In this document: one piece after another, positions 1-64,000 of the stretch
Numbering within the stretch: position 1 is the stretch's first letter
How the letters are laid out: every line of letters starts with the position of its first letter
From: Actinomycetota bacterium
GTDB lineage: Bacteria; Actinomycetota; Geothermincolia; Geothermincolales; RBG-13-55-18
Length of the DNA: 64,000 nt
Assembly: GCA_015711955.1 (NCBI GenBank)
Contig: MU158684.1
Location: forward strand, 11,815-75,814
Direction: 5' to 3'
Notes under the pieces: generated by a model
Told to the model about the DNA's origin: nothing
Databases searched by the model: none
Seen by the model: the letters and a program-made list of their open reading frames with translations, nothing else
Made by a program: the position numbers and the translations under genes

Positions 1-523
1 TTTCCAGCTTATAGTAGGCCTGTTCCAGGTCAGACCCCCAACAAAGGACTCCGTGGTTCTCCAAGAGGACCGCGTCTTGCTCCTCAAGGTAGGGGACCAC
101 TGCCTCTCCCAGCTCTGGGCTTCCAGGCATGCGAAAGGGGACGACGGGCACCTCCCCCAGGAAGATTATGGCCTCAGGCAGAAGGTGGCGGTCCAGCGCC
201 CTTCCTGCCACTGCAAATCCGGTGGCCACCGGCGGGTGGGCGTGCACCACCGCGCCTATGTCCGACCGTTCCCGATAAATTCTCAGGTGCATGGGGGTCT
301 CCGAGGTGGGTACCCCCTCGCCTCCCAGTATGTTTCCCTCAAGGTCCACCTGCAGGATTTGCTCTGGTTTCATGAAACCTTTGCTGACCAGGGTCGGCGT
401 GATGAGCACTCTGTCTTCCGCTAGGCGGGCGCTGATGTTGCCCGAGGTGGCGGAGGCCATGCCCCTCTGCCACATCCTGCGGCCGATCTCGCAAATCTCC
501 TCCCGCAAAGCCCGCTCGTCCAT
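1..523 (-). CDS. Class II aldolase/adducin-family protein (FucA/MtnB-like), 3' end cut by window edge
   Basis: Absent from the ORF track. Reverse-strand reading from ATG at 523 (SD AAGGAGG just upstream) gives MDERALREEICEIGRRMWQRGMASATSGNISARLAEDRVLITPTLVSKGF... and later GAVVHAHPPVAT. The GNISAR and HAHPP motifs are typical of class II aldolases. The frame stays open to position 1. Confidence 0.7.
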   Translation of the reverse strand, partial: MDERALREEICEIGRRMWQRGMASATSGNISARLAEDRVLITPTLVSKGFMKPEQILQVDLEGNILGGEGVPTSETPMHLRIYRERSDIGAVVHAHPPVATGFAVAGRALDRHLLPEAIIFLGEVPVVPFRMPGSPELGEAVVPYLEEQDAVLLENHGVLCWGSDLEQAYYKLE

Positions 524-784
524 GACCACCTCCTTCGTCGCTATCCCGGATCCTGAACGAATCATATCCGAGCCCGGTGTGGGATTGGCGCCCAGTCGGG
601 GGATCCGTCTTCCGGCGGGGACGGCCGGGTTTTTCTGGCGGAGATCGCCTGCCTCCTTCCATTCAGTTTCCCTCAATGGGCAGTGTCGGTTGGCGGCGTG
701 CGGGAGCGGGATTTCGCGGCGCGCATGGGCACCCCCTGCGAAGGCGAGTCGGCCTGACTTTCAGGGTAGGCCTCGGTTCAGGGA

Positions 785-835
785 TTTTCAAACCCGAAAC
801 CCTTGCCAGTTTGGGTTTTTGAAAAGGGTTTTCGG
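785..835 (-). terminator. Possible intrinsic terminator downstream of the 913..1398 gene
   Basis: On the minus strand CCCGAAAACCCTT ... AAGGGTTTCGGG form an imperfect stem followed by TTTG. The U-tract is short. Confidence 0.35.
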
Positions 836-912
836 GCAAGGGTCGTCGCGCGTGGGAAAGGTCGTTGAGCACATGGAGGTCTTCGTGCACGTAAAGGTCG
901 CCGCGCCTCAGG

Positions 913-1398
913 TTAGAAGATCCTCCTTTTCCACCACTTCTCTTTCTTGGCTGGCTTGGTCGGAGTCACCCTCACCCTCACCTTCTGCGTTGTCTCTTCA
1001 GGATATCCCGCGAAAGCCTCTTCCTCACTAGCGGAGGCTTTCCTGTCCTCCTCGTGTAACACCAAGGCCGCTATCACCTTGATGGGGCTGTCCTTCAACC
1101 TTCCCAGCGCGTCCTCCCATCCGCTGCGGGGACAGCCCATCTCCTCGTATACCTCTTGCAGGTGTTCGGCGAGGACGAAAGCCAGGGGTTTGACCTGGGT
1201 TTCATAGACGCTGAGCTCCTCGTCGCCGAACTCTTCGAAGGGCGTGTCGAGGAGGCTCAATATTCGGAAGGGGATGTCCATTCCCTTCTGTTTCAGTTTG
1301 CGTTCCAGTTTTCTCGTGAAAATGCAGCGGTGACGCACTCTGGTAGATACCGGACCCCCATCCTGGCGTGCCTGGGTGGACTCCTCTGAGAAGGACAT
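913..1398 (-). CDS. Hypothetical protein (161 aa) with acidic core and basic C-terminal tail
   Basis: Start moved to the internal ATG at 1398, preceded by AAGGAGGG. The product begins MSFSEESTQ... and ends KPAKKEKWWKRRIF. I recognise no family. Confidence 0.5.
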   Translation of the reverse strand: MSFSEESTQARQDGGPVSTRVRHRCIFTRKLERKLKQKGMDIPFRILSLLDTPFEEFGDEELSVYETQVKPLAFVLAEHLQEVYEEMGCPRSGWEDALGRLKDSPIKVIAALVLHEEDRKASASEEEAFAGYPEETTQKVRVRVTPTKPAKKEKWWKRRIF

Positions 1399-1757
1399 CG
1401 CGCAACCCTCCTTTTGCTTCCTCGCTATAATGCCTATCGGCAGGGGGGTGGGCGTGCTGTAGCGTTGGCTGCGCCTGCGGCTCACGGTTTTCCGCCGGTG
1501 GGTCCAATGGTCCGGTGAGAGGCTGCGTTGAGGGGGCGAGAGGTTACCCATGGGTTCCCTGACTGTCCCCGGTGGCCCGAGAACTCCCCCGCACCACGGC
1601 GGGGTGCCGAGAGCCGGGAGCGTTGGTGAGTGGACGGACCGGGAGGGAGGAATGTTTCCGAACGGGTGCCCTCCTTTTATTCATGACCGGTCGAACTTAT
1701 AATTTCCTCGGTCCCCGTAGACGGCTCCGACTCGCTCTCGGTGGAGGGAACGGTGAG

Positions 1758-2462
1758 ATGGGAGATCTCCCGGCGCACATCGGCATCATCATGGACGGCA
1801 ACGGAAGATGGGCCAAGTTGCGAGGCCTGCCCCGCATCGAGGGACACCGATGCGGGGAGGAGTCCATAATGGTGACCGTGAGGGCATGCGCGCGCTTGGG
1901 GGTTAAGTACCTGTCGCTGTTCGCCTTCTCCACCGAGAACTGGGAAAGACCGGAGGAAGAGGTGGCCTTCTTGGTGGGGATGAGCCGTGACATGTTGCGC
2001 CGCCGCTTGGACGAGTTCATGAGTCTGGGCGTCAGGATGCGTCACTTGGGGCGCAGGGACGGCATACCCGATCACATCTTGGCCTGGTTCGACCTAGCCG
2101 AGAAGGCCACCGCAGCGAACGAGGGCCTCACGCTGTGTATAAATTTCAACTACGGAGGCAGGGGGGAGATCCTGGACGCGGCGGCGCGCCTCGCGGGAAA
2201 CGCGCGGCGCGAGGAGATAATGCCTGAGGAATTGGACGAGGAACTCGTCAAAAGCGAGTTTTATTTTCCCGGCCTGCCCGACATCGACTTGCTGATAAGG
2301 ACGGCGGGCGAGATGAGGATAAGCAACTTCATGCTTTGGCACTGCGCGAATTCCTACATCCACGTCTCTCCGGTCCTCTGGCCCGACTTCCGAGAGCCAC
2401 ACCTAAAGGAGGCCATCGACCACTACAAGAGGATTAGCGAGGAGTCGGAGAGCGATTTTTAG
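1758..2462 (+). CDS. uppS: Isoprenyl transferase / undecaprenyl-diphosphate synthase
   Basis: Motifs HIGIIMDGNGRWA, FAFSTENWERP and IRTAGEMRISNFMLW are present. The internal ATG at 1758 follows GGAGGGA and gives a typical length of about 234 aa. Confidence 0.9.
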   Translation: MGDLPAHIGIIMDGNGRWAKLRGLPRIEGHRCGEESIMVTVRACARLGVKYLSLFAFSTENWERPEEEVAFLVGMSRDMLRRRLDEFMSLGVRMRHLGRRDGIPDHILAWFDLAEKATAANEGLTLCINFNYGGRGEILDAAARLAGNARREEIMPEELDEELVKSEFYFPGLPDIDLLIRTAGEMRISNFMLWHCANSYIHVSPVLWPDFREPHLKEAIDHYKRISEESESDF

Positions 2463-3034
2463 GGACTCAATTTTTGATATGAATCGGTATTACGCGCAAG
2501 TGAGGCGCAAGTTGGGTGCGGGCCGGGGGACTGCCGCTTCTTGGGCTCATCACAAAGCGCAGCGAACGTGATCTGGTATTTTCAGGAAAGTCAAGGCTCG
2601 ATCTGCACGCACGAATCCGTTGGGGTTTTTCTGTATGTAGAAAACCTACCGGCCAAGCTCCTTTTGAGAAAAGCTCATCCCGTAACAGCTCGCAGCAAAT
2701 CCGTCTTATTTCGTGTCTTTCATTAATATGATAAATATTAGGGACATGGTCTTGAAAAATATAAAAGTCAGGTGTATAAAAAGTAGGATCTCGTATATTT
2801 ATGAAAACGGAGCTTTGATAAGAAAAAATACATCAAAACACTTGTAGACAAAAAAATGGGTTCATGCGAGTAAAAAGCGGGAAAGGTGATGGTTGACAAC
2901 GGTGACCGAGGCCGATACGTAAGACACAAGGAGAGCGACGTAACCAGGGAGTTTTCGGTGTGGCCGGGCGGTCACGTTAGTTGAAATACCCGTGATTGAC
3001 GGGACAAGGAGAACCGGGTGAGGCGAAAGGAGAG

Positions 3035-3358
3035 ATGGAGATGCCAAGGACTGCGACGAAAAAGAACCAGGCCAAGAAGGCGGAGACGAAAGCCGCTGCG
3101 AGGAAGGCCACAACCGGCAAGGCCGCTGCGCGGACGGCCAGGGCTTTGGCCAAGGAGATAAAGCCCAGGAGGATACGCACCGGAAAGGTGGGGGCCCCTC
3201 GGGTGGACATCAAGAAATCCGATCTCCGCGTGCTTCTCAGGGAGGGACTGACCCTCAGGGAGATCGCCCAGATCTATCAATGCCATCCCTCCACCATTTC
3301 CAAGCGCAAGAAGGAATTCGGGATAAACGTTCCTCCTCGCCGGAGGGCGAGGGGCTGA
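3035..3358 (+). CDS. Small basic protein: Lys/Ala-rich histone-like N-terminus plus C-terminal helix-turn-helix
   Basis: The N-terminus reads PRTATKKNQAKKAETKAAARKATTGKAAARTARALAKE. The C-terminus LTLREIAQIYQCHPSTISKRKKEFGI resembles a resolvase or sigma-r4-type HTH. SD AAGGAGAG precedes the ATG at 3035. Confidence 0.55.
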   Translation: MEMPRTATKKNQAKKAETKAAARKATTGKAAARTARALAKEIKPRRIRTGKVGAPRVDIKKSDLRVLLREGLTLREIAQIYQCHPSTISKRKKEFGINVPPRRRARG

Positions 3359-3438
3359 TGGATTGCGCCAAGCAGGCGGGGTGGGGCTGATATTTTGTTC
3401 CCTGGCTCCCCTACGGGAGTGGGGATATACTTTTCTCG

Positions 3439-3819
3439 ATGGAAGGGAAGAAGATCCTCGTGGTGGAGGACGACCAGTCCTGGGCGCGCCTGATGGAGAT
3501 AATGCTGGGCGGCCGTGGGGTGAAAGTCGTCCTCTGCCCTTCTCCCCTCAACGCCGTGGAATTGGCTAAAAGGATCCACCCCGACTTGGTCGTTTTGGAC
3601 ATACACCTGCCGCGGTTCAGCGGGATTTGGGTGCTGAGAAGGCTTCGTCAAGCGGAGGAGACCAGGGGTATACCGGTGCTGGTCTCCTCCATACTTTCCA
3701 GTGAGCGAAGGATCAGGCAGTTGGAGAAGATGGGCAGGACCTATTTCGTGCCCAAGAGCAAGGGGTTTGGTGCCCTTTTGGACAGGATCGAGGAGATAAT
3801 TGGCGGATCGGTGCGGTGA
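3439..3819 (+). CDS. Single-domain response regulator (CheY-like receiver)
   Basis: KILVVEDD...DLVVLDIHLP...PVLVSS...VPKS is the canonical receiver pattern. No output domain is present. Confidence 0.85.
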   Translation: MEGKKILVVEDDQSWARLMEIMLGGRGVKVVLCPSPLNAVELAKRIHPDLVVLDIHLPRFSGIWVLRRLRQAEETRGIPVLVSSILSSERRIRQLEKMGRTYFVPKSKGFGALLDRIEEIIGGSVR

Positions 3820-3957
3820 GGTGGGCGGGCCCGAGCCGGCGAAGGCCGATGTATGGTCGAAGGGCGTCCCCTGTGGTTTCGGTGGTTCCCGGGTTGTGTC
3901 AAGCGTCGTCCGGGTGAGCGCATTTTATCCAGTCTGGAGGTGAGGCGCGTGGAGGTC

Positions 3958-4545
3958 ATGGAGGCGATAGCCGCAAGGAGGAGCATCCGCAGGTATTCGT
4001 CTCGTCCGGTGTCGGAAGGTTTGATCCGTCAAATACTGGAAGCGGGCAGACTCGCCCCCTCTGCCAGCAACCTCCAGACTTGGAAATTCAAGGTAGTAAC
4101 CGAACCCCATATCAGGAAGGCCTTGAGGGAGGCCGCTTACGACCAGCGCTTCGTGGAGGAGGCGCCGGTGGTGATAGTGGCCTGTGCCGACCTCGTCGCC
4201 CTGGGAGACCGCCTGAAGAGGACCCTCGAGCTCCTGAGGGCAGGCGCGGTGAAACCCAGCGCCGGCATGATCCTGTGGTATGTCCGCCAGAGGGGGAGCA
4301 AGGAAGAGGCCAGGGGATTCCTGCACGCGGTGATCAACGTCACCATCGCCGTTCAGAACATGGTGCTCGCCGCCACTTCCCTGGGCCTGGGAACCTGTTG
4401 GGTGAGGGCCTTCGAGGAGGAGAAGGTGGCCAAAGTCCTCCGCCTCCCGCCGGAGTATCCCCCCATATTCCTGCTGCCATTGGGATACCCGGCGGAAAGT
4501 CCTCGGCCCAGACCGAGAAGGCCCCTGGAGGAGATACTCCTTTGA
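3958..4545 (+). CDS. Nitroreductase-family oxidoreductase
   Basis: MEAIAARRSIRRYSSRPV...APSASNLQTWKF...LGLGTCWV. The start was moved to the ATG at 3958, preceded by GGAGG. Confidence 0.85.
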   Translation: MEAIAARRSIRRYSSRPVSEGLIRQILEAGRLAPSASNLQTWKFKVVTEPHIRKALREAAYDQRFVEEAPVVIVACADLVALGDRLKRTLELLRAGAVKPSAGMILWYVRQRGSKEEARGFLHAVINVTIAVQNMVLAATSLGLGTCWVRAFEEEKVAKVLRLPPEYPPIFLLPLGYPAESPRPRPRRPLEEILL

Positions 4546-4560
4546 CGGGGCAGGCGTTAA

Positions 4561-4615
4561 GGTGACGTTTAAATCACAAAGGTGACATTTAGATCAATCG
4601 GTGACATTTAAATCA
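4561..4615. repeat. Three tandem ~20-bp direct repeats GGTGACRTTTARATCA
   Basis: Copies are ggtgacgtttaaatca (4561), ggtgacatttagatca (4581) and ggtgacatttaaatca (4600). Each has an ATTTAAAT-type palindromic core. They lie between two convergent stop codons. Confidence 0.8.
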
Positions 4616-4670
4616 ATTGCACCGCGCACTCGCTGAAAAAGGCCCAGGCGGCGAGTCCGCTCCCCGCTTT

Positions 4671-5603
4671 TCAGGCTCTCTCCTTCTCCCTTTGAGAGGC
4701 GAACCACTCGGACAGCTGGCAGATGGGGCATAGGGGCTGCGAGGTCGGTTCTCCGCAGCTGGGACATGCGCCGGTGGGTCTCCACATGTACTCCTCACGA
4801 GGCGGCATGATCTCCATTAGCGACAGGAGAAGCTGCAGCTTTCCCGAGGGAACCGTCTTTTCGAGGGTCTCGAAGACCTCCTTCAGGGAATGTCCTTTGG
4901 GCGACCACACGGGGCATTTCTCGGGAAAGTGGGGTATGTCCCGCAACAAACAGTACTGAAGGGTGTGCCTCTCCGAGGTGAACATGATGGGTTTGACCTT
5001 CTTGGGCAGGTCGCCGATGGGGTCCAGTACCGGCGGTGGCAGGTAATGGCGGCGGGAAAGAAGGTTTTTGAAGGCGAAAAGGAGCATGTCCTCCAGGGTA
5101 TGGGCTGTGGCCAGAACGTTGGCCCCCGAGGCTCTTGCTTCCCTGTTCATGAGTGCTCTCTTGATGGCACCGCAAACGGCGCAGGGTTTCCAGCCCTTCA
5201 CCTTGGCCACCCTCAGGCCCAGCTCCCCTATGCGTACCACCCTCAGATCCACCCCCGCTTTGGAGGCCTGCTCCTCCACCAACGCCAGGTTGCGGTCGGA
5301 GAAATCGCCCATGTTCAGGTGGAAGTGGGTGGCGAGGAGGTCGAATCCCATGGAGGCAGAAAGCCTTTTGAGGGCAAAGAGCAGCGCCGCGGAGTCCTTA
5401 CCGCCCGAAAGGGCCACCAGCACCCGGTCACCCTCGCCGATCATGTCATATTTTTCCAGAGCGCGCCTGACCCTCCTCTCGAAGAAGCGGGGATAACAAG
5501 GAAGGCATACCTTCAAGTTGAACTCGGTGATCCTCATAACTTGGGCGGAAGAACCGCAAATGCGGCACTTGCCCTCCGCCATCGGATAAATCACCTTTTC
5601 CAT
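4671..5603 (-). CDS. PP-loop ATPase, TtuA/TtcA-like tRNA 2-thiolation protein
   Basis: It has an N-terminal CxxC...CxxC zinc finger, the PP-loop SGGKDS, a central CAVCG, and a C-terminal CPSCG...CPIC. Confidence 0.8.
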   Translation of the reverse strand: MEKVIYPMAEGKCRICGSSAQVMRITEFNLKVCLPCYPRFFERRVRRALEKYDMIGEGDRVLVALSGGKDSAALLFALKRLSASMGFDLLATHFHLNMGDFSDRNLALVEEQASKAGVDLRVVRIGELGLRVAKVKGWKPCAVCGAIKRALMNREARASGANVLATAHTLEDMLLFAFKNLLSRRHYLPPPVLDPIGDLPKKVKPIMFTSERHTLQYCLLRDIPHFPEKCPVWSPKGHSLKEVFETLEKTVPSGKLQLLLSLMEIMPPREEYMWRPTGACPSCGEPTSQPLCPICQLSEWFASQREKERA

Positions 5604-6047
5604 CCCATCACCCCACTCGCTTGCGGACGTTTCCTCTTGTGGGAAACCGAATAGTAGGCTCCCACCCTCCCTCGGAGCCCCTCACCCTCTCAGAGGATCC
5701 CCCTTCCACCCTGTCCGGGGGTCCCCCTTCAGTAAAACCGTCTTCCGATAGGGTTCTCGGTGCTCCGCAACGAGTCTCGGGTCTCTTGATCGCAGGGCTC
5801 GTTTGAGAGGTCACCACGCTCCCCGAAGACCTCTCCGTGCCCCAAAGAACCTCTGCCCTTTGACCCTCCGTGTCGTGGGCGTTCTCCCGCGCGCCATTTT
5901 ACGGGCATCCTAACCCAGAAGCGAGCCCGACACCCGTGTATCCTGTGGGTTTCGGGAAGGACACGCCATACGGACCGCACTGGGACCACAAAATAAATAG
6001 CAGACATCCGGTTCCTTGTGAACGATGCGATCGTCCAAAGTCGCCTC

Positions 6048-8513
6048 TCAGGGAAATGGACCGTCGTCTTTCCCGGTTGGGTTTAGGCGGGGAAACCGGA
6101 TGCGCAGGACCTTTCCCATGCCAAGGCTTTCCAGGCTCCCACCCATGAGCCCCACAAACCGTCTTGCCAGGGTGAGACCCAAGTCTTCCCGAGCCTCGTT
6201 TTCGCGGGCATTTTCCATGGTTCCCGTTGCGCCTTCGCCCTTCTCGCTGGACAGGACCGTGATCTGCGTCCCTTCTTCCCCTTTGCGCCAGACGAGAAGG
6301 ATCCTAGCCGGTGGCGAGGCAGGCCACGAAAGGGTGGCGAGGCGGATCGCCTGGGCCAGGCGTTCCGGGTCCACGACCACCGAACCACCTTCGCCATCTT
6401 CCTCCACCTCGGTTTCCACCTCTCCCACGGCCGCCGTTCGCAGCAAGTCCGCCACGTCCTCGGGGCTCAGTTCGCATAGGGCGAGGGACGTCTTGCCCGC
6501 CTCCACCCTCATGAGGTCGAGGAGCGCCTCCGTGAGCTCTCCCAATTCGCTGGCCCGCTGGAGGATCTGTATGCCCACCTCGCGCACCCTTGTCTCGGAA
6601 AAGGTGGAGTGGAGCTCCAGGGAAAGGTCCCTGATGGTCTGCAGGGGTCCTATCATGCCTTTCCCCGCCGTCTCCAGCAGTCGGGAAGCTTCCCGGTCCC
6701 GTTCCCTGGCAACCCTCAGCGATTCCCTCAGCTGATCCAACTGCTCCTCCAGAAGGCGGGTTTCCCGTTCCACGGCCATGACGAAGAAGGATATGAGTAC
6801 CAAGGAAAAGGCGTGGGTCGCGAGGACCATCGCGTCGCGAGCGGGGGACACAGCGGAGGGTACCAGGTACGCCAGCAGGGAACAGGTCAAGATAAAGATG
6901 TTCAGGCCCATCTGCCCTGATCTTGCGAGGTGGGTCGCGGAGGTCAGGATGGGGGGGAAGGAAAGGAGCGCTCCCCTCTCCAGTGCCGCCACCCAATAGG
7001 CAAGAAGGAGGAAGAGCGCCGCTGACCTCAGGGCGTGGAGAAGGTGGCCGGCGTTGCGATCGGGTCTTGTGACAAGGAGGGAGAGCAGAAGGACCAAGAG
7101 GTATGAGAGGGCCTTGCCGGGGCGGAGGGGCCCCGCGTGGCCGAAAAGGGCGAGCACGCCGAGGTAGAAGAGGAGGAACAGGGGCAGGTGGCCTACATGA
7201 CCCTTAATAGGGTGGTTATTCCTCCCCACCTTGACTCTCCCCTCGGGGCGTTGCGGGGTTCGCGCCGGCTCCTCGGATATGGGCAGGAGGAGGGTGAAGG
7301 TCGACCCCTTGCCCGGAGAGGTCACCACTCGGACGGTCCCGCCGTGAGAATCCGCGACTCCCTTGACCACTGCCAGTCCCAAGCCCGCTCCTCTGGGGTC
7401 CACCTCCCTTGAGCCGGTTCCCCTTCGAAAGGAGTGGAATATGAAGGCCAGCTCCTCCCGGGGAATGCCTGGGCCTCGGTCGGTCACCGAAACGTAAGCA
7501 TATCTCTCCGTGGAACCCACCCTCACCGTCACCACCTCCCCGGGAGGAGAGAACTTGATGGCGTTGGAGATGAGGTTGCCCAGCGCCAGTTGGACCATGG
7601 TGGGATCGGCGAGGATTATAGGGACTTCTCCGGAGCGCTCCAACCTCACTGAGACCTCATCCCGGAGCATGGAGGAGGCCTCGCATACCTCGGCCGCCAA
7701 CCGATCGAGCTCCAGCGGTTCCTTTCTCGGCGCGATCTCGCTCTCCACCCGGCAGAGATCCAAAAGCCCGGAAGCCAACCGAAGCATCCTTTCGGAGTTC
7801 TCCCCGATGATACGGGCGAACTCGTCCACTTTCTTGCCCGGCGGTTTCCTGGAGGAAAGTATCTCGGCGAAACCCTGCATGGACGTGAGGGGGGTTCGTA
7901 GCTCGTGGGAAACGGCGGAGATCCGCTCTGACTTTTCCCTTCCCCTTTCCAGGTGCCTTTCCAACTCCAGGGAAAGGGTTTCCCTGGTGCCCTCGATTTC
8001 CAGGATCTCCCTGCGCATGTCCATACCCAGCAAGACGCCCGCAAGGAACCACCCCGATCTTACCGCGGTTACCGCCCAATCGCCGCCCCTATGAGCCGAG
8101 ATCGTTACCGCTAAGGCGGTTGAGAGGATCAGCCAGAGGGATAAGGCGCAACGGTGGTCCAAGGAGACTCCGGCCAGAAGACAGCAGAAGAAGGCCATGG
8201 GGAAAAATGGGCTCTCGACCCCTCCGCCGAATGCCACGGCCAACACCGACAGGATGGACAAGGCCACAGCGCTTCCCAGGAACTGCGGCATGCCGGTGAG
8301 TGTCTCCCCTTCCCGGGGGAACCTCACCCGCACGGCGTGGTGCAGCAGGGCGAGCACCGCCAGGGAGATGGCGACGGCGTATAGGGCGGAGCGGTCGGTG
8401 TTCACTCGAGAGGGAAGGGATATGGCCAAGAGCAGACACGGCACGGCGGCCGCCGCTAAGAGGGAGAGTGCCCTGGATATCCTCCGCTCAAGGGGCATCT
8501 TCCTCCTCCCCAA
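6048..8513 (-). CDS. Tandem membrane sensor histidine kinase (intact HisKA/HATPase module followed by a degenerate second module)
   Basis: Module 1 has TM helices, H-box SHELRTPL, N-box NLISNAIKF, G1 DRGPGI and G2 GAGLGLAVV. Module 2 has new TM helices, a coiled coil, a DHp-like segment without the His, and an HATPase-like end that keeps only DLGLTLARRF. Confidence 0.85.
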   Translation of the reverse strand: MGRRKMPLERRISRALSLLAAAAVPCLLLAISLPSRVNTDRSALYAVAISLAVLALLHHAVRVRFPREGETLTGMPQFLGSAVALSILSVLAVAFGGGVESPFFPMAFFCCLLAGVSLDHRCALSLWLILSTALAVTISAHRGGDWAVTAVRSGWFLAGVLLGMDMRREILEIEGTRETLSLELERHLERGREKSERISAVSHELRTPLTSMQGFAEILSSRKPPGKKVDEFARIIGENSERMLRLASGLLDLCRVESEIAPRKEPLELDRLAAEVCEASSMLRDEVSVRLERSGEVPIILADPTMVQLALGNLISNAIKFSPPGEVVTVRVGSTERYAYVSVTDRGPGIPREELAFIFHSFRRGTGSREVDPRGAGLGLAVVKGVADSHGGTVRVVTSPGKGSTFTLLLPISEEPARTPQRPEGRVKVGRNNHPIKGHVGHLPLFLLFYLGVLALFGHAGPLRPGKALSYLLVLLLSLLVTRPDRNAGHLLHALRSAALFLLLAYWVAALERGALLSFPPILTSATHLARSGQMGLNIFILTCSLLAYLVPSAVSPARDAMVLATHAFSLVLISFFVMAVERETRLLEEQLDQLRESLRVARERDREASRLLETAGKGMIGPLQTIRDLSLELHSTFSETRVREVGIQILQRASELGELTEALLDLMRVEAGKTSLALCELSPEDVADLLRTAAVGEVETEVEEDGEGGSVVVDPERLAQAIRLATLSWPASPPARILLVWRKGEEGTQITVLSSEKGEGATGTMENARENEAREDLGLTLARRFVGLMGGSLESLGMGKVLRIRFPRLNPTGKDDGPFP

Positions 8514-11226
8514 GCTCTTCCTCCCAGTGCCCTCCCCCTTCCTGCTGGCTCTGTATGGCGTCCACGATGCTGCTGTATGCCACGATGCTTCGGTCCACCA
8601 GGTCCATGGCTGAGGAGACCAGCAAAGTCAGGGACTCGTCTTCGGCGACCTCCTTGATTTGGCGGAGCAGGTCGATGACTTGCTTCATGCAGCGGACGAA
8701 ATCCCCCGCCGAATACTGGGGATAGGTGGCGGTTATGTGTTCCAGGTCCTCCCCCGAGGCCCAGTCATATGCCACGGGCACGAAACCGGTGTCCACCGGC
8801 TTGAGCAGGTCAAGGCCCTCTTCCCGCTCTAACTCCTTTATCTCCTCCTGCCGCCTCAAGGCCCAGTCTATGGACCTTTCCAGTTGGGGGGTGGGATAGG
8901 ACGCCTTCTCCCGCACTTTAGCCTTCTCACCCCTTTCCCGGGGAACGGGGCCCGATTCCCTGGACTCGTAGACGAAGATGCTCGCGAAAGCCGCCGCCTC
9001 TTCCGGTCTGAGGAGGTGGAACACCCCTTCCTCTAAGGCCTCCACCAGCAGGAGGTCGCATTCGTTGTATATCCTTCCCAAGACCATGCCCTTGGGAGTG
9101 GGGGATCCGTCCTCCAGGTAACCGAGTTTGACCAAGAGCCTCTTCACGTTCTCGAGTTTCCGGGAGGCCACCTCGCTGCGGGCTTCCATCTGGTCGTTGA
9201 TGGCGCGCACTTCCCGCCTGAGGTCCAGCACCCGGCGAAAACCGAACACGCACTCCTCCCTTTTGGGGCAAAAGTGACAGGGGTGAACCGCAAGTTGTTT
9301 TCTGGTCTCCTCTATCTCCTCTCGCATGGGAGGATGAGGTTCTTCTTCCCACCTCTCCGGCTCCGGCAGCTCCAGCTCCCTTAGGAAGCGGCGGACCTCC
9401 CGTTCCCTTATCCTCCCGCCGGGAGAGAGCAGCGAGGGAGGGAGATGGGCTATGGCTTGGGGTGGCTGGGGGAAATGTTGGTGGGTGGCCTTGAGGAAAC
9501 GGCCTCGCGAGTCCATGACGGTGAGGCGAGGGTTACCGTGTCGGTCCTCCGACAGACCGAGGACCACGGCCGCCCGCCTTTCCCCCTTGCGCTGGATGAC
9601 CACCACGTCCCCCACGGCGGTCTCTTCCATCTCCCTGTGGATAAGTTCCCTCCTTCTTTTGCGCCTCTCCTCCGCGGCTTCTTTCTCCATCTCGGAGAGC
9701 CGGCGTCTCAGCCCGAAGTATTCCTCCACGTTTCCCTCATCGCACGAGAGTTCCCTCTCGAGCTCGGCCAGACGGCTTTCCAACCTGTTGCGGGCCCTCT
9801 CCAGCCTCACCACCTCCCGATCGGCTAAGAACTGGGCGAAGCTGGAGTTGAGGAGGTGGACCGCCGTCTCGTGGTCGTAGTATCGGAGGAGGTTAACCGC
9901 CATGTTGTAGGATAGGGAAAAACTGGATGTGATGGGAAGGCTTTCCGCTTGGGCTAGCCTCCTCACCTCCTCGAAAGAGACCATGGGATTGTACAAGGTG
10001 ACCGCGTTCCCCACCTTATCGATACCCCTACGGCCCGCCCTTCCGGTGAACTGGGTGTACTCGGTGGGGGTCAGGAACTCGTGGGTCTCGCCGCTGAACT
10101 TGAAAAGGGATTCGATGACCACCGTCTTGGCCGGCATGTTTATCCCCAAAGAAAGGGTCTCGGTGGCGAACACGACTTTTATCAGGCCCTGAGCGAAAAG
10201 GTCCTCCACCAGCTCCTTGAAGAGGGGGAGAAGCCCGGCGTGATGGGAGGCGAGGCCCTTCCTCAAGGCGTCTAACCACAGGTCGAAGTTGAACACCTTC
10301 AGGTCTTGCTGCGACAGGAAGGAAACTCTTTCCAGCACCGTGTCCTCTATCACGTGCTTCTCCTCGGTGGAGGTGAGGTCCAACCCCGCTTCCATGCAAT
10401 GGCCCACGGCGGCGTCACAACCAGCTCGGCTGAAGATGAAATATATGGCGGGAAGCATCCCGGAACGCCTCAACCTGTCCACCACCTCCGCCCGACGAGG
10501 TATCAAGTGGCGGGGGCTGGGCCTCTTGCCTCCCCTTCTCCGGCTGGCCATCCTCTCCATCTCCGCCACCAGCCGGGGAGCCTTGGAGGAAAGGAGGTTC
10601 ACCATGATACCGTCCACCATGAAGAAGTGCCTTAGGGGTACCGGCCTCTCGCCGTGGAACACCGTTCTCACGTCGCCGCGCAAGGTGTTGAGCCATTCGC
10701 CGAATTCCCTGTAATTGGAGACGGTGGCCGAAAGGGCTATTATCTTGACGTCGGTGGGTAAGTGGATGATTATCTCTTCCCACACCGCCCCTCGGAAGGG
10801 ATCCATGAGATAATGACACTCGTCAAGCACCACGTATTTGAGCCCGTACAGGGACGGGGACCTTTCGTAGATCATGTTGCGCAGTACCTCGGTGGTCATG
10901 ATCACCACCGGCGCCTCGGGGTTTATGCTGTTGTCGCCGGTGAGAAGCCCCACCTTCTCGGGCCCGTATTGGGCGCGGAAATCCCTGAACTTCTGGTTGC
11001 TCAGGGCTTTCAGGGGGGTAGTGTAGTAGGTCTTCAGCCCGGACCGTTCCGCTGCCCACACGGCGAACTCCGCAACCACCGTCTTCCCGGAGCCGGTGGG
11101 GGCCACCACCAGTACCGAACGATCCTCGGACAGATGCCTGATGGCTTCGATCTGGAACGGGTCCAAGCTGAAGGGATAGCGGGAGATGAACTCCTCGACT
11201 ATGTCCGGTGTGGCCGTTTCCTTCAC
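8488..11226 (-). CDS. helY: Ski2-like DEAD/DEAH-box RNA helicase (HelY type)
   Basis: Motifs APTGSGKT, DECH, SAT and the TETLSLGINMPA / QFTGRAGRRG helicase motifs are present, with a long C-terminal Ski2/DSHCT-like region. Its 3' end overlaps the kinase gene start by 26 nt. Confidence 0.9.
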   Translation of the reverse strand: MKETATPDIVEEFISRYPFSLDPFQIEAIRHLSEDRSVLVVAPTGSGKTVVAEFAVWAAERSGLKTYYTTPLKALSNQKFRDFRAQYGPEKVGLLTGDNSINPEAPVVIMTTEVLRNMIYERSPSLYGLKYVVLDECHYLMDPFRGAVWEEIIIHLPTDVKIIALSATVSNYREFGEWLNTLRGDVRTVFHGERPVPLRHFFMVDGIMVNLLSSKAPRLVAEMERMASRRRGGKRPSPRHLIPRRAEVVDRLRRSGMLPAIYFIFSRAGCDAAVGHCMEAGLDLTSTEEKHVIEDTVLERVSFLSQQDLKVFNFDLWLDALRKGLASHHAGLLPLFKELVEDLFAQGLIKVVFATETLSLGINMPAKTVVIESLFKFSGETHEFLTPTEYTQFTGRAGRRGIDKVGNAVTLYNPMVSFEEVRRLAQAESLPITSSFSLSYNMAVNLLRYYDHETAVHLLNSSFAQFLADREVVRLERARNRLESRLAELERELSCDEGNVEEYFGLRRRLSEMEKEAAEERRKRRRELIHREMEETAVGDVVVIQRKGERRAAVVLGLSEDRHGNPRLTVMDSRGRFLKATHQHFPQPPQAIAHLPPSLLSPGGRIREREVRRFLRELELPEPERWEEEPHPPMREEIEETRKQLAVHPCHFCPKREECVFGFRRVLDLRREVRAINDQMEARSEVASRKLENVKRLLVKLGYLEDGSPTPKGMVLGRIYNECDLLLVEALEEGVFHLLRPEEAAAFASIFVYESRESGPVPRERGEKAKVREKASYPTPQLERSIDWALRRQEEIKELEREEGLDLLKPVDTGFVPVAYDWASGEDLEHITATYPQYSAGDFVRCMKQVIDLLRQIKEVAEDESLTLLVSSAMDLVDRSIVAYSSIVDAIQSQQEGGGHWEEELGEEEDAP

Positions 11227-11271
11227 GTTTATAATTCTACCAGAAGTGGAGGAGCCACAGATGAGGGAAAG

Positions 11272-12135
11272 GTGGAGAGGGAGGTGTCGGGAGACGGCCC
11301 AAGGGAAGCGGTTCCCGGTGAGGAGGGGCAGATCCTCGAATTCTTGGAGCGGGACCCCTTGCGCAATCTCCGGATCGTGTACCCCCTGCGCCGCTATGGC
11401 CTACTGAACCTGGGCTTTCCCGAGCAGGGGCTTTGTCTTGTCCTGTCAAAAAAGGGTGAGGTCGGGGGCGTGCTATTTTGGGACAACCTGGGCCTGGTGC
11501 GTTGGAGCGCACCGAGGATAGAGGCGGAGGCGCTGATGGAGGCCGCGCTGGAGAGGTGGGGGTGCCCGCAAGCCTTGGCGGGCGAGGAAGGGGAGGTGGC
11601 CCACCTTCTCGACCGCTTTCCCGAGCTCCGAAGAGAAGTGGAGCATGTCGAGGAAGAGGTGAGCATGATCCTGGAGCCCCACGCCTTCAGGGGACCTGAT
11701 GGGGGAGCGGAGCTGGCTCGCGGGGAGGATCTCCGGGAATGGATGGAACTGGAAAGAGAGATGCAGGTGGAGATCTTGGGAAGGGCCGCCAGCGCCCGCG
11801 TTCTCCGGCGCGAGGCGAGGCTCTTGCTCGGTGAGGGAAGGGCCTTCTTGGTGAGGGAGGATGGAAAGGCCGTTTCCAAGGCGGCTTTGGAGGCGGTTAC
11901 TCCCGCCGCGGACGAGTTGGGGGGAGTGTACACCCGGAAAAGTCACCGGGGAAGGGGTTACGCTCTCTCGGCTTGCGGTGCTGCCTGCGCGAGCTCGCTG
12001 AGCCGCGGCAAACGAGTGAGGTTGGAGACGCAGAGGGACAACCTGCCCGCCATTTCCCTGTACCGCCGCTTGGGATTTGTTACCATGTGGAACCACCTGG
12101 TGGTGCGCCTGAAGGGTGAAGGCCCATCCCCGTAA
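11272..12135 (+). CDS. GNAT-family N-acetyltransferase
   Basis: The C-terminal acetyl-CoA motif is RKSHRGRGYA...LETQRDNLPAISLYRRLGF. The track ORF starting at 10762 is mostly antisense to helY. A GTG at 11272 (or 11284) is the first plausible start after helY, so the start is uncertain. Confidence 0.6.
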   Translation: MEREVSGDGPREAVPGEEGQILEFLERDPLRNLRIVYPLRRYGLLNLGFPEQGLCLVLSKKGEVGGVLFWDNLGLVRWSAPRIEAEALMEAALERWGCPQALAGEEGEVAHLLDRFPELRREVEHVEEEVSMILEPHAFRGPDGGAELARGEDLREWMELEREMQVEILGRAASARVLRREARLLLGEGRAFLVREDGKAVSKAALEAVTPAADELGGVYTRKSHRGRGYALSACGAACASSLSRGKRVRLETQRDNLPAISLYRRLGFVTMWNHLVVRLKGEGPSP

Positions 12136-12250
12136 AGGGTGGCCGCTCCGCTTTTCAAGCCATGCGTCTGAGGCTGGAATCACAAGACGTGGAGGACGAG
12201 CCCCTGACGGAAGTCTTGGCGGGTAGCCTTGGTCGAGAGGAGGGTTCGAG

Positions 12251-13579
12251 TTGCGGGGAGAAAAAGGAGAATTCTGGGATCCTGAAGTGGAGCTCTTAAG
12301 CGCTGAAGAAATAAGGGGACTTCAACTTCGAAGGCTCAAAGAAACGCTCCGGCGCTGCGCAAGAAGCCCCTTTTACAGGCGCTGGTTTCGGGAAGCGGGC
12401 TTCGATCCCGAGTCCCTAAATTCCCTAGGCGGTTTGAGGGCACTGCCCCCCATGGACAAGGACACCCTGAGGAGCGTGGAGCCCTGGGAGTTCCTCACCG
12501 TGCCCCGGGAGGAGATCGTCAGGATGCACTCTTCCTCCGGTACCACCGGGAGGGCAACCGTGATATTCCATACGTGGAAGGACATACAGGCCTGGACGGA
12601 GCTGGGAGCGCGTTGCCTTTACATGACCGGGGTACGCCGCTCCGACGTATTCCAGAACATGATGGGTTACGGCCTCTTCACCGGGGGCTTGGGATTTCAC
12701 TACGCCGCCGAGAGATTGGGGGCCATGGTGATACCCTCGGGTTCTGGCAACAGCAGGCGCCAGATATACCTGATGAGGGAGTTCGGTACCACCGTGGTGC
12801 ACGTGATCCCCAGCTACGCCCTCTACTTGCTGGACGTGTTCAGCGATATGGGCCTGGACCCCCGCAAGGATACCCGCCTGCGCATAGCCTTGATAGGGGC
12901 GGAGCCGCACACGGAAGATCTCCGCCGTCGGCTGGAGGAGGCCTACGGATTAAGGGCCTTCAACTCCTACGGGCTTTCCGAGATGAGCGGTCCGGGCGTG
13001 GCTTTCGAGTGTCCTTTCCAGGACGGCATGCACGTTTGGGAAGACGCCTTCATCATGGAAGTCCTGGATCCCGACACCTTGGAACCGGTTCCGGACGGCG
13101 AGGAGGGCGAGCTGGTGTTCACCACTCTCCACCGGGAGGGCATGCCACTGCTCCGCTACCGTACCCGGGACTTGGCTTGCGCGTATCCCGGTCGCTGCCG
13201 GTGCGGAAGGTGGCATCGTCGCATCTCCCGCATCAAGGGAAGGAGCGACGACATGTTCATAGTCAAAGGGGTCAACGTCTTCCCCATGCAAGTGGAGAAG
13301 GTTTTGCTCCAGAGCATGGGAGTGGGTACCAATTACCAGATCCTTTTGGAGATGGTGGGAAACAGGGAGGAGATGAGGGTTCGAGTAGAGGTGACGGACG
13401 AGCTGTGGCGGGGGGACGTGAGGGAGCTCAAATCCCTGCAGAAGAGGATAACCGCCGCCTTGCGGGACGAGATTTTGGTGACACCGGTGGTGGAGTTGGT
13501 GGAACCCGGCTCGCTGCCGAGGAGCGAGGGCAAGGCGGTGAGGGTGGTGGACATGCGTAAGGATCTGGGAGGGGAATGA
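12251..13579 (+). CDS. paaK: Phenylacetate-CoA ligase family (PaaK/F390-synthetase-like adenylating enzyme)
   Basis: FWDPEVELLSAEE...LQLRRLKETL, SSGTTGRATV and YGLSEMSGPGVAFEC are present. TTG start at 12251 after GAGGAGGG. Confidence 0.85.
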   Translation: MRGEKGEFWDPEVELLSAEEIRGLQLRRLKETLRRCARSPFYRRWFREAGFDPESLNSLGGLRALPPMDKDTLRSVEPWEFLTVPREEIVRMHSSSGTTGRATVIFHTWKDIQAWTELGARCLYMTGVRRSDVFQNMMGYGLFTGGLGFHYAAERLGAMVIPSGSGNSRRQIYLMREFGTTVVHVIPSYALYLLDVFSDMGLDPRKDTRLRIALIGAEPHTEDLRRRLEEAYGLRAFNSYGLSEMSGPGVAFECPFQDGMHVWEDAFIMEVLDPDTLEPVPDGEEGELVFTTLHREGMPLLRYRTRDLACAYPGRCRCGRWHRRISRIKGRSDDMFIVKGVNVFPMQVEKVLLQSMGVGTNYQILLEMVGNREEMRVRVEVTDELWRGDVRELKSLQKRITAALRDEILVTPVVELVEPGSLPRSEGKAVRVVDMRKDLGGE

Positions 13580-13580
13580 G

Positions 13581-14009
13581 ATGGCCCATCAGGTGAACGT
13601 TTTTCTGGCCGACAGGCCGGGAAGGCTGGAGAGGCTGACGGGGGCGTTGGCGGACAAGGGGATAAACATCCGCGCCATAACCATCGCCGGGTCCGAAGGC
13701 TACGGGGTGGCGAAGCTGCTGGTGGACCGACCTGAGGATGCCCATTCCGTGCTCCACGAGGAAGGTTTCTCCGCCCATCTCAAGGAGGTGCTTGCGGTGT
13801 TGATGGAGGACCGTCCTGGGGGCTTGCACGCCGTGTGCGCCGCTCTGGGAGAGAAAGGCATAAACATCGAGGACGCCTACGGTTTCGTGGTGAAGGATCG
13901 GGAGACGGCGGTGCTGGTGATGGAGGTGGAGAAGATCCCCGAGGCGGAAGACGTACTCAGGGGCGCTGGCTTCCATATCCTGGAAGACCATGAACTGTAC
14001 GGCTTATGA
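13581..14009 (+). CDS. Tandem ACT-domain protein
   Basis: It has two repeats of the pattern DRPGxL...L...GINI. This protein is a common partner of PaaK-like ligases in anaerobes. Confidence 0.8.
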   Translation: MAHQVNVFLADRPGRLERLTGALADKGINIRAITIAGSEGYGVAKLLVDRPEDAHSVLHEEGFSAHLKEVLAVLMEDRPGGLHAVCAALGEKGINIEDAYGFVVKDRETAVLVMEVEKIPEAEDVLRGAGFHILEDHELYGL

Positions 14010-14334
14010 GGACCCGAGGTCGCCTGTTAGGCGGCGGCCTCCGCGATACGGTAGTTCTTGCCTGAAATCGCAACTCGTGTCGCTGGGCAAGGCCTGTTGG
14101 TGGCGTTTGTCGGGCCTTGGCTCCCCCGGTGGCCGTACTGAACGTTTTCGTTGGGGACGGCGTGGATTACATCATGCGTCCGTCCGGTTTTGGGGCCTGG
14201 GCGAACGTTCGCGAGGGGAAGCCTGCTCGGTGCGGGGAACCTCGCTCCAGGAGCGGAAATCCGCCTTGCGCGGCAAGTGAAGAGTTTCGGGGATTATAAT
14301 CGATACGGGCGCTGATTTCCGAGGAGGAGGGCTT

Positions 14335-15966
14335 GTGGACCTGGGCCGCGGCGTCCTCGAACTTCTGGCGAAGGACCTCGAGGAAGGGGTGGTACTGCTC
14401 GACCCCGCGCTCAAGGTCGTCCTGGCCAACCGGGCGGCCCTGCAGCTCGTAGGCTGCCATACAGTTGAAGAACTTGCCTCCCGACTGGAGATCCTCCTGA
14501 GCCCTCAAGCCCTGCAGCTGGCCCTTTCGGGGGTCGAGGTTCTCAACGCCCCGTGTCCGGTGCCCGGCAGGGACGGACAGCCCTTGCTTTGTTCCCTCCT
14601 TCCCCTATCGGAGGCTGGCGGCGAAGGGATGCTGGTCTTGGTCAAACCGGGCAGGGTTTTCTCCACCCCCCCTATGGAGAGCTGGCTCATGTGGGGAAGG
14701 AGATACCTGGACCAGGTGACCTACGAATTGCACGAAGGCATCTGCTACCTGGATGGGAAGGGCAGGTTAATATACGCCAACCGAGCATTCCAGGAGCTGT
14801 GCCAAAAAGAATTCCAAGAAATGGCAGGAAAACACATCGCCTCCGTGCTCAAGGTCTCAGCTCGTCCCTTTTCCCTAATGGAGATCGTCGATCGCACTTT
14901 CAAGGAGGGGACTTGGACCGGGGAACTGGAGGTGGAAAGCGGCAGTGGCCACCGGCACCTGCTTTTGACCAGCGCTCTGGTGCGAGGCGAGAACGACAAG
15001 GCTCTCGGGGTGGCGGTTTTGGCCAGGGACATAACCGAAAGGAAGCAATTGGAAATAGAAATGCAGAGGCGCAACAGAGAGTTAAGCCTGGTCTTCGACC
15101 TCATCCGCTTGGCCGCCGGTTATGGGGACCTTAGCACCACCCTCAAGAAGTCGTTGGCTCGTATCCTCGCCATCACCCGGTCGGAGGCGGGAGGGATAAT
15201 GGTCCTGGAGAGGGAGGGAGAGGTAAAAGTGGCCGCCTATCAGGGCCTTACCTATAAGAGCGCCCGGGATCTGGCCGGAAAGGAGTTGGCTAATAGGTTC
15301 TACGTGAAGATGTTGGAAGAGGGCAAGGCCATGATGATAGAGCCGCGGGAAGAAGGGCTAGTCGTTCATGGGATGCGGGGGGAGCTGGGCTCGCTGGCTA
15401 TGGCCCCGATGGTGTTCGGAAGGCTGAGGAACGGCATCCTGATCGTGGGCCACAAGGACCCTCATCACTTCCGCCCTCAGGACCTCCAGGCGCTGGTGTC
15501 TTTGGCTTCACAGTTAGGAATAGTGTTCGAGCTGGCGGGTTTGCTGGACGAACTTCGACGGAACTTGGAGGAATTGGGAAGGGAGCGGGACTTTTCCCGT
15601 TCCCTTGTGGACTCCATGCCCAGCGCCTTGGTCCTTTTGGACGAGAGGGGAAAGGTTTCTTACGTGAACCGCAGGTTCACGGAGCTTCTCGGCTATTCCT
15701 TCGAGGAGGTGAAGGGCCGCCATCTCGGGTTCCTGTTCCCCAAGGGAAGGCGCAGGAAGGCCATGCGCACCGTGATGACCCGGCAGCGGGGGGAAAGGAT
15801 TCGCGAGGAGATAGTGGTGGTGGACGCCCGCGGTGGCGAGCGAACCGTAATCCTCACCTCCACTCCCCGGCCGTACGAGGCAGGGGAGTACCGGGGAGTG
15901 ATAGTTACCATCACCGAGAAGGATGAGCCGAGCAGAAAGAAAAGGGAGGCGTCGGCCGGCACTTGA
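14335..15966 (+). CDS. Sensor protein with PAS-PAS-GAF-PAS architecture and no recognisable output domain
   Basis: It has repeated PAS-like blocks (YANRAFQELC..., YVNRRFTELLGYSFEEVKGRH) and a central GAF-like block. GTG start after GAGGAGGAGG. Confidence 0.75.
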   Translation: MDLGRGVLELLAKDLEEGVVLLDPALKVVLANRAALQLVGCHTVEELASRLEILLSPQALQLALSGVEVLNAPCPVPGRDGQPLLCSLLPLSEAGGEGMLVLVKPGRVFSTPPMESWLMWGRRYLDQVTYELHEGICYLDGKGRLIYANRAFQELCQKEFQEMAGKHIASVLKVSARPFSLMEIVDRTFKEGTWTGELEVESGSGHRHLLLTSALVRGENDKALGVAVLARDITERKQLEIEMQRRNRELSLVFDLIRLAAGYGDLSTTLKKSLARILAITRSEAGGIMVLEREGEVKVAAYQGLTYKSARDLAGKELANRFYVKMLEEGKAMMIEPREEGLVVHGMRGELGSLAMAPMVFGRLRNGILIVGHKDPHHFRPQDLQALVSLASQLGIVFELAGLLDELRRNLEELGRERDFSRSLVDSMPSALVLLDERGKVSYVNRRFTELLGYSFEEVKGRHLGFLFPKGRRRKAMRTVMTRQRGERIREEIVVVDARGGERTVILTSTPRPYEAGEYRGVIVTITEKDEPSRKKREASAGT

Positions 15967-16002
15967 GGGTCTCGATCCGCTCGTGACCTCGAGAGGAGCT
16001 TT

Positions 16003-16503
16003 TTGGCGGAAACCCTTTTGGGGATCGAACGCGGGATTTCCCACATGAAATACGGAAGACAGGTGTCGGCGGGAGGCGTCCTGTTCAGGCCATCCGCCGG
16101 CGGCGGATACGAGATAGCGTTGATAAAGCCTCGGGGTAAGAAAGCATACGCCCTTCCCAAGGGTCTGGTGGAAGAGGGCGAGGAGCCCGAGAGGGCTGCC
16201 CTCAGGGAGGTGGAGGAGGAGACGGGCATGAGGGGTGAGATCACCGACTACTTGGGATACGTGAAATATTATTATTACTCAAAGGAAGAGGACACCAGGT
16301 ATTTCAAATTGGTCCATTTTTACTTGATGCGATGGACTGGAGGGATGGACAAGGATCACGACTGGGAGGTGGAGGGAGTGGAGTGGGTGCCCCTGGAAAA
16401 GGCAGTCGGGATGATGAGTTATCGCGGCGAAAGGGAAATCGTGGAAAAGGCCGCTCAGAGGCTTCTCGACAAGCCTGAAAAGGGCGATCAAAAAAGCGGT
16501 TGA
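16003..16503 (+). CDS. NUDIX hydrolase
   Basis: The Nudix box is GLVEEGEEPERAALREVEEETG. The start is TTG at 16003 (SD GAGAGGAG) or ATG at 16045. Confidence 0.85.
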   Translation: MAETLLGIERGISHMKYGRQVSAGGVLFRPSAGGGYEIALIKPRGKKAYALPKGLVEEGEEPERAALREVEEETGMRGEITDYLGYVKYYYYSKEEDTRYFKLVHFYLMRWTGGMDKDHDWEVEGVEWVPLEKAVGMMSYRGEREIVEKAAQRLLDKPEKGDQKSG

Positions 16504-16609
16504 TCATCTACTCCTCGCCGCGTCCCTGTTGAGCCCCATCGCGTGACGGCGTCCTTTGTGCGATCTTCGTTGGCTTAATAGGTGGGCGTCACAGGATGAG
16601 AGCGTTGCC

Positions 16610-17095
16610 ATGGAATGTGACGCGTGGTTCAAAGTGATCTATACCTTGGGCACCAGCAACAGAACCCAAGGGGAGTTTATGGGGCTTCTGCGAGAGGTGA
16701 GAGCAGAATTGGTCTGTGACGTGCGTTCCTTTCCCTCCAGCTCCCGTTACCCCCACTTCGACAAGGAGAATCTGGAGTCGGCGCTGGCGGCGGGTGGTTT
16801 TCGGTACGTTTGGCTGGGAAGGGAGCTGGGAGGTTATCGCAAGGGGGGGTATTTGGCCTACATGGATACCGACGAGTTCAGGGAGGGGCTCGAGGAGCTG
16901 GAGAGGCTGGCCACCACGCGCCTCACCGTTCTCATATGTGCCGAGCGATTCCCATGGAAGTGCCACCGCCGTTTCATCTCAGCGGCGCTTGAGGAAAGGG
17001 GGTGGGATGTCATCCACATCATCGACAGTGAAAGGTTTTGGTGTGGGCCCAAGACCTCAAGGGGTCTTAAGGACGAGCCAAAACTTTTCGATTAA
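16610..17095 (+). CDS. DUF488-family protein
   Basis: IYTLGTSNRT...LVCDVRSFPSSSRYPHF...LICAERFPWKCHRRFIS matches the pattern I recall for DUF488. The start was moved to the ATG at 16610. Confidence 0.75.
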   Translation: MECDAWFKVIYTLGTSNRTQGEFMGLLREVRAELVCDVRSFPSSSRYPHFDKENLESALAAGGFRYVWLGRELGGYRKGGYLAYMDTDEFREGLEELERLATTRLTVLICAERFPWKCHRRFISAALEERGWDVIHIIDSERFWCGPKTSRGLKDEPKLFD

Positions 17096-17238
17096 GAAAT
17101 ATGGTCGGGGACCTCGGTGGATGAGGGGTTCGGTCGAAAGAACATTAACTCTTGCGGATAGGGTTGTATCCAGGGGAGGGTAGTTTCCGAACGTCGCGCG
17201 AATGAAAGAAAGCCAAGGGAGTCCATTCTTTAGCGTTT

Positions 17239-17931
17239 GTGCGTTTACCGGACCCTAAGATCAAGAGGGGGACGATTCGATTGGTCAAAGCGGACGAAGG
17301 CCCCGAGGATTTGATAAACCTGCTGGAGCAGAAGATGCCCTCCAAAAAGGACCATTGGAGAAGGGTGGCCCATTATGCCGGGATGATCGCCGAGAAGATG
17401 GGCCTGGAGGAAGGACAAAGAGAGCAGGTCATCACGGCCGCTTTATACATGGATGTGGGGATGCTTGAGGTGATGGAGAGATTGGGGTATAGCCTGGAAG
17501 AGGCGGGCGAGCTGGGGGAGGAGGAAAAAAGGATTCTGAGGCTCCATCCCCTCATGAGCGAAAGCATCCTGTCCCTTTACGGTTTTGATTCCCAAGTCCT
17601 TTCCCTGGTTCGATCCCACCACGAGTGGTGGAACGGGAAGGGTTATCCCGACGGACTCACCGAGAAGGAGATACCTCTGGGGGCGAGGATACTCGGCGTG
17701 GCCGATGCTTTTGTGGCCATGACGTCGTGGCGGAGCTACCGGGCTACCCTGGAGGCCAAGGAGGCCCTCAAGGAGATATACGCTAACGGAGGCTTACAGT
17801 TCGACCCGGGAGTGGTGAAGGCGTTCCTTTCCATAATGACCCCCAGGATATACGGGGTGGGGGGGGATGCGGAACGACGCGAGGCAATGGAGCTGTTGAG
17901 AGAGCTCACCGGACTAACGGATGAAGGTTGA
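17239..17931 (+). CDS. HD-GYP-domain protein with degenerate HD dyad (reads MD)
   Basis: HHEWWNGKGYPDGL and GARILGVADAFVAMTS are intact. The position that normally reads LLHDIGK reads LYMDVGM. The start is uncertain (GTG at 17239 or ATG at 17335). Confidence 0.8.
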   Translation: MRLPDPKIKRGTIRLVKADEGPEDLINLLEQKMPSKKDHWRRVAHYAGMIAEKMGLEEGQREQVITAALYMDVGMLEVMERLGYSLEEAGELGEEEKRILRLHPLMSESILSLYGFDSQVLSLVRSHHEWWNGKGYPDGLTEKEIPLGARILGVADAFVAMTSWRSYRATLEAKEALKEIYANGGLQFDPGVVKAFLSIMTPRIYGVGGDAERREAMELLRELTGLTDEG

Positions 17932-18299
17932 CGAGAGCCGCCCGCAGCCGACACCTTCACCCGTCCCCAACGCCATCGCTCGGGGTGATGGCGTCGTTCC
18001 GCGATGAGGTCAGGATTTGAGGATGTGGAATTCCCCGGGAGGTGGCCGCCGAAAACGTTTGACTCGGGGAACGTCCTTGAGAGGCGTTCCAGAGTAGACT
18101 CGGGCTTTGCAGGGTTGAGTGATTCGAGATCCGCCCCTCTTTCGTCCCCGCCATGGGACCGTGTGACCGCGGTATCGCAAAAATCGGCCTGTGCCGAGTT
18201 CCCTTCGTGGAATCCATTACCTCGCTGTGTTATCTTTATGGGCACGACCGCGGGTTTTCTCGGTGATGCAGTCAAAGGATGAAAGTGGAAAGGGGAAGT

Positions 18300-19184
18300 A
18301 TGAAAGGAAAGGAAGCTATTTCCATATACACAAAAGGGACGCGCCCGTCAACGCTCACTGCGCTTGTGGTACTCATGATCGGTCTCTCTCTGCTTTTGGT
18401 TTCCTGCGGGAATAGCTCCAGCGAGGGATTGCTCAGAAGGCAGCTTCCCGAGAACGCCACGCCGGAGAAGATCATGCTGGAGGCCCTGAAGGCCACCGAC
18501 GAGGCCAGGACCTTATCTTATTCCTTCCAGTACTCGCTGGTGATACCGCCTTACGGAGACAAGGCCTTCACCAGCGAGGTGAGGCTGGAGGGCGAGGGGC
18601 AATACGATGCCTTAAGCGGAAACGCCAAAATCCACGTCGGCTGGCCCGCCTTCGATACCGAGTTCGACTACGTGCTGTACGAGGGGAAGCCATATTTCAA
18701 ACCCAAGGACGGGCAGAAGTGGTACGAGATGCCCTCATCTACCCAGTTCACCTTTCCCAGCATCGCTGAGCTGACCCGGGATGCCGCCGAGTACATGAAA
18801 AACTTCCAGAAGATAACCAGAATGGCGGACGAAGCGGTGGGGGATAGGGAATGCTTTCATATCGCGCTGGTCCCCAACTTCGACGCCGTCTTGGAGAACG
18901 AGAGCTTCCTCAACGCGGTTTTCCCGGAGGGGACCTTGGACGAACAGGCCTTAAAGAGGCTTGCCGAGCTCAAGGAGAGGCTGCGCAGCGCCTCGATCAA
19001 TTACGAGTATTGGATCGACAAGGAATATCTGGTCTTGAGAAAGACCCATTACAGCGTGGAGCTAATGGAGCCGGGGGATGAGAAAAACCCTCCCTTCACC
19101 ATAAGGTTGGTCATGACCCTCTTCTTTCCCTCATACAACGTGGAGGTGAAGATCGAGAAGCCGCATCTCGTGGCCGCTTCTTGA
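18300..19184 (+). CDS. Putative lipoprotein (LolA/LppX-like fold suspected)
   Basis: The signal peptide ends in the lipobox LLLVSC. SD AGGGGA precedes the ATG at 18300. Confidence 0.65.
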   Translation: MKGKEAISIYTKGTRPSTLTALVVLMIGLSLLLVSCGNSSSEGLLRRQLPENATPEKIMLEALKATDEARTLSYSFQYSLVIPPYGDKAFTSEVRLEGEGQYDALSGNAKIHVGWPAFDTEFDYVLYEGKPYFKPKDGQKWYEMPSSTQFTFPSIAELTRDAAEYMKNFQKITRMADEAVGDRECFHIALVPNFDAVLENESFLNAVFPEGTLDEQALKRLAELKERLRSASINYEYWIDKEYLVLRKTHYSVELMEPGDEKNPPFTIRLVMTLFFPSYNVEVKIEKPHLVAAS

Positions 19185-19214
19185 CGGCCTGCGGAGAGTA
19201 GAGGAGGAAAAGGA

Positions 19215-20057
19215 GTGGATCCCATGCAATACGCTGGAAAGCGGTGGGGCGAAAAAGCAAAAGCCGTGATGCTTGCTGCCGTTATCTTTCCCCTCGTTGC
19301 CTGTCTTGTGGCCGGGGGTTGTGGAGGCGAGAAGGCGGATCCCGTGGGAGCGTTTCAGATAGCCGCTTCCGCCCTGAGGGAAACCACCACCGTGCATGTC
19401 CAGGTGGAAGGGGAGCTCTCCCCCAGGGAAGGTGACAGGAGAAGCTCCTATCCGTTCCAAGGGGACCTTTGGATGGACGTGACCTCCAGATCCCTGGAGG
19501 CGAGAATGGTCCTTCTGGGCATGGAGCTGATGGCCCGTTACGTGAGAGGCGAGGCTTTCCTGCAATGGGGTGGAAAGTGGTTCTCGTTGCCCCAGGAGGG
19601 AAGCGGCGTACTGAGCCGGGAGAAACTCGGGGCGGCGGTGGAGGCGTTCTTCGCCTTGCCTCATTTGCTCTCCTGGGCGGAGGCCGAGCCGGCGGGGGAG
19701 GGCGAGGCGGGATCCTTCAAAGTTTACTACCTGGACCTGCGCATCGATTACCGGAAATTGGAGGAGAGGGAGGAGTTCCTGAACCTGGTGGAGGCGATGG
19801 GTAAAAGCCCGGCGGATTTGGTGATGATGCTCGAGGGCATGAACCCAAGGATTCGGGTGGGGGTCGAGAAGAAGGAGAAGGTCCTGCGGGAAGTGGACGT
19901 GGAGCTGGACATTGAAACGAAAGAACCGATAAGGGTGGGCGGTATGATCACCCTTCCCCCTAATCTGAGGTTTAAGATGAGGGGCTTCTTCCCCGAGTTC
20001 GGGATGGAAGTGAAGGTGGTACCTCCCTCGCAGGCGGAACCCTTCCGGGGCTTCTGA
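19215..20057 (+). CDS. Putative lipoprotein, distant paralogue of the preceding gene
   Basis: The signal peptide has the lipobox LVAGGC. Length and layout match the upstream gene. SD GAGGAGGAAAAGGAG is present. Confidence 0.6.
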   Translation: MDPMQYAGKRWGEKAKAVMLAAVIFPLVACLVAGGCGGEKADPVGAFQIAASALRETTTVHVQVEGELSPREGDRRSSYPFQGDLWMDVTSRSLEARMVLLGMELMARYVRGEAFLQWGGKWFSLPQEGSGVLSREKLGAAVEAFFALPHLLSWAEAEPAGEGEAGSFKVYYLDLRIDYRKLEEREEFLNLVEAMGKSPADLVMMLEGMNPRIRVGVEKKEKVLREVDVELDIETKEPIRVGGMITLPPNLRFKMRGFFPEFGMEVKVVPPSQAEPFRGF

Positions 20058-20086
20058 AGACTTCTGGTAGAATAGCGAAAAGATGC

Positions 20087-20113
20087 CCAGGGCTTGCCAT
20101 CGCCCTGGTTTTT
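20087..20113 (+). terminator. Intrinsic terminator after the lipoprotein pair
   Basis: CCAGGGC-ttgccatc-GCCCTGG followed by TTTTT. Confidence 0.6.
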
Positions 20114-20191
20114 CGGTCGGAGGGAAGCCTGCGCCTCTGAGATGTCACTCGGGCAATTCGGCCTTTCCAGGATGAAAGGAGAGATCGGGTT

Positions 20192-21076
<885 letters not shown>

Positions 21077-23158
21077 ATGGCCGAGGACCTTCTTTTCGAG
21101 ATAGGGACGGAGGAGCTGCCTTGGGGAGCGGTCCAGGACGGGAGGGTCCAACTCCGCGAGAACGCCATGGCCATCCTGAATCGGGAGAGGTTGGAATATA
21201 ATTCCATGGAAATATATTCCACTCCCCGAAGGTTGACCTTGTACGTGAGGGGGCTTTCTGAAAGGCAGAGGGACGAGATCAAGGCCATAAAGGGCCCTTC
21301 CAAGAAAGCGGCATTCGACGAAGAAGGCAGGCCTACCCGAGCGGCCGAGGGTTTTGCCCGTTCCCGAGGGGTGAGGGTGGAGGACCTGGAGGTGCGCAGC
21401 ACCGAGAAGGGAGATTTCGTCTTCGCTGTGGTCAGGGAAGAGGGCAAGCCCACCCGCGAGGTGCTGCCCAGGCTGTTGGAGGAGATAATGCGCTCCTTCA
21501 ATTTCCGCAAATCCATGCGCTGGGGAGAGCGGGATTTCCGTTTCGCTCGGCCAGTGCGTTGGTTGGTGGCCCTTTACGGAGATCAGGTCCTGGACTTCGA
21601 GTTCGAGGGTATAAGGGCTGGGAACGTGACCAGGGGTCGCCGGTTCCACGGCCCCTCCCGCATAACCATAAAGAGGCCGGGTGATTACCTAGCGTCACTG
21701 CGAGAGGCGGGCATCCTCGCCGATCAGGAGGAGAGGAAAAAGGCCGTGAGGGAGGGCATGGAAAAGGCGGCATCCCAGGCGGGACTCGTTCCCGTGCCTG
21801 CCCCGGAGACCTTCGAAGAGGTGGTGGATCTGGTGGAAGCCCCCAGCGCGGTCTTGGGGGAGTTCGACAGGAAGTATCTAAGGCTCCCCAGAGAGGTCCT
21901 CTTTACCGCCATGCAGGAACACCAGAGATATTTCCCCACCCTGACCCAGGAAGGCCAGGTGGCTCCGGCTTTCGTCTTCGTTCACAACGGCGACCCGAGG
22001 TTCAACGAGGTGATAAAGGAGGGCAACGAGAGGGTTCTCAAGGCTAGGCTGGAAGATGCTTCCTTTTTCTTCCAGGAAGACAGGAAAAGGACCCTGGAGG
22101 AGCGGCTCGAAGATCTTAAGCAAGTGGTGTGGCAGGCAAGGCTCGGAACCCTCTACGAGAAGAGCCTTCGACTTTCCCGGCTGGCGGCCCACATAGCGGA
22201 TTTGGCTCACATGGGAAACGAGATCAGGGAAAAAGCCTCCCGCGCCGGGCTGCTATGCAAGGCCGACTTGGTCACCTCCATGGTGGTGGAGTTCCCCTCC
22301 CTCCAAGGCGTCATGGGGAGGATATACGCATTGGATAGCGGGGAGGACGAGGAAGTGGCCAAGGCTATCGAGGAACATTACCTGCCGAGGTGGTCGGGCG
22401 ACTGGCTTCCGGAGACCAGGGCCGGGGCCGTGTTGTCCCTGGCGGAAAAGTTCGACAACCTGGTGGGGTGTTTCTCCGTGGGCTTGACGCCCAGTGGGTC
22501 GGAGGATCCCTATGCCCTCCGCCGGCAGGCGGCGGGCGTCCTACAGGTCATCCGCCAGTCTGGCCTCCACTTGGACCTGGAGAAAGCCTTAGAAAGGGCC
22601 GCTGGCCTTCTGGGGTTGGAGAACCCCACGGCCGTCTTGGAACAGGTGGGCGATTTCCTACGGCAGAGATTTCGCCAACTCCTCATAGGGGAAGGGCATG
22701 ACTACGACCTGGTGGATGCGGTTCTCCCCTTCGCCTTGAAGGACGCGTTGGATGCGCAAGGAAGGCTCGAGGCCTTGGCGGAGGCGAGAAGGGAGGGTCG
22801 GCTGCAGAGGATCTACACCGGGTTCGAGAGGTGTTTCAACCTGTCCCGGCAGGGCTCGGAAAGGGCACTGGACGAGGGACTGCTGGTGGAGCCGGCGGAG
22901 AGGGAGCTGTACTCCCGCCTCACGTGGTCGCAAGAACCGCTCAGGCACTACCTGGACGAGTCCGAGTACTCGAAGGCCCTGGATGTACTCTTAGAACTGG
23001 CTCCCTACGTGGATCGCTTCTTCGCCGAGATATTCGTTATGGGTGATGATGAGGTGATGAAAGGGAACCGGTTGGCCCTCTTGCGGGAGGTGGTCTCCCT
23101 GTACCTTTGCTACGCCGATTTCTCCCGGGTGGTGACCGAAGGTAGAGGGTCGGCTTGA
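21077..23158 (+). CDS. glyS: Glycine--tRNA ligase beta subunit
   Basis: It starts 1 nt after the glyQ stop. LLFEIGTEELP...RRLTLYV...MRWG matches GlyS. Confidence 0.95.
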   Translation: MAEDLLFEIGTEELPWGAVQDGRVQLRENAMAILNRERLEYNSMEIYSTPRRLTLYVRGLSERQRDEIKAIKGPSKKAAFDEEGRPTRAAEGFARSRGVRVEDLEVRSTEKGDFVFAVVREEGKPTREVLPRLLEEIMRSFNFRKSMRWGERDFRFARPVRWLVALYGDQVLDFEFEGIRAGNVTRGRRFHGPSRITIKRPGDYLASLREAGILADQEERKKAVREGMEKAASQAGLVPVPAPETFEEVVDLVEAPSAVLGEFDRKYLRLPREVLFTAMQEHQRYFPTLTQEGQVAPAFVFVHNGDPRFNEVIKEGNERVLKARLEDASFFFQEDRKRTLEERLEDLKQVVWQARLGTLYEKSLRLSRLAAHIADLAHMGNEIREKASRAGLLCKADLVTSMVVEFPSLQGVMGRIYALDSGEDEEVAKAIEEHYLPRWSGDWLPETRAGAVLSLAEKFDNLVGCFSVGLTPSGSEDPYALRRQAAGVLQVIRQSGLHLDLEKALERAAGLLGLENPTAVLEQVGDFLRQRFRQLLIGEGHDYDLVDAVLPFALKDALDAQGRLEALAEARREGRLQRIYTGFERCFNLSRQGSERALDEGLLVEPAERELYSRLTWSQEPLRHYLDESEYSKALDVLLELAPYVDRFFAEIFVMGDDEVMKGNRLALLREVVSLYLCYADFSRVVTEGRGSA

Positions 23159-23346
23159 GGGAGCTCGATGGAGATGTGAAGTCGAAACCCAAACCCGACA
23201 CTGGAAAAGGGTGTGTCGATGGCCGAGGGATGGGTAAATAAGAGATATGATCTTCCGGAGAAGGGCGGGAAAACGACACGCGTTTCTCGTTTCAGGAAGG
23301 GGATTACGTGGAAAAGGACCGGTGGTCTGTGGAAGGAGGAAGTCCT

Positions 23347-26001
23347 ATGGCTGTGAAGTACGTTTACGACTTCGACGAAGGAAACGCGGCCATGAAGGAT
23401 CTCCTGGGAGGCAAGGGTTCTAACCTGGCGGAGATGACCAGGCTGGGACTTCCCGTGCCCCCCGGATTCACCATCACCACCGAGGCCTGTCGCTTCTATT
23501 CCCGGGAGAGCAGGTATCCCGATGGGTTGGAGGAGGAGGTGAGGGAGCACCTCCGCCGCCTCGAGGAGAAGATGGGCAAGAAACTGGGCGACCCGAAAGA
23601 CCCTCTTCTGGTCTCCGTCCGTTCCGGGGCCAAGATCTCCATGCCCGGGATGATGGACACCGTGCTCAACTTGGGCCTCAACGACGAGTCGGTGCAGGGC
23701 CTGGCGGAGCAGACCGGCGACGAGAGGTTCGCCTACGACGCCTACCGTCGCTTCATCCAGATGTTCGCCGACATCGTGATGGGGGTTGACCGCTCGTTGT
23801 TCGAGCGAGAGATCGAGAGGAAAAAGGAGGAAAAGGGAATCAAGCTGGATGTGGAGCTTTCCGCCGATGACTGGAAGGACTTGGTGGATAGGTTCAAGGC
23901 CATAGTTAGGGAACATGCAGGCCGCGACTTCCCCTCTGACCCCTGGGAGCAGCTGGACCTGGCCATCAAAGCGGTCTTCCGTTCCTGGGACAACCCCCGG
24001 GCCAAGACCTACAGGAAGCAATACGACATTCCTGAGGACCTGGGGACGGCGGTGAACGTGCAGGCGATGGTCTTCGGGAACAAGGGCGACGAATCGGGCA
24101 CCGGCGTGTGCTTCACCCGTGACCCTTCCACCGGCGAGAAGCGGCCCTTCGGGGAATATCTGATCAACGCCCAGGGGGAGGACGTGGTGGCAGGTATCCG
24201 CACCCCCAAGCGCTTGGAGGAACTGGAAAAGGAGATGCCCGAGCTGTACCGGCAGCTCACGGAGATGATGGACAAGCTTGAGAGACACTATCGCGACATG
24301 CAGGACATAGAATTCACCATCGAGCAGGGCAAGCTCTACCTGCTCCAGACCAGGACCGGGAAGCGCACCGCGGCCGCAGCGCTGAAGATCGCAGTGGACA
24401 TGGTGGAAGAGGGCCTCATCAGCAAGGAGGAGGCGGTGGCCCGGGTACAGCCCGAACAGCTGGATCAGCTGCTTCATCCAAGGCTGGACCCCAACGCCGA
24501 GTACGACGTCATCGCCAAAGGACTGCCTGCTTCACCGGGAGCGGCGGTGGGAGAGGTGGTTTTCGACGCCGACACCGCCGAGGTGAGGGGCTCTCGTGGA
24601 GAGAAGGTCATCTTGGTGAGGTGGGAGACCACCCCCGACGACATCCACGGCATAATCAAAGCTCAGGGGGTGCTCACCAGCCACGGGGGCATGACCAGCC
24701 ACGCTGCGGTAGTGGCCCGGGGTATGGGGAAGCCCTGCGTTTGTGGGGCGGAAGCCATCAAGATCAACCAGGCCGAGAGGATATTCGAGGTGGATGGCCT
24801 GGTAGTGCGGGAAGGCGACGTCATCACCATAGACGGCACCTCCGGGAAGGTGATCCTGGGAGAGGTCAAGCTCATCGAGCCGCAGGTGGACGAGAACCTG
24901 GAGAAGATACTGGCCTGGGCCCATGAGATCCGCCGTCTGGACGTGAGGACCAACGCCGACACCCCAGAGGATGCCCGGCGTGCCCGGGATTTCGGCGCTC
25001 ACGGCATAGGCCTGTGCCGGATCGAGCACATGCTCATCGGGGAGGAGAGGCTGCCCATAGTTCGCCGGATGATCCTGGCGGAGACTCCCGAGGAGCGCAG
25101 ACAGGCTTTGGAGGAGCTGGAGCCCTACCTGAGGAAAGACTTCCGGGAGATCCTGGAGGCCATGGACGGCTATCCGGTGACCATAAGGCTGTTGGACCCC
25201 CCACTGCATGAGTTCCTGCCCCGGGAGTCGGACCTTCGTGTGGAATTGGTGGAGCTCAGGCATGTACCGGGAGACCGGGACGAGCTGGAAGCGAAGGAGA
25301 AACTGTACGCCCGGGTGAGGGCGGAGACGGAGGCCAACCCCATGCTGGGCTTGAGGGGCTGCCGACTGGGCGTGACCATGGAGGGGGTAACCGAGATGCA
25401 GGTGAGGGCCATTGTGGGAGCAGCCTGCGAGCTAAAAAAGGAAGGCAAGGATCCGCGGCCGGAGATCATGGTCCCCTTGGTGGCGTTCCGGAGGGAGCTG
25501 GAGATAGAAAAGGAGAAGATCCTCAAGGTCGCCCGGGAGGTCCAGGAGGATATGGGAGTTCAGGTGGAGTTCTCGGTGGGGACCATGATAGAGCTGCCCA
25601 GGGCGGCCCTCACCGCCGACGAGATAGCCGAGGTGGCGGAGTTCTTCTCCTTCGGCACCAACGACCTGACCCAGACCACCTTGGGGTTCAGCCGGGACGA
25701 CGCAGAGGCCAAATTCCTGCCGGCTTATCTTGACAAGGGAATACTCAAGGAGAACCCCTTCCAGACCCTGGACGTGGATGGGGTGGGGAAACTCGTCCGC
25801 ATGGCCTGTGAGCAGGGACGGAAATCAAATCCCTCCTTGAAGCTGGGCATATGCGGGGAGCACGGGGGTGACCCAAAGAGCATCCGTTTCTGTCACGATG
25901 TGGGGCTGGATTACGTGAGCTGCTCCCCCTTCCGGGTGCCGGTGGCCATACTGGCCGCCGCTCACGCGGCCCTGGGAGATGTGCAGGACGCCACCAAATG
26001 A
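23347..26001 (+). CDS. ppdK: Pyruvate, phosphate dikinase
   Basis: MAVKYVYDFDEGN...LLGGKGSNLAEM, the catalytic-His region GGMTSHAAVVARG and the C-terminal PEP-utilising domain are present. ATG at 23347 after GAAGGAGGA. Confidence 0.95.
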   Translation: MAVKYVYDFDEGNAAMKDLLGGKGSNLAEMTRLGLPVPPGFTITTEACRFYSRESRYPDGLEEEVREHLRRLEEKMGKKLGDPKDPLLVSVRSGAKISMPGMMDTVLNLGLNDESVQGLAEQTGDERFAYDAYRRFIQMFADIVMGVDRSLFEREIERKKEEKGIKLDVELSADDWKDLVDRFKAIVREHAGRDFPSDPWEQLDLAIKAVFRSWDNPRAKTYRKQYDIPEDLGTAVNVQAMVFGNKGDESGTGVCFTRDPSTGEKRPFGEYLINAQGEDVVAGIRTPKRLEELEKEMPELYRQLTEMMDKLERHYRDMQDIEFTIEQGKLYLLQTRTGKRTAAAALKIAVDMVEEGLISKEEAVARVQPEQLDQLLHPRLDPNAEYDVIAKGLPASPGAAVGEVVFDADTAEVRGSRGEKVILVRWETTPDDIHGIIKAQGVLTSHGGMTSHAAVVARGMGKPCVCGAEAIKINQAERIFEVDGLVVREGDVITIDGTSGKVILGEVKLIEPQVDENLEKILAWAHEIRRLDVRTNADTPEDARRARDFGAHGIGLCRIEHMLIGEERLPIVRRMILAETPEERRQALEELEPYLRKDFREILEAMDGYPVTIRLLDPPLHEFLPRESDLRVELVELRHVPGDRDELEAKEKLYARVRAETEANPMLGLRGCRLGVTMEGVTEMQVRAIVGAACELKKEGKDPRPEIMVPLVAFRRELEIEKEKILKVAREVQEDMGVQVEFSVGTMIELPRAALTADEIAEVAEFFSFGTNDLTQTTLGFSRDDAEAKFLPAYLDKGILKENPFQTLDVDGVGKLVRMACEQGRKSNPSLKLGICGEHGGDPKSIRFCHDVGLDYVSCSPFRVPVAILAAAHAALGDVQDATK

Positions 26002-26113
26002 TAACCGTGGATTGGCCGGGCTTTTCCGCCCGTACGATCTAGTGGGTATAGTGTCACCGGAGGAGGCTTTTGGAGCTCTCCTCCGGGTTTGTTGTTGTCC
26101 ACGAAGGGAGGTG

Positions 26114-26716
26114 ATGGGCATGTACATCTTGGCGGTGAACGGTAGTCCTCACGCCGACGGCAACACCGCCCGGTTGCTGCAGGAGGTGATCGAGGCCGCC
26201 AAGGAGGAGGGCGTGGAGGGAAGGACGCTTCAAGTGATGGAGGTGGTCAAGGGACAGGAGATGCCCTTCTGCGTGGCCTGCAGCAGCCCGTGTCGGGAGA
26301 TATGCCATGAGAAACATCCCGCCCTCGCGGAGGCCTGCCGGCTCTTGGAGGAGGCTTCGGCGGTGGTCCTGGGAAGTCCTGTTTATTTTGGCACCGTGAC
26401 TGCCCAATTGAAGGCGTTTTGGGATAAGACCCGGGCCATACGGTCTCGCCGCTCCCTGGTGGGCAAACCCGCAGGCGCAGTGGCGGTGGGCGCCTCTCGC
26501 TTTGGGGGTCAAGAAACCACCGTAAGGGCTCTCCACGATATGCTTTTGATCCAGGGGATGACGGTGGTGGGTGAGGGCACGGAGGACAGCGACGCCGGAC
26601 ACCAGGGAGTGTGCGCCCAGCGTCCCGCCGTCGAGGACTCCTATGCCCTGGAGAGGGCGAGGATATTGGGAAAGAGACTGGCCTTGGAGGTAAAACATAG
26701 GGGGGTAACGTCCTGA
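26114..26716 (+). CDS. NADPH-dependent FMN reductase / iron-sulfur-flavoprotein-like protein
   Basis: ILAVNGSPHADGNT, the compact Cys motif CVACSSPCREIC and GSPVYFGTVTAQLK are present. ATG at 26114 after GAAGGGAGG. Confidence 0.75.
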   Translation: MGMYILAVNGSPHADGNTARLLQEVIEAAKEEGVEGRTLQVMEVVKGQEMPFCVACSSPCREICHEKHPALAEACRLLEEASAVVLGSPVYFGTVTAQLKAFWDKTRAIRSRRSLVGKPAGAVAVGASRFGGQETTVRALHDMLLIQGMTVVGEGTEDSDAGHQGVCAQRPAVEDSYALERARILGKRLALEVKHRGVTS

Positions 26717-26718
26717 TC

Positions 26719-27723
26719 ATGGGCGTCCGGGAGGACATTGAGGAGCTGGAGGAGCGCTGGCTCTCGCCCTTTGCGGTGCGCAGCCGGGAGAGCAGGGGAA
26801 GGGTCAGACCGGAAGAACCGGATCCCCTGCGCACATGCTTCATGCGGGATCGGGATCGGATCATCCACAGCAAGGCCTTCCGCCGCCTGAAACACAAGAC
26901 CCAGGTGTTCCTCGCCCCCGAGGGAGACCATTACCGTACCCGACTGACCCATACTCTCGAGGTCAGCCAGATTTCCCGTACCATAGCCCGGGCGCTGCGT
27001 CTCAATGAGGATCTCACGGAGGCCATCGCCTTGGGGCACGACCTGGGCCACACTCCTTTCGGTCACATAGGGGAGGAGGCCTTCAAGGACCTGACCCCCA
27101 GGCCTTTTCGCCACAACGAGCAGAGCCTGCGGGTGGTGGACAGGCTGGAGTACGGGGGGAAGGGACTCAACCTCACCTGGGAGGTGAGGGACGGTATATT
27201 GCATCACACCGGTTCCAGTCCCCTTCCTTCCACCCTGGAGGGGAGGATCGTGAGGATAGCCGACCGGATCGCCTATGTCAATCACGACGTGGACGACGCC
27301 ATAAGAGCGGGCATCCTCACCGAAAAGGACCTGCCCCGTTCCACTGTGGAAGTTCTGGGCAGGCATCACAGCCAGAGGATCGACACCTTGGTGAGGGACA
27401 TCGTGAGGGAGAGCGCGGGCAAGCCAGACATCCTCATGAGCCCGGAGGTCGCCGCCGCCCTAAATGAACTGCGAGATTTCCTGTTCCAACGGGTTTACGT
27501 CGGTTCCGTGGCCAAGCAGGAGGAGGAAAAAGCGGTGATCGTGCTGAGGAGCCTCTTCTCCTATTATCTGGAACACCCGGAGGAGATGCCCGAGGAGTTC
27601 CGTAGGGGAGATGAGGAGCTCAGTGTGAGGGTCTGCGATTACGTGGCGGGGATGACCGATCGATATGCCCTGCGCAAATACCAGGAGATCTTCCTGCCCA
27701 AGGTCTGGGTGGGGGACCTCTGA
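26719..27723 (+). CDS. dgt: dGTP triphosphohydrolase-like HD protein
   Basis: FMRDRDRIIHSKAFRRLKHKTQVF, YRTRLTHTLEV and GHDLGHTPFGH are present. Confidence 0.9.
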   Translation: MGVREDIEELEERWLSPFAVRSRESRGRVRPEEPDPLRTCFMRDRDRIIHSKAFRRLKHKTQVFLAPEGDHYRTRLTHTLEVSQISRTIARALRLNEDLTEAIALGHDLGHTPFGHIGEEAFKDLTPRPFRHNEQSLRVVDRLEYGGKGLNLTWEVRDGILHHTGSSPLPSTLEGRIVRIADRIAYVNHDVDDAIRAGILTEKDLPRSTVEVLGRHHSQRIDTLVRDIVRESAGKPDILMSPEVAAALNELRDFLFQRVYVGSVAKQEEEKAVIVLRSLFSYYLEHPEEMPEEFRRGDEELSVRVCDYVAGMTDRYALRKYQEIFLPKVWVGDL

Positions 27724-27894
27724 TGCCGCGCGGGCGGGTTCGCCGTCTGGGTCCGACTCGGTCCTCGGAGATCAGTAAACTTATGTCCTGCGGTGGTTTT
27801 CGAGTGCCGGGGCGTCCTTTTACCAGAATCACAGCGAGGGCCTGGTCGAAGACGCTGGCGCCTGTCGCGGTTCTCGAGGGGTGAGGGATCGGTA

Positions 27895-29718
27895 ATGGCA
27901 GGAGGAAGGATCAAAGAGGAGGATATAGACGCCCTGCGCGAGAGGGTGGATATAGTGGACGTGATCTCCGATTACGTCCAACTCAAGAAGGCGGGCAGGT
28001 TATTCAAGGGACTTTGCCCGTTCCATTCCGAGAAGACCCCTTCTTTCATGGTCGATCCCCAGAAGCAGCTTTACCACTGTTTCGGCTGCGGGGAGGGGGG
28101 AAACGTTTACACGTTCCTCATGAGGAAGGAGGGACTCGATTTTCGGGAGGCGGTGGAGAGGCTGGCCTCCCGAGTAGGTTTTCCTCTTCGGTACGAGGGT
28201 TCTCAGGCCAGCCGAAAGGAAGGGGAGCGGGAACGCCTGTTCCGGATCAACGAATGGGCGGCGGAGGTGTATCACCGGCTGCTCGTGGAGGACCCAGCCG
28301 GCGCCCCGGGGAGGGAATACCTGGAGCGGCGGGGGTTCGGGGAAGAGGCGGTGAAGGCCTTCCGGATCGGCTATTCCCCTCCCCAGTGGGATTTCCTCTA
28401 CCGCCGGGCCGTACAAAAGGGGTTCGGCGTGGCCGATTTCATCCGCTCCGGCCTGGGTGTGCGCAGCGAGAAGGGTGCTTACGACCGTTTCCGGGGCAGG
28501 CTGATCTTCCCCATCCTGGATCTGCAGGGCAGGGTGGTGGCCTTCGGAGGAAGGTTGGTGGGGGAGGGCCAGCCGAAATACCTCAACTCCCCAGAGACCC
28601 CTGTTTACGTGAAGTCCAGGCACCTTTACGGCCTTTTCCAGGCCAGGAGGGAGATTGTCCAGGCGGGATACGCCCTCCTGGTGGAGGGATACACCGACGT
28701 GATAGCCCTGTGGCAGGCGGGGATACGTAACGCGGTGGCCACCCTGGGCACGGCTCTGGGGGAGGAACATCTTAGGGTGCTCTCCCGATTCACCGAAAAG
28801 ATACTCTTGGCCTTTGACGCGGACTCGGCGGGACTGTCCGCCAGCTTGAGGGCTCTTCAGTTCGGTGACCAGTTCAACCTGGACCTCCGGGTGGTGGCCT
28901 TGGACCGAGGCACCGATCCCGCCGATTTCGTGGCTCAAAGAGGAGCGGAGGAGTTCCTGCGCAGGGCGAGGGAGAGCGAGCCCTTGATGGATTATTCGGT
29001 GCGCACCACGCTGGAGAGATTCGATCCCAGGGACACCAACGCCAGGAACCGGGGAGTGATGACCGCCCTCAGGCTGCTGGCCAGCTGGGGCAATCCTTTG
29101 ATGGTCGAGCCACAACTGAAGGCGGTGGCCGATTGGGCGGGACTGGATTACCGTGGCGTCTTTCAGTCTTATCTCGCCATGACGAAGGGCGGACGGGAGC
29201 AAGGGGTTCCGGCGAGACTCGTTGTCGACCCTCAGGTGCGGGTAGAGCGGGAACTTTTGAGCCTCATCTTCCATCATCCATACCTGCTGGAGAAGGCTTC
29301 CCTGGAGGTGGGGGAAGACCTGATCGCCGAGGTGGAGAATAGGGTCCTTTGGAGGGCCTTAGTGGAAGCGTACCACTCCGGTGCGTGGGGCGCGTCCGGT
29401 TCAGGGGACAGAGAAAGCCATTGCTCGGCGTTCTTGGACGAGTTGGAGGAAAGGCCGAGAAAACTAGCCACCAGTTTAATTTTTAGCGGAAGCGGGAAAT
29501 TTGATAGAATGGGGAAAGACGAGGCGAATTTGTTGTACAATGACATATTGGTTTCCCTGAAGGAATTCCACATCCAGCGTCTAATAAGAGAGAAGAGACG
29601 CGAGCTGGCACGCTTGGCAGCATCCCCGCACCGGGATCACGAGAAAGAACGAGAGATCAGCGAGGAGATATTCGCCCTTGAACGCTTGAGAAGGGAACTC
29701 CGTGCCCTCAGGGCTTAA
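27895..29718 (+). CDS. dnaG: DNA primase
   Basis: The zinc finger is CPFHSEKTPSFMV...YHCFGCGEGGN, followed by the Toprim block LVEGYTDV...DAD. ATG at 27895. Confidence 0.9.
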   Translation: MAGGRIKEEDIDALRERVDIVDVISDYVQLKKAGRLFKGLCPFHSEKTPSFMVDPQKQLYHCFGCGEGGNVYTFLMRKEGLDFREAVERLASRVGFPLRYEGSQASRKEGERERLFRINEWAAEVYHRLLVEDPAGAPGREYLERRGFGEEAVKAFRIGYSPPQWDFLYRRAVQKGFGVADFIRSGLGVRSEKGAYDRFRGRLIFPILDLQGRVVAFGGRLVGEGQPKYLNSPETPVYVKSRHLYGLFQARREIVQAGYALLVEGYTDVIALWQAGIRNAVATLGTALGEEHLRVLSRFTEKILLAFDADSAGLSASLRALQFGDQFNLDLRVVALDRGTDPADFVAQRGAEEFLRRARESEPLMDYSVRTTLERFDPRDTNARNRGVMTALRLLASWGNPLMVEPQLKAVADWAGLDYRGVFQSYLAMTKGGREQGVPARLVVDPQVRVERELLSLIFHHPYLLEKASLEVGEDLIAEVENRVLWRALVEAYHSGAWGASGSGDRESHCSAFLDELEERPRKLATSLIFSGSGKFDRMGKDEANLLYNDILVSLKEFHIQRLIREKRRELARLAASPHRDHEKEREISEEIFALERLRRELRALRA

Positions 29719-29777
29719 AGCCTTAAAACCAAGCCATCGATTTAAACTGTGAAAATCTGCGTGAAGGTGATCGGAAG

Positions 29778-30968
29778 ATGATGGAGGAATACAAGGATCT
29801 CGACTACGAAGAGGTCAGGGACCTCATAAGAAGGGGGAGGGGAAGAGGCATCCTCACCCAGGACGAGATTGCGGAGCAGTTGCAGGGCTTGGACCTTTCC
29901 CCGGAGCAGATGGAGAGCCTTTACAGCCTCCTGGAGGAGAACAACATAGAGGTGTTGGAGGATCCCACTTTGGACAGCCTCCGCGACCTGGAGGAGCAGG
30001 GGGAAGAGGTACGGGACGACCTGATCGACCAGGAACTGGAGCTGGCGGGCAAGGCGGCCACCAACGACCCAGTGCGCATGTACCTGAAGGAGATAGGCAA
30101 GGTCCCCCTGCTCACGGCCCAGGAAGAGGTGGAGCTGGCCAAGAAGATCGAGGAAGGGGAGGAGGCCTCCAAGATCCTGCGGGAGAAGGGCGACCAGCTG
30201 CCTCGGGAAAAGGTGAGGGAGCTGCGGCGCAAGGAGAAAGAAGGCCAGGAGGCAAAGCGCAAGCTGGTGGAGGCCAATCTCCGCCTCGTGGTCTCTATCG
30301 CCAAGCGTTACGTGGGCCGGGGGATGCTTTTCTTGGACCTCATCCAGGAGGGAAACCTGGGACTGATCCGGGCGGTGGAGAAGTTCGACTTCCGCAAGGG
30401 ATACAAGTTCTCCACCTACGCCACCTGGTGGATCCGGCAGGCCATCACCAGGGCCATCGCCGACCAGGCCAGGACCATCCGCATCCCCGTGCACATGGTG
30501 GAGACCATAAACAAGCTGGTTAGGGTCCAGAGGCAGCTCCTGCAAGAGCTGGGTCGGGAACCCACCCCGGAGGAGATCGCCGAGCAGATGGAGATGACGC
30601 CGGAGAAGGTGCGAGAGATCATCAAGATATCCCAGGAGCCCGTCTCCCTGGAGACGCCCATCGGGGAGGAGGAGGATTCCCACCTGGGGGATTTCATCGA
30701 GGACGCGGACGCGGTGGTTCCCCTGGACGCCGCCTCTTTCATCCTCCTCCAGGAGCAGCTGGAAGAGGTGCTCAACTCGCTGAGCGAGAGGGAGAGGGAG
30801 GTCATCAAGCTCCGTTTCGGGCTGGTGGACGGGCACCCCCGCACCCTGGAGGAGGTGGGCAAGGCCTTCGGGGTGACCCGGGAGCGGATAAGGCAGATCG
30901 AGTCCAAGACCCTGGCCAAGCTGAGGCATCCCAGCCGCTCTGCCAAACTCAGGGATTACCTGGACTGA
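29778..30968 (+). CDS. rpoD: Primary (housekeeping) sigma-70 factor
   Basis: [11 protein letters not shown], the region 2 sequence [12 protein letters not shown]...[20 protein letters not shown]...[15 protein letters not shown] and the region 4 sequence [20 protein letters not shown] are present. Confidence 0.95.
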
Positions 30969-31000
30969 AAGGGGCGAAGCACCAAAAAAGCAGGGTTAGA

Positions 31001-31033
31001 GAAGGGGGGTTCGAGGCCAAACCCCTCTTTTTT
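31001..31033 (+). terminator. Intrinsic terminator after rpoD
   Basis: AGAAGGGGGGTT-cgaggcc-AACCCCTCTTTT forms a stem (two G-U pairs) running into a T-tract. Confidence 0.65.
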
Positions 31034-31112
31034 GTGGATCATGGTTGAGGGCCGTAACGGGTTTAGGCAGGAATCGGATATGGTCGATTCCGATCGCGAG
31101 AGGAGTCGGGAG

Positions 31113-31652
31113 ATGGAATGTCCTGCGTGTGGACGTGAGGCGGGAGATGGCGCTTCCTTCTGCTCCCAATGCGGTGCGCCTCTGGAAAGAGGGAAGACCT
31201 CGGAATGTGGTCCCGGGGATATAGGTGAGTCCTCGGCCTCTCGGTCCCCGAACCGGGCAGTGCCCGCTCCTCCCCAGGCTCCTGGCGGTCCACAGTCGCA
31301 GGCTGCCACTTCCCTCTTTCCCCCGCCTGCCTCTTCGCAGCCCTTCTATCAGTGGCAGGCACCCGTTCCGGGGCCGCTGCCCTATCCCCAGACCCTGCCC
31401 CGCACCGACGGTATGTGCGTGGCCGCCATGATCCTGGGAATCTTGGGCTCGGTTTTATTGTGGGTCCCCGTCTTGGCTTGGATTTTAGGCCTGCTGGGCA
31501 TCGTCTTCGGAGCCCTCGGAATGAAGTCGGTCAGGGATGACCCGGCGGGCCGGAGCGGGTACGGGATGGGGCTGGCAGGACTCATACTGGGCATCTTGAG
31601 CTTGGTGGGCGGGGTGATCTTGTTCATTGTGGCGGTCTCGCTCACATCTTGA
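31113..31652 (+). CDS. Zinc-ribbon / Pro-rich linker / DUF4190-like membrane protein
   Basis: The N-terminus is MECPACGREAGDGASFCSQCGAPL. The C-terminus has two hydrophobic helices. ATG at 31113 lies 7 nt after AGGAG, and earlier track starts overlap the rpoD terminator. Confidence 0.6.
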   Translation: MECPACGREAGDGASFCSQCGAPLERGKTSECGPGDIGESSASRSPNRAVPAPPQAPGGPQSQAATSLFPPPASSQPFYQWQAPVPGPLPYPQTLPRTDGMCVAAMILGILGSVLLWVPVLAWILGLLGIVFGALGMKSVRDDPAGRSGYGMGLAGLILGILSLVGGVILFIVAVSLTS

Positions 31653-31734
31653 GCTTCTCGCACTCATCCAACTGACAAGGTGAGTGGGAAAGAGCACTTT
31701 ACACAGCCTCGCGATAGCCTCGAGCCTCGTGTTT

Positions 31735-32670
31735 TCACCATCCTTCCAGAAATCCCCCCTCCCTCAGGTAGGCGTACGCGGATAGGGCGGCCTTGGCCCC
31801 CTCCCCGGCGGCGATGATGATCTGCTTCTCCTGGACGTCGGTGACGTCACCGGCTGCGAAGATGCCGGGTACGCTGGTGCGGTTGTTGGAGTCCACCATC
31901 ACCTCGCCTTTGTGGTTCAACTTCACTTCGGGGGGGAGGAAGTCAGTGCTGGGGATGCTCCCTATCTCCACGAAGACCCCCTCCACCGGAAGGCTCTGCG
32001 CCTTTCCGTCGACCTCGAAATCGATGGCCTTCACGAACCTGTCGCCCCGGATGGCGCGGATCTGGGCCCGGTAATAGACCTTGATCCGACCGTGCCCGAG
32101 GACGGCCTGGCGCCGTACCTCGTCCCCTCCCAACCTGTCCTCTATGGTCATGAGGTGTACCTCCGTGGCCAGTTCTCCCAGCTGGAGGGCGGCGTCCAGG
32201 GCGGAGTTCCCGCCCCCCACCACCGCCACCCGCTTGCCCCGGAACAAGGGAGCGTCGCAGGTGGCGCAGTAGGCCACGCCCCTTCCCCGGAACTCCCTCT
32301 CGCCCGGGACCCCCAGCGGCCTGGGGACCTTTCCGGTGGCCACTATCACGGCCGGTGCCAGGTGTTCCCCCATCGAGTGGGCCACGCCGATGAGCTGTTC
32401 CGATCTCCTTACGGAAGTCACCCGGGATCCTTCCAGGAGATCCACGTCGAAGGTCTCCAGATGGGCCCGGAACCTCTCCACCAGTTCCGCCCCGGTGATC
32501 AGCTGGTAGCCCAGGTAGTTCTCCACCTCCCAGGACCAGGCGGCCTGTCCTCCTACGTTCTCCGAGATGACCAGGGTGCGCAGCATCTTCCTGGCGCAGT
32601 ATACGCCCGCCGATAGGCCAGCGGGTCCGGCGCCTATGATAATCACGTCCGCGTGGGGCTGTTTTTCCAT
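31735..32670 (-). CDS. trxB: Thioredoxin-disulfide reductase-like flavoprotein
   Basis: GAGPAGLSAG, the redox centre GVAYCATCDAPLF, GGGNSALD and AAGDV are present. Confidence 0.85.
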   Translation of the reverse strand: MEKQPHADVIIIGAGPAGLSAGVYCARKMLRTLVISENVGGQAAWSWEVENYLGYQLITGAELVERFRAHLETFDVDLLEGSRVTSVRRSEQLIGVAHSMGEHLAPAVIVATGKVPRPLGVPGEREFRGRGVAYCATCDAPLFRGKRVAVVGGGNSALDAALQLGELATEVHLMTIEDRLGGDEVRRQAVLGHGRIKVYYRAQIRAIRGDRFVKAIDFEVDGKAQSLPVEGVFVEIGSIPSTDFLPPEVKLNHKGEVMVDSNNRTSVPGIFAAGDVTDVQEKQIIIAAGEGAKAALSAYAYLREGGFLEGW

Positions 32671-32724
32671 TTTGCAGCTTGGTACGGCCCTTGATCCACG
32701 CCCGCCAGCAGCGCAGGGTCTAGA

Positions 32725-34614
32725 TCACTGATCCCCCCGCCACTGCTCAGCCGCCGCCGGGGTCTCCAAGTCCCGTTTTTCTTCCCTCAGGGAGGCAAGG
32801 AGACGGCGGAACTCCTCTCCCTCCAGCGTCTCCTTTTCCAAGAGTACCTCGGTGATCCTCTCCAAAGCGTCCCGGTTCTCCTGGAGCAACTTCTTCACCC
32901 GCTCGTAGTTCTCCAGGACGATCCTTTTGACCTCGGCGTCCACCAGCTGGGCAGTGGCCTCGCTGTAGTTGGCCTCCTTGCCGTAGGAGTACTCGCCCAT
33001 GAGCAGCCTTGCCGCCCTCTCCCAGCCCAGGGAGAGAGGTCCCACCCGATCGCTCATCCCGTAGTCCTCCACCATTTTGCGGGCCAGGATGGTGGCCTTC
33101 TCCAGGTCGTTCTGGGCCCCGGTGGACACCTCCCCGAAAAAGACCTCCTCGGCGGCCCTCCCTCCCAATAGGACCGCCAGTCGGTCCTCCAGCTCCCTCC
33201 TGGTCAGGATGTAGCGGTCCTCCTCCGGTAACTGCATGGTCATGCCCAGGGAGCCGATACCGCGCGGGATTACGGTGATCCGGTGCACCGGGTCCGCGTT
33301 CTCCAGCAGGGAGGCGGTCAGGGCGTGGCCCACCTCGTGCACCGCCACCACCCGCCTCTCCTTTTCGCTCATAACCCGGCTCTTGAGCTCCAGGCCGCCG
33401 ATGACCCGGTCGATGGCTTGCTCGAAGTCCTCCATGTCCACTCGACTCTTCCCCTTGCGGGCGGCCAGCAGGGCGGCTTCGTTGACCACGTTGGCCAGTT
33501 CCGCCCCAGCGAAACCGGGAGTGCGGGCGGCGATGACCTTGAGGTCCACGTCAGGAGCCAGTTTCACCCGTCGGGCGTGCACTTTGAGGATCTCCTCCCG
33601 GCCCTTGATGTCCGGCCGGTCTATCATTATCTGCCGGTCGAAGCGTCCCGGGCGCAGGATGGCCTTGTCCAGCACTTCGGGGCGGTTGGTGGCGGCCAAG
33701 ATGATCACCCCCGTCTGGGGGTCGAATCCGTCCATCTCCGAGAGCAGCTGGTTTAGGGTCTGTTCCCTTTCCTCCACACCTCCGCTGGCGATGATGCCCC
33801 CTCGCACCTTGGCTATGGTGTCTATCTCGTCGATGAAGACTATGCAGGGCGCCTTGGCCTTGGCCTGTTCGAATAGGTCGCGCACCCTGGCCGCTCCCAC
33901 CCCCACGAACATCTCCATGAACTGGGACCCGCTGATGGAAAAGAAAGGCACGTCCGCTTCCCCCGCGACCGCTCGGGCGAGCAGGGTCTTCCCGGTGCCG
34001 GGTGGCCCCACCAGCAGCACCCCTTTGGGTATGCGTGCCCCGATCTTCCTGTATTTGTCGGGATGGCGGAGGAAATCGATGATTTCCTTTAGCTCCTCTT
34101 TGGCCTCGTCCAGACCGGCGACGTCGTCGAACGTGACCCGGTCCTTGCTGCGGTCATAGATCTTCACTTTGGACTGCCCGAAGGATAGGGGGCTGCTGCC
34201 GCCGACCCTACGGGAAAGCCTGCGGAATATGAGGAGCCAAACCAGGACCAGTATGCCGATGGGTATCAACCATGAGTAGAGTAGATCCCGCCAGAAGGTG
34301 TTCTCCACCTTGCCGGAGAACTGCACTCCCTTTTCTTCCATCTTTTGGATGAGGCCCTCGATGTCAGAGTTGGGGATGCGGGTGGTGACGAAGTTCCTCT
34401 CGGTGCCGTCGTCCCCCGTTCGCATCACCCCCTCTATCCTGCTTTCGGTGATGACGGCTTTCACCACCTCGCCGGCCTCCAGGCGGGCGAGAAAGTCGCT
34501 GTAGCTGATCTCCGCGGGGCGGAAAGGATGGGCCAGTTGCAGGGAGAGTAGAAAGGCCACGGCGATGGCCCCGTAGACCAGATAGAGCAGGGTTTTCCTT
34601 CTCTTTTCGTCCAT
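32725..34614 (-). CDS. ftsH: ATP-dependent zinc metalloprotease FtsH
   Basis: GPPGTGKT, the AAA second region of homology and the zinc site HEVGHAL are present, with an N-terminal TM pair. Confidence 0.95.
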
Positions 34615-35056
34615 AAGGCTATTATAGCGGTGCCAGAGGTGGGAGGCTTGACCTATGTCGAGCCGGGGGGTTCCTTTCGTAACCTCGCGGGAACCTCATC
34701 CCATTTTTAAAGGTTAACCCATAGCCTGGACGGGACCGGCGGGGTCCGGAAGGGGCTTTGTCTTCGAGGCTCCACCGTTCTTAGCCCCACGGAGATGGGA
34801 ACATATCTCGGCCTGGGTCCACGCTGCGGAGGGATAAGCCAAGGCCGAGCCGATCGTCAGGGCGATGAGGCCCGGCAAAAAGCCCATGCCATGCGCCCGC
34901 CGAGCGTGACCATGATAAGATGTATTTCCATCCTCCTAAACCCCCGTTTCCTAGCTGGCTGGCAAGCCTGTGCGTTTACTGACCTCCTGAAAAAACGCGA
35001 TGAGATGGCGGCCTTCGCCACTGTTGCCGTAAAGCTCCCGGCTCTTCTCGAGAAGG

Positions 35057-35195
35057 GTCCCCTGCCAGGGGCTTTGAACGCGCGTTCCGGGTTTATCCTT
35101 CGGGCCGGGAATTTTTTACCTACACCTCGTCCCCTCCCAGAGGCCTTGAACGTGCGTTTCGGGTTTATCCGCATGCCTTACCGGGAATATCTAAA
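35057..35195. repeat. Two-copy tandem repeat (period 72 bp) upstream of the ferritin-like gene
   Basis: The 42-nt core gtcccctGccagGggcTttgaacgCgcgttCcgggtttatcc (35057) recurs at 35129 with 5 mismatches. A shared CCGGGAAT follows each core after an indel. Copy 1 contains the perfect palindrome GAACGCGCGTTC. Confidence 0.7.
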
Positions 35196-35271
35196 TAGGC
35201 GTATCCCGAGGGCGTGGCTCACGAGGTCCTTGGACTCAAGGCTGGGACGCGAGCGAGGAAAGGAGGTAAGT

Positions 35272-35553
35272 ATGCTCTCGCAAATTCCCTTCGAATTGAG
35301 CAAGCTCAGCGGCGATGACCTGGATCGGGAGATCTTGCGCGTGGCCATCATAGCCGAGCTGGACGCCATAAACCTCTACGAGCAGCTAGCCTCCATGACC
35401 GATAACAAGCTGATGAAGAAGGTTTTCCTGGACGTGGCGCGCGAGGAGAAGACCCACGTGGGCGAGTTCCAGGCCCTTCTTTTGATGCGGGACGAGGAAC
35501 AGGTCAAGGAGCTCGAGGAAGGCAAGGAAGAAGTGGAAGAGCTCAAAGACTGA
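35272..35553 (+). CDS. Small ferritin-like di-iron protein, EncFtn (encapsulated-ferritin)-like
   Basis: The product is 93 aa. [11 protein letters not shown] ... [11 protein letters not shown] matches the EncFtn metal-ligand pattern (E...ExxH) as I recall it. ATG at 35272 after AAGGAGG. The rest of track ORF 34795..35553 is non-coding leader. Confidence 0.6.
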
Positions 35554-35791
35554 GACCGATACGCGTCGAGAAGAGCGGAATGGATTGAATAACCGCGTCC
35601 GATTCGAGCAAGGGGCACAACAGGCGTTCAGAAATGACCAGTTTCCACGGCGAGGAGGAGGTGATGGAATGGGTGCTCAGGGAAAGCCCGAGGACAAATG
35701 CGTCACTCCGGCCAAAGGGCCGATATTGCCTGAGGAGTCCGATGCTCTCGCGTCGGATGCCGCCCGAAAGATCGGCGCTGAGGAGGTGGGC

Positions 35792-36400
35792 ATGAAAGTG
35801 TTGGCCAAGGTGGGAGGAAAGGCACCGGACTTCGAGGCCAGTGCCTACTTGGACGGGGGCTTCAGGAACATAAGGCTTTCCGATTACCGGGGAAAGTGGG
35901 TGGTCCTCTGTTTTTACCCCGGTGATTTCACCTTCGTATGACCGACCGAGCTGGCGGCGGTCGCCGCCAGGTATGGGGAGCTGAAAGAGCTCGGGGTGGA
36001 GGTGCTGGCCATCAGTGTGGACAGCCGCTTCAGTCACAAGATCTGGCAGGAAGTGGAGCTTTCCAAGATGGTGGAGGGAGGGGTGCCCTTCCCCCTGCTG
36101 AGCGACCCGGGAGGAAAGATAGGGCAGGTCTACGGGGTATACGACGAGGAATCCGGCGTCAACATCCGCGGGAGGTTCCTCATCGACCCCGAGGGCGTCA
36201 TCCAGGCCATGGAGGTGCTCACTCCTCCAGTGGGCCGCAACGTGAGCGAGCTCATCCGGCAGGTGAAGGCCTACCAGCACGTGGCGGCCACTGGCGAGGT
36301 GACCCCCTCCGGATGGCAGCCTGGTAAGCCCACCCTGAAGCCTGGCCCCGATCTGGTGGGCAGGGTCTGGGAGGTCTGGAAGCCGGAGTACGCCTCCTGA
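35792..36400 (+). CDS. prxU: Selenocysteine-containing peroxiredoxin (AhpC/Prx1 type), Sec encoded by TGA at 35939-35941
   Basis: Track ORFs 35585..35941 and 35996..36400 share one frame. Read-through gives ...[25 protein letters not shown]..., the universal FTFVCPTE motif with TGA in place of the Cys codon. ATG at 35792 after GAGGAGG. The product is 202 aa. Confidence 0.8.
35951..35970 (+). promoter_or_regulatory. SECIS-like hairpin
   Basis: Perfect 8-bp stem CTGGCGGC/GCCGCCAG with GGTC loop. It starts 9 nt after the TGA, and the loop lies about 18 nt from the UGA. Confidence 0.7.
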
Positions 36401-36431
36401 AATAGGACAACGGGACAAGGGAATCTCCGAG

Positions 36432-36462
36432 AACCGGGAACCGCTGGTTCCCGGTTTATTAT
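36432..36462 (+). terminator. Intrinsic terminator after the peroxiredoxin gene
   Basis: AACCGGGAACC-gct-GGTTCCCGGTT followed by TATTATT. Confidence 0.65.
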
Positions 36463-36617
36463 TCGGCCACCCCTCGACCTGCCGGGATGTTGATGGACCT
36501 TACCTGCGGAACCACCTTATTTGGCTCGGGACGGGGATTAGGCGAGGGCTTGGGACGTCTGGGGGTGCCAGGCAAACGGGAAGCGATAGAAAGCAACCCT
36601 GTTTTTTGACGAGCCAA

Positions 36618-36647
36618 GAGGAAGGCCCCTTTCTCGGGGCCTTCCTC
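36618..36647. other. Perfect 12-bp hairpin in the convergent gap (possible U-tract-less terminator for dfx)
   Basis: GAGGAAGGCCCC-tttctc-GGGGCCTTCCTC. There is no adjacent T-tract on either strand. Confidence 0.4.
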
Positions 36648-36769
36648 GGACCTTCCGTGATCTTCCATCCCCCTGGTTGCCGCGTCCCCACTCCGCAGCG
36701 GCAAGGCCGTTCTGGCCCTGCGTCAAGGAAGGTGCGGCACCAAGATGGGGCGACTTCGCCCAATGGTGT

Positions 36770-37147
36770 TCAGGATGACTTCCACAATCCATGCAGGTTG
36801 CAGTACTCCCGGGCGGTTATCCCGTCGGTGGGTACGGTGAAGTCGCCTCGGGGGTCGATGCCTGGTTTGAGGAAGATACGGTAGCTCTTGTCCCCGGCGA
36901 TGATCTGGACCCACTCTATGTAGTGTTCCTCGGTCATGGGATGGGCCACCTCGCCCACTTTGACCATGACCCCCTCGGGGGTGACTTCCACCACCGGGAC
37001 GTGTTTCTCCACCGCCGCGTCCACGGTGTTCTCCACCTGGAGCGCCATGGGCTCTCCGCAGCAAACCAGCTCTCCCTGGCCTTCGTGGAGCACTTCCACT
37101 ATGTTTCCACATACCTCGCACTTGTAGATCTGGAGCCTCTCGGTCAT
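36770..37147 (-). CDS. dfx: Desulfoferrodoxin (2Fe superoxide reductase)
   Basis: The N-terminal desulforedoxin site is YKCEVCGNIVEV...LVCCGEPM. The C-terminal SOR domain has HPMTEEHYIEW...CNLHGLW. Confidence 0.9.
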   Translation of the reverse strand: MTERLQIYKCEVCGNIVEVLHEGQGELVCCGEPMALQVENTVDAAVEKHVPVVEVTPEGVMVKVGEVAHPMTEEHYIEWVQIIAGDKSYRIFLKPGIDPRGDFTVPTDGITAREYCNLHGLWKSS

Positions 37148-37166
37148 CTCACCTTCCCCCTCGTCA

Positions 37167-37676
37167 CTAGAACTCCACGAACTTATCCTTGGACGCCCCG
37201 CAAATGGGGCACTTCTCCGGCGCTTCTCCTTCCCGTGTATGTCCGCAGACGCTGCAAATCTGTATCTTGCCGATGGAGATGTCGGACCCTCTTTCCACCG
37301 CCTCCTTGGCCTTCTTGTACCAGTCGGCGTGGATCTTCTCGGCCTCCAAGGCGTAATGGGTGCTTCTCACCGCGTCCTTTTCGTCCTGGAACTTGGCCGC
37401 CTCGTGGAAGACGGGATACATCTCCTCTATCTCGTAGGTCTCGCCCTCGATGCAGCTCTGGATGTTGTCCGCAGAGGATCGGATACCGCCCAGCACTTCG
37501 AGATGGTTTCCCGCGTGGACCAGCTCCGCGTAGGCGATGGCCCGGAACATGCGGGCAAGTTCCCTGAGACCTTCCTCATCGGCCTTGCGGGCGAAGTGCA
37601 TATATTTCATGTGGGCCATGCTCTCACCGGCGAAGGCCTCGTTGAGGAATTTCTCCGTCATCTTCCTCATGCTCAT
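37167..37676 (-). CDS. rbr: Rubrerythrin
   Basis: The di-iron four-helix motifs are [10 protein letters not shown]...[10 protein letters not shown]...GETYE...ALEAEKIH. The C-terminal rubredoxin site is CSVCG...CPICG. Confidence 0.9.
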
Positions 37677-37725
37677 CCCTCCTTGTCCACAGTCCCAATC
37701 TGATCTCGTCCTTTACACGATCATA

Positions 37726-37737
37726 GGAAATATTTCC
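37726..37737. promoter_or_regulatory. Candidate operator palindrome upstream of rbr
   Basis: Perfect palindrome GGAAATATTTCC about 50 nt upstream of the rbr start codon, in an AT-rich patch. Confidence 0.3.
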
Positions 37738-37839
37738 GTCTTCCCGTCTCAATAAACCGGGCGTGTGATGGGTGAGGTTGATCTATGTCATGGCAGATGG
37801 TGAGGAACTCGAGCGCCACGGTATTGCCCGCAAGGACGT

Positions 37840-38472
37840 TCAGCCCACCCGTTTTCCCAACAGGGCCCTGACCGGAGAGGCCTCCGCTCCCACAAGCCTG
37901 AGCGGCAGACATAGGAGTAGGTATTTCCCCGGTGTCACCCCTCTCAAGTCGAGGCCCTCCAGGATCCATATACCGGCCTCGGCGAGGATCCTGTGAACTT
38001 CCCCGTCCCCGTCCCAGGGTTCCACCGACAGGTAGTCGATGCCCACCAAGGCAATGCTACGGTCGGCAAGGAAGCGAGCAGCTTCGCAGGTGAGCGCGAC
38101 ATAGTCCTGGCGGAATTCCTCGGTTTCATAAAAACGGGAATTCATCGTCTTGAAGAGGATCCTATCCCCCTCGGACGGATCTACGCGACGAATGTCCTCC
38201 AACCCGATATGGTCACGGCCCATGTACTCCACCACTCTGGCCGAACCCAGGACGGCCTGTGGGGGAAGGTCATCAACCGATCTCCCCCCCGGCAGGCAGT
38301 GGAGGGGAGCGTCCATGTGGGTGCCGCAATGGAGGCTCATGGAAACCGAGGAGACCCTGTAATTCCCCTCCTGGCACGTCCTTACGGTGAGGCGGAAGGG
38401 CTCGTCCCCCGGCCATAGGGGAAGCCCCCCTGAAAGGGGCAGGCTCACGTCAATCCACCGATATCCCTCCAT
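37840..38472 (-). CDS. Cyclase-family protein / arylformamidase (KynB-like)
   Basis: The metal motif is HCGTHMDAPLH, and GIDYLSVE is present. Confidence 0.8.
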   Translation of the reverse strand: MEGYRWIDVSLPLSGGLPLWPGDEPFRLTVRTCQEGNYRVSSVSMSLHCGTHMDAPLHCLPGGRSVDDLPPQAVLGSARVVEYMGRDHIGLEDIRRVDPSEGDRILFKTMNSRFYETEEFRQDYVALTCEAARFLADRSIALVGIDYLSVEPWDGDGEVHRILAEAGIWILEGLDLRGVTPGKYLLLCLPLRLVGAEASPVRALLGKRVG

Positions 38473-38533
38473 CGATATCGTCCTCCCCTCCTTGGAGCGC
38501 TGGGAACGAACGACGGGTGGCCCTCCTCACAGT

Positions 38534-39367
38534 TCAGCTGACGTCCACCGCTCGGGAAAGGCTCCTGATGACCCCCGCGATGGATGCCTCGTCTGGGAGG
38601 CGGATCTCCAGGGCGCCTTTTGGGCAATCGTAGACGCAAATTCCGCATCCTCGGCAGGCCTCGCTTATCTGTGCCCTGCCCTCCCCGACTCGGATGGCCC
38701 CGAACATGCATCGGTAGACACAAAGTCCGCACCCGTCGCATTCGTCGTTCCTCCTCACCTCCACGCCGGGCAGGCGGTGCAGCTTCCCGGATATCGAAGG
38801 GGATGCGAAAGGGGCGATCTTCCAAAGGCAGCAGCAAGGGCAGCAGAAACACATGGTCATGAGCCTGCTTCCCGGGCCGGTACCAAGCCACAAGGTGTCC
38901 AGCTTGTTTTTGCCCACCAACTGCACCAACCCCGCCTTTTTCGCCCATGCCAGGTGCTCGAGGGCCTCCTCCTTCGTGGCCGGGTGCCCCAGCTTGGGGT
39001 TTATGCCTCGGGCTCCCTCGCCCAAGAACAGGCACCCTATCTCGGATGGATAAACTGTGCAGCCCTCCGCCTCTCGACATACGCATGAGTTCATGATGAA
39101 CCGGTAACTGGACTTGTTCACGAAGTACTCGGCGATCCAAGCGGGAAGGACGGCAGCGCCTGACTGGGCGATGTCCTCGCCCACCTCCACCACGTTTCCT
39201 CGGGGGAGGTAACCTCGGGGGAGGTAATAGAGCTCGTCGCCCTCGAACATCAGGCGCTCCACCACCGCGCCCAGCACCGGATGTCGGGTTAGGGCGGCCA
39301 AGCGGAGCCTTTGGGGGAATAACTTTTTGATTATCTCCACCAAGATGAGCGGGGTAGCCAAGCACAC
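38534..39367 (-). CDS. Cys-rich Fe-S protein with C-terminal 2x[4Fe-4S] ferredoxin domain
   Basis: CDGCGLCVYRC and CRGCGICVYDCP, the unusual run MTMCFCCPCCCLWK, and CVCREAEGC are present. The upstream two-fifths of the track ORF is antisense to larB. The start is placed at GTG 39367 or TTG 39361 after AAGGGAGG. Confidence 0.65.
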   Translation of the reverse strand: MCLATPLILVEIIKKLFPQRLRLAALTRHPVLGAVVERLMFEGDELYYLPRGYLPRGNVVEVGEDIAQSGAAVLPAWIAEYFVNKSSYRFIMNSCVCREAEGCTVYPSEIGCLFLGEGARGINPKLGHPATKEEALEHLAWAKKAGLVQLVGKNKLDTLWLGTGPGSRLMTMCFCCPCCCLWKIAPFASPSISGKLHRLPGVEVRRNDECDGCGLCVYRCMFGAIRVGEGRAQISEACRGCGICVYDCPKGALEIRLPDEASIAGVIRSLSRAVDVS

Positions 39368-39417
39368 CCTCCCTTGCTGCCTCAACAAGATCGCCCTCAG
39401 GCCGGGATTTGTCGTAC

Positions 39418-40176
39418 TTATACCCGGCAGGCGGACTGGTTGATCAGGTGGGCGATGAAGCCGGCGCCGAAGCCGTTGTCGATGTTGACCACCGCGACCC
39501 CCGGGGCACAGGAATTGAGCATGGTGAGAAGGGGGGCCAGTCCGCCGAATTGGGCCCCATAGCCTACCGAGGTGGGCACGGCGATCACGGGACACGCCAC
39601 CAGTCCGCCCACCACGCTGGCCAAAGCCCCCTCCATGCCCGCCACCACCACTATGACGTTCGCCTTCTCCAGAGACGGCAGATGGGCCAACAGGCGGTGC
39701 ACCCCGGCCACCCCCACGTCGTACAACCTTTCCACCGCGTTGCCCGTGATCTCGCAAACGGCACATGCCTCTTCCGCCACGGGGATGTCGGCGGTACCGG
39801 CGCTCATGACGACCACCTTCCCCCGGGGCTCTTGCTTCTCCCTCCAGACCAAAATGGTTCGGGCCCTTTCCCGATACTCCGCCTGCGGGCAAATGTCCAT
39901 AATCCCTCGGTAGACCTCCGGTCCTGCCCTGGTGAGGATGAGGTTTCCCCGGGAATGGGTGAGCAGCTCTTTCAGGATGGCCCGGATCTCGTTCAGCTCT
40001 TTGCCCTGGCAGAACACCACCTCAGGTATGCCCTTTCGTATCTCCCGGTGGTGATCCACCTTGGCAAAATCCAGCTCTGCGTAGGGGAGGCGAACCAGCG
40101 TTTGTTCGGCCTCTTCCACGGAGATCTCGCCGCGCTTTATCTTTTCCAAGAGCGCACGGATCTCTTCCTTCTTCAT
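39418..40176 (-). CDS. larB: LarB-like (PurE-related) nickel-pincer cofactor biosynthesis carboxylase/hydrolase
   Basis: The N-terminal region is LDFAKVDHHREIRKGIPEVVF. The PurE-like region is VVVMSAGTADIPVAEEA...VVAGMEGALASVVGGL...VIAVPTSVGYG. ATG at 40176 after GAGGAGGGG. Confidence 0.8.
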   Translation of the reverse strand: MKKEEIRALLEKIKRGEISVEEAEQTLVRLPYAELDFAKVDHHREIRKGIPEVVFCQGKELNEIRAILKELLTHSRGNLILTRAGPEVYRGIMDICPQAEYRERARTILVWREKQEPRGKVVVMSAGTADIPVAEEACAVCEITGNAVERLYDVGVAGVHRLLAHLPSLEKANVIVVVAGMEGALASVVGGLVACPVIAVPTSVGYGAQFGGLAPLLTMLNSCAPGVAVVNIDNGFGAGFIAHLINQSACRV

Positions 40177-40532
40177 GAAACCCCTCCTCGCCCCCAATTG
40201 GTAATCCCGCAATGATCTATATGAGGAAGATTATAGGACAACGGAACAGGCGCTGGAACCGGGCTGCTGAACCAGCACGGATGAGGTGTTCCACCGCGGC
40301 AGGCTCGCGAGACTCTAAAAGGGCCCGCTCAACATCCAATATATGGTAAGGCACGATGTCGTGAGAATTGCAAGCCATCTGGTTATGAGCTCTGGCGTAG
40401 TTATTGCGGCGAGGGACGGAACACAGCTGTCCTGAGAGACGAAAGTTTGGGCATGGCGGCCAATTTAGGCAGAGCTAAACTCGCCACCCTCGGAAGACCG
40501 CCCGAAATGGTTTTCCACGGCGTTGTTATTTG

Positions 40533-40610
40533 AAAAAACGGGGGCAGCAGTGAAGCTCGCTTCAGAAAGGATTTTTTAAGAGGAAAGCCCTTTGCGCCCT
40601 GCAGCCCCCG
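40533..40610 (-). terminator. Long compound hairpin plus U-tract downstream of the RRM-protein gene
   Basis: On the minus strand CGGGGGCTGCAG ... CTGCTGCCCCCG (11 of 12 pairs) is followed by TTTTTT. The 48-nt loop holds an inner hairpin TGAAGC-GA-GCTTCA (minus-strand reading, plus-strand coordinates 40551-40564). Confidence 0.5.
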
Positions 40611-40626
40611 TTCCCGTCCTCCGCGA

Positions 40627-40899
40627 TTACCTCAAATCTCTCATTGAGCGGCTTTGCACCTTCGGTCTTGCTTGGTTGACCTTTATGAGCCTGCCCTCGA
40701 ACTCCTTGTTGTCCAGCTCCGCGATGGCAGTCCTGGCTTCGTCGTCATTGGGCATCTCCACGAAGCCGAAGCCACGGCTCCTGCCGGTCTCGCGGTCACG
40801 GATGATGTTGACATCTCCCACCTCTCCATAGGCCTCGAAAAGCCTACGGAGACCTTCCTCGGTGGATGCGTAGTTCAGGTTGCCGACGTAGATGTTCAT
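40627..40899 (-). CDS. RRM (RNP-1) type RNA-binding protein, 90 aa
   Basis: MNIYVGNL (RNP-2) and SRGFGFVEM (RNP-1) are present. ATG at 40899, with SD AAGGAG upstream. Confidence 0.85.
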   Translation of the reverse strand: MNIYVGNLNYASTEEGLRRLFEAYGEVGDVNIIRDRETGRSRGFGFVEMPNDDEARTAIAELDNKEFEGRLIKVNQARPKVQSRSMRDLR

Positions 40900-40985
40900 G
40901 GGCGCTAACTCATCTCCTTTCCGTCCGCTCCCCGCTCCTGCACCGAAACCAAACACGGGGAGGATGCCCCAAAAGCATCTCCCCA

Positions 40986-41014
40986 ATTGTAAACAATATG
41001 AGTCGATTTGGCAA
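40986..41014 (-). promoter_or_regulatory. Sigma-70-type promoter for the RRM-protein gene
   Basis: Minus strand reads TTGCCA-N17-TACAAT, followed by a leader hairpin GGGGAGATGC...GCATCCTCCCC. Confidence 0.5.
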
Positions 41015-41056
41015 AGGCGATTCCCCGAAATAGGCAAACCCTGAGCCTTTAGTTCG

Positions 41057-41278
41057 TCAAGGGCTTCCCAGTTGCCTGTGTCTGGATATGGGCCTGGGTA
41101 TCTCGCTCACCGGTTTCGAGCTGTCCTGATAGCATCCCCCTTTCTTTGAGGATTCTTGGATGCGACGCCTGATGGTCTTGTCCAGGAATTCCAAAGCGGC
41201 GGATCCGTCACCGTCTATGACAATCCTTTCCAGCTCCATCCTCTCTTCCTCGGTTATGGATATGACCCAGTTTTTCAT
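41057..41278 (-). CDS. Hypothetical small protein (73 aa)
   Basis: A good SD (GGAGGGAAAG) sits directly upstream of the ATG. The product begins MKNWVISITEEERMELERIVIDGDGSAALEFL... I recognise no family. Confidence 0.5.
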   Translation of the reverse strand: MKNWVISITEEERMELERIVIDGDGSAALEFLDKTIRRRIQESSKKGGCYQDSSKPVSEIPRPISRHRQLGSP

Positions 41279-41419
41279 CTTTCCCTCCGGTTCTCACTAA
41301 TGCCCTTATGGCCCCGCTGAGTCACGCAAGAGAATCATAAGCGTGAACCTTCCACAACATCTCGCTTTAATTGCATATTTTTATTTGCGACCATGATTTG
41401 GAAAATACCATTGGACAGA

Positions 41420-42313
41420 TCACATCAAACCTGAGCGTTGCAGCGTTTCCTTTACTTTCGTGGACATCCCTTCATCGATGGAGGGCAAGGGCTTTTTCAC
41501 CACGGTCTTCACTGGATGTCCCAAAAGCCGCAGAGCTTCCTTGATCATGGCGTGCGGTGACGGTGAAGCCAACAGAGGGGCTAAAGTTCTCACCTCATCC
41601 TGTAACTCCGATGCCTTTTTCCATTCTTCTGCCCGTAGGGCGCGGAACAGATCCACTGAGGTTTCGGGGATGATGTTAGGGATGGGGCATATTGCCCCAC
41701 ATGCCCCTACCGCCATGGCTTCCGTCAGGTTGAGGGTGGTTCCGGTCAGGGTACAGAACCCTTCGTCGGTCAGCTGGGCCAATCTGCCAATCTCTTCCAT
41801 GTCGAATATGGTTTCCTTCGCCCCGGTGATCCATCCCTCGGCTGCCATGGAAGCGATGGCCTCCGGGGATAGTTCGATGCCGGTATGGGATGGGAAGTTA
41901 TAGTAAAGAAGGGGGATTTTGGTGGAGGTGGCGAGCTCACGGTAAAAATCCAACACTTCCCTCTCGCTCAGAGGATAGAAACGATGCAGCGCCACCAGGG
42001 CAGCATCGGCGCCGGCTTTTTCGGCATGAATTGTCATCTCAAGGGCATCATCCAGACCTCTTTCGTTTATGCCCACCACGACGGGTACCCTACCCGCACA
42101 CGTCTCCACCACCATTTCCACGATCTTCTTGCGGTCTTCCTCTCTTATGTAGGGACATTCCCCATTGCTTCCCAGCACCAGGATCCCTTGGATCCCGCGA
42201 GATATGAGGAATTCGGCGAAGTAGGTCATTGCCCTTTCGTCCACCTCGCCGCCCTCGTCAAAGAATGAGGGTAGAACCGCCACTATCCCTTCGATTCTAA
42301 CTCTATCTCTCAC
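41420..42313 (-). CDS. Dihydrodipicolinate synthase (DapA)-family lyase, non-canonical member
   Basis: It has the TIM-barrel DapA pattern GILVLGSNGECPY...PVVVGI...YYNFP...ITGAKET, with the Schiff-base Lys context. Confidence 0.8.
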   Translation of the reverse strand: MRDRVRIEGIVAVLPSFFDEGGEVDERAMTYFAEFLISRGIQGILVLGSNGECPYIREEDRKKIVEMVVETCAGRVPVVVGINERGLDDALEMTIHAEKAGADAALVALHRFYPLSEREVLDFYRELATSTKIPLLYYNFPSHTGIELSPEAIASMAAEGWITGAKETIFDMEEIGRLAQLTDEGFCTLTGTTLNLTEAMAVGACGAICPIPNIIPETSVDLFRALRAEEWKKASELQDEVRTLAPLLASPSPHAMIKEALRLLGHPVKTVVKKPLPSIDEGMSTKVKETLQRSGLM

Positions 42314-42598
42314 CGCGGGACCTCCCTTCCGTTAGTGCCTGAATGACCCGTATCGTTCGGGACGACGAGCGCCCTCTGGAATAGAATAAACCTGACTAGG
42401 GAAAGTAGCAGCTTTTGCGGGGGAGCCGTAGGTTTTCCGTGTCGCCCTATCGCGGGGTTGAATGGGCAGATCGGCGGCCCGTGCCGGACACGTACGGGCG
42501 GGCCATCCCCTAAGAGATGGCCTTGGGCCCATTTCTCTCTGAGTCGACATGGCCGTAGGTTCCAGGAGTGATCGCGGGGTCCTTGGAGGAGAAGAGGT

Positions 42599-43528
42599 GT
42601 GACGCGCCACGCATGTTCGCTTCCATCGGGGTTCAGTGGTAGCACGGAGGGCCTGCGCAGGATCGCCTTGGGCTTGGCCGTCAACCTGGCGTTTACCGCT
42701 TTCGAGCTTTTGGCCGGGTTTCTCTCCCGGAGCATGGCCCTCTTGGGGGATGCCGGTCACAACTTCGCTGATTCACTGGCGCTGGTGCTGGCCCTCACCG
42801 CCGCCTATGCGGCTTCCATGCCCAGGACGGAGAAAAGGACCTTCGGGTATCACCGGTTGGGCATATTGGCGGCCTTCTTCAACTCCCTCCTCGTCGCGGG
42901 CTTGAGCCTTTTGCTCCTCGTAGGGGCTTTGGGAAGGTTGCGGGAGCCACCGGAGGTGAGGAGCCTGGTGGTCATGGCGGTGGCCGGGGCGGGTTTTTTG
43001 GTCAATGGATCGGTGGCGCTTTACCTGAGAAGAGGAGGAGATGACCTCAACCTCGAGGCGGCTTTCCTCCATCTCTTCGCCGACTCACTCGTTTCGCTTG
43101 CCGTTTTCGCGGGGGGAGCGATCACGGCCGTCACCGGCTGGTGGATTGTGGATCCCGCGCTCACCATGGCCTTGGCCGTCTTGGTCATGATCGCCGCTTC
43201 ACGGATATTGAAGGAATCAGTCCACGTGCTCATGGAGTCTGTGCCGCGAGGCCTCAATTATAGAGAGGTTCTCCGGGCCCTCGAGGGAATCGAGGGGGTG
43301 AAGGGCGTCCATGACCTTCACATCTGGGAAGTGGGATCCCGCATTTTCTCCCTTTCCGCCCACCTTGTGGTGGAGGACGCCCCCTTGAGCGCCCACCGAG
43401 AGGTGATAGACGAAGCCAAGAGGATGTTGCGGGAAAAGTACCGAGTGGTGCACGCCACCCTGGAACTGGAATCAGAGCCCTGCAGTCCCGGGGAATGTAA
43501 TTTCGGGCTCGAGCCTGATGGGGATTGA
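42599..43528 (+). CDS. Cation diffusion facilitator (CzcD/ZitB-like) metal efflux transporter
   Basis: GDAGHNFADSLAL...FLHLFADSLVS (TM2/TM5 metal sites) are present, with a C-terminal cytoplasmic domain VHDLHIWE. Confidence 0.85.
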   Translation: MTRHACSLPSGFSGSTEGLRRIALGLAVNLAFTAFELLAGFLSRSMALLGDAGHNFADSLALVLALTAAYAASMPRTEKRTFGYHRLGILAAFFNSLLVAGLSLLLLVGALGRLREPPEVRSLVVMAVAGAGFLVNGSVALYLRRGGDDLNLEAAFLHLFADSLVSLAVFAGGAITAVTGWWIVDPALTMALAVLVMIAASRILKESVHVLMESVPRGLNYREVLRALEGIEGVKGVHDLHIWEVGSRIFSLSAHLVVEDAPLSAHREVIDEAKRMLREKYRVVHATLELESEPCSPGECNFGLEPDGD

Positions 43529-43743
43529 TTCAACCCAAGGCCTCACGCTGAGGTGAGGCTGCCGACCCCATGGAGGGAAGACCCCTTTCACGAACATGTC
43601 AGCTCAACGAACTCTAAGGGACGGTCCGACAAGCGGCCGATGGTTCATCCCTGAAGTAGGTTCCCGTCTTTTCTGGTTTGGTCGGGGGTAGCTCGCCGAA
43701 GGAGAATCGAGATGTCGTTTCGGCGCTGAAGCATCGTGGCGGC

Positions 43744-44832
43744 TCAAGAGATCACAAACCGCCTTTCTTTTTTCCTGACCTCTACGAAAAGATCGCCCCC
43801 TGCGTCGAGTTCCCACTCCACTTCCGAATCGAGATCGTAAGCTTTTTCGTAGCCTCCCTGGACCATACCGGCCAGCATAAGGTGGAGAGCGGGACTGGAT
43901 ACCCTCAAAAAGACGCCCTCTCTGCCTGCCCTGTATTCGAGCACTTCTCCCAGGCCTCGCAAGGCGAGCTGTTCCCGCACGCTCTTGTGGTCCGAGAGGT
44001 CGATGAACCTCAGGCCTTCCTTGGCGTTGCGTCTTTGGGCCTCCACCACTGCCCGGGGAATGGCCTCCCCCAATTCCCATTCCAGCGCCTGGAACACCGA
44101 GTCGAGCAGCCCCGGCCCCAGAAGGGCCATACGCCGTCCGGTCACGGTGTTCAGGATTATGCCGTTCTTGAGGTCCCATCGGTAACGTCGGTAGGCCTTC
44201 GGGGCTCCGCACGATGGGCAGCGAGGGAGGTTGACGTCTCCGCTGCGGGGAAAGTGGGCCTCCAGGCGGAGCCTTTCCTTGAGGACTTCGGGGTATCTAG
44301 TCCAGTAAGTGGTGAACTCGTAGAGTTTGGGCTCCACCTCATGGTAGCTCACAGAGTACTCCCCTCCTATCAGGCAGGCGATGACGCCGGCGAAGGCCCC
44401 GGCTGCCTCGAGGACCGAGAAAGGCCGGTATATGCGGATGGTGCAATAGTCGTCCTTTTTGCCTTCGTACTTGTAATCCAGGAAAGAGTATCTCCCGTAG
44501 CCGATGATATGGCAGAAATCGATTATGGGCATGGCCACCAGCGGTGGCTCCACCAGGCCTTCCCTGACGTTCTCCTTCACTTCCTCCGGTATCACGCTTT
44601 CCATGTAGAGCTGACATCCGCGAGCGGTGATGTTGACCACCAGATGATCGATGGGAAGGCCGGTGATCCTGCCGATGTGTTGGAAGAGGGGATCAATGAA
44701 CTCGCACTCCAGGAAAGCCACTCGCGCCCTTTCGTTCATGGACTGAACCATGGAGCCGTCCCGGAGCCAGCGGTGAGAGCGGGTGAAGGGCTCGGGAACT
44801 CCACATTCCCCGCACGTTCGGATCTCGTACAA
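43744..44832 (-). CDS. Hypothetical protein with an internally duplicated CxxCG + V4R-like module
   Basis: TTG start after GGAAGGGG. The halves begin CGECG...RW.RDG and CPSCG...RWDLKNG. The C-terminal LRGLGEVLEYRAGREGVFLRVSSP...AGMVQGGYE resembles V4R domains. Third-codon positions are G/C-biased on this strand, so the 444-aa plus-strand ORF is a shadow. Confidence 0.6.
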   Translation of the reverse strand: MYEIRTCGECGVPEPFTRSHRWLRDGSMVQSMNERARVAFLECEFIDPLFQHIGRITGLPIDHLVVNITARGCQLYMESVIPEEVKENVREGLVEPPLVAMPIIDFCHIIGYGRYSFLDYKYEGKKDDYCTIRIYRPFSVLEAAGAFAGVIACLIGGEYSVSYHEVEPKLYEFTTYWTRYPEVLKERLRLEAHFPRSGDVNLPRCPSCGAPKAYRRYRWDLKNGIILNTVTGRRMALLGPGLLDSVFQALEWELGEAIPRAVVEAQRRNAKEGLRFIDLSDHKSVREQLALRGLGEVLEYRAGREGVFLRVSSPALHLMLAGMVQGGYEKAYDLDSEVEWELDAGGDLFVEVRKKERRFVIS

Positions 44833-45096
44833 CGCCTACAACCCCTTCCTTGCCCCTTCTTCCCGTATTGTTTTCTCGGCCTTTTGGTTCGACAAGTTAA
44901 TCCCATACGAGTATTTTCCCCCAGGGAGTCGGGGTCGTGGGTTTATGGTGAAAAATGGTTCGCGTGCCTGGGGAAGGGCGGAGCCAGGCGTGAGTGGCTT
45001 AATGGTCGTTGAGATCAAGTACGTCCATACGTAAAGACCTCAAGACCGAGAGGCGCAGGGGCTCATCCGTTTTGCCGGCCGTGATTTTCCGCCGAC

Positions 45097-45121
45097 AAAA
45101 AAACCCCGGGAAATCCCGGGA
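45097..45121 (-). terminator. Intrinsic terminator after tRNA-Asn
   Basis: Minus strand TCCCGGG-at-TTCCCGGGG-type hairpin (CCCGGGA/TCCCGGG) followed by TTTTTTT. Confidence 0.6.
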
Positions 45122-45150
45122 TGAACAAAAAGAGCGAAAAAGAACGGTTT

Positions 45151-45225
45151 TGGCTCCCCGGGAGGGACTCGAACCCCCAACCTAGTGGTTAACAGCCACC
45201 CGCTCTACCATTGAGCTACCGGGGA
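45151..45225 (-). tRNA. tRNA-Asn (anticodon GUU), CCA encoded
   Basis: The reverse complement is TCCCCGGTAGCTCAATGGTAGAGCGGGTGGCTGTTAACCACTAGGTTGGGGGTTCGAGTCCCTCCCGGGGAGCCA. It has a 7-bp acceptor stem, a GTTCGAGTC T-loop and the anticodon loop CTGTTAA. Confidence 0.9.
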
Positions 45226-45272
45226 ACTCGCAAGTCGGCTCATCGGATCGGGTCCGAATTTGGCCGGTATGA

Positions 45273-45301
45273 ATTATATGATAACACCTTTCGCGCCTCA
45301 A
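45273..45301 (-). promoter_or_regulatory. Candidate promoter for tRNA-Asn
   Basis: Minus strand reads TTGAGG-N17-TATAAT about 45 nt upstream of the mature 5' end. Confidence 0.45.
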
Positions 45302-45631
45302 CACCCGGGATTAACTGTCTTTTTCGTTTCTTCCGGCAAACGCAGGACGATTCCGTTCGGCAAGCACGATCACCCTTTCTTCCTCTCGAGATTGCTTGTT
45401 TTTCCAGGGTGACGAGATGGGCTCTCGTCTTTTTCAGCCCGGAAAGCGCTTACCGAGACGCTACGGCATCCTGTCGCTCGGTAGGGCGGGCCTTGGTTAC
45501 AAGACCCTAGAGCCGACTTGTGCGGGCGAGGCGTGTTTATAATCGAGTGTGATCGAGTGTGACTAAATGACTCGGACGAGACGATAGGTCTAGCCCTTGG
45601 GACAATAAGGAGAGAGGCGGGGATCAAGACG

Positions 45632-46171
45632 GTGGGTTCCATCGGCCTTATCTGCTTCGGGTCCTTCGATTACCGGGAGCTGAGCTTTCTCCCTTCCCGT
45701 CTGCGGGAGTTGTTGGGGCTGAAGGCCCTCTGGGCGGGGCATGTACCCTTGCCAGGCTCAGCCTACCGGCGCGCTCGGGGTCAGTACTTGGCCTCTGGGT
45801 TGCTGGAGTCCCTCACGGCTATGGGTGGCGATCATCTGAAGCTGTTGGGATTGACCGAAGAGGACCTTTATGCCCCCGGGCTTAATTTCGTCTTCGGGCA
45901 GGCCCAGTGGGGAGGGAGGTGTGCCGTGGTTTCCCTGGCGCGGCTTCGCCCCACTTTCTACGGTCTGCCCCACCGGGAGCGGCTCTTTTGTTCCAGGACG
46001 GTGAAAGAGGCGGTGCACGAGCTCGGCCACACCTTCATGCTCCCCCATTGTCCCAACCCCTATTGCGTCATGTGTTTTTCCAATTGTCTCGAGGATACGG
46101 ATCGCAAGTCGGAGGAGTTCTGCGCCGAGTGCCGCGAAATCCTCGATCGAACGCTCCGGGGATTGCGCTGA
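45632..46171 (+). CDS. Archaemetzincin (peptidase M54) family zinc protease
   Basis: HELGHTFMLPHCPNPYCVMCFSN...FCAEC fits the HExxHxxGx3Cx4CxMx17CxxC signature. GTG start. Confidence 0.8.
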   Translation: MGSIGLICFGSFDYRELSFLPSRLRELLGLKALWAGHVPLPGSAYRRARGQYLASGLLESLTAMGGDHLKLLGLTEEDLYAPGLNFVFGQAQWGGRCAVVSLARLRPTFYGLPHRERLFCSRTVKEAVHELGHTFMLPHCPNPYCVMCFSNCLEDTDRKSEEFCAECREILDRTLRGLR

Positions 46172-46305
46172 GTAGGAGGTATCTCGCCTCCGGACCAGAA
46201 GGATGCGGCTCAAGGAGGCAAGGCAGGCGATTTACAGGCCAACCCCTCGGCGTGATCATGCGAGGTCAGATGGCCCGTGTGCCAGAGGGCTGGTAGAATA
46301 AACCC

Positions 46306-46851
46306 ATGAGACTCGAGGAGATAAGGGCCTGGACGGACGAGAACGCCAAGGCGATAGCGGATGTCCTTACCCTGATAAGGTTGGTTTGCGTCTTCCTCAT
46401 CTTGATTTGTGCCTTAACCACTTCCCGACACCTTCTTCCGCTGGTCATCTTGTTGACGCTTGTGGGATGGACCACCGATATATTGGACGGCAGGATGGCC
46501 CGTAGGGACAAGAGCGGGACCCGCACTTGGGTGGGGGACAACGACTTCGCGGTGGACATGGGCTTGATATATTCCGGTTTGGTTTATCTTATCTCCGCTC
46601 GCTTCCTTCCTTTCTGGCCCTTTTTGGTCTATGGGATCTACGCCGCCACTTGTGCCCTGATCTGGACCAAGAGGTCAGTGATGATGGGCCAAGCCGCTCC
46701 CATCGCGGCCGCCCCCATAGTGGTGGCCTTCGCGCACGAGCCTTTCTGGGGATGGGTTTTTCTTTGCTGGATAGCGGTGGCCCTCGCCCTGAATTGGAGG
46801 CGCTTCTTGGGCGTGGTGGGAGGCTTCATCAGCGACATGGAGAACGGGTGA
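46306..46851 (+). CDS. CDP-alcohol phosphatidyltransferase-family membrane protein
   Basis: DILDGRMARRDKSGTRTWVGDNDFAVD matches DGx2ARx8Gx3Dx3D. Several TM helices are present. Confidence 0.8.
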   Translation: MRLEEIRAWTDENAKAIADVLTLIRLVCVFLILICALTTSRHLLPLVILLTLVGWTTDILDGRMARRDKSGTRTWVGDNDFAVDMGLIYSGLVYLISARFLPFWPFLVYGIYAATCALIWTKRSVMMGQAAPIAAAPIVVAFAHEPFWGWVFLCWIAVALALNWRRFLGVVGGFISDMENG

Positions 46852-46858
46852 GGGGTGG

Positions 46859-47620
46859 ATGGCGAAGTCTTCCTCCGAGCATGAAGGCCCTCTCGGTGAC
46901 GGGCACTGCGGCCCCTCGGCCTCCGATGACGAGATGTATAAAAAACAGGTGGAGGCATTGGCCGAGGTGAGTCGGGCCATCGTCTCCGACCTTTACCTCG
47001 AGGACATCCTCAAGCTCATAGTGATGGTCACTGCCGAGCTTATGGGGTCTAAGATCGTTTCCATAATGCTGCTCGACGAGAAGACCGAGACGCTCCACAC
47101 CAAGGCCACCCAGGCGGTCAGCGAGGCATACCTGAAAAAACCCCCTTTGCCCTTGGGGAAGGGCATCGCCGGCTTGGCGGCCAAAGAGGGCCGACCCATC
47201 CAGGTCCTGGACGTGCGCCAGGATCCCCGCTATTTCAACAAGGAGATAGCGGAACGTGAGAACCTGTGCTCGCTTTTGAGTGTCCCCATGAAAGTGAAGG
47301 GCAAGGTCATCGGCGTGTTGAGCTGTTATACCTCCGCCCCCCACGTCTTCAGCGAGCACGAGGTGAACCTGCTCACCGCCCTGGCCAACCAGGCGGCGGT
47401 GGCCATAGAGAACGCCCAGCTCATGGTGAAGTCCCGCATCATCCAAGAGGAGCTGGAGACCCGTAAGCTGGTGGAGAGGGCCAAGGATATCCTGGCCCGT
47501 AACCTGGGGATTGACGGGGACCGGGCTTACCGACTGATGCAGAAACGCTCCATGGACACCAGGAAGAGCATGAGGGAGATAGCGGAGGCCGTCATCCTCG
47601 CCGACCTGAGCGAGAGATGA
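46859..47620 (+). CDS. GAF-ANTAR RNA-binding antitermination regulator
   Basis: The GAF block is GKGIAGLAAKEGRPIQVLDVRQDPRY...VIGVLSCY. The C-terminal ANTAR block is LETRKLVERAKDILARNLGIDGDRAYRLMQKRSMDTRKSMREIAEAVI. Confidence 0.85.
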   Translation: MAKSSSEHEGPLGDGHCGPSASDDEMYKKQVEALAEVSRAIVSDLYLEDILKLIVMVTAELMGSKIVSIMLLDEKTETLHTKATQAVSEAYLKKPPLPLGKGIAGLAAKEGRPIQVLDVRQDPRYFNKEIAERENLCSLLSVPMKVKGKVIGVLSCYTSAPHVFSEHEVNLLTALANQAAVAIENAQLMVKSRIIQEELETRKLVERAKDILARNLGIDGDRAYRLMQKRSMDTRKSMREIAEAVILADLSER

Positions 47621-47649
47621 CGGCCTCCGAGCTATTTAGCGCTAAAGCC

Positions 47650-49230
47650 TCATCCCTTGAGTATTTTCCAGGCCTCCTCCTTGTCAAGCTCCATCACGTA
47701 AGGGATGCCAGATATCTCCGCCGCCTCCTTCGTGAGGGCCGCGATGTCGTCGCGGGTGATGTACTGCAGTGCGAACTTGCGTGCCCCGCACATCAGCTGG
47801 GCCAGGCCCTGGGCCAGCCTCTGGAAATAGGTGTAGACGCCTATGGCCCCGGCGGGCAGCCTGTCGAAGTCCTTGCCCAGCTTCTCCCTGAGCAAGACAC
47901 CCGTGTAGAAGATCTCTTCCATGGTTTTACCGTAACGCTCGAGGTAGACAGGTAAATCGCCCTCCTGGATCCTCTTGCCCACCGTCTTGCCCACCATGGC
48001 TGCGCACAGGGGACCCCTCGCCATGCCGATGGCCTTGACGTAGGGAGCTCCGAGGGCCAGTCCCTTGAAGATTTGGTCCTCGAGGACAAAGCCTCCGGCG
48101 AAGGCGATGGCCGGCACGTATTTGCCCTGTTTGGCAAGGTAATCCACGAACTGGTAGGTCAGACAACAGAGCTCCACCGTGGGTATGCCCCACTCGTTCA
48201 TCATCCTCCAAGGGCTCATCCCCGTCCCGCCCCCGGCGCCGTCTACGGTCAGCAGGTCGATGCGATGGTCCGAGGCGTACTTAACCGCCCGAGCCAGGTC
48301 CACCGGTCGATATGCCCCGGTCTTGAGGAAGATCCTCTTAGCGCCCATTTCCCGCAGTTCCTTGACGCTTTGGGCGAAACCCTCCTCGGTGACCATCCCC
48401 AGCCTGGAATGCCTTTCGAACTCCCTGATGCCGCCGGCGTTGTAGGCCTTGACCACGTCAGGATCGTCTGGGTCAGGAAGGACTATGTAACCTTTCTTTT
48501 TGAGCGAACGGGCCTTGTCGATGGAGCTGACCTTGACCTCGCCGCCGATGTCTTTCGCTCCCTGCCCCCATTTGAGTTCCACCGTCTCCACGCCGAGTTT
48601 GGTTATGACGTACTCGGGCACTCCCAGTTTGGTGTCCTCCACGTTGAACTGGACCACTACTTCGCCGTACCCATCTTGCTGCCACTCCCGGAAACACCGG
48701 ATGCGGTGTTCCATGTCAGGGGATCTCACCACCTTGCCGTTCTTTATCTCCGCCTGGTCGTCCATGCCGCATATGTTCTCCCCCACGGTTAGGACGCATC
48801 CGGAAAGGGCGACTCCGCCCGCCAGGCCCTCCCAGTTCCTCTTGGCCACCATGGTGGAGCCCAACCCGGGAACGACGATGGGGAGCCTCAGTTTTATGGG
48901 GTGTCGGTCGCCGATGGAGCTCTCCAGGTTGACGTTGGTGAATATCGCGTGATCGCTGTCGGCGGGCACGCCGTGGGCGCCTGCGGCGGTGCCCATGATG
49001 CTGAAGTGGGATAGGTCGATGGGGTAATCCTTCTCCGACGCGGCGGTGATTATGCCGAAAGGCTGTGGGTATATGAGTTCGGGTCCTCGATAGGCGGATT
49101 TGCCTATCTCGCACATCCCTATGCATCCCTCCACGCAGGTGGCGCACATTCCGCTGAAGGGGCTTATGCTGTCGGGGGTTCTGTTCTTTGACAGGGTCGC
49201 CGCGGAACGGTTGTACTTGCTCATGGTCAT
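47650..49230 (-). CDS. Glutamate-synthase central-domain-like FMN/Fe-S oxidoreductase (no amidotransferase domain)
   Basis: The N-terminal Cys cluster is CATCVEGCIGMC. The GltB-domain-2 pattern is ELKWGQGAKDIGGE...LTVDGAGGGTGMSP...GIPT...IAFAGGF. Confidence 0.85.
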   Translation of the reverse strand: MTMSKYNRSAATLSKNRTPDSISPFSGMCATCVEGCIGMCEIGKSAYRGPELIYPQPFGIITAASEKDYPIDLSHFSIMGTAAGAHGVPADSDHAIFTNVNLESSIGDRHPIKLRLPIVVPGLGSTMVAKRNWEGLAGGVALSGCVLTVGENICGMDDQAEIKNGKVVRSPDMEHRIRCFREWQQDGYGEVVVQFNVEDTKLGVPEYVITKLGVETVELKWGQGAKDIGGEVKVSSIDKARSLKKKGYIVLPDPDDPDVVKAYNAGGIREFERHSRLGMVTEEGFAQSVKELREMGAKRIFLKTGAYRPVDLARAVKYASDHRIDLLTVDGAGGGTGMSPWRMMNEWGIPTVELCCLTYQFVDYLAKQGKYVPAIAFAGGFVLEDQIFKGLALGAPYVKAIGMARGPLCAAMVGKTVGKRIQEGDLPVYLERYGKTMEEIFYTGVLLREKLGKDFDRLPAGAIGVYTYFQRLAQGLAQLMCGARKFALQYITRDDIAALTKEAAEISGIPYVMELDKEEAWKILKG

Positions 49231-49253
49231 GGCTCAGATTCCTCCTCTCCTGA

Positions 49254-49877
49254 TCAGTCCTTGCTGGGAAATGCTTCTATTTGCACCGTGTCTAGGCAGG
49301 AATTGCAGAGTTGGCCGGGTCTCAACGGTCCCGGGCAAGGGAGCTCGCATACGGGACACACGTAAAGACAGGCACCGCATTCCCGGCATTCCTCGGAGCG
49401 GGAGTGGAAGGGCATGGCCACTTCCCTCTGCGTGCCCCGGTTGGCGAAGCCTATGGCACCGGCCTGCATCTGTTCCTTGCACATGCGGACGCAAAGACCG
49501 CACAGGATGCACCCTCTGTCCTCGGGCCTGAACCTGATCTTGGTGACGCCGTACTTGCTGGCCAAACATTGCAAGGTCCGGGAATTTGGGCAGGAGGCCA
49601 GCAGCAGTTCTATGATGACCTTGCGGGCCCTCCTTACCTTCTCCGAATTGGTCCGGACCTCAATGCCTTCCTGGACGGGATAAGAGCATGAGGCGGATAG
49701 CCTGGAGCGCCCACCCCGGATGATCTCGACTATGCAGAGGCGGCAGGAACTGTAAGGCGTTAGCCCCTCCATGTAACACAGGGTGGGGATCTCTATGCCG
49801 TAGTGCCTGGCTGTCTCCAATACCGTCCATCCTTTTTCGGCTTCCACCGAACGCCCATCGATGACAAACCTGACCAT
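49254..49877 (-). CDS. 2Fe-2S plus 2x[4Fe-4S] electron-transfer protein (NuoG/HydA N-terminal-like)
   Basis: FVIDGRSVEAEKGWTVLE...IPTLCY...SCRLCIVEI is the plant-type ferredoxin part. CILCGLCVRMC and CRECGACLYVCP follow. Confidence 0.8.
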   Translation of the reverse strand: MVRFVIDGRSVEAEKGWTVLETARHYGIEIPTLCYMEGLTPYSSCRLCIVEIIRGGRSRLSASCSYPVQEGIEVRTNSEKVRRARKVIIELLLASCPNSRTLQCLASKYGVTKIRFRPEDRGCILCGLCVRMCKEQMQAGAIGFANRGTQREVAMPFHSRSEECRECGACLYVCPVCELPCPGPLRPGQLCNSCLDTVQIEAFPSKD

Positions 49878-49881
49878 ACTA

Positions 49882-51741
49882 TCACTTCCTTACCACCGCT
49901 TGGAATTCGCAAACCTCGAGGCAAATACCGCATTTCTCGCACTTTTCCCCTATGACGTGATGAGGTTTCTTCTTCTCCCCGCTTATGGCTCCCACCGGGC
50001 AGGCCTTCTTGCATCTCATACATCCGGTGCACTTGTCTTGGTCGATGGAATAACTCACCAGTGCTTTGCACACGCCGGCGCGGCATTTCCTCTCCAAGAT
50101 GTGTTCCCTGTATTCCTCTCCGAAGTACCTGAGGGTGGAAAGCACGGGATTGGCGGCCGTTTGGCCGAGGCCGCAAAGGGAGGTGTCCCTCATCACCTCG
50201 GCGAGCTCCTGAAGTATCTCCAGCTGTTCGGGGCTTCCTTGGCCTCCGGTTATGTCGTCCAAGATATAGAGCATCTGCTTCAGCCCCTCCCTGCAGGGAA
50301 CGCACTTGCCGCAAGACTCACCGCAGAGGAAGTCCACGAAGAAGCGGGCGATGTCCACCATGCAGGTGCCCTCGTCCATCACTATCATGCCGCCGGAACC
50401 CATCATGGACCCCACGTCGTAGAGGCTGTCGAAATCCACCGGCGTGTCGAGAAGTTGTTCCGGGATACACCCCCCGGAGGGACCCCCAGTCTGAACCGCT
50501 TTGAACCTTTTTCCGTTGGGCATCCCCCCACCGATGTCGAAGATGATCTCGCGGAGAGAGATTCCCATGGGCACCTCCACCAGACCGGTGTTCCTTATCT
50601 TGCCCACCAGGGAGAAGATCTTTGTTCCCTTGCTCCGTTCCGTTCCCAGTTTCGCGTATTCCTCGGCGCCCATGTTGATGATGACGGGGACGTTTGCCCA
50701 CGTCTCCACGTTGTTGAGGTTGGTGGGCCTGTCGTATAGGCCCCTCTCTGCGGTGTGGATGTGCTTCACTCGGGGCTCGCCGAGACGGCCCTCGATGGAA
50801 GCCATGAGGGCGGTGGACTCACCGCACACGAAGGCGCCGCCCCCAATGCTCACGTGAACATCGAAGTCGAAGCCGGAGCCCATGATGTCCTTGCCGAGAA
50901 AACCCATCTCGCGGGCCTGCTCGATGGCGGTGTAGAGGTTCTCCACCGCCAAAGGGTACTCGTGCCTCACGTACACGTAGCCCTCGCAGGCCCCTATGGC
51001 GTAAGCGCCGATGATCATTCCCTCCAGGACCAGTTGTGGGTTTCCCTCCAGAAGGCTTCGGTCCATGTAGGCTCCGGGGTCTCCCTCGTCCGCGTTGCAG
51101 AGGACGTACTTGATGCCGTCCCGGGATCGGGCCCGTCGGGTGGCAGCCCACTTTTCGGCGGTAGGGAAACCGGCTCCTCCCCTTCCTCTGAGACCGGCCC
51201 TTCTCACCTCTTCTATGATCTGCTCCGGCTCCATCCGGAAAAGGGCCTTGGAGAGGGCGGAATAACCGCCTATGGCGATGTAATCATCGATGTTCTTGGG
51301 ATCCACGCTCTCGTTCATCCCTAAAAGGAGGCGCACCTGTTTTTTGTAGAACGGCACCTCGGACATGGTAAGACAGGCATCCCCGGACCTGGGGTCCACA
51401 TAGAGCTTCTCCCTTACGATTTCTCCGTCCAGGAGGGTCTTGGTTATTAGGTCCCTCACCTCCCCGACCTTTACCCGCGTATAGAAAATGTCTTGAGGCT
51501 TGACTATCATGATGGGTCCCATCTCGCAGAACCCGTGGCAGCCCGTGTACCTCAGGGCTACCCGGTCTTGGATCCCCAGTTCCTCGAAGACCTTCCTCGT
51601 CTCCTCGTATACGGCGTTACAGCCCTGAGCCCTGCAGCCCGTACCCCCGCACAAGATCAAGACGCGTTCATATCGGCGCCGCTCATCCGCCAGATTTTTC
51701 CTGAGTTCTTCCAAAGCCGCGGGCGTCTCTATCCTAACCAT
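49882..51741 (-). CDS. NuoF-like NADH-binding flavoprotein of the HydB/HndC type (N-terminal Trx-like 2Fe-2S, C-terminal 2x[4Fe-4S])
   Basis: GLRGRGGAGFPT, NADEGDPGAY, the N3 cluster ESCGKCVPCREG...LCGLG, the C-terminal CTGCMRCKKACP / CEKCGICLEVC and the N-terminal CGGTGCRAQG...CHGFCEMGP are present. Confidence 0.9.
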   Translation of the reverse strand: MVRIETPAALEELRKNLADERRRYERVLILCGGTGCRAQGCNAVYEETRKVFEELGIQDRVALRYTGCHGFCEMGPIMIVKPQDIFYTRVKVGEVRDLITKTLLDGEIVREKLYVDPRSGDACLTMSEVPFYKKQVRLLLGMNESVDPKNIDDYIAIGGYSALSKALFRMEPEQIIEEVRRAGLRGRGGAGFPTAEKWAATRRARSRDGIKYVLCNADEGDPGAYMDRSLLEGNPQLVLEGMIIGAYAIGACEGYVYVRHEYPLAVENLYTAIEQAREMGFLGKDIMGSGFDFDVHVSIGGGAFVCGESTALMASIEGRLGEPRVKHIHTAERGLYDRPTNLNNVETWANVPVIINMGAEEYAKLGTERSKGTKIFSLVGKIRNTGLVEVPMGISLREIIFDIGGGMPNGKRFKAVQTGGPSGGCIPEQLLDTPVDFDSLYDVGSMMGSGGMIVMDEGTCMVDIARFFVDFLCGESCGKCVPCREGLKQMLYILDDITGGQGSPEQLEILQELAEVMRDTSLCGLGQTAANPVLSTLRYFGEEYREHILERKCRAGVCKALVSYSIDQDKCTGCMRCKKACPVGAISGEKKKPHHVIGEKCEKCGICLEVCEFQAVVRK

Positions 51742-51742
51742 G

Positions 51743-52216
51743 TCAGTCCTTTCCCTCCCCCTCCATCAGCCGCTGGACTATTTTTTTCGCTCGAGCCGGG
51801 GTGACCTCGCCGAGATATTCCCCGTCTATGATCACCACCGGGCCTAAGGCACAGGCTCCGACGCAGTTGACAGTTTCCAGGGAGAACATCATGTCGTCCG
51901 TGGTCTGTCCTGGCTCGATGCCAAGGCAGCGTCGAAGCTCGTCCAGCACGCCTTGGGAATTCCTCACGTGGCAGGCGGTGCCCATGCAGCAGGTGATGGT
52001 ATGTTTGCCCTTGGGCTCCAGGGAGAAGGCCTTGAAGAAGGTGGCCACGCCGTAAAGGTCCGTCATGGGTATGCCCATGGCCTTTGATATGTTTCGCAGC
52101 GCCTTCTCCGGAAGGTAATGATATTCCCGCTGAGTCTCGTGGAGAATCTGTATCAGGCAGCTTCTCCTCCCCCCGTATTTCTCGACCGCAGCAAGTTCAG
52201 GCGCCTTCTGCTCCAT
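51743..52216 (-). CDS. NuoE-like thioredoxin-fold [2Fe-2S] subunit (HydC/HndA type)
   Basis: LIQILHETQ...ATFFKAF...ITCCMGTACHV...VNCVGACALGPVV. ATG at 52216 after GGAGGAGG. Confidence 0.85.
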   Translation of the reverse strand: MEQKAPELAAVEKYGGRRSCLIQILHETQREYHYLPEKALRNISKAMGIPMTDLYGVATFFKAFSLEPKGKHTITCCMGTACHVRNSQGVLDELRRCLGIEPGQTTDDMMFSLETVNCVGACALGPVVIIDGEYLGEVTPARAKKIVQRLMEGEGKD

Positions 52217-52243
52217 CGCCTCCTCCAAATCTCTCAAGTCCTC

Positions 52244-52290
52244 AAGAAAATAAAGAGACGATCATCCTCTCCGGACAGCATCGTCTCTTT
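52244..52290 (-). terminator. Leader (attenuator) terminator between the promoter and the RBS of the NuoE-like gene
   Basis: Minus strand AAAGAGACGAT-17 nt-ATCGTCTCTTT (11-bp perfect stem) is followed by ATTTTCTT. It lies about 20 nt upstream of the SD. Confidence 0.65.
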
Positions 52291-52293
52291 CGT

Positions 52294-52310
52294 CGCACCC
52301 CGTTGTGCGC
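52294..52310 (-). promoter_or_regulatory. Hairpin with AxxG hexaloop (ANTAR-substrate-like)
   Basis: Minus strand GCGCAC-AACGGG-GTGCG ends 3 nt upstream of the left arm of the terminator. Confidence 0.4.
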
Positions 52311-52322
52311 AGTTTGCAGGAA

Positions 52323-52352
52323 ATTGTATCCGCTCGTCGTCGGGCGCGTCAA
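52323..52352 (-). promoter_or_regulatory. Candidate sigma-70 promoter of the four-gene operon
   Basis: Minus strand reads TTGACG-N18-TACAAT. Confidence 0.5.
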
Positions 52353-52427
52353 CCATTCTCTCGCATGGCTTCGATGTTGGCTTTGGGATCTGACTCTGAC
52401 CCAAAGGCCAGGACGCGCAGACCCTCC

Positions 52428-52453
52428 ACTTCGTCCGATCACTTCGTCCGATC
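52428..52453. repeat. Perfect 13-bp tandem duplication ACTTCGTCCGATC x2
   Basis: Read directly from the sequence. It lies in the divergent region between the NuoE-like operon and carA. Confidence 0.85.
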
Positions 52454-52726
52454 AAGGTCGGGATGGTAAAGATTGGATAAACATCTATTGTGTAGGACGC
52501 CTTTTGACAAAGGGAGTGCCCCTCTCATAAAACGTCTCGACGTCCGACCCCAGACCTCAGCGTCGATTTGCGTTATCCGAGAAGTCCCGTTTTGGCGTGT
52601 CGGGCGATCGTGGGCGCGGGATGCCCGATCACGGGCCGTGGGCACATTGATGTTTCATCTTCCCAACCACGGGACGGGACCCTATAATACACCGAAGAAC
52701 ATGGGCCGAGAGGGAAATACACGAGG

Positions 52727-53863
52727 ATGGACAGAGCGATAATCCTGCTGGAAGACGGAAAACACTTCACGGGAAAGCCCTTCGGGGCAAGGGGCCTGAG
52801 GACGGGAGAGATAGTCTTCAACACCAGCATGACCGGTTACCAGGAGATCCTCACCGACCCCTCCTATAAGGGCCAGATCGTGACTATGACCTATCCCCTC
52901 ATCGGGAATTACGGCGTGAACGCCGAGGACGAGGAGTCCGTTGGACCCCAGGTGGAGGGTTTCGTGGTGAAGGAGTGCTGCCGGAGGCCCTCCAATTGGC
53001 GGGCCACCCACACCCTGGACGAATATCTCAAGGAACACGGGGTGGTGGGCGTGGAGGACGTAGATACCAGGGCCCTCACCAGGCACATCCGCTCGGTGGG
53101 GGCCATGAAATGCGTCATCTGCAACGAGGACGCTGAGCTGCGCGAACTACGGCAGATTCTGGAAAGGGCGCCTGGCATCGTGGGGAGAGACCTGGTGAGG
53201 GAGGTCACCTGCGCCGAACCATATCGCTGGGAGCCGGAGCCCCTCCCCCCTATGGGGAGGGGCGTTTTTCCAATGGTGGAAAGAACGGACCCCCCACTTC
53301 AAGTGGTGGCCTACGACTGCGGTATTAAGAAGAACATACTGCGCATCCTCTCCGCTTTGGGTTGCGAGGTGTGGGTGGTGCCTGCGGGGACCACCGCCGA
53401 AGAGGCCCTTTCTTACCAACCGGACGGCATCTTCGTCTCCAATGGACCGGGAGACCCAGCTGGCGTCCCTTACGTGGCGGCAGAGATCCAAAAACTGCTC
53501 GGCAGGAAGCCCATTTTCGGGATCTGCCTCGGCCACCAGCTGCTGGGCATGGCCATGGGCGGCAAGACCTTCAAGTTAAAGTTCGGCCATCGAGGGGCCA
53601 ACCAGCCGGTCAAGGACCTGGTTCGCGGTAATATCCTCATAACATCCCAGAATCACGGGTTCTGTGTGGACATAGAAAGCCTGGGTGGCCAGGCGGAACT
53701 CACTTTCGTGAACCTGAACGACGGGACCTTGGAGGGCATGCGCCATCGAGAGTTCCCCGCCTACTCGGTCCAGTTCCATCCGGAGGATTCCCCGGGACCT
53801 CACGATGCCGTTTACCTTTTCGGTGATTTCATAAGGGACATGATGAAGGCCAGGGGTGAGTAG
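52727..53863 (+). CDS. carA: Carbamoyl-phosphate synthase small (glutaminase) subunit
   Basis: [17 protein letters not shown]...YPLIGNYG and the GATase triad context GICLGHQ...HGF are present. Confidence 0.95.
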
Positions 53864-53864
53864 G

Positions 53865-57137
<3,273 letters not shown>

Positions 57138-57166
57138 AAGGCGTACTAAAACAGGGAATAAAGCCA

Positions 57167-57682
57167 TCACCTTGGGTTTATCGCCCTGCTGAAGGCCGTA
57201 GAGCTTTCCTCGTCAAAATACTCGATGCTGAAGCGATAACCTAAATCTTTCCAGTTAGCGGGAACGTTGTCCCCCCAGAAGGTAAGAATGATTCGCCTGC
57301 TGGCTCCCTTCGGGATGCGGGTGGAGGAACCGGGCGCCTCCTCGCAAAAAGAATTGACGTTCATAGGGGCATAGGTTTGATGGGAAGTTGAAGGGGCAGC
57401 ACCGTAAAGGCTATGGCTTACGACCAGCTGAAAACCGTGGGGATTCACCTGGGCCTCGCGGTCGCCGGTATTTCGGAGGTTTAACTCTACCTGGAACCTC
57501 TTTCCATCCGGGGCCATTACCTCTTCGAAGCTGATCACCTCCAACTTAAGGCTGGGCCTTCCCACCACTTCTCCGGCCACCCTCACCCCCAGGCTCTCCT
57601 TGCCCGCAGCGAAGACCCAGGCGCCAAGGACCAAAAGAACGAAAGGGAAGATAAGTGTTAAAAATATCCTGGATAGACGCAC
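57167..57682 (-). CDS. Membrane-anchored or secreted hypothetical protein (DUF4352-like beta-sandwich suspected)
   Basis: The N-terminal hydrophobic helix is IFLTLIFPFVLLVLGAWVFAA. No catalytic motif is present. Confidence 0.55.
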   Translation of the reverse strand: MRLSRIFLTLIFPFVLLVLGAWVFAAGKESLGVRVAGEVVGRPSLKLEVISFEEVMAPDGKRFQVELNLRNTGDREAQVNPHGFQLVVSHSLYGAAPSTSHQTYAPMNVNSFCEEAPGSSTRIPKGASRRIILTFWGDNVPANWKDLGYRFSIEYFDEESSTAFSRAINPR

Positions 57683-57798
57683 CAGCCACCCCTTTGGTCT
57701 TTAACGTCCTTTTATGCCTTTTTGATACCGGCTCGAGGTGATTATAATTCAAAAGAGGGTTTTGACCAACCGCTAAATTTAATCGCGGGGGGAACGAG

Positions 57799-59502
57799 AT
57801 GGCTGGCCATAGATATTACCTTCGAGTAACCCTTTCCGTCATCTTTGTCTTGACCTTCCTGTGCCTGCAGTTCCCCGGCAGGGTTGAGGGTATGGCGAGC
57901 GCCCCGCAGAATGCCCCTTCCGGGGCGCAGCCTCGGATAAAACACGTGATCCGTCCCACTTTGGGATGTCCCTCTTTCGTCCTAGCGGGAAGTCAGCTGA
58001 AGGTAGACGTGTCCCTCGGAATGACGCTTCCCGATCATCCATATCGCTTCAAGGCGTTCATCACCACCTCCAATGACCCCATACCTATGACCTTAGGCCT
58101 GGAGTTCGAGTCGATGGAGGCGAAAGGAGGTGGGGTTGTCACTCTCGCGTTCCGTGTCCCCGGAGATGCTCCCGAGGACCTTTACGACCTCGAGGTCGTG
58201 CTGGAGTCCCAGGATGGCGTACTACTACGCGATGGGCAGCCTCACGCGGTGAAGGTGCTCAGGCACTTGGATGACGACCTGATTTTAGTCCACTTCACGG
58301 ATACCCAGATTGGAGACCTTCTGAGCGCGGCTAACAACCCTTCCGAATCACTTCCCAACTGGATCACAAGCGCCCCATTCAAAGATCACTGGAAATACTT
58401 ACACAGAGCCATTGACATCATAAACCTGATCAAGCCAGATCTGGTCATCTTGACCGGCGACTTGGTGTACGGCCAACTTTATTTTGGCGAGTATCCTAGG
58501 GAGTACGATTTCATCTACCGTTATCTCCTCCGTTTCGATGTACCGGTGTTCGTGGCGCCAGGAAACCACGACTCCTATAGACAGGCGGAGGATGACGGAA
58601 AGGAGTATTTTCGAAGTCTCCTGGGGCCCACCCAATATTCTTTCGACTATGGACCCATACGTTTCGTGGCCGTGGACACGTACGACTGGCCGGAAATCGA
58701 CCGCTCCGGCTACGGCCTTTTGGTATCCACCTGGGGCGGCCAAGTGAGCAGACGCCAATTGCGCTGGCTTGAGGAGGAGCTCAGGGCCCATGCCCAAAGT
58801 GCCATGCGGGTGATTTTCTGTCATCACAGCCCTGATGACACTTCAGAGTGGCCGCTTTGGGCATGGAGGATCTGTCTTGCGGCTGCCTACCCCTTCCCTC
58901 AGCTTTATTTGAGGTTTCTGTTCGGACTCCTCTATGACCAAGAATGGGTGGGTGAGGGCAGGAGAGAGTTTTTGAGCTTGCTGGAGAGGGGAAAGGTGGA
59001 CCTCTTGCTTGCGGGGCACGTGCATCACGATCGAGTCTCCCGGGACATCAACCGCTACGGGACCGATGTGGTGACCACCACCAGCGCCTCCTTCAACGTG
59101 AAGCCGGGGAAGGCCTATCCAGGATTCAGGGTCGTGACCATACGCGACGGCGTGGTGGTGGATTACGGTTATATGGGCGACTGGTCTCATCCGATATATT
59201 CGAACGGTTTTCCACCTTCTGCCAACCTCGCCCAACAGTTTGAACCCGCCCTTTACGCCACCATAAGTGATGGAAGCGGCGGGGAAGTTCCCTCCAAAGA
59301 GCTCTTGGTCGTCAACCGCTATCTGGAACCCGTTCCCGTGAACGCGGAGTTCGTGCTTCCCGCTGGCAGAGAGTATCGGGTTTCGGGAGGCGAGGTGTGG
59401 CAAATAAGCCCAAGAGGAGACTGGACGGTGCTATACGTCCGTTCGCAGGTTGACGCGACGTCCACTCTCAAGGTCTCGGTTCACAGCGTGAAATCTCCCT
59501 AA
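57799..59502 (+). CDS. Secreted or membrane-anchored calcineurin-like metallophosphoesterase
   Basis: The N-terminal signal or anchor is followed by the motifs HFTDTQ, LTGDLV, APGNHD, CHHSP and AGHVHHD. Confidence 0.8.
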   Translation: MAGHRYYLRVTLSVIFVLTFLCLQFPGRVEGMASAPQNAPSGAQPRIKHVIRPTLGCPSFVLAGSQLKVDVSLGMTLPDHPYRFKAFITTSNDPIPMTLGLEFESMEAKGGGVVTLAFRVPGDAPEDLYDLEVVLESQDGVLLRDGQPHAVKVLRHLDDDLILVHFTDTQIGDLLSAANNPSESLPNWITSAPFKDHWKYLHRAIDIINLIKPDLVILTGDLVYGQLYFGEYPREYDFIYRYLLRFDVPVFVAPGNHDSYRQAEDDGKEYFRSLLGPTQYSFDYGPIRFVAVDTYDWPEIDRSGYGLLVSTWGGQVSRRQLRWLEEELRAHAQSAMRVIFCHHSPDDTSEWPLWAWRICLAAAYPFPQLYLRFLFGLLYDQEWVGEGRREFLSLLERGKVDLLLAGHVHHDRVSRDINRYGTDVVTTTSASFNVKPGKAYPGFRVVTIRDGVVVDYGYMGDWSHPIYSNGFPPSANLAQQFEPALYATISDGSGGEVPSKELLVVNRYLEPVPVNAEFVLPAGREYRVSGGEVWQISPRGDWTVLYVRSQVDATSTLKVSVHSVKSP

Positions 59503-59512
59503 AGGTTCCTCC

Positions 59513-60121
59513 CTAAAGGTTCGAAGGCCTTCTGCGATCGGTCATTCCGTATATCAAGAAAGTGGCCACATTTCGCGCGATCTTAGCGATGTCGGTATCG
59601 TTCTTGTAAAAAAAGTAGATGAGGGCTATGTGTTGGGGTACCCCAGCGATCACCGTGGCGGCGATATCGAGGTCCATGGATTTGAAGAGCCCCTTTTCTA
59701 TGCCCTTTTTCAGGATTTCTTTGACGAACTCCCCCAGTTTCTCCTGCCACCTTATTACCATGAAGTCTATCTCCGGGTTGACCCTCATGACTTCCCGTAG
59801 GTAGATGGCCGCGAAGTCCAGGTTCTCCAAGAAGAAGCGGTAGAGCCTTTCGAAGGTCTCGGCGGTCTTGGCGTGGAACTCCTTGAGGGTAGTGGGCTGC
59901 CCTGCCAGCGATTCGCTGGCGATGCTGTAAAGCTGGTCCAGGATGCTCTGAAGCAGTTCCACGTAAAGGTCTTTCTTGCTGTCGAAATAGCTGTAAAAGG
60001 TGGCCCTGGCCACGCCGGATTCCCGAAGGATGTCCTCCACGGTGGTCTTTTGGAATCCCTTTTCGGCGAAGACCTTCTTGCCCGCCCTCAGTATGTCCTC
60101 TCTCCGGCTCTTCCTGGGCAT
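59513..60121 (-). CDS. TetR/AcrR-family transcriptional regulator
   Basis: The HTH region is ILRAGKKVFAEKGFQKTTVEDILRESGVARATFYSYFDSKKDL. Confidence 0.9.
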   Translation of the reverse strand: MPRKSRREDILRAGKKVFAEKGFQKTTVEDILRESGVARATFYSYFDSKKDLYVELLQSILDQLYSIASESLAGQPTTLKEFHAKTAETFERLYRFFLENLDFAAIYLREVMRVNPEIDFMVIRWQEKLGEFVKEILKKGIEKGLFKSMDLDIAATVIAGVPQHIALIYFFYKNDTDIAKIARNVATFLIYGMTDRRRPSNL

Positions 60122-60217
60122 CCTACACCTCCGCTGGATACTTTTGGTTTCCGAAGGGTAATATAAACGAATGTTTGAGGCAATAGTGTCTATAATTCTG
60201 TCCAGGAAACTAAATTA

Positions 60218-60245
60218 TGTCAAGGCTGATCATTAAGCCTTGACA
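60218..60245. promoter_or_regulatory. Candidate TetR operator: perfect 10-bp inverted repeat
   Basis: TGTCAAGGCT-gatcatta-AGCCTTGACA. Each arm contains a TTGACA -35-like hexamer facing outward toward the divergent genes. Confidence 0.6.
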
Positions 60246-60375
60246 AGGATCAGTGGTGACGTTTACTCCCAGGTCGCAAGGTCGGGGCAGAACCGGAAAC
60301 TCCTTCCATCAATGCACCCTTGGATAAAAGGCCTTATCATGATATGCGCTTATGAACGAGGATTTCAGGTAGGAT

Positions 60376-61173
60376 GTGATCATCAACTGCGGTGAGGCAA
60401 TGAGGAGGTTGAGGGTGAGCATTCTTGTTAAGCCCTCTTCGATCTCTAATACGAGCGTCGCAGACGAGTCTGACCGCATGAGGGAGGACGAGCGGAGGAT
60501 GCTGGTGCTACAATGTTGGGAGAGATTGGAAGGCAAATACAAGATCCCGGAGAGGCCCAAGGCACCCCTCTTAGACGCCCTTTTTAGGGTGCTCCTTTCC
60601 CAGAACACCACCGACAGGAATTGCGACGTAGCGTTTTCTCGCCTCAAGGAACGTTTCCGCCAGTGGGAGGAGGCGGAAACCGCCTCCTTGGAGGATTTGG
60701 AGGAGGCCATCAGGCCCGCGGGCATGTCCAAGATAAGGGCCTCGAGGATCAAGGAGATCCTGGCTTTACTCAAGGAGACTCATAAATCGCTTGACTTGGA
60801 GTTTCTGAAGAAGCTCGACCCCGAAAGCGCGCTGGATTTCCTCCTGTCCCTCCCCGGCGTGGGCATCAAGAGCGCCAGCGTCCTACTCTTGTTCTATCTT
60901 GGTCATCCCTTTTTCCCAGTGGACACCCACGTTTACCGGGTGGGAAGAAGGTTGGGCGTGATACCTCTGCGTCTTGACGTGAAGAAGGCCCACGAGCACA
61001 TGAACCGGGTAGTGCCCGACGATCTGAAGTATCCTTTTCATATGGCCTTGGTGATGCACGGCCGCAGGGTATGTCGGGCTCGCAATCCGCGTTGCGGGGA
61101 GTGCGTTTTGGATGACATATGCCAGAAAGTGGGTCTCGGACTTGAAGACGGAAGAGCCGATCGGGAAGACTGA
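60376..61173 (+). CDS. Endonuclease III-like HhH-GPD DNA glycosylase with 4Fe-4S loop
   Basis: LLSQNTTD, the HhH sequence LPGVGIKSASVLL, VDTHVYRV and the C-terminal CRARNPRCGECVLDDIC are present. The start is uncertain (GTG 60376, ATG 60400 or ATG 60478). Confidence 0.85.
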   Translation: MIINCGEAMRRLRVSILVKPSSISNTSVADESDRMREDERRMLVLQCWERLEGKYKIPERPKAPLLDALFRVLLSQNTTDRNCDVAFSRLKERFRQWEEAETASLEDLEEAIRPAGMSKIRASRIKEILALLKETHKSLDLEFLKKLDPESALDFLLSLPGVGIKSASVLLLFYLGHPFFPVDTHVYRVGRRLGVIPLRLDVKKAHEHMNRVVPDDLKYPFHMALVMHGRRVCRARNPRCGECVLDDICQKVGLGLEDGRADRED

Positions 61174-61174
61174 G

Positions 61175-62623
61175 ATGGGTCTGAAGGCGAGGTTCTTAAA
61201 AAGGGCGAAGCCGGTTTTTGGGGTCTTTTTGGCCCTATGCCTGGTGGCGTTGACCTTCCTTCCCCCACCCCTCTTGGCGACGGGGGCCAGCTCCGGAGTG
61301 GGTCCTGCTCAGTTGCAGGCCCTGAAAGCACAGGTGGAAAGGATAAGAGGGATCAGGGCGCCAGATTCGGTTAGGCTCCAGTACTTGTCCCGCTCGGGTC
61401 TTAGGGAAAAAGTCTTGGAAAACCTGCGCGAGGAAAAGAGCCAAAAGGAGCTGACGAGCGCGGAGGAGATCATGAAGATGCTCGGGTTGATCCCTCCGGA
61501 TCTGGACCTGGCCAAATTGCTGGTGGAGCTTTACACCGAGCAGGTAGGGGGTTTTTACGATTCGGAGGACGACGCCCTTTATCTCGTGGCAGATGCAGCG
61601 GAGATGAACGTGATGGATAGGCTGACTATGGCCCACGAGCTGGTCCATTTCCTGCAGGATCATCGCTTTCGGCTGGACCGGGCCCCTTTCAGCGACAAAG
61701 ATGAGGAGGTGGACGACGACCGCCTTTTCGCCGCTTCCTGCTTGGTGGAAGGGGATGCCATGCTCACTTCCCAGCTTTGGGCCCGGGATCACCTTTCACC
61801 CCATGAGTTAATGCAGCTTGGGGAGTTGAGCAGGAGAGTTCCCACCGACGTTCTTGACCGGGCTCCTCGATATGTAAGAGAATCCCTTCTCTTTCCCTAC
61901 CAGGGCGGTATGGAGTTCGTCGCTCGGCTTTACAGGAAAGGCGGTTTCGCGGCGGTGGACAGGGCCTTCGAGGACCCCCCCAGGTCCAGCGAGGAGGTCA
62001 TGCACCCCGACAAATATCTTTCGGGAGAAAGGCCGTTGGAGGTGGACATCCCTCCTTTGGGCTTGGAAGGCTGGGAGAAGGCCTACGAGAACGTGCTGGG
62101 GGAGTTCGACGTCTACCAGTTGTTCTCCCTTTTCATTCCCGACCATGAGGCTAAGAGAGCGGCTGAGGGATGGAACGGCAACCGCTATGCTTATTTCCGT
62201 GTCCCGGAGGGAGGACAAGTCCTGGCCTGCGTTTTCCTTTGGGACTCGGCGCTCGATGCGGAGGAGTTCATCGTGGCCTTTCAAAGTCATTTGGAAAGTA
62301 GGTTCGGCGGCCGCCTAAATCCCCGCGTGGACCAGGGTTGGAAGCTGGTGGAGGTGGGGGGCTACTTTTACGCTTGGGATTTGAAAGGCGAAAGGGCCCG
62401 ACTGATACAGACCAACTCGCACCAAGCCTTGGAGCAAGTCAAGTCGGCATTAGGGGGTACAGAGGGGGAGCCCTCGGGAGACGAGCGGGAGCCGGAGAAA
62501 ACACGAGATGTGAGTGGATGGCGGTTTACGGCGGTGGCGGCCCTTGTGGCCTCTTTGTTCGTGTTAGGACTTCTCCTCGCAGTTTTCATCTTGGTGTCCT
62601 ATCGTCGACGCCCAAAACCCTAG
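61175..62623 (+). CDS. HExxH zinc-metalloprotease-like protein with N-terminal signal or anchor and C-terminal TM helix
   Basis: MAHELVHFLQDH is present. The N-terminal hydrophobic segment is VFGVFLALCLVALTFL. The C-terminal segment is FTAVAALVASLFVLGLLLAVFILV. ATG at 61175 sits directly after the upstream stop. Confidence 0.65.
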   Translation: MGLKARFLKRAKPVFGVFLALCLVALTFLPPPLLATGASSGVGPAQLQALKAQVERIRGIRAPDSVRLQYLSRSGLREKVLENLREEKSQKELTSAEEIMKMLGLIPPDLDLAKLLVELYTEQVGGFYDSEDDALYLVADAAEMNVMDRLTMAHELVHFLQDHRFRLDRAPFSDKDEEVDDDRLFAASCLVEGDAMLTSQLWARDHLSPHELMQLGELSRRVPTDVLDRAPRYVRESLLFPYQGGMEFVARLYRKGGFAAVDRAFEDPPRSSEEVMHPDKYLSGERPLEVDIPPLGLEGWEKAYENVLGEFDVYQLFSLFIPDHEAKRAAEGWNGNRYAYFRVPEGGQVLACVFLWDSALDAEEFIVAFQSHLESRFGGRLNPRVDQGWKLVEVGGYFYAWDLKGERARLIQTNSHQALEQVKSALGGTEGEPSGDEREPEKTRDVSGWRFTAVAALVASLFVLGLLLAVFILVSYRRRPKP

Positions 62624-62929
62624 GCCTGACATTTCTTTCCACGCAAAGAACCGGCCCATTGTCACCGCAGGCCCTCGCACGGCCAACGTTGAAGCTCCGT
62701 AAAGTACCGTCCCGGGTTCCCTTCCGCGGATGTGTTGGGGCAACAGGTTGAGGGTTGTGGGTCAGGTAAGAACGGTCGGGCTGGGGTTTTTGTCAAATGT
62801 TTAGCCTTGCAAAACATATGAGCATGGACAATATAATACGTCAGTGGTGTGCGGGAACGGTAACCGTGGAAGTTCGTGGTTTGGGAAAGGAATAGTTAAA
62901 GCCACAAAGGGATAAGAGGGAGCCGAAAG

Positions 62930-64000
62930 ATGCTGTCCAGGGTTTTCGAATGGCTGGCCTCCCACAGTTTGAGGAGGCCGTGGTTGGTGGTAATGGTCCT
63001 CGCCGCCATCACCTTGGTGTTGGGAGCGGGGGCTTACCGTATCCGGCAGGAGTTCAGCTACAAGTCCATGCTTCCCCGGGATAAGGAATCGGTGAAAGTG
63101 ATGGAGGAAGCGGGGGAACTATTCGGTGGAACCTTAGAGGAGCAGGTGTTACTCGAAGGCGAACGGGTCCTGGCTGGCTCCACCCTGAGGAAGGTTGCGG
63201 GTTTTGAGGAGGTTTTGAGGGGCCGAGAAGACCTTTGGGGTGTTTTCGTGCGGGATGTGCGTACCCCCTTGGACGACATGGTTTACATCCCGGGAGGCGA
63301 TCTAGCCGCGGCCATTAGCGACGGTGCCCGAGGTGATTACCTGCTGGACAAGCTGGACGGGATGGGCAATGACGAATTGGAGAAGCAGGTCAGGCTGAAC
63401 ATGGAGCTCAACGCATTGCGGTCCTCTCTCACCGGTTTCTCTCGACCGCTAAACATCTCCCTGATGGTCGTGCGCTTCTAATAAATGTCTCCCTGAATCC
63501 GGACCTGGACAGCCAAGAACAGATAAGGTTTGCCGACCCCTATGGGGAACTTGTGTTCCGGCACTTCGAGGAGCCCGGGATAGAGATCTTTCTCAGCGGT
63601 GCCGCCACCATGAGCAGGGACTCCAACCGTCGTGCAATGAAGGATACCCGGATCCTCTTCTTAATGGCCTTCCTGTTTATCCTCTTTGTCCTCTACTTAA
63701 CCTTCCGTAGCCTATCCGACGTGGTCATGACCGTCACGGTGATCCTCCTAACCGTGGTCTGGGTGGTAGGCCTTCAGGGGTGGCTGGGTTTCCCTTTCAC
63801 CTATCAGAGTTCGGGCATATTGCCGCTGCTGCTGGGCATCGACATAGCCTACGCCATCCACGTGCTTTCCAGGTATTACGAGGAAAGGAGGGAAGGGAAA
63901 GACGTTGCCTTTTCCGCCGATAGGTCAGTGGTGACGGTGGGCATGGCCGTCTTTCTAACCGCAGCCACCACTGCCTTCGGGTTCGCCTCCTTCGGAATCT
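62930..64000 (+). pseudogene. MMPL/RND-superfamily (HAE3-like) exporter, reading frame broken near 63436-63441; continues past window end
   Basis: ORF 62930..63481 is a typical N-terminal TM plus periplasmic loop. It ends in TAATAA, but the -1 frame is open and continues ...PDGRALLINVSLNPDLD...RILFLMAFLFILFVLYLTFRS...LLLGIDIAYAIHV... (MMPL TM bundle) to position 64000. Confidence 0.6.

Follow-up and report, generated by a model that had tools for sequence, protein, structure and literature searches.

Background

Peroxiredoxins containing selenocysteine (Sec) are an experimentally established family of prokaryotic selenoproteins, going by the entries for Söhling et al. (2001) in the lists of PMC13188914 and PMC9312934. 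A survey from 2006 counted 12 Sec-peroxiredoxin genes (PMC1794560), and by 2016 the number had risen to 91 genes in 78 organisms (PMC5029168). The gene described here belongs to this known and widespread family - PrxU in Eubacterium (Peptoclostridium) acidaminophilum, model NF040737, 'Peroxiredoxin (Prx), TxxU' in the Zhang/Gladyshev surveys - and leaves the principle of a Sec-peroxiredoxin unchanged. Shared with the family are an AhpC/Prx1-type fold with Sec in the motif PxxxTxxU, a SECIS element inside the open reading frame directly past the UGA, the lack of a Cys at the EVCP site, anaerobic hosts, and a model score above the equivalog cut-off. The characterised PrxU of E. acidaminophilum is a short form of about 203 residues, with Sec near position 47; the gene analysed here, in contrast, most likely encodes a 41-residue N-terminal extension that includes an invariant Cys. 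The hosts differ as well, in that E. acidaminophilum is a clostridial amino-acid fermenter, whereas the organism studied here seems to be related to an uncultured anaerobic member of the Actinomycetota known from a metagenome-assembled genome (MAG).

Two further systems offer useful comparisons. Typical 2-Cys peroxiredoxins (human Prx2, structures 7kj1 and 1qmv; bacterial AhpC, structures 1yep and 4ma9) have in common with our gene product an active site of the FTFVCPTE type and the conserved Arg, but their peroxidatic residue is Cys and not Sec, they carry EVCP where our sequence has EVTP, and they have no Cys-bearing extension at the N-terminus. At the RNA level, the SECIS of Escherichia coli fdhF presents a GGUC-type apical loop with an exposed G and U. 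The hairpin reported below resembles the SECIS elements of fdhF and of Moorella thermoacetica in lying within the reading frame just past the UGA and in having such a loop with the G and U exposed. It differs from that of fdhF in that its stem is a perfect 8 bp without the bulged U, and in that the stem is mostly encoded by the stretch Ala-Ala-Val-Ala-Ala, so that constraints on protein and RNA coincide.

Results and discussion

A peroxiredoxin gene with an in-frame TGA

The DNA analysed, a stretch of 64 kb referred to throughout as the window, contains two forward-strand open reading frames, 35585..35941 and 35996..36400, that lie in one common frame; translation across the TGA at the end of the first continues into PTELAAV. 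A preliminary description of the locus had pointed to this shared frame and read-through, to a hairpin beyond the TGA and to EVTP in place of EVCP, and all four statements were confirmed when the sequence was read again. For annotation, the consequence is that the two fragments are best joined as a single selenoprotein gene, 35669..36400, in which residue 91 is Sec. The features of the locus are collected in Table 1.

Table 1. Features of the prxU locus and its surroundings, in coordinates of the window
Feature	Position	Strand	Basis or remarks
TrxR/AhpF-like flavoprotein	31735-32670	-	3 kb upstream of prxU; 287.7 bits, below the TrxR cut-off of 343
FtsH	32725-34614	-	
EncB-like ferritin-like protein	ends 35553	+	
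Shine-Dalgarno-like sequence GGAGGAGGTG	35653..35662	+	sequence; 6 nt before ATG 35669
prxU coding sequence, 243 codons including predicted Sec91, stop TGA 36398-36400	35669..36400	+	NF040737 match, homologue alignments
TGC codon of Cys11, motif D-x-C-V-x-P-A-K/R-G-P-I	35699..35701	+	candidate resolving/partner thiol
Alternative start ATG (Met42)	35792	+	gives the 202-residue form
In-frame TGA, predicted Sec91 codon	35939..35941	+	peroxidatic position of P-x-x-x-T-x-x-U, YPGDFTFVU
Predicted SECIS hairpin CTGGCGGC-GGTC-GCCGCCAG	35951..35970	+	fold, family alignment A2, pair counts
E210-V-T-P, Thr at the resolving-Cys site (EVCP) of typical 2-Cys peroxiredoxins	36296..36307	+	sequence, alignment to human Prx2
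Terminator-like hairpin CCGGGAACC-GCTG-GTTCCCGG, then T-run TTTATTATT	36434..36462	+	sequence; 34 nt past the stop codon
Desulfoferrodoxin	36770-37147	-	
Rubrerythrin	37167-37676	-	
Arylformamidase	37840-38472	-	

Scored with Cys substituted for the TGA, the 243-residue translation reaches 382.3 bits against NF040737 ('peroxi_PrxU'), an NCBIfam equivalog model for a thioredoxin-dependent peroxiredoxin with a cut-off of 270, and the match spans profile positions 3-232 of 233; the shorter form of 202 residues obtains 374.8 bits over positions 34-232. The active site reads P84-G-D-F-T88-F-V-U91, that is, PxxxTxxU, the conserved Arg is present, and T88, V90, T93, E94, R167 and G168 are invariant in our alignment of homologues (A1). 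Among solved structures, those nearest by sequence belong to typical 2-Cys peroxiredoxins; human Prx2 (7kj1) matches residues 46-228 with E = 2e-52, and in this comparison the E210-V-T-P stretch falls opposite GEVSPAGW of the 7kj1 chain, in which the EVCP site carries Ser in that entry. The protein itself falls outside the typical 2-Cys/AhpC group on two counts, namely EVTP instead of EVCP and a score of 198 bits against the AhpC equivalog TIGR03137, for which the cut-off is 272. The absence of Cys from this site is usual in the family, most members having T, M or A at that position. We consider 35669-36400 on the forward strand very probably to be one intact gene for a presumably thioredoxin-dependent Sec peroxiredoxin of the PrxU family, with an AhpC/Prx1-type fold and predicted Sec insertion at the TGA.

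When all in-frame TGA codons of the window were scanned for coding potential, coding-like sequence on both sides was seen at two places only, the TGA at 35939-35941 and the glyQ/glyS junction, and no second candidate for a recoded TGA was found in the 64 kb. Since 33 of the 42 supported genes in the window, prxU itself among them, end in TGA, this codon has not been globally reassigned, and the genetic code is standard. This bears on whether the UGA could be read as Trp, Gly or Cys, either through an alternative code or through near-cognate read-through, as might be thought from the many database entries that translate the codon as W (71 of the best 120 database proteins at the Sec column). 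For one of these, the JGI protein P0001, the DNA was inspected: the codon is TGA, and the W looks like an artefact of gene calling under code 4. Decoding as another amino acid is highly improbable, for TGA serves as the ordinary stop here, Trp in place of the peroxidatic residue would abolish catalysis, and the conserved SelB-type hairpin would be left unexplained.

The entries with Trp, P0001-P0010 and the 71 of the best 120 proteins, stem from JGI, ENA and Logan calls, and look like the result of code-4/25 calling on short contigs, which would amount to a systematic mis-annotation. The preliminary description had expected automatic annotation to miss genes such as this one. That is borne out for plain ORF callers, and for the JGI short-contig calls with their W, but it is too sweeping for NCBI, where an equivalog model for PrxU is maintained.

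Conservation of the TGA among homologues

Homologues were surveyed with one genome per species, which gave 80 loci and, as the closest set, 84 PrxU-like genes from many phyla, including Chloroflexota, Thermodesulfobacteriota, Bacillota, Acidobacteriota, Ignavibacteria, Zixibacteria and Actinomycetota. A comparison of TGA with Cys codons at the Sec91 column had been proposed in the preliminary description; among these closest genes, drawn from about 80 species-representative genomes, TGA is found in 83 and TGC in one, and in homologues farther removed the codon is TGT or TGC. The Sec form is thus dominant among the closest relatives of this PrxU. The single TGC gene (L012) is a close homologue, and it has retained the hairpin.

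That last case, together with the fact that one base separates TGC from TGA, is what could be cited for an ordinary Cys-type peroxiredoxin whose TGC or TGT was mutated to TGA, leaving a pseudogene, or misread as TGA in sequencing or assembly. Such an origin would have to accommodate the same TGA in 83 of 84 genes, that of the syntenic relative included, as well as a covarying SECIS and a downstream half without decay, and we regard it as most unlikely. The syntenic relative is an Actinomycetota MAG (L006, JABLXL010000009.1); in the comparison with it, over the 148 codons after the TGA, dN is 0.127 and dS 0.96 (dN/dS ~0.13), which indicates that the downstream half is translated and under selection. 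Degradation of this half in relatives that keep the stop, a possibility raised in the preliminary description, is not seen in the comparison with L006. Its main proposal, that ORF calling has split a Sec peroxiredoxin of the PrxU kind and that the gene is no pseudogene, is supported by the PrxU model, the conservation of the TGA, the covarying SECIS, purifying selection downstream and the standard use of TGA as stop.

Several surveyed loci are more complex. Three of them, L034 (5882, 6884), L039 (7692, 10241) and L046 (166, 1165), each carry two TGA-containing prx paralogues 1-2.5 kb apart; one copy in L034 and one in L046 have the canonical EVCP, which means that Sec-type 2-Cys forms exist too. 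At two others a further stop lies in frame ahead of the Sec codon, a TGA in L014 (10169) and, between extension and core, a TAG in L063 (10067). These extra stops could reflect assembly errors, decay or an uncoupling of the N-terminal extension.

The hairpin downstream of the TGA

Nine nucleotides past the TGA begins a perfect 8-bp stem (35951-35958 paired with 35963-35970) closed by a GGUC loop (35959-35962), in which G35960 and U35961 are the invariant bases and G35959:C35962 the covarying closing pair. The spacing from UGA to loop is 17 nt, placing the exposed G-U 17-18 nt past the UGA; the loop accordingly lies within the 16-37 nt from the UGA given as a rule for the apical loop of bacterial SECIS elements (PMC10778597).

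Judged from the window alone, the hairpin is only moderately better than chance. Its minimum free energy is -22.6 kcal/mol (z = -2.1), and eight of 200 shuffled sequences fold equally well. If the same peptide is recoded with the codon usage of the window, an 8-bp stem arises in 7.9% of trials, a frequency explained by the intrinsic self-complementarity of Ala-Ala-Val-Ala-Ala codons; a stem together with a pairable loop-closing 21:24 pair arises in 0.85%. A search of the surroundings against Rfam at a permissive E-value returned noise, with no bacterial SECIS family at E ≤ 10.

The decisive evidence is comparative, and consists in the TGA of 83 of the 84 genes and the covariation of the stem. 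In an alignment of 45 nt beginning at the TGA (A2), the hairpin is common to all 84 homologous genes and 86.9% of cells are paired, a value reached by none of 500 shuffles. Compensatory changes, affecting both sides, occur in seven of the nine pairs, and the covariation score of 0.291 compares with 0.155 ± 0.010 for shuffled alignments and with 0.116 or less for slid registers. The loop-closing 21:24 pair alternates between AU (49 genes), GC (31) and GU (2), almost wholly through synonymous third positions, while the G and T of loop columns 22-23 are invariant. As a control, weak in that it comprises only four sequences, the DNA of Cys-type homologues also contains partial, shorter hairpins, attributable to the self-complementary codons of Ala-Ala-Val-Ala-Ala. 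The homologue set presents a very clean covarying SECIS, and we take the hairpin in the window to be a canonical bacterial SECIS, predicted from this pattern to bind SelB.

Start site and N-terminal extension

Translation was placed at ATG 35792 in the preliminary description, giving a protein of 202 residues. ATG 35669 is instead the most likely start: the 41 additional residues contain an invariant Cys, the longer form matches the PrxU profile from one end to the other, and a strong ribosome-binding site precedes it. In the syntenic relative L006, GAGGAGGAGGTG precedes the equivalent long-form ATG, and the place corresponding to the short-form start lacks an ATG.

A second strong Shine-Dalgarno-like sequence, GAGGAGGTGGGC, is found inside the extension at 35781-35791, just before Met42, and L006 has a similar GGAGGGAGGAGGTGGGACG (~10080-10100) ahead of an in-frame GTG at the matching place. 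These internal sites might allow dual initiation, with long and short isoforms.

The extension is marked by the motif around Cys11. All 41 long-form homologues, Sec- and Cys-type alike, have this Cys; conservation of P14 and G17 reaches 90% or more in the same set, and about 72 of 89 genes examined contain the motif or a variant of it. In an AlphaFold2 model of a Cys-type homologue (P0023), the peroxiredoxin core is confidently predicted, with a mean pLDDT of 86.7, and values in the N-terminal extension are only 47-62. We rejected the notion that the N-terminal Cys and EVCP exclude each other, most members being without EVCP whatever their N-terminus.

The invariant Cys11 also affects how the enzyme is to be classed. 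The preliminary description had called it a 1-Sec peroxiredoxin; this agrees with EVTP, which leaves the EVCP site without Cys, but the lack of any resolving thiol is unproven given Cys11, so the label is not settled. A tentative prediction, which we hold to be possible though rather doubtful, is that Cys11 acts as resolving partner of Sec91 by forming a selenenyl-sulfide that thioredoxin would then reduce. If so, long-form PrxU would constitute an undescribed '2-Cys-like' subclass of Prx1, with the resolving residue at the N-terminus and not at the C-terminus. We found no discussion of the long-form motif with its invariant N-terminal Cys in the literature searched, and this motif may be the sole element of the locus that goes beyond that literature.

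A model for decoding and catalysis

The observations suggest a model in which the UGA at 35939-35941 would be decoded as Sec by the complex SelB·GTP·Sec-tRNA(Sec), SelB being drawn to the mRNA by the in-frame hairpin at 35951-35970, with the exposed G-U of its GGUC loop. As the peroxidatic residue of PxxxTxxU, in place of Cys, Sec91 would then reduce peroxides. For this particular organism we infer Sec insertion and the presence of its machinery, and likewise the reductant and what the N-terminal Cys does; Sec decoding is deduced because the gene is intact, under selection and provided with a SECIS.

Gene neighbourhood and selenocysteine machinery

The neighbourhood of prxU is an oxidative-stress cluster of an anaerobe. 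The order RpoD...TrxR-FtsH-EncB-like-PrxU-Dfx-Rbr is common to the window and L006, with amino-acid identities of 47-89%, and the prxU of L006 has both the TGA and the hairpin. Desulfoferrodoxin or rubrerythrin genes adjoin prxU at many other surveyed loci as well. By implication, the source organism would possess the Sec-decoding trait and use selenium in peroxide defence beside desulfoferrodoxin and rubrerythrin.

When about 45 ORFs of the 64-kb window were scanned with Pfam and NCBIfam, neither selA nor selB nor selD came up; a search for tRNA-Sec with ARAGORN and Rfam was likewise negative, and Pfam, NCBIfam and the scan of in-frame TGAs revealed no other selenoprotein gene. Selenoproteins, and the Sec trait too, are commonly lost as bacteria evolve (PMC1794560), and one could accordingly see in prxU a relic from an organism that has lost Sec decoding, the UGA now terminating translation after a 90-residue fragment of an incipient pseudogene. 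We judge this very improbable, if slightly less so than the alternatives considered above. The absence of sel genes from the window carries little weight because 64 kb is a few percent of a genome. The downstream half is intact, with the low dN/dS against the closest syntenic relative, and the SECIS is perfect in its 8-bp stem and GGUC loop. An intact gene for a Sec peroxiredoxin is still the reading that we prefer.

Elsewhere in the survey, an Anaerolineaceae MAG (L033) has a tRNA-Sec gene with anticodon tca at 9861-9956, immediately upstream of a TGA-containing prxU. In the window, ARAGORN reported a 92-nt 'tRNA-Pro(ggg)' at 27143-27234; it is most probably a false positive, as it has no Rfam support and lies inside the ORF of an HD-domain (dGTPase-like) protein (26719-27723).

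Some further features of the window may be mentioned. A terminator scan gave overlapping matches at 36431-36455, downstream of prxU, where the number of matches does not exceed the expectation from shuffled sequence. Just upstream of the oxidative-stress cluster, a stretch of about 600 bp without assigned gene, between ftsH and the EncB-like gene, contains a 42-nt direct repeat (35057-35098 and 35129-35170; 88% identical, spacing 72 nt), which could be regulatory. Farther away, the window encodes a Ski2/Mtr4-like helicase with a DSHCT domain (8488-11226), a peptidase M54 of the archaemetzincin family (45632-46171) and a surface protein of the Hvo_1808 family (61112-62623), family names that we take to be associated with archaea and that occur here amid bacterial RpoD, DnaG and GlyQS.

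Follow-up and report, generated by a model that had tools for sequence, protein, structure and literature searches.

A conserved four-gene operon joining a BfuABC-type module to a remote glutamate synthase-like protein in an Actinomycetota bacterium

The window analyzed here, a 64,000-nucleotide stretch of contig MU158684.1 from the Actinomycetota bacterium assembly GCA_015711955.1, carries four minus-strand open reading frames at 47650-52237 that are tightly packed, with gaps of 23, 4, and 1 nt. They encode proteins of 526, 207, 619, and 164 amino acids, called GltBL, BfuA, BfuB, and BfuC here (Table 1), and open reading frame, Pfam, and NCBIfam analyses agreed with the tight operon and the domain content described in a first-pass annotation of the sequence. 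The likelier start of BfuC is an ATG at 52216, with a GGAGGAGG ribosome-binding site ahead of it. No hydrogenase genes adjoin the operon, and HoxYH genes are absent. It had also been claimed that no amidotransferase domain, GXGXG domain, or GltD-like subunit lies nearby, and this held. When the whole 64 kb was searched by tblastn, no relative was recovered of glutamate dehydrogenase (GDH), of glutamine synthetase (GS), or of any part of Escherichia coli GltB, the amidotransferase and GXGXG domains included; the sole match to GltD was a weak one to a thioredoxin-reductase-like gene at 31747-32673. None of the four operon proteins had a Pfam or NCBIfam match to an amidotransferase domain.

Table 1. 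Features of the operon and its surroundings, in window coordinates
Feature	Position	Strand	Basis
GAF-ANTAR RNA-binding regulator, convergent with operon	46859..47620	plus	Pfam GAF + ANTAR
GltBL, FMN TIM-barrel protein, presumed catalytic subunit	47650..49230	minus	PF01645, AF2 model, Foldseek
BfuA, short predicted Type-2 "plug"	49254..49877	minus	Pfam Fer2_4 + Fer4; WorA match
BfuB, NuoF/HydB-like	49882..51741	minus	Pfam; PDB matches; residue mapping
BfuC, NuoE/HydC-like	51743..52237	minus	PF01257; PDB HydC/NfnC/WorC chains
Terminator-like hairpin + U-run in 5' leader, candidate attenuator	52244..52290	minus	Fold
Leader hairpin P1 (GCGCAC-AACGGG-GUGCG), ANTAR-type hexaloop	52291..52311	minus	Fold
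Sigma-70-like promoter candidate TTGACG-18-TACAAT, upstream of operon	52323..52352	minus	10/12 consensus matches; consensus match only

The sole strong promoter-like site of the operon lies upstream of BfuC. The region between 52216 and 52322 has a predicted fold of -39.4 kcal/mol (z -3.9 versus shuffles) and had no match in Rfam. In three related loci (L001, L003, and L005), TTGAC(G/A)...TA-rich hexamers occupy the equivalent place ahead of the leader, the same terminator-like element is found upstream of BfuC, and hairpin P1 is conserved. Its stem in L003 shows a compensatory change (GCAUAC/GUAUGC), and the loops read AACGGG, AAUGGA, AAAGCU, and GAUGAG across the set. Orthologs of the GAF-ANTAR regulator adjoin the operon in the same three loci and adjoin GltBL in a fourth (L057). 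This protein is a candidate antiterminator acting on the leader, and expression in the Actinomycetota lineage studied here is probably controlled by the leader terminator together with the neighboring GAF-ANTAR protein.

BfuC is a NuoE-type thioredoxin-like 2Fe-2S protein (PF01257, E 4e-49) with C84, C89, C125, and C129 as predicted ligands of its [2Fe-2S] cluster C1, and its best PDB matches are HydC, NfnC, and WorC chains. BfuB matched PF01512 (Nuo51 FMN), PF10531 (SLBB), PF10589 (NADH_4Fe-4S), and a C-terminal 2x[4Fe-4S] domain at residues 565 to 616 (PF00037/Fer4 dicluster), along with a partial PF01257 match at its N terminus (residues 27 to 101). Its predicted cofactor sites are an N-terminal [2Fe-2S] cluster (B5; C31/36/68/72), an FMN/NADH site, the [4Fe-4S] cluster B1 (C477/480/483/523), and the two C-terminal [4Fe-4S] clusters B3/B4 (C571-581 and C601-611). 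The B2/Zn ligands of the Bfu family are Cys, Cys or Thr, His, Cys, and Cys (C438/C476/H525/C531/C536 in A. mobile), and nonbifurcating NuoF homologs lack them (PMC9304861). Whether the NuoF-like protein carries the residues tied to bifurcation-type HydB had been named as a check on the first reading, and in an alignment to A. mobile HydB (7t2r_B) these residues are present as C460, T498, H547, C553, and C558; the motif H-x(4-6)-C-x4-C was also found in 61 orthologous BfuBs. BfuB combines the B2/Zn ligands and the N-terminal thioredoxin-like [2Fe-2S] domain with every member of the InterPro set of Schut et al. 2022 (PMC9304861) for the family (NuoF FMN/NADH, SLBB, NuoF [4Fe-4S], and ferredoxin-type 4Fe-4S), and the NuoE-like BfuC is encoded beside it. 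The best PDB matches of BfuB (9mqx_B, 766 bits; 7t2r_B, 747 bits; 8a6t_B, 746 bits) are all proven bifurcating enzymes. By these sequence features, BfuB and BfuC are members of the BfuABC (HydABC-type) bifurcating family.

The NuoE/NuoF/NuoG-N-terminus-like layout of the three subunits, with weak NCBIfam matches to HoxE and HoxU, resembles that of HoxEFU, the diaphorase of bidirectional NiFe hydrogenases, whose HoxF subunit we take to lack the Bfu-specific domains. It may be that the complex exists without bifurcating and that a HoxEFU-like NADH (or ferredoxin) dehydrogenase feeds GltBL, which would make it an NADH-dependent enzyme resembling glutamate synthase, with NuoEF replacing GltD. NADH-driven reduction of 2-oxoglutarate and ammonia is already exergonic, as in the GDH reaction, so bifurcation would be unneeded, and the ferredoxin-binding domain is missing in half of the relatives of the operon. 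However, the NCBIfam scores are far under the curated cutoffs (150 versus 224 for HoxE and 122 versus 333 for HoxU), the His-ligated cluster of HoxU is missing from BfuA, and the closest structures to BfuB are the bifurcating enzymes named above. BfuB also retains the N-terminal 2Fe-2S cluster, the His/Cys B2-Zn site, and B3/B4, unlike NuoF, HoxF, and FdsB (PMC9304861). Identity with HoxEFU was rejected on these scores and on the lack of HoxYH, and we consider a complex that does not bifurcate rather improbable.

BfuA matched the Pfam family Fer2_4 and a 4Fe-4S dicluster domain, with predicted sites for the [2Fe-2S] cluster A1 (C34/45/48/64) and for two [4Fe-4S] clusters (C123-133 and C164-174). 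An extra conserved four-Cys site lies at its C terminus (C177/181/191/194), and all 16 cluster or Zn cysteines are invariant among 17 orthologs. The first-pass annotation had likened this protein to the N-terminal wire of HydA/NuoG; the 2Fe-2S and 2x[4Fe-4S] part of that comparison stands, but there are four additional cysteines and the HxxxCxxCxxxxxC motif is degenerate ("LLASCPNSRTLQC," with the His missing). Pfam and Cys-pattern comparisons found neither the His-ligated cluster of HydA/NuoG (A3) nor a catalytic domain. The closest solved relative is WorA (9mqx_A, E 4e-41), a domain-less plug onto which a separate module for catalysis docks (PMC12318220). With A1 and A2/A4 present, A3 and a catalytic domain absent, and the putative catalytic subunit encoded separately, the pattern is that of a Type-2 Bfu enzyme, and BfuA is best compared with the Type-2 "plug" WorA rather than with HydA.

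The only Pfam match of GltBL, the presumed catalytic subunit, is to PF01645 (Glu_synthase; residues 279 to 399, E 5e-15, 56 bits versus a cutoff of 20.4), which bears out the earlier statement that it matches only the FMN domain of GltB, but the resemblance is remote. Aligned locally with the FMN domain of E. coli GltB, GltBL was colinear, including the QGAK, DGGTG-SP, and GG..K..LGA motifs, with a score of 128 compared to 60 +/- 10 for shuffles. An hhalign comparison covered only 82 columns at 67% probability. Neither phmmer nor profile searches of the PDB with GltBL recovered GltS. When an AF2 model (pLDDT 84.7) was searched with Foldseek, FMN TIM barrels including GltS (1ofd) were found, with lactate monooxygenase, isopentenyl diphosphate isomerase type 2 (IDI-2), and glycolate oxidase ranking level with GltS and all TM scores at or below 0.48 (query normalized). 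The Cys triad of the 3Fe-4S cluster is absent, with a single nonconserved Cys (C409) in the region after the barrel, and Pfam found no GXGXG domain in GltBL. A CxxCxxxCxxxC site at the N terminus (C29/C32/C36/C40; window 49111-49146) is nearly invariant among relatives, as expected of an electron entry cluster. Taken on these alignments, GltBL is a divergent, remote member of the glutamate-synthase FMN-domain family.

Homologous regions were widespread: a collection with one genome per species yielded at least 593 matched stretches, from lineages including Aminicenantes, Dehalococcoidia, Zixibacteria, Acetothermia, Actinomycetota, Bacillota, Methanoperedens, ANME-1, and Thermoplasmata, and GltBL was 65 to 92% identical across many bacterial and archaeal lineages. 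A survey of gene neighborhoods, as had been suggested earlier, found the full BfuC-BfuB-BfuA-GltBL set in 59 loci from many lineages of both domains. BfuA lies directly upstream of GltBL in 70 of the 76 informative related loci, and this order is kept in Bacteria and Archaea despite otherwise unrelated flanks, an arrangement far beyond chance. Six related loci (L002, L004, L042, L047, L057, and L075) contain GltBL without Bfu genes, as would be seen if the adjacency were merely genomic and BfuABC and GltBL were separate enzymes cotranscribed by chance. The conserved order argues against this explanation, as do the four-Cys N terminus of GltBL, which has no obvious stand-alone role, and the lack of a catalytic domain in BfuA, which would leave BfuABC alone without a third substrate; we regard it as very improbable.

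The electron-input side of the operon varies among relatives. In about half of them, a GltD-like FAD/NAD(P) module replaces the BfuB ferredoxin domain; the two are mutually exclusive and occupy the same position (30 versus 31 loci). One relative, P0219 (38% identical to GltBL), is fused to an F420-oxidizing FrhB module, which shows that exchangeable electron-input modules feed a GltBL-type catalytic domain.

The sole recurrent neighbors in 80 neighborhoods were GDH and GS. One or both occur within 8 kb in 21 of the 80 loci, often directly adjacent on the same strand and in unrelated lineages; in one locus (L039) the start of GDH overlaps the end of the GltBL gene at its stop, and GS directly adjoins in several archaeal and bacterial loci. 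No gene with an amidotransferase domain recurred in this set. The first-pass annotation held that the substrate could not be deduced, but these neighbors point to glutamate, 2-oxoglutarate, and ammonia. GltBL lacks a glutaminase domain, so the linkage to GS would not equal the classical GS-GOGAT cycle.

It is possible that the same complex acts on another 2-oxo/2-hydroxy (or imino) acid pair, such as 2-oxoglutarate/2-hydroxyglutarate or pyruvate/lactate, or on an unrelated FMN substrate. The Bfu core would then couple the reaction to both NADH and ferredoxin, an arrangement analogous to that of the confurcating lactate dehydrogenase-EtfAB. The Foldseek ranking of alpha-hydroxyacid oxidases/monooxygenases and IDI-2 level with GltS fits such chemistry, as does the FKxLALGA motif, which is common to FMN_dh enzymes; PF01070 did not match GltBL itself but gave a weak match in P0219. 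The missing glutaminase domain, 3Fe-4S ligands, and GXGXG domain are also in keeping with it, and R241, at the position that we take to be the Arg that binds 2-oxoglutarate in GltS, is not conserved among relatives. An adjacent GDH would feed 2-oxoglutarate to a 2-oxoglutarate reductase as well. However, PF01645 is the only Pfam family that GltBL matched, its QGAK motif and motif order are those of GltS, the directly adjoining GS has no role in hydroxyacid metabolism, and no hydroxyglutarate-pathway, lactate-permease, or similar genes recurred in the 80 neighborhoods. We view a different substrate as a real but unlikely possibility.

The reading that we favor, to which we would give an even chance, is one soluble Type-2 Bfu complex in which GltBL is the catalytic subunit and NADH and ferredoxin are coupled to 2-oxoglutarate/glutamate-type chemistry. 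The BfuB residues and the conserved four-gene set support the earlier suggestion of an NADH- and possibly ferredoxin-linked Bfu complex with a GltB-like subunit. NADH would bind at the BfuB FMN. One branch would then lead from B1 through BfuA A1 and the two BfuA [4Fe-4S] clusters to the four-Cys site and the FMN of GltBL, where a 2-oxo or 2-imino acid would be reduced, most likely converting 2-oxoglutarate and ammonia to glutamate; the second would lead from BfuC C1 through the C-terminal B3/B4 clusters of BfuB to ferredoxin. The net reversible reaction would be 2 NADH + Fd(ox) + 2-oxoglutarate + NH4+ <-> 2 NAD+ + Fd(red) + glutamate, with NADP(H) in place of ferredoxin in relatives that have the GltD-like module. 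We propose only tentatively, and with considerable doubt, the specific case of a bifurcating glutamate synthase/dehydrogenase. Its mid-potential donor would be NADH at the BfuB flavin, electrons of high potential would go to 2-iminoglutarate at the GltBL flavin, and the low-potential acceptor would be ferredoxin, or NADP+ where the GltD-like module is fused. One point against the favored reading is that an ammonia-dependent glutamate synthase would partly duplicate the function of a GDH encoded in its own operon.

Among the closest known systems is WorABCSL of Acetomicrobium mobile (PDB 9MQX), a Type-2 Bfu tungsten aldehyde oxidoreductase (Feng et al. 2025, PMC12318220). It shares the BfuBC core, with WorB being the best PDB match of BfuB; WorA likewise has A1, two [4Fe-4S] clusters, and the C-terminal four cysteines without A3 or a catalytic domain; and catalysis is by separate subunits plugging onto BfuA, as we propose for GltBL. 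In contrast to the tungstopterin WorL and the polyferredoxin nanowire of WorS, GltBL has one FMN TIM barrel with one N-terminal four-Cys site, and it is presumed to act on an amino or oxo acid rather than on an aldehyde; at 207 amino acids, BfuA is also shorter than WorA by 40 residues. The [FeFe]-HydABC, [NiFe]-HydABCSL, and NfnABC/StnABC enzymes (7P5H, 8A6T, 7Q4V, 7T2R, 9N5U, and 8OH5) show full-length homology to BfuB/BfuC (E 1e-188 to 1e-223) with the same cofactor motifs, but their third substrate is H2 or NADPH, handled in a BfuA domain or by HydSL. The third-substrate potential in these and other characterized Bfu enzymes lies between those of NAD and ferredoxin, a high-potential acceptor being only predicted so far (PMC9304861), whereas the presumed GltBL couple is more positive than NADH. 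The partners listed in the first-pass annotation (FeFe-hydrogenase, formate dehydrogenase, and NfnB/GltD-like subunits) were incomplete, as NiFe-hydrogenase, WorSL, and several predicted partners also belong there.

GltB and the ferredoxin-dependent GltS (Synechocystis, 1OFD) share with GltBL the PF01645 FMN TIM barrel, the colinear motifs, and, as proposed here, an Fe-S chain feeding it from a nucleotide-binding partner, with GS/GDH linkage in the relatives of the operon. They differ in possessing the amidotransferase and GXGXG domains and the 3Fe-4S triad, where GltBL has its N-terminal four-Cys site instead, and in taking electrons from GltD or free ferredoxin rather than from a NuoEF/Bfu module; similarity to GltB is too low for BLAST or phmmer. 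The predicted but uncharacterized F420-dependent glutamate synthases, FGltS (Susanti & Mukhopadhyay 2012, PMC3448663), also combine a GltS-type catalytic unit with noncanonical electron input, comparable to the P0219-FrhB fusion. Their input, however, is an F420-oxidizing FrhB and not a Bfu module, and they have been proposed to use glutamine, alongside other GltS subunits (PMC3448663).

We found no description of a Bfu module with a GltB-like subunit in the literature searched, in line with the first-pass annotation, which knew of no characterized enzyme of this composition, and GltBL represents a partner type beyond those listed in the 2022 Bfu survey, in which 17 to 18 of 57 clades have no assigned function (PMC9304861). 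For mechanistic studies, the natural exchange of the ferredoxin domain for the GltD-like module provides a ready-made comparison, and the system would probe whether NADH can serve as the bifurcating donor at the Bfu flavin/cluster site. Anaerobes produce or consume ferredoxin of low potential largely through Bfu enzymes, one of their main routes for doing so, and this gene set probably links the metabolism of glutamate or nitrogen with energy conservation. Should its substrate be 2-oxoglutarate/glutamate, lineages that are mostly uncultured would have their central nitrogen metabolism connected to the ferredoxin pool, and glutamate synthesis could conserve energy or reduced ferredoxin could pull glutamate oxidation. 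If the operon does encode a bifurcating glutamate synthase, it would be the first case of a Bfu enzyme with a demonstrated high-potential organic acceptor and a glutamate synthase without a glutaminase domain or a 3Fe-4S cluster, and nitrogen assimilation or, in reverse, glutamate fermentation would be coupled to energy conservation in many anaerobic lineages of bacteria and archaea.

Four minus-strand genes in the window form a tight operon with intergenic gaps of 23, 4, and 1 nt in the ORF map, which is where the first-pass annotation had placed them, and Pfam and NCBIfam profile searches bore out the domain content it had read from the translations. BfuC is a NuoE-type [2Fe-2S] protein; BfuB resembles NuoF, to which it adds a thioredoxin-like 2Fe-2S domain at the N terminus and a 2x[4Fe-4S] domain at the C terminus; and BfuA combines a 2Fe-2S domain with a dicluster domain. 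The presumed catalytic subunit, GltBL, has a sole Pfam match, PF01645 (Glu_synthase; residues 279 to 399), matches no NCBIfam model, and carries the motif C29-x2-C32-x3-C36-x3-C40 at its N terminus. From these sequences we file the operon as a putative Type-2 Bfu enzyme, in which the catalytic subunit is separate, with a new catalytic partner. The true start of BfuC is probably the ATG at 52216, yielding a product of 157 aa, and not the listed TTG at 52237, since this in-frame ATG stands behind a GGAGGAGG ribosome-binding site.

Features of the window and of related loci (L handles) in other genomes
Feature	Location	Strand	Remark
GltBL	47650-49230	minus	526 aa
BfuA	49254-49877	minus	207 aa
BfuB	49882-51741	minus	619 aa
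BfuC	51743-52237	minus	164 aa
Promoter-like site	52352-52323	minus	upstream of leader
Hexaloop hairpin, A..G-type loop	52291-52311	minus	leader
Strong terminator-like hairpin and U-run	52244-52290	minus	leader, just before BfuC ribosome-binding site
Leader 5' of BfuC	52216-52352	minus	same leader in L001 (1-275), L003 (2150-2450), L005 (4750-5050)
GAF-ANTAR gene	46859-47620	plus	also L001 4894-5613, L003 7088-7762, L005 4123-4782, L057 9930-10352
Thioredoxin-reductase-like gene	31747-32673		weak GltD-like match
Peptidase M54 gene (archaemetzincin-type)	45632-46171	plus	179 aa; Pfam E 1e-29
Candidate 362-aa ORF	43744-44832	minus	Cys-pair motifs (CGECG..., CPSCG...); no Pfam match
Long-form BfuB	L006 4070-7246		and 30 more loci (e.g., L007-L009, L014-L016, L053, L058)
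Separate thioredoxin-like 2Fe-2S gene (in L038 together with the preceding 176-aa ORF)	L010 5004-5420; L038 3065-3595 and 3640-4038; L048 4226-4609		127-138 aa
Second GltBL paralog	L045 2129-3706		50-60% identical
Second GltBL paralog	L049 3024-4604	minus	50-60% identical
Second GltBL paralog	L052 10192-11772		50-60% identical

A one-genome-per-species scan for GltBL relatives returned at least 593 matched stretches, the best 80 of which were kept; 76 of these were informative, having 1 kb or more of sequence upstream, and Bfu proteins were sought in them by tblastn with three queries. In 70 of the 76 informative loci, the gene immediately before GltBL, in the same orientation, is BfuA, and the full BfuC-BfuB-BfuA-GltBL set occurs in 59 loci among the best 80 of at least 593. 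The flanks of the operon are otherwise unrelated across lineages, and the persistence of the BfuA-GltBL adjacency amid them rules out chance. Our confidence that the operon is a real, conserved system is high. The conserved adjacency also makes a physical complex of BfuABC with GltBL likely, all the more so because BfuA lacks a catalytic domain.

GltBL was found without Bfu genes in six loci, from "Ca. Solincola," "Ca. Geothermincola," Hakubella, and three Moorellaceae/Peptococcaceae. Stand-alone genes of this kind in L042 (Thermanaeromonas), L047 (Peptococcaceae), and L075 (Moorellaceae) are flanked by what we take, from ORF translations, to be FeoB, a PduL-like protein (L047 and L075), and an IclR-type regulator, presumably joined in L042 by a sigma-54-type PAS regulator and a downstream molybdopterin oxidoreductase. 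Three loci bear a second GltBL paralog within a few kb of the operon: one from Methanoperedens, one from an Actinomycetota MAG, and L045, from a MAG assigned to Dethiobacter alkaliphilus. It is possible that the paralogs differ in specificity.

A search of PDB sequences matched BfuB over its full length to chains of proven bifurcating enzymes: WorB (9mqx_B, 766 bits), NiFe-HydB (7t2r_B, 747 bits), HydB (8a6t_B and 7q4v_B, 744 to 746 bits), and NfnB (9n5u_B, 678 bits). Complex I NuoF and formate dehydrogenase beta subunits aligned to its central part only (residues ~125 to 550), at E 1e-110 or weaker. The Bfu family is defined by the BfuBC core together with a site, Cys/Cys(Thr)/His/Cys/Cys, that nonbifurcating homologs lack (Schut et al. 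2022, PMC9304861). Alignment to Acetomicrobium mobile HydB places this site in BfuB at C460, T498, H547, C553, and C558; the bifurcation-type residues, whose absence the first-pass annotation had named as an argument against its reading of an NADH-linked complex, are thus present, and that argument falls away. The N3-type cluster cysteines are C477/480/483/523, those of the N-terminal domain are C31/36/68/72, and the C terminus has two CxxCxxCxxxC motifs. Membership in the HoxEFU group was rejected, as scores fell under the cutoff and there is no HoxYH. Some operons encode the thioredoxin-like 2Fe-2S domain of the BfuB N terminus in a gene of its own, preceded in L038 by a 176-aa ORF that we take to be a histidine-kinase-like ATPase.

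The closest solved relative of BfuA is WorA of A. mobile WorABCSL (9mqx_A, E 4e-41). WorA retains clusters A1, A2, and A4, lacks A3 and the catalytic C-terminal domain, and uses a four-Cys zinc finger and a helix to dock a separate catalytic module (PMC12318220). BfuA has the same layout, and all 16 of its cysteines (A1, two [4Fe-4S] motifs, and C177/181/191/194) are invariant among 17 aligned orthologs. Its earlier likening to the N-terminal wire of HydA/NuoG needs a small correction: the region of the His motif is degenerate, with the His-ligated cluster motif of HydA/NuoG absent, and there are four additional conserved cysteines at the C terminus. Most nonactinobacterial orthologs have an extra four cysteines at the extreme C terminus, which the window protein lacks. 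Judged by its motifs, BfuA belongs to Type 2 as that class has been published.

The electron module exists in two mutually exclusive forms (30 versus 31 loci). The short BfuB (~620 aa), found in 30 loci including the window, ends in two ferredoxin-type motifs; the long BfuB (~1,030 to 1,090 aa) of the other 31 has neither of them and bears instead a ~505-aa tail of Fer4_20 plus Pyr_redox_2 (Pfam), the architecture of GltD/NfnB. The His/Cys site is present in both forms alike. In solved Bfu enzymes, the ferredoxin exit is the C-terminal ferredoxin-like domain (PMC12318220), and the clean swap of this domain for an NAD(P)-binding module suggests that the low-potential partner of Bfu-GltBL may be exchangeable. 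P0219, an 800-aa protein from the representative-sequence search that is 38% identical to GltBL, is fused to an F420-oxidizing FrhB/FdhB-type module with an N-terminal dicluster and retains the Cys-rich junction as CxxCxxCxxC; this fusion recalls the predicted, uncharacterized F420-dependent glutamate synthases (FGltS; PMC3448663).

GltBL itself is a strikingly conserved yet isolated protein. Relatives 65 to 70% identical occur in Aminicenantes, Dehalococcoidia, Zixibacteria, Acetothermia, Bacillota, Methanoperedens, ANME-1, and Thermoplasmata, yet phmmer against 1.84 billion representatives retrieved only 1,116 proteins at E ≤0.001. No PDB sequence was matched by phmmer at E ≤1, and a 21-member family profile searched against the PDB turned up nothing beyond IDI-2 and de novo TIM barrels, so missing glutamate synthase (GltS). 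The tie to canonical GltB is weak: hhalign paired the family with the Escherichia coli GltB FMN domain over 82 columns at 67% probability, around DGGTG-SP and GG..K..LGA; a local alignment of the two proteins was colinear from QGAK past the GGTG motif to the final strand, with a score of 128 against 60 ± 10 for shuffles; and P0219 matched PF01645 positions 57 to 305. The AF2 model of GltBL is an FMN TIM barrel (pLDDT 84.7) whose Cys-rich N terminus is of low confidence. Foldseek gave similar scores for lactate monooxygenase, IDI-2, glycolate oxidase, GltS (1ofd, rank 11), and IMPDH, and since GltS is not separated from the alpha-hydroxyacid oxidases, IDI-2, and IMPDH, the fold does not reveal the substrate. 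We assign GltBL to the glutamate synthase FMN-domain family as a divergent member, one that differs from GltS in having lost the 3Fe-4S triad, a region that here holds only the nonconserved C409, and in having acquired a four-Cys site at the N terminus that is nearly invariant. Mapping of the GltS catalytic residues of the Synechocystis structure would make the QGAK Lys K226 and the Arg ~20 residues past it the nonconserved R241, which we take as leads only.

Clues to the substrate come from gene neighborhoods. Neighboring ORFs of the best 80 loci were clustered and the families checked by Pfam, and the only recurrent non-Bfu, nonregulatory neighbors were glutamate dehydrogenase (GDH; 12 loci), glutamine synthetase (GS; 11 loci), and HisF (in Dehalococcoidia). 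The next gene downstream, in the same orientation, is GDH in L021, L027, L037, L038, L039, and L056; its start runs into the GltBL stop in L039. GDH directly precedes BfuC in L034 and L038, stands 670 to 770 nt upstream in L026 and L039, and is divergent in L053 and L058, both of them archaeal. GS is 55 to 99 nt from GltBL in Hakubella and two archaeal loci, whereas six loci of Aminicenantes type have it 220 to 2,600 nt ahead of BfuC. All told, GDH, GS, or both are found within 8 kb in 21 of the 80 loci, and the arrangements are of several independent kinds. The window operon is divergent from carA, confirmed by Pfam, and the adjacent carB-like gene, a 1,093-aa ORF that we take to be carB. Together with the GDH/GS linkage, this favors glutamate/2-oxoglutarate/ammonia chemistry, and we hold with moderate confidence that the chemistry of GltBL is glutamate related. 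No glutaminase or GXGXG gene recurs among the neighbors of the 80 loci, so the nitrogen donor would be free ammonia and not glutamine. An archaeal split glutamate synthase with adjacent domain-1 and domain-3 genes was rejected, as neither recurs among the neighbors.

Within the whole 64-kb window, tblastn with the E. coli proteins GltB and GltD, a GDH, and a GS found no other relatives of these proteins bar one weak GltD-like match to a thioredoxin-reductase-like gene, in agreement with the earlier statement that no amidotransferase, GXGXG, or GltD-like gene lies beside the operon. The remaining window genes are ordinary housekeeping genes, among them what we take by eye from ORF translations to be glyQS, ppdK, dnaG, and rpoD. 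The contig is part of an Actinomycetota MAG, and the public names of the window's proteins are generic. The window also contains a peptidase M54 gene and a candidate 362-aa ORF, the latter overlapped on the opposite strand by a 444-aa candidate ORF of lower GC3.

The operon leader looks like an attenuator from its predicted hairpins. The same leader precedes BfuC in three other loci; its first hairpin has A..G-type hexaloops and shows a compensatory change in L003, and Rfam gave no match to the leader. Beside the operon there is a gene for a GAF-ANTAR RNA-binding regulator, convergent in the window and in L001 and L003, and immediately before the operon in L005; in Hakubella (L057) the order is GlnA-GltBL-GAF/ANTAR. 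Given the shared leader and the adjoining gene, ANTAR antitermination is a reasonable guess, with the GAF-ANTAR protein as the candidate antiterminator. A canonical dual-hairpin ANTAR site was rejected; the first hexaloop hairpin is clear, and no convincing second was found.

The 2022 survey of Bfu enzymes does not mention a glutamate synthase or GltB-like partner and leaves 17 to 18 of its 57 clades unassigned (PMC9304861), and the characterized members according to later structural papers are hydrogenases, Nfn/Stn, and Wor. In the open-access literature, we found no description of a NuoEF/Bfu enzyme with a GltB FMN domain, although subscription journals may hold one; papers naming both sets of terms concern GltD-like domains or ordinary glutamate synthase. 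As far as that literature goes, the first-pass annotation, which knew of no characterized enzyme with this composition, is borne out.

The cofactor motifs and their order are established; the electron flow set out here is inferred throughout. NADH would reduce the FMN of BfuB, from which one branch would run through B1, A1, the two [4Fe-4S] clusters of BfuA, and the four-Cys site of GltBL to its FMN and the substrate, and the other through C1 and B3/B4 to ferredoxin. The 2-oxoglutarate + NH4+/glutamate couple lies at about −0.13 V by an estimate from the GDH equilibrium, well above NAD+/NADH, and NADH would therefore be the bifurcating donor. The net reaction would be 2 NADH + Fd(ox) + 2-oxoglutarate + NH4+ = 2 NAD+ + Fd(red) + glutamate, which on this estimate would be near equilibrium and reversible. 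High-potential acceptors (peroxide, quinone) have been predicted for Bfu enzymes (Schut et al., PMC9304861), and we found no characterized Bfu enzyme with such an acceptor in the literature; the proposed high-potential acceptor at GltBL is the weakest and most interesting step. Our confidence in bifurcation as proposed is lower than moderate. The reverse reaction would have an analog in the confurcating lactate dehydrogenase and, if true, would mean that amino acid fermenters may oxidize glutamate with the aid of reduced ferredoxin.
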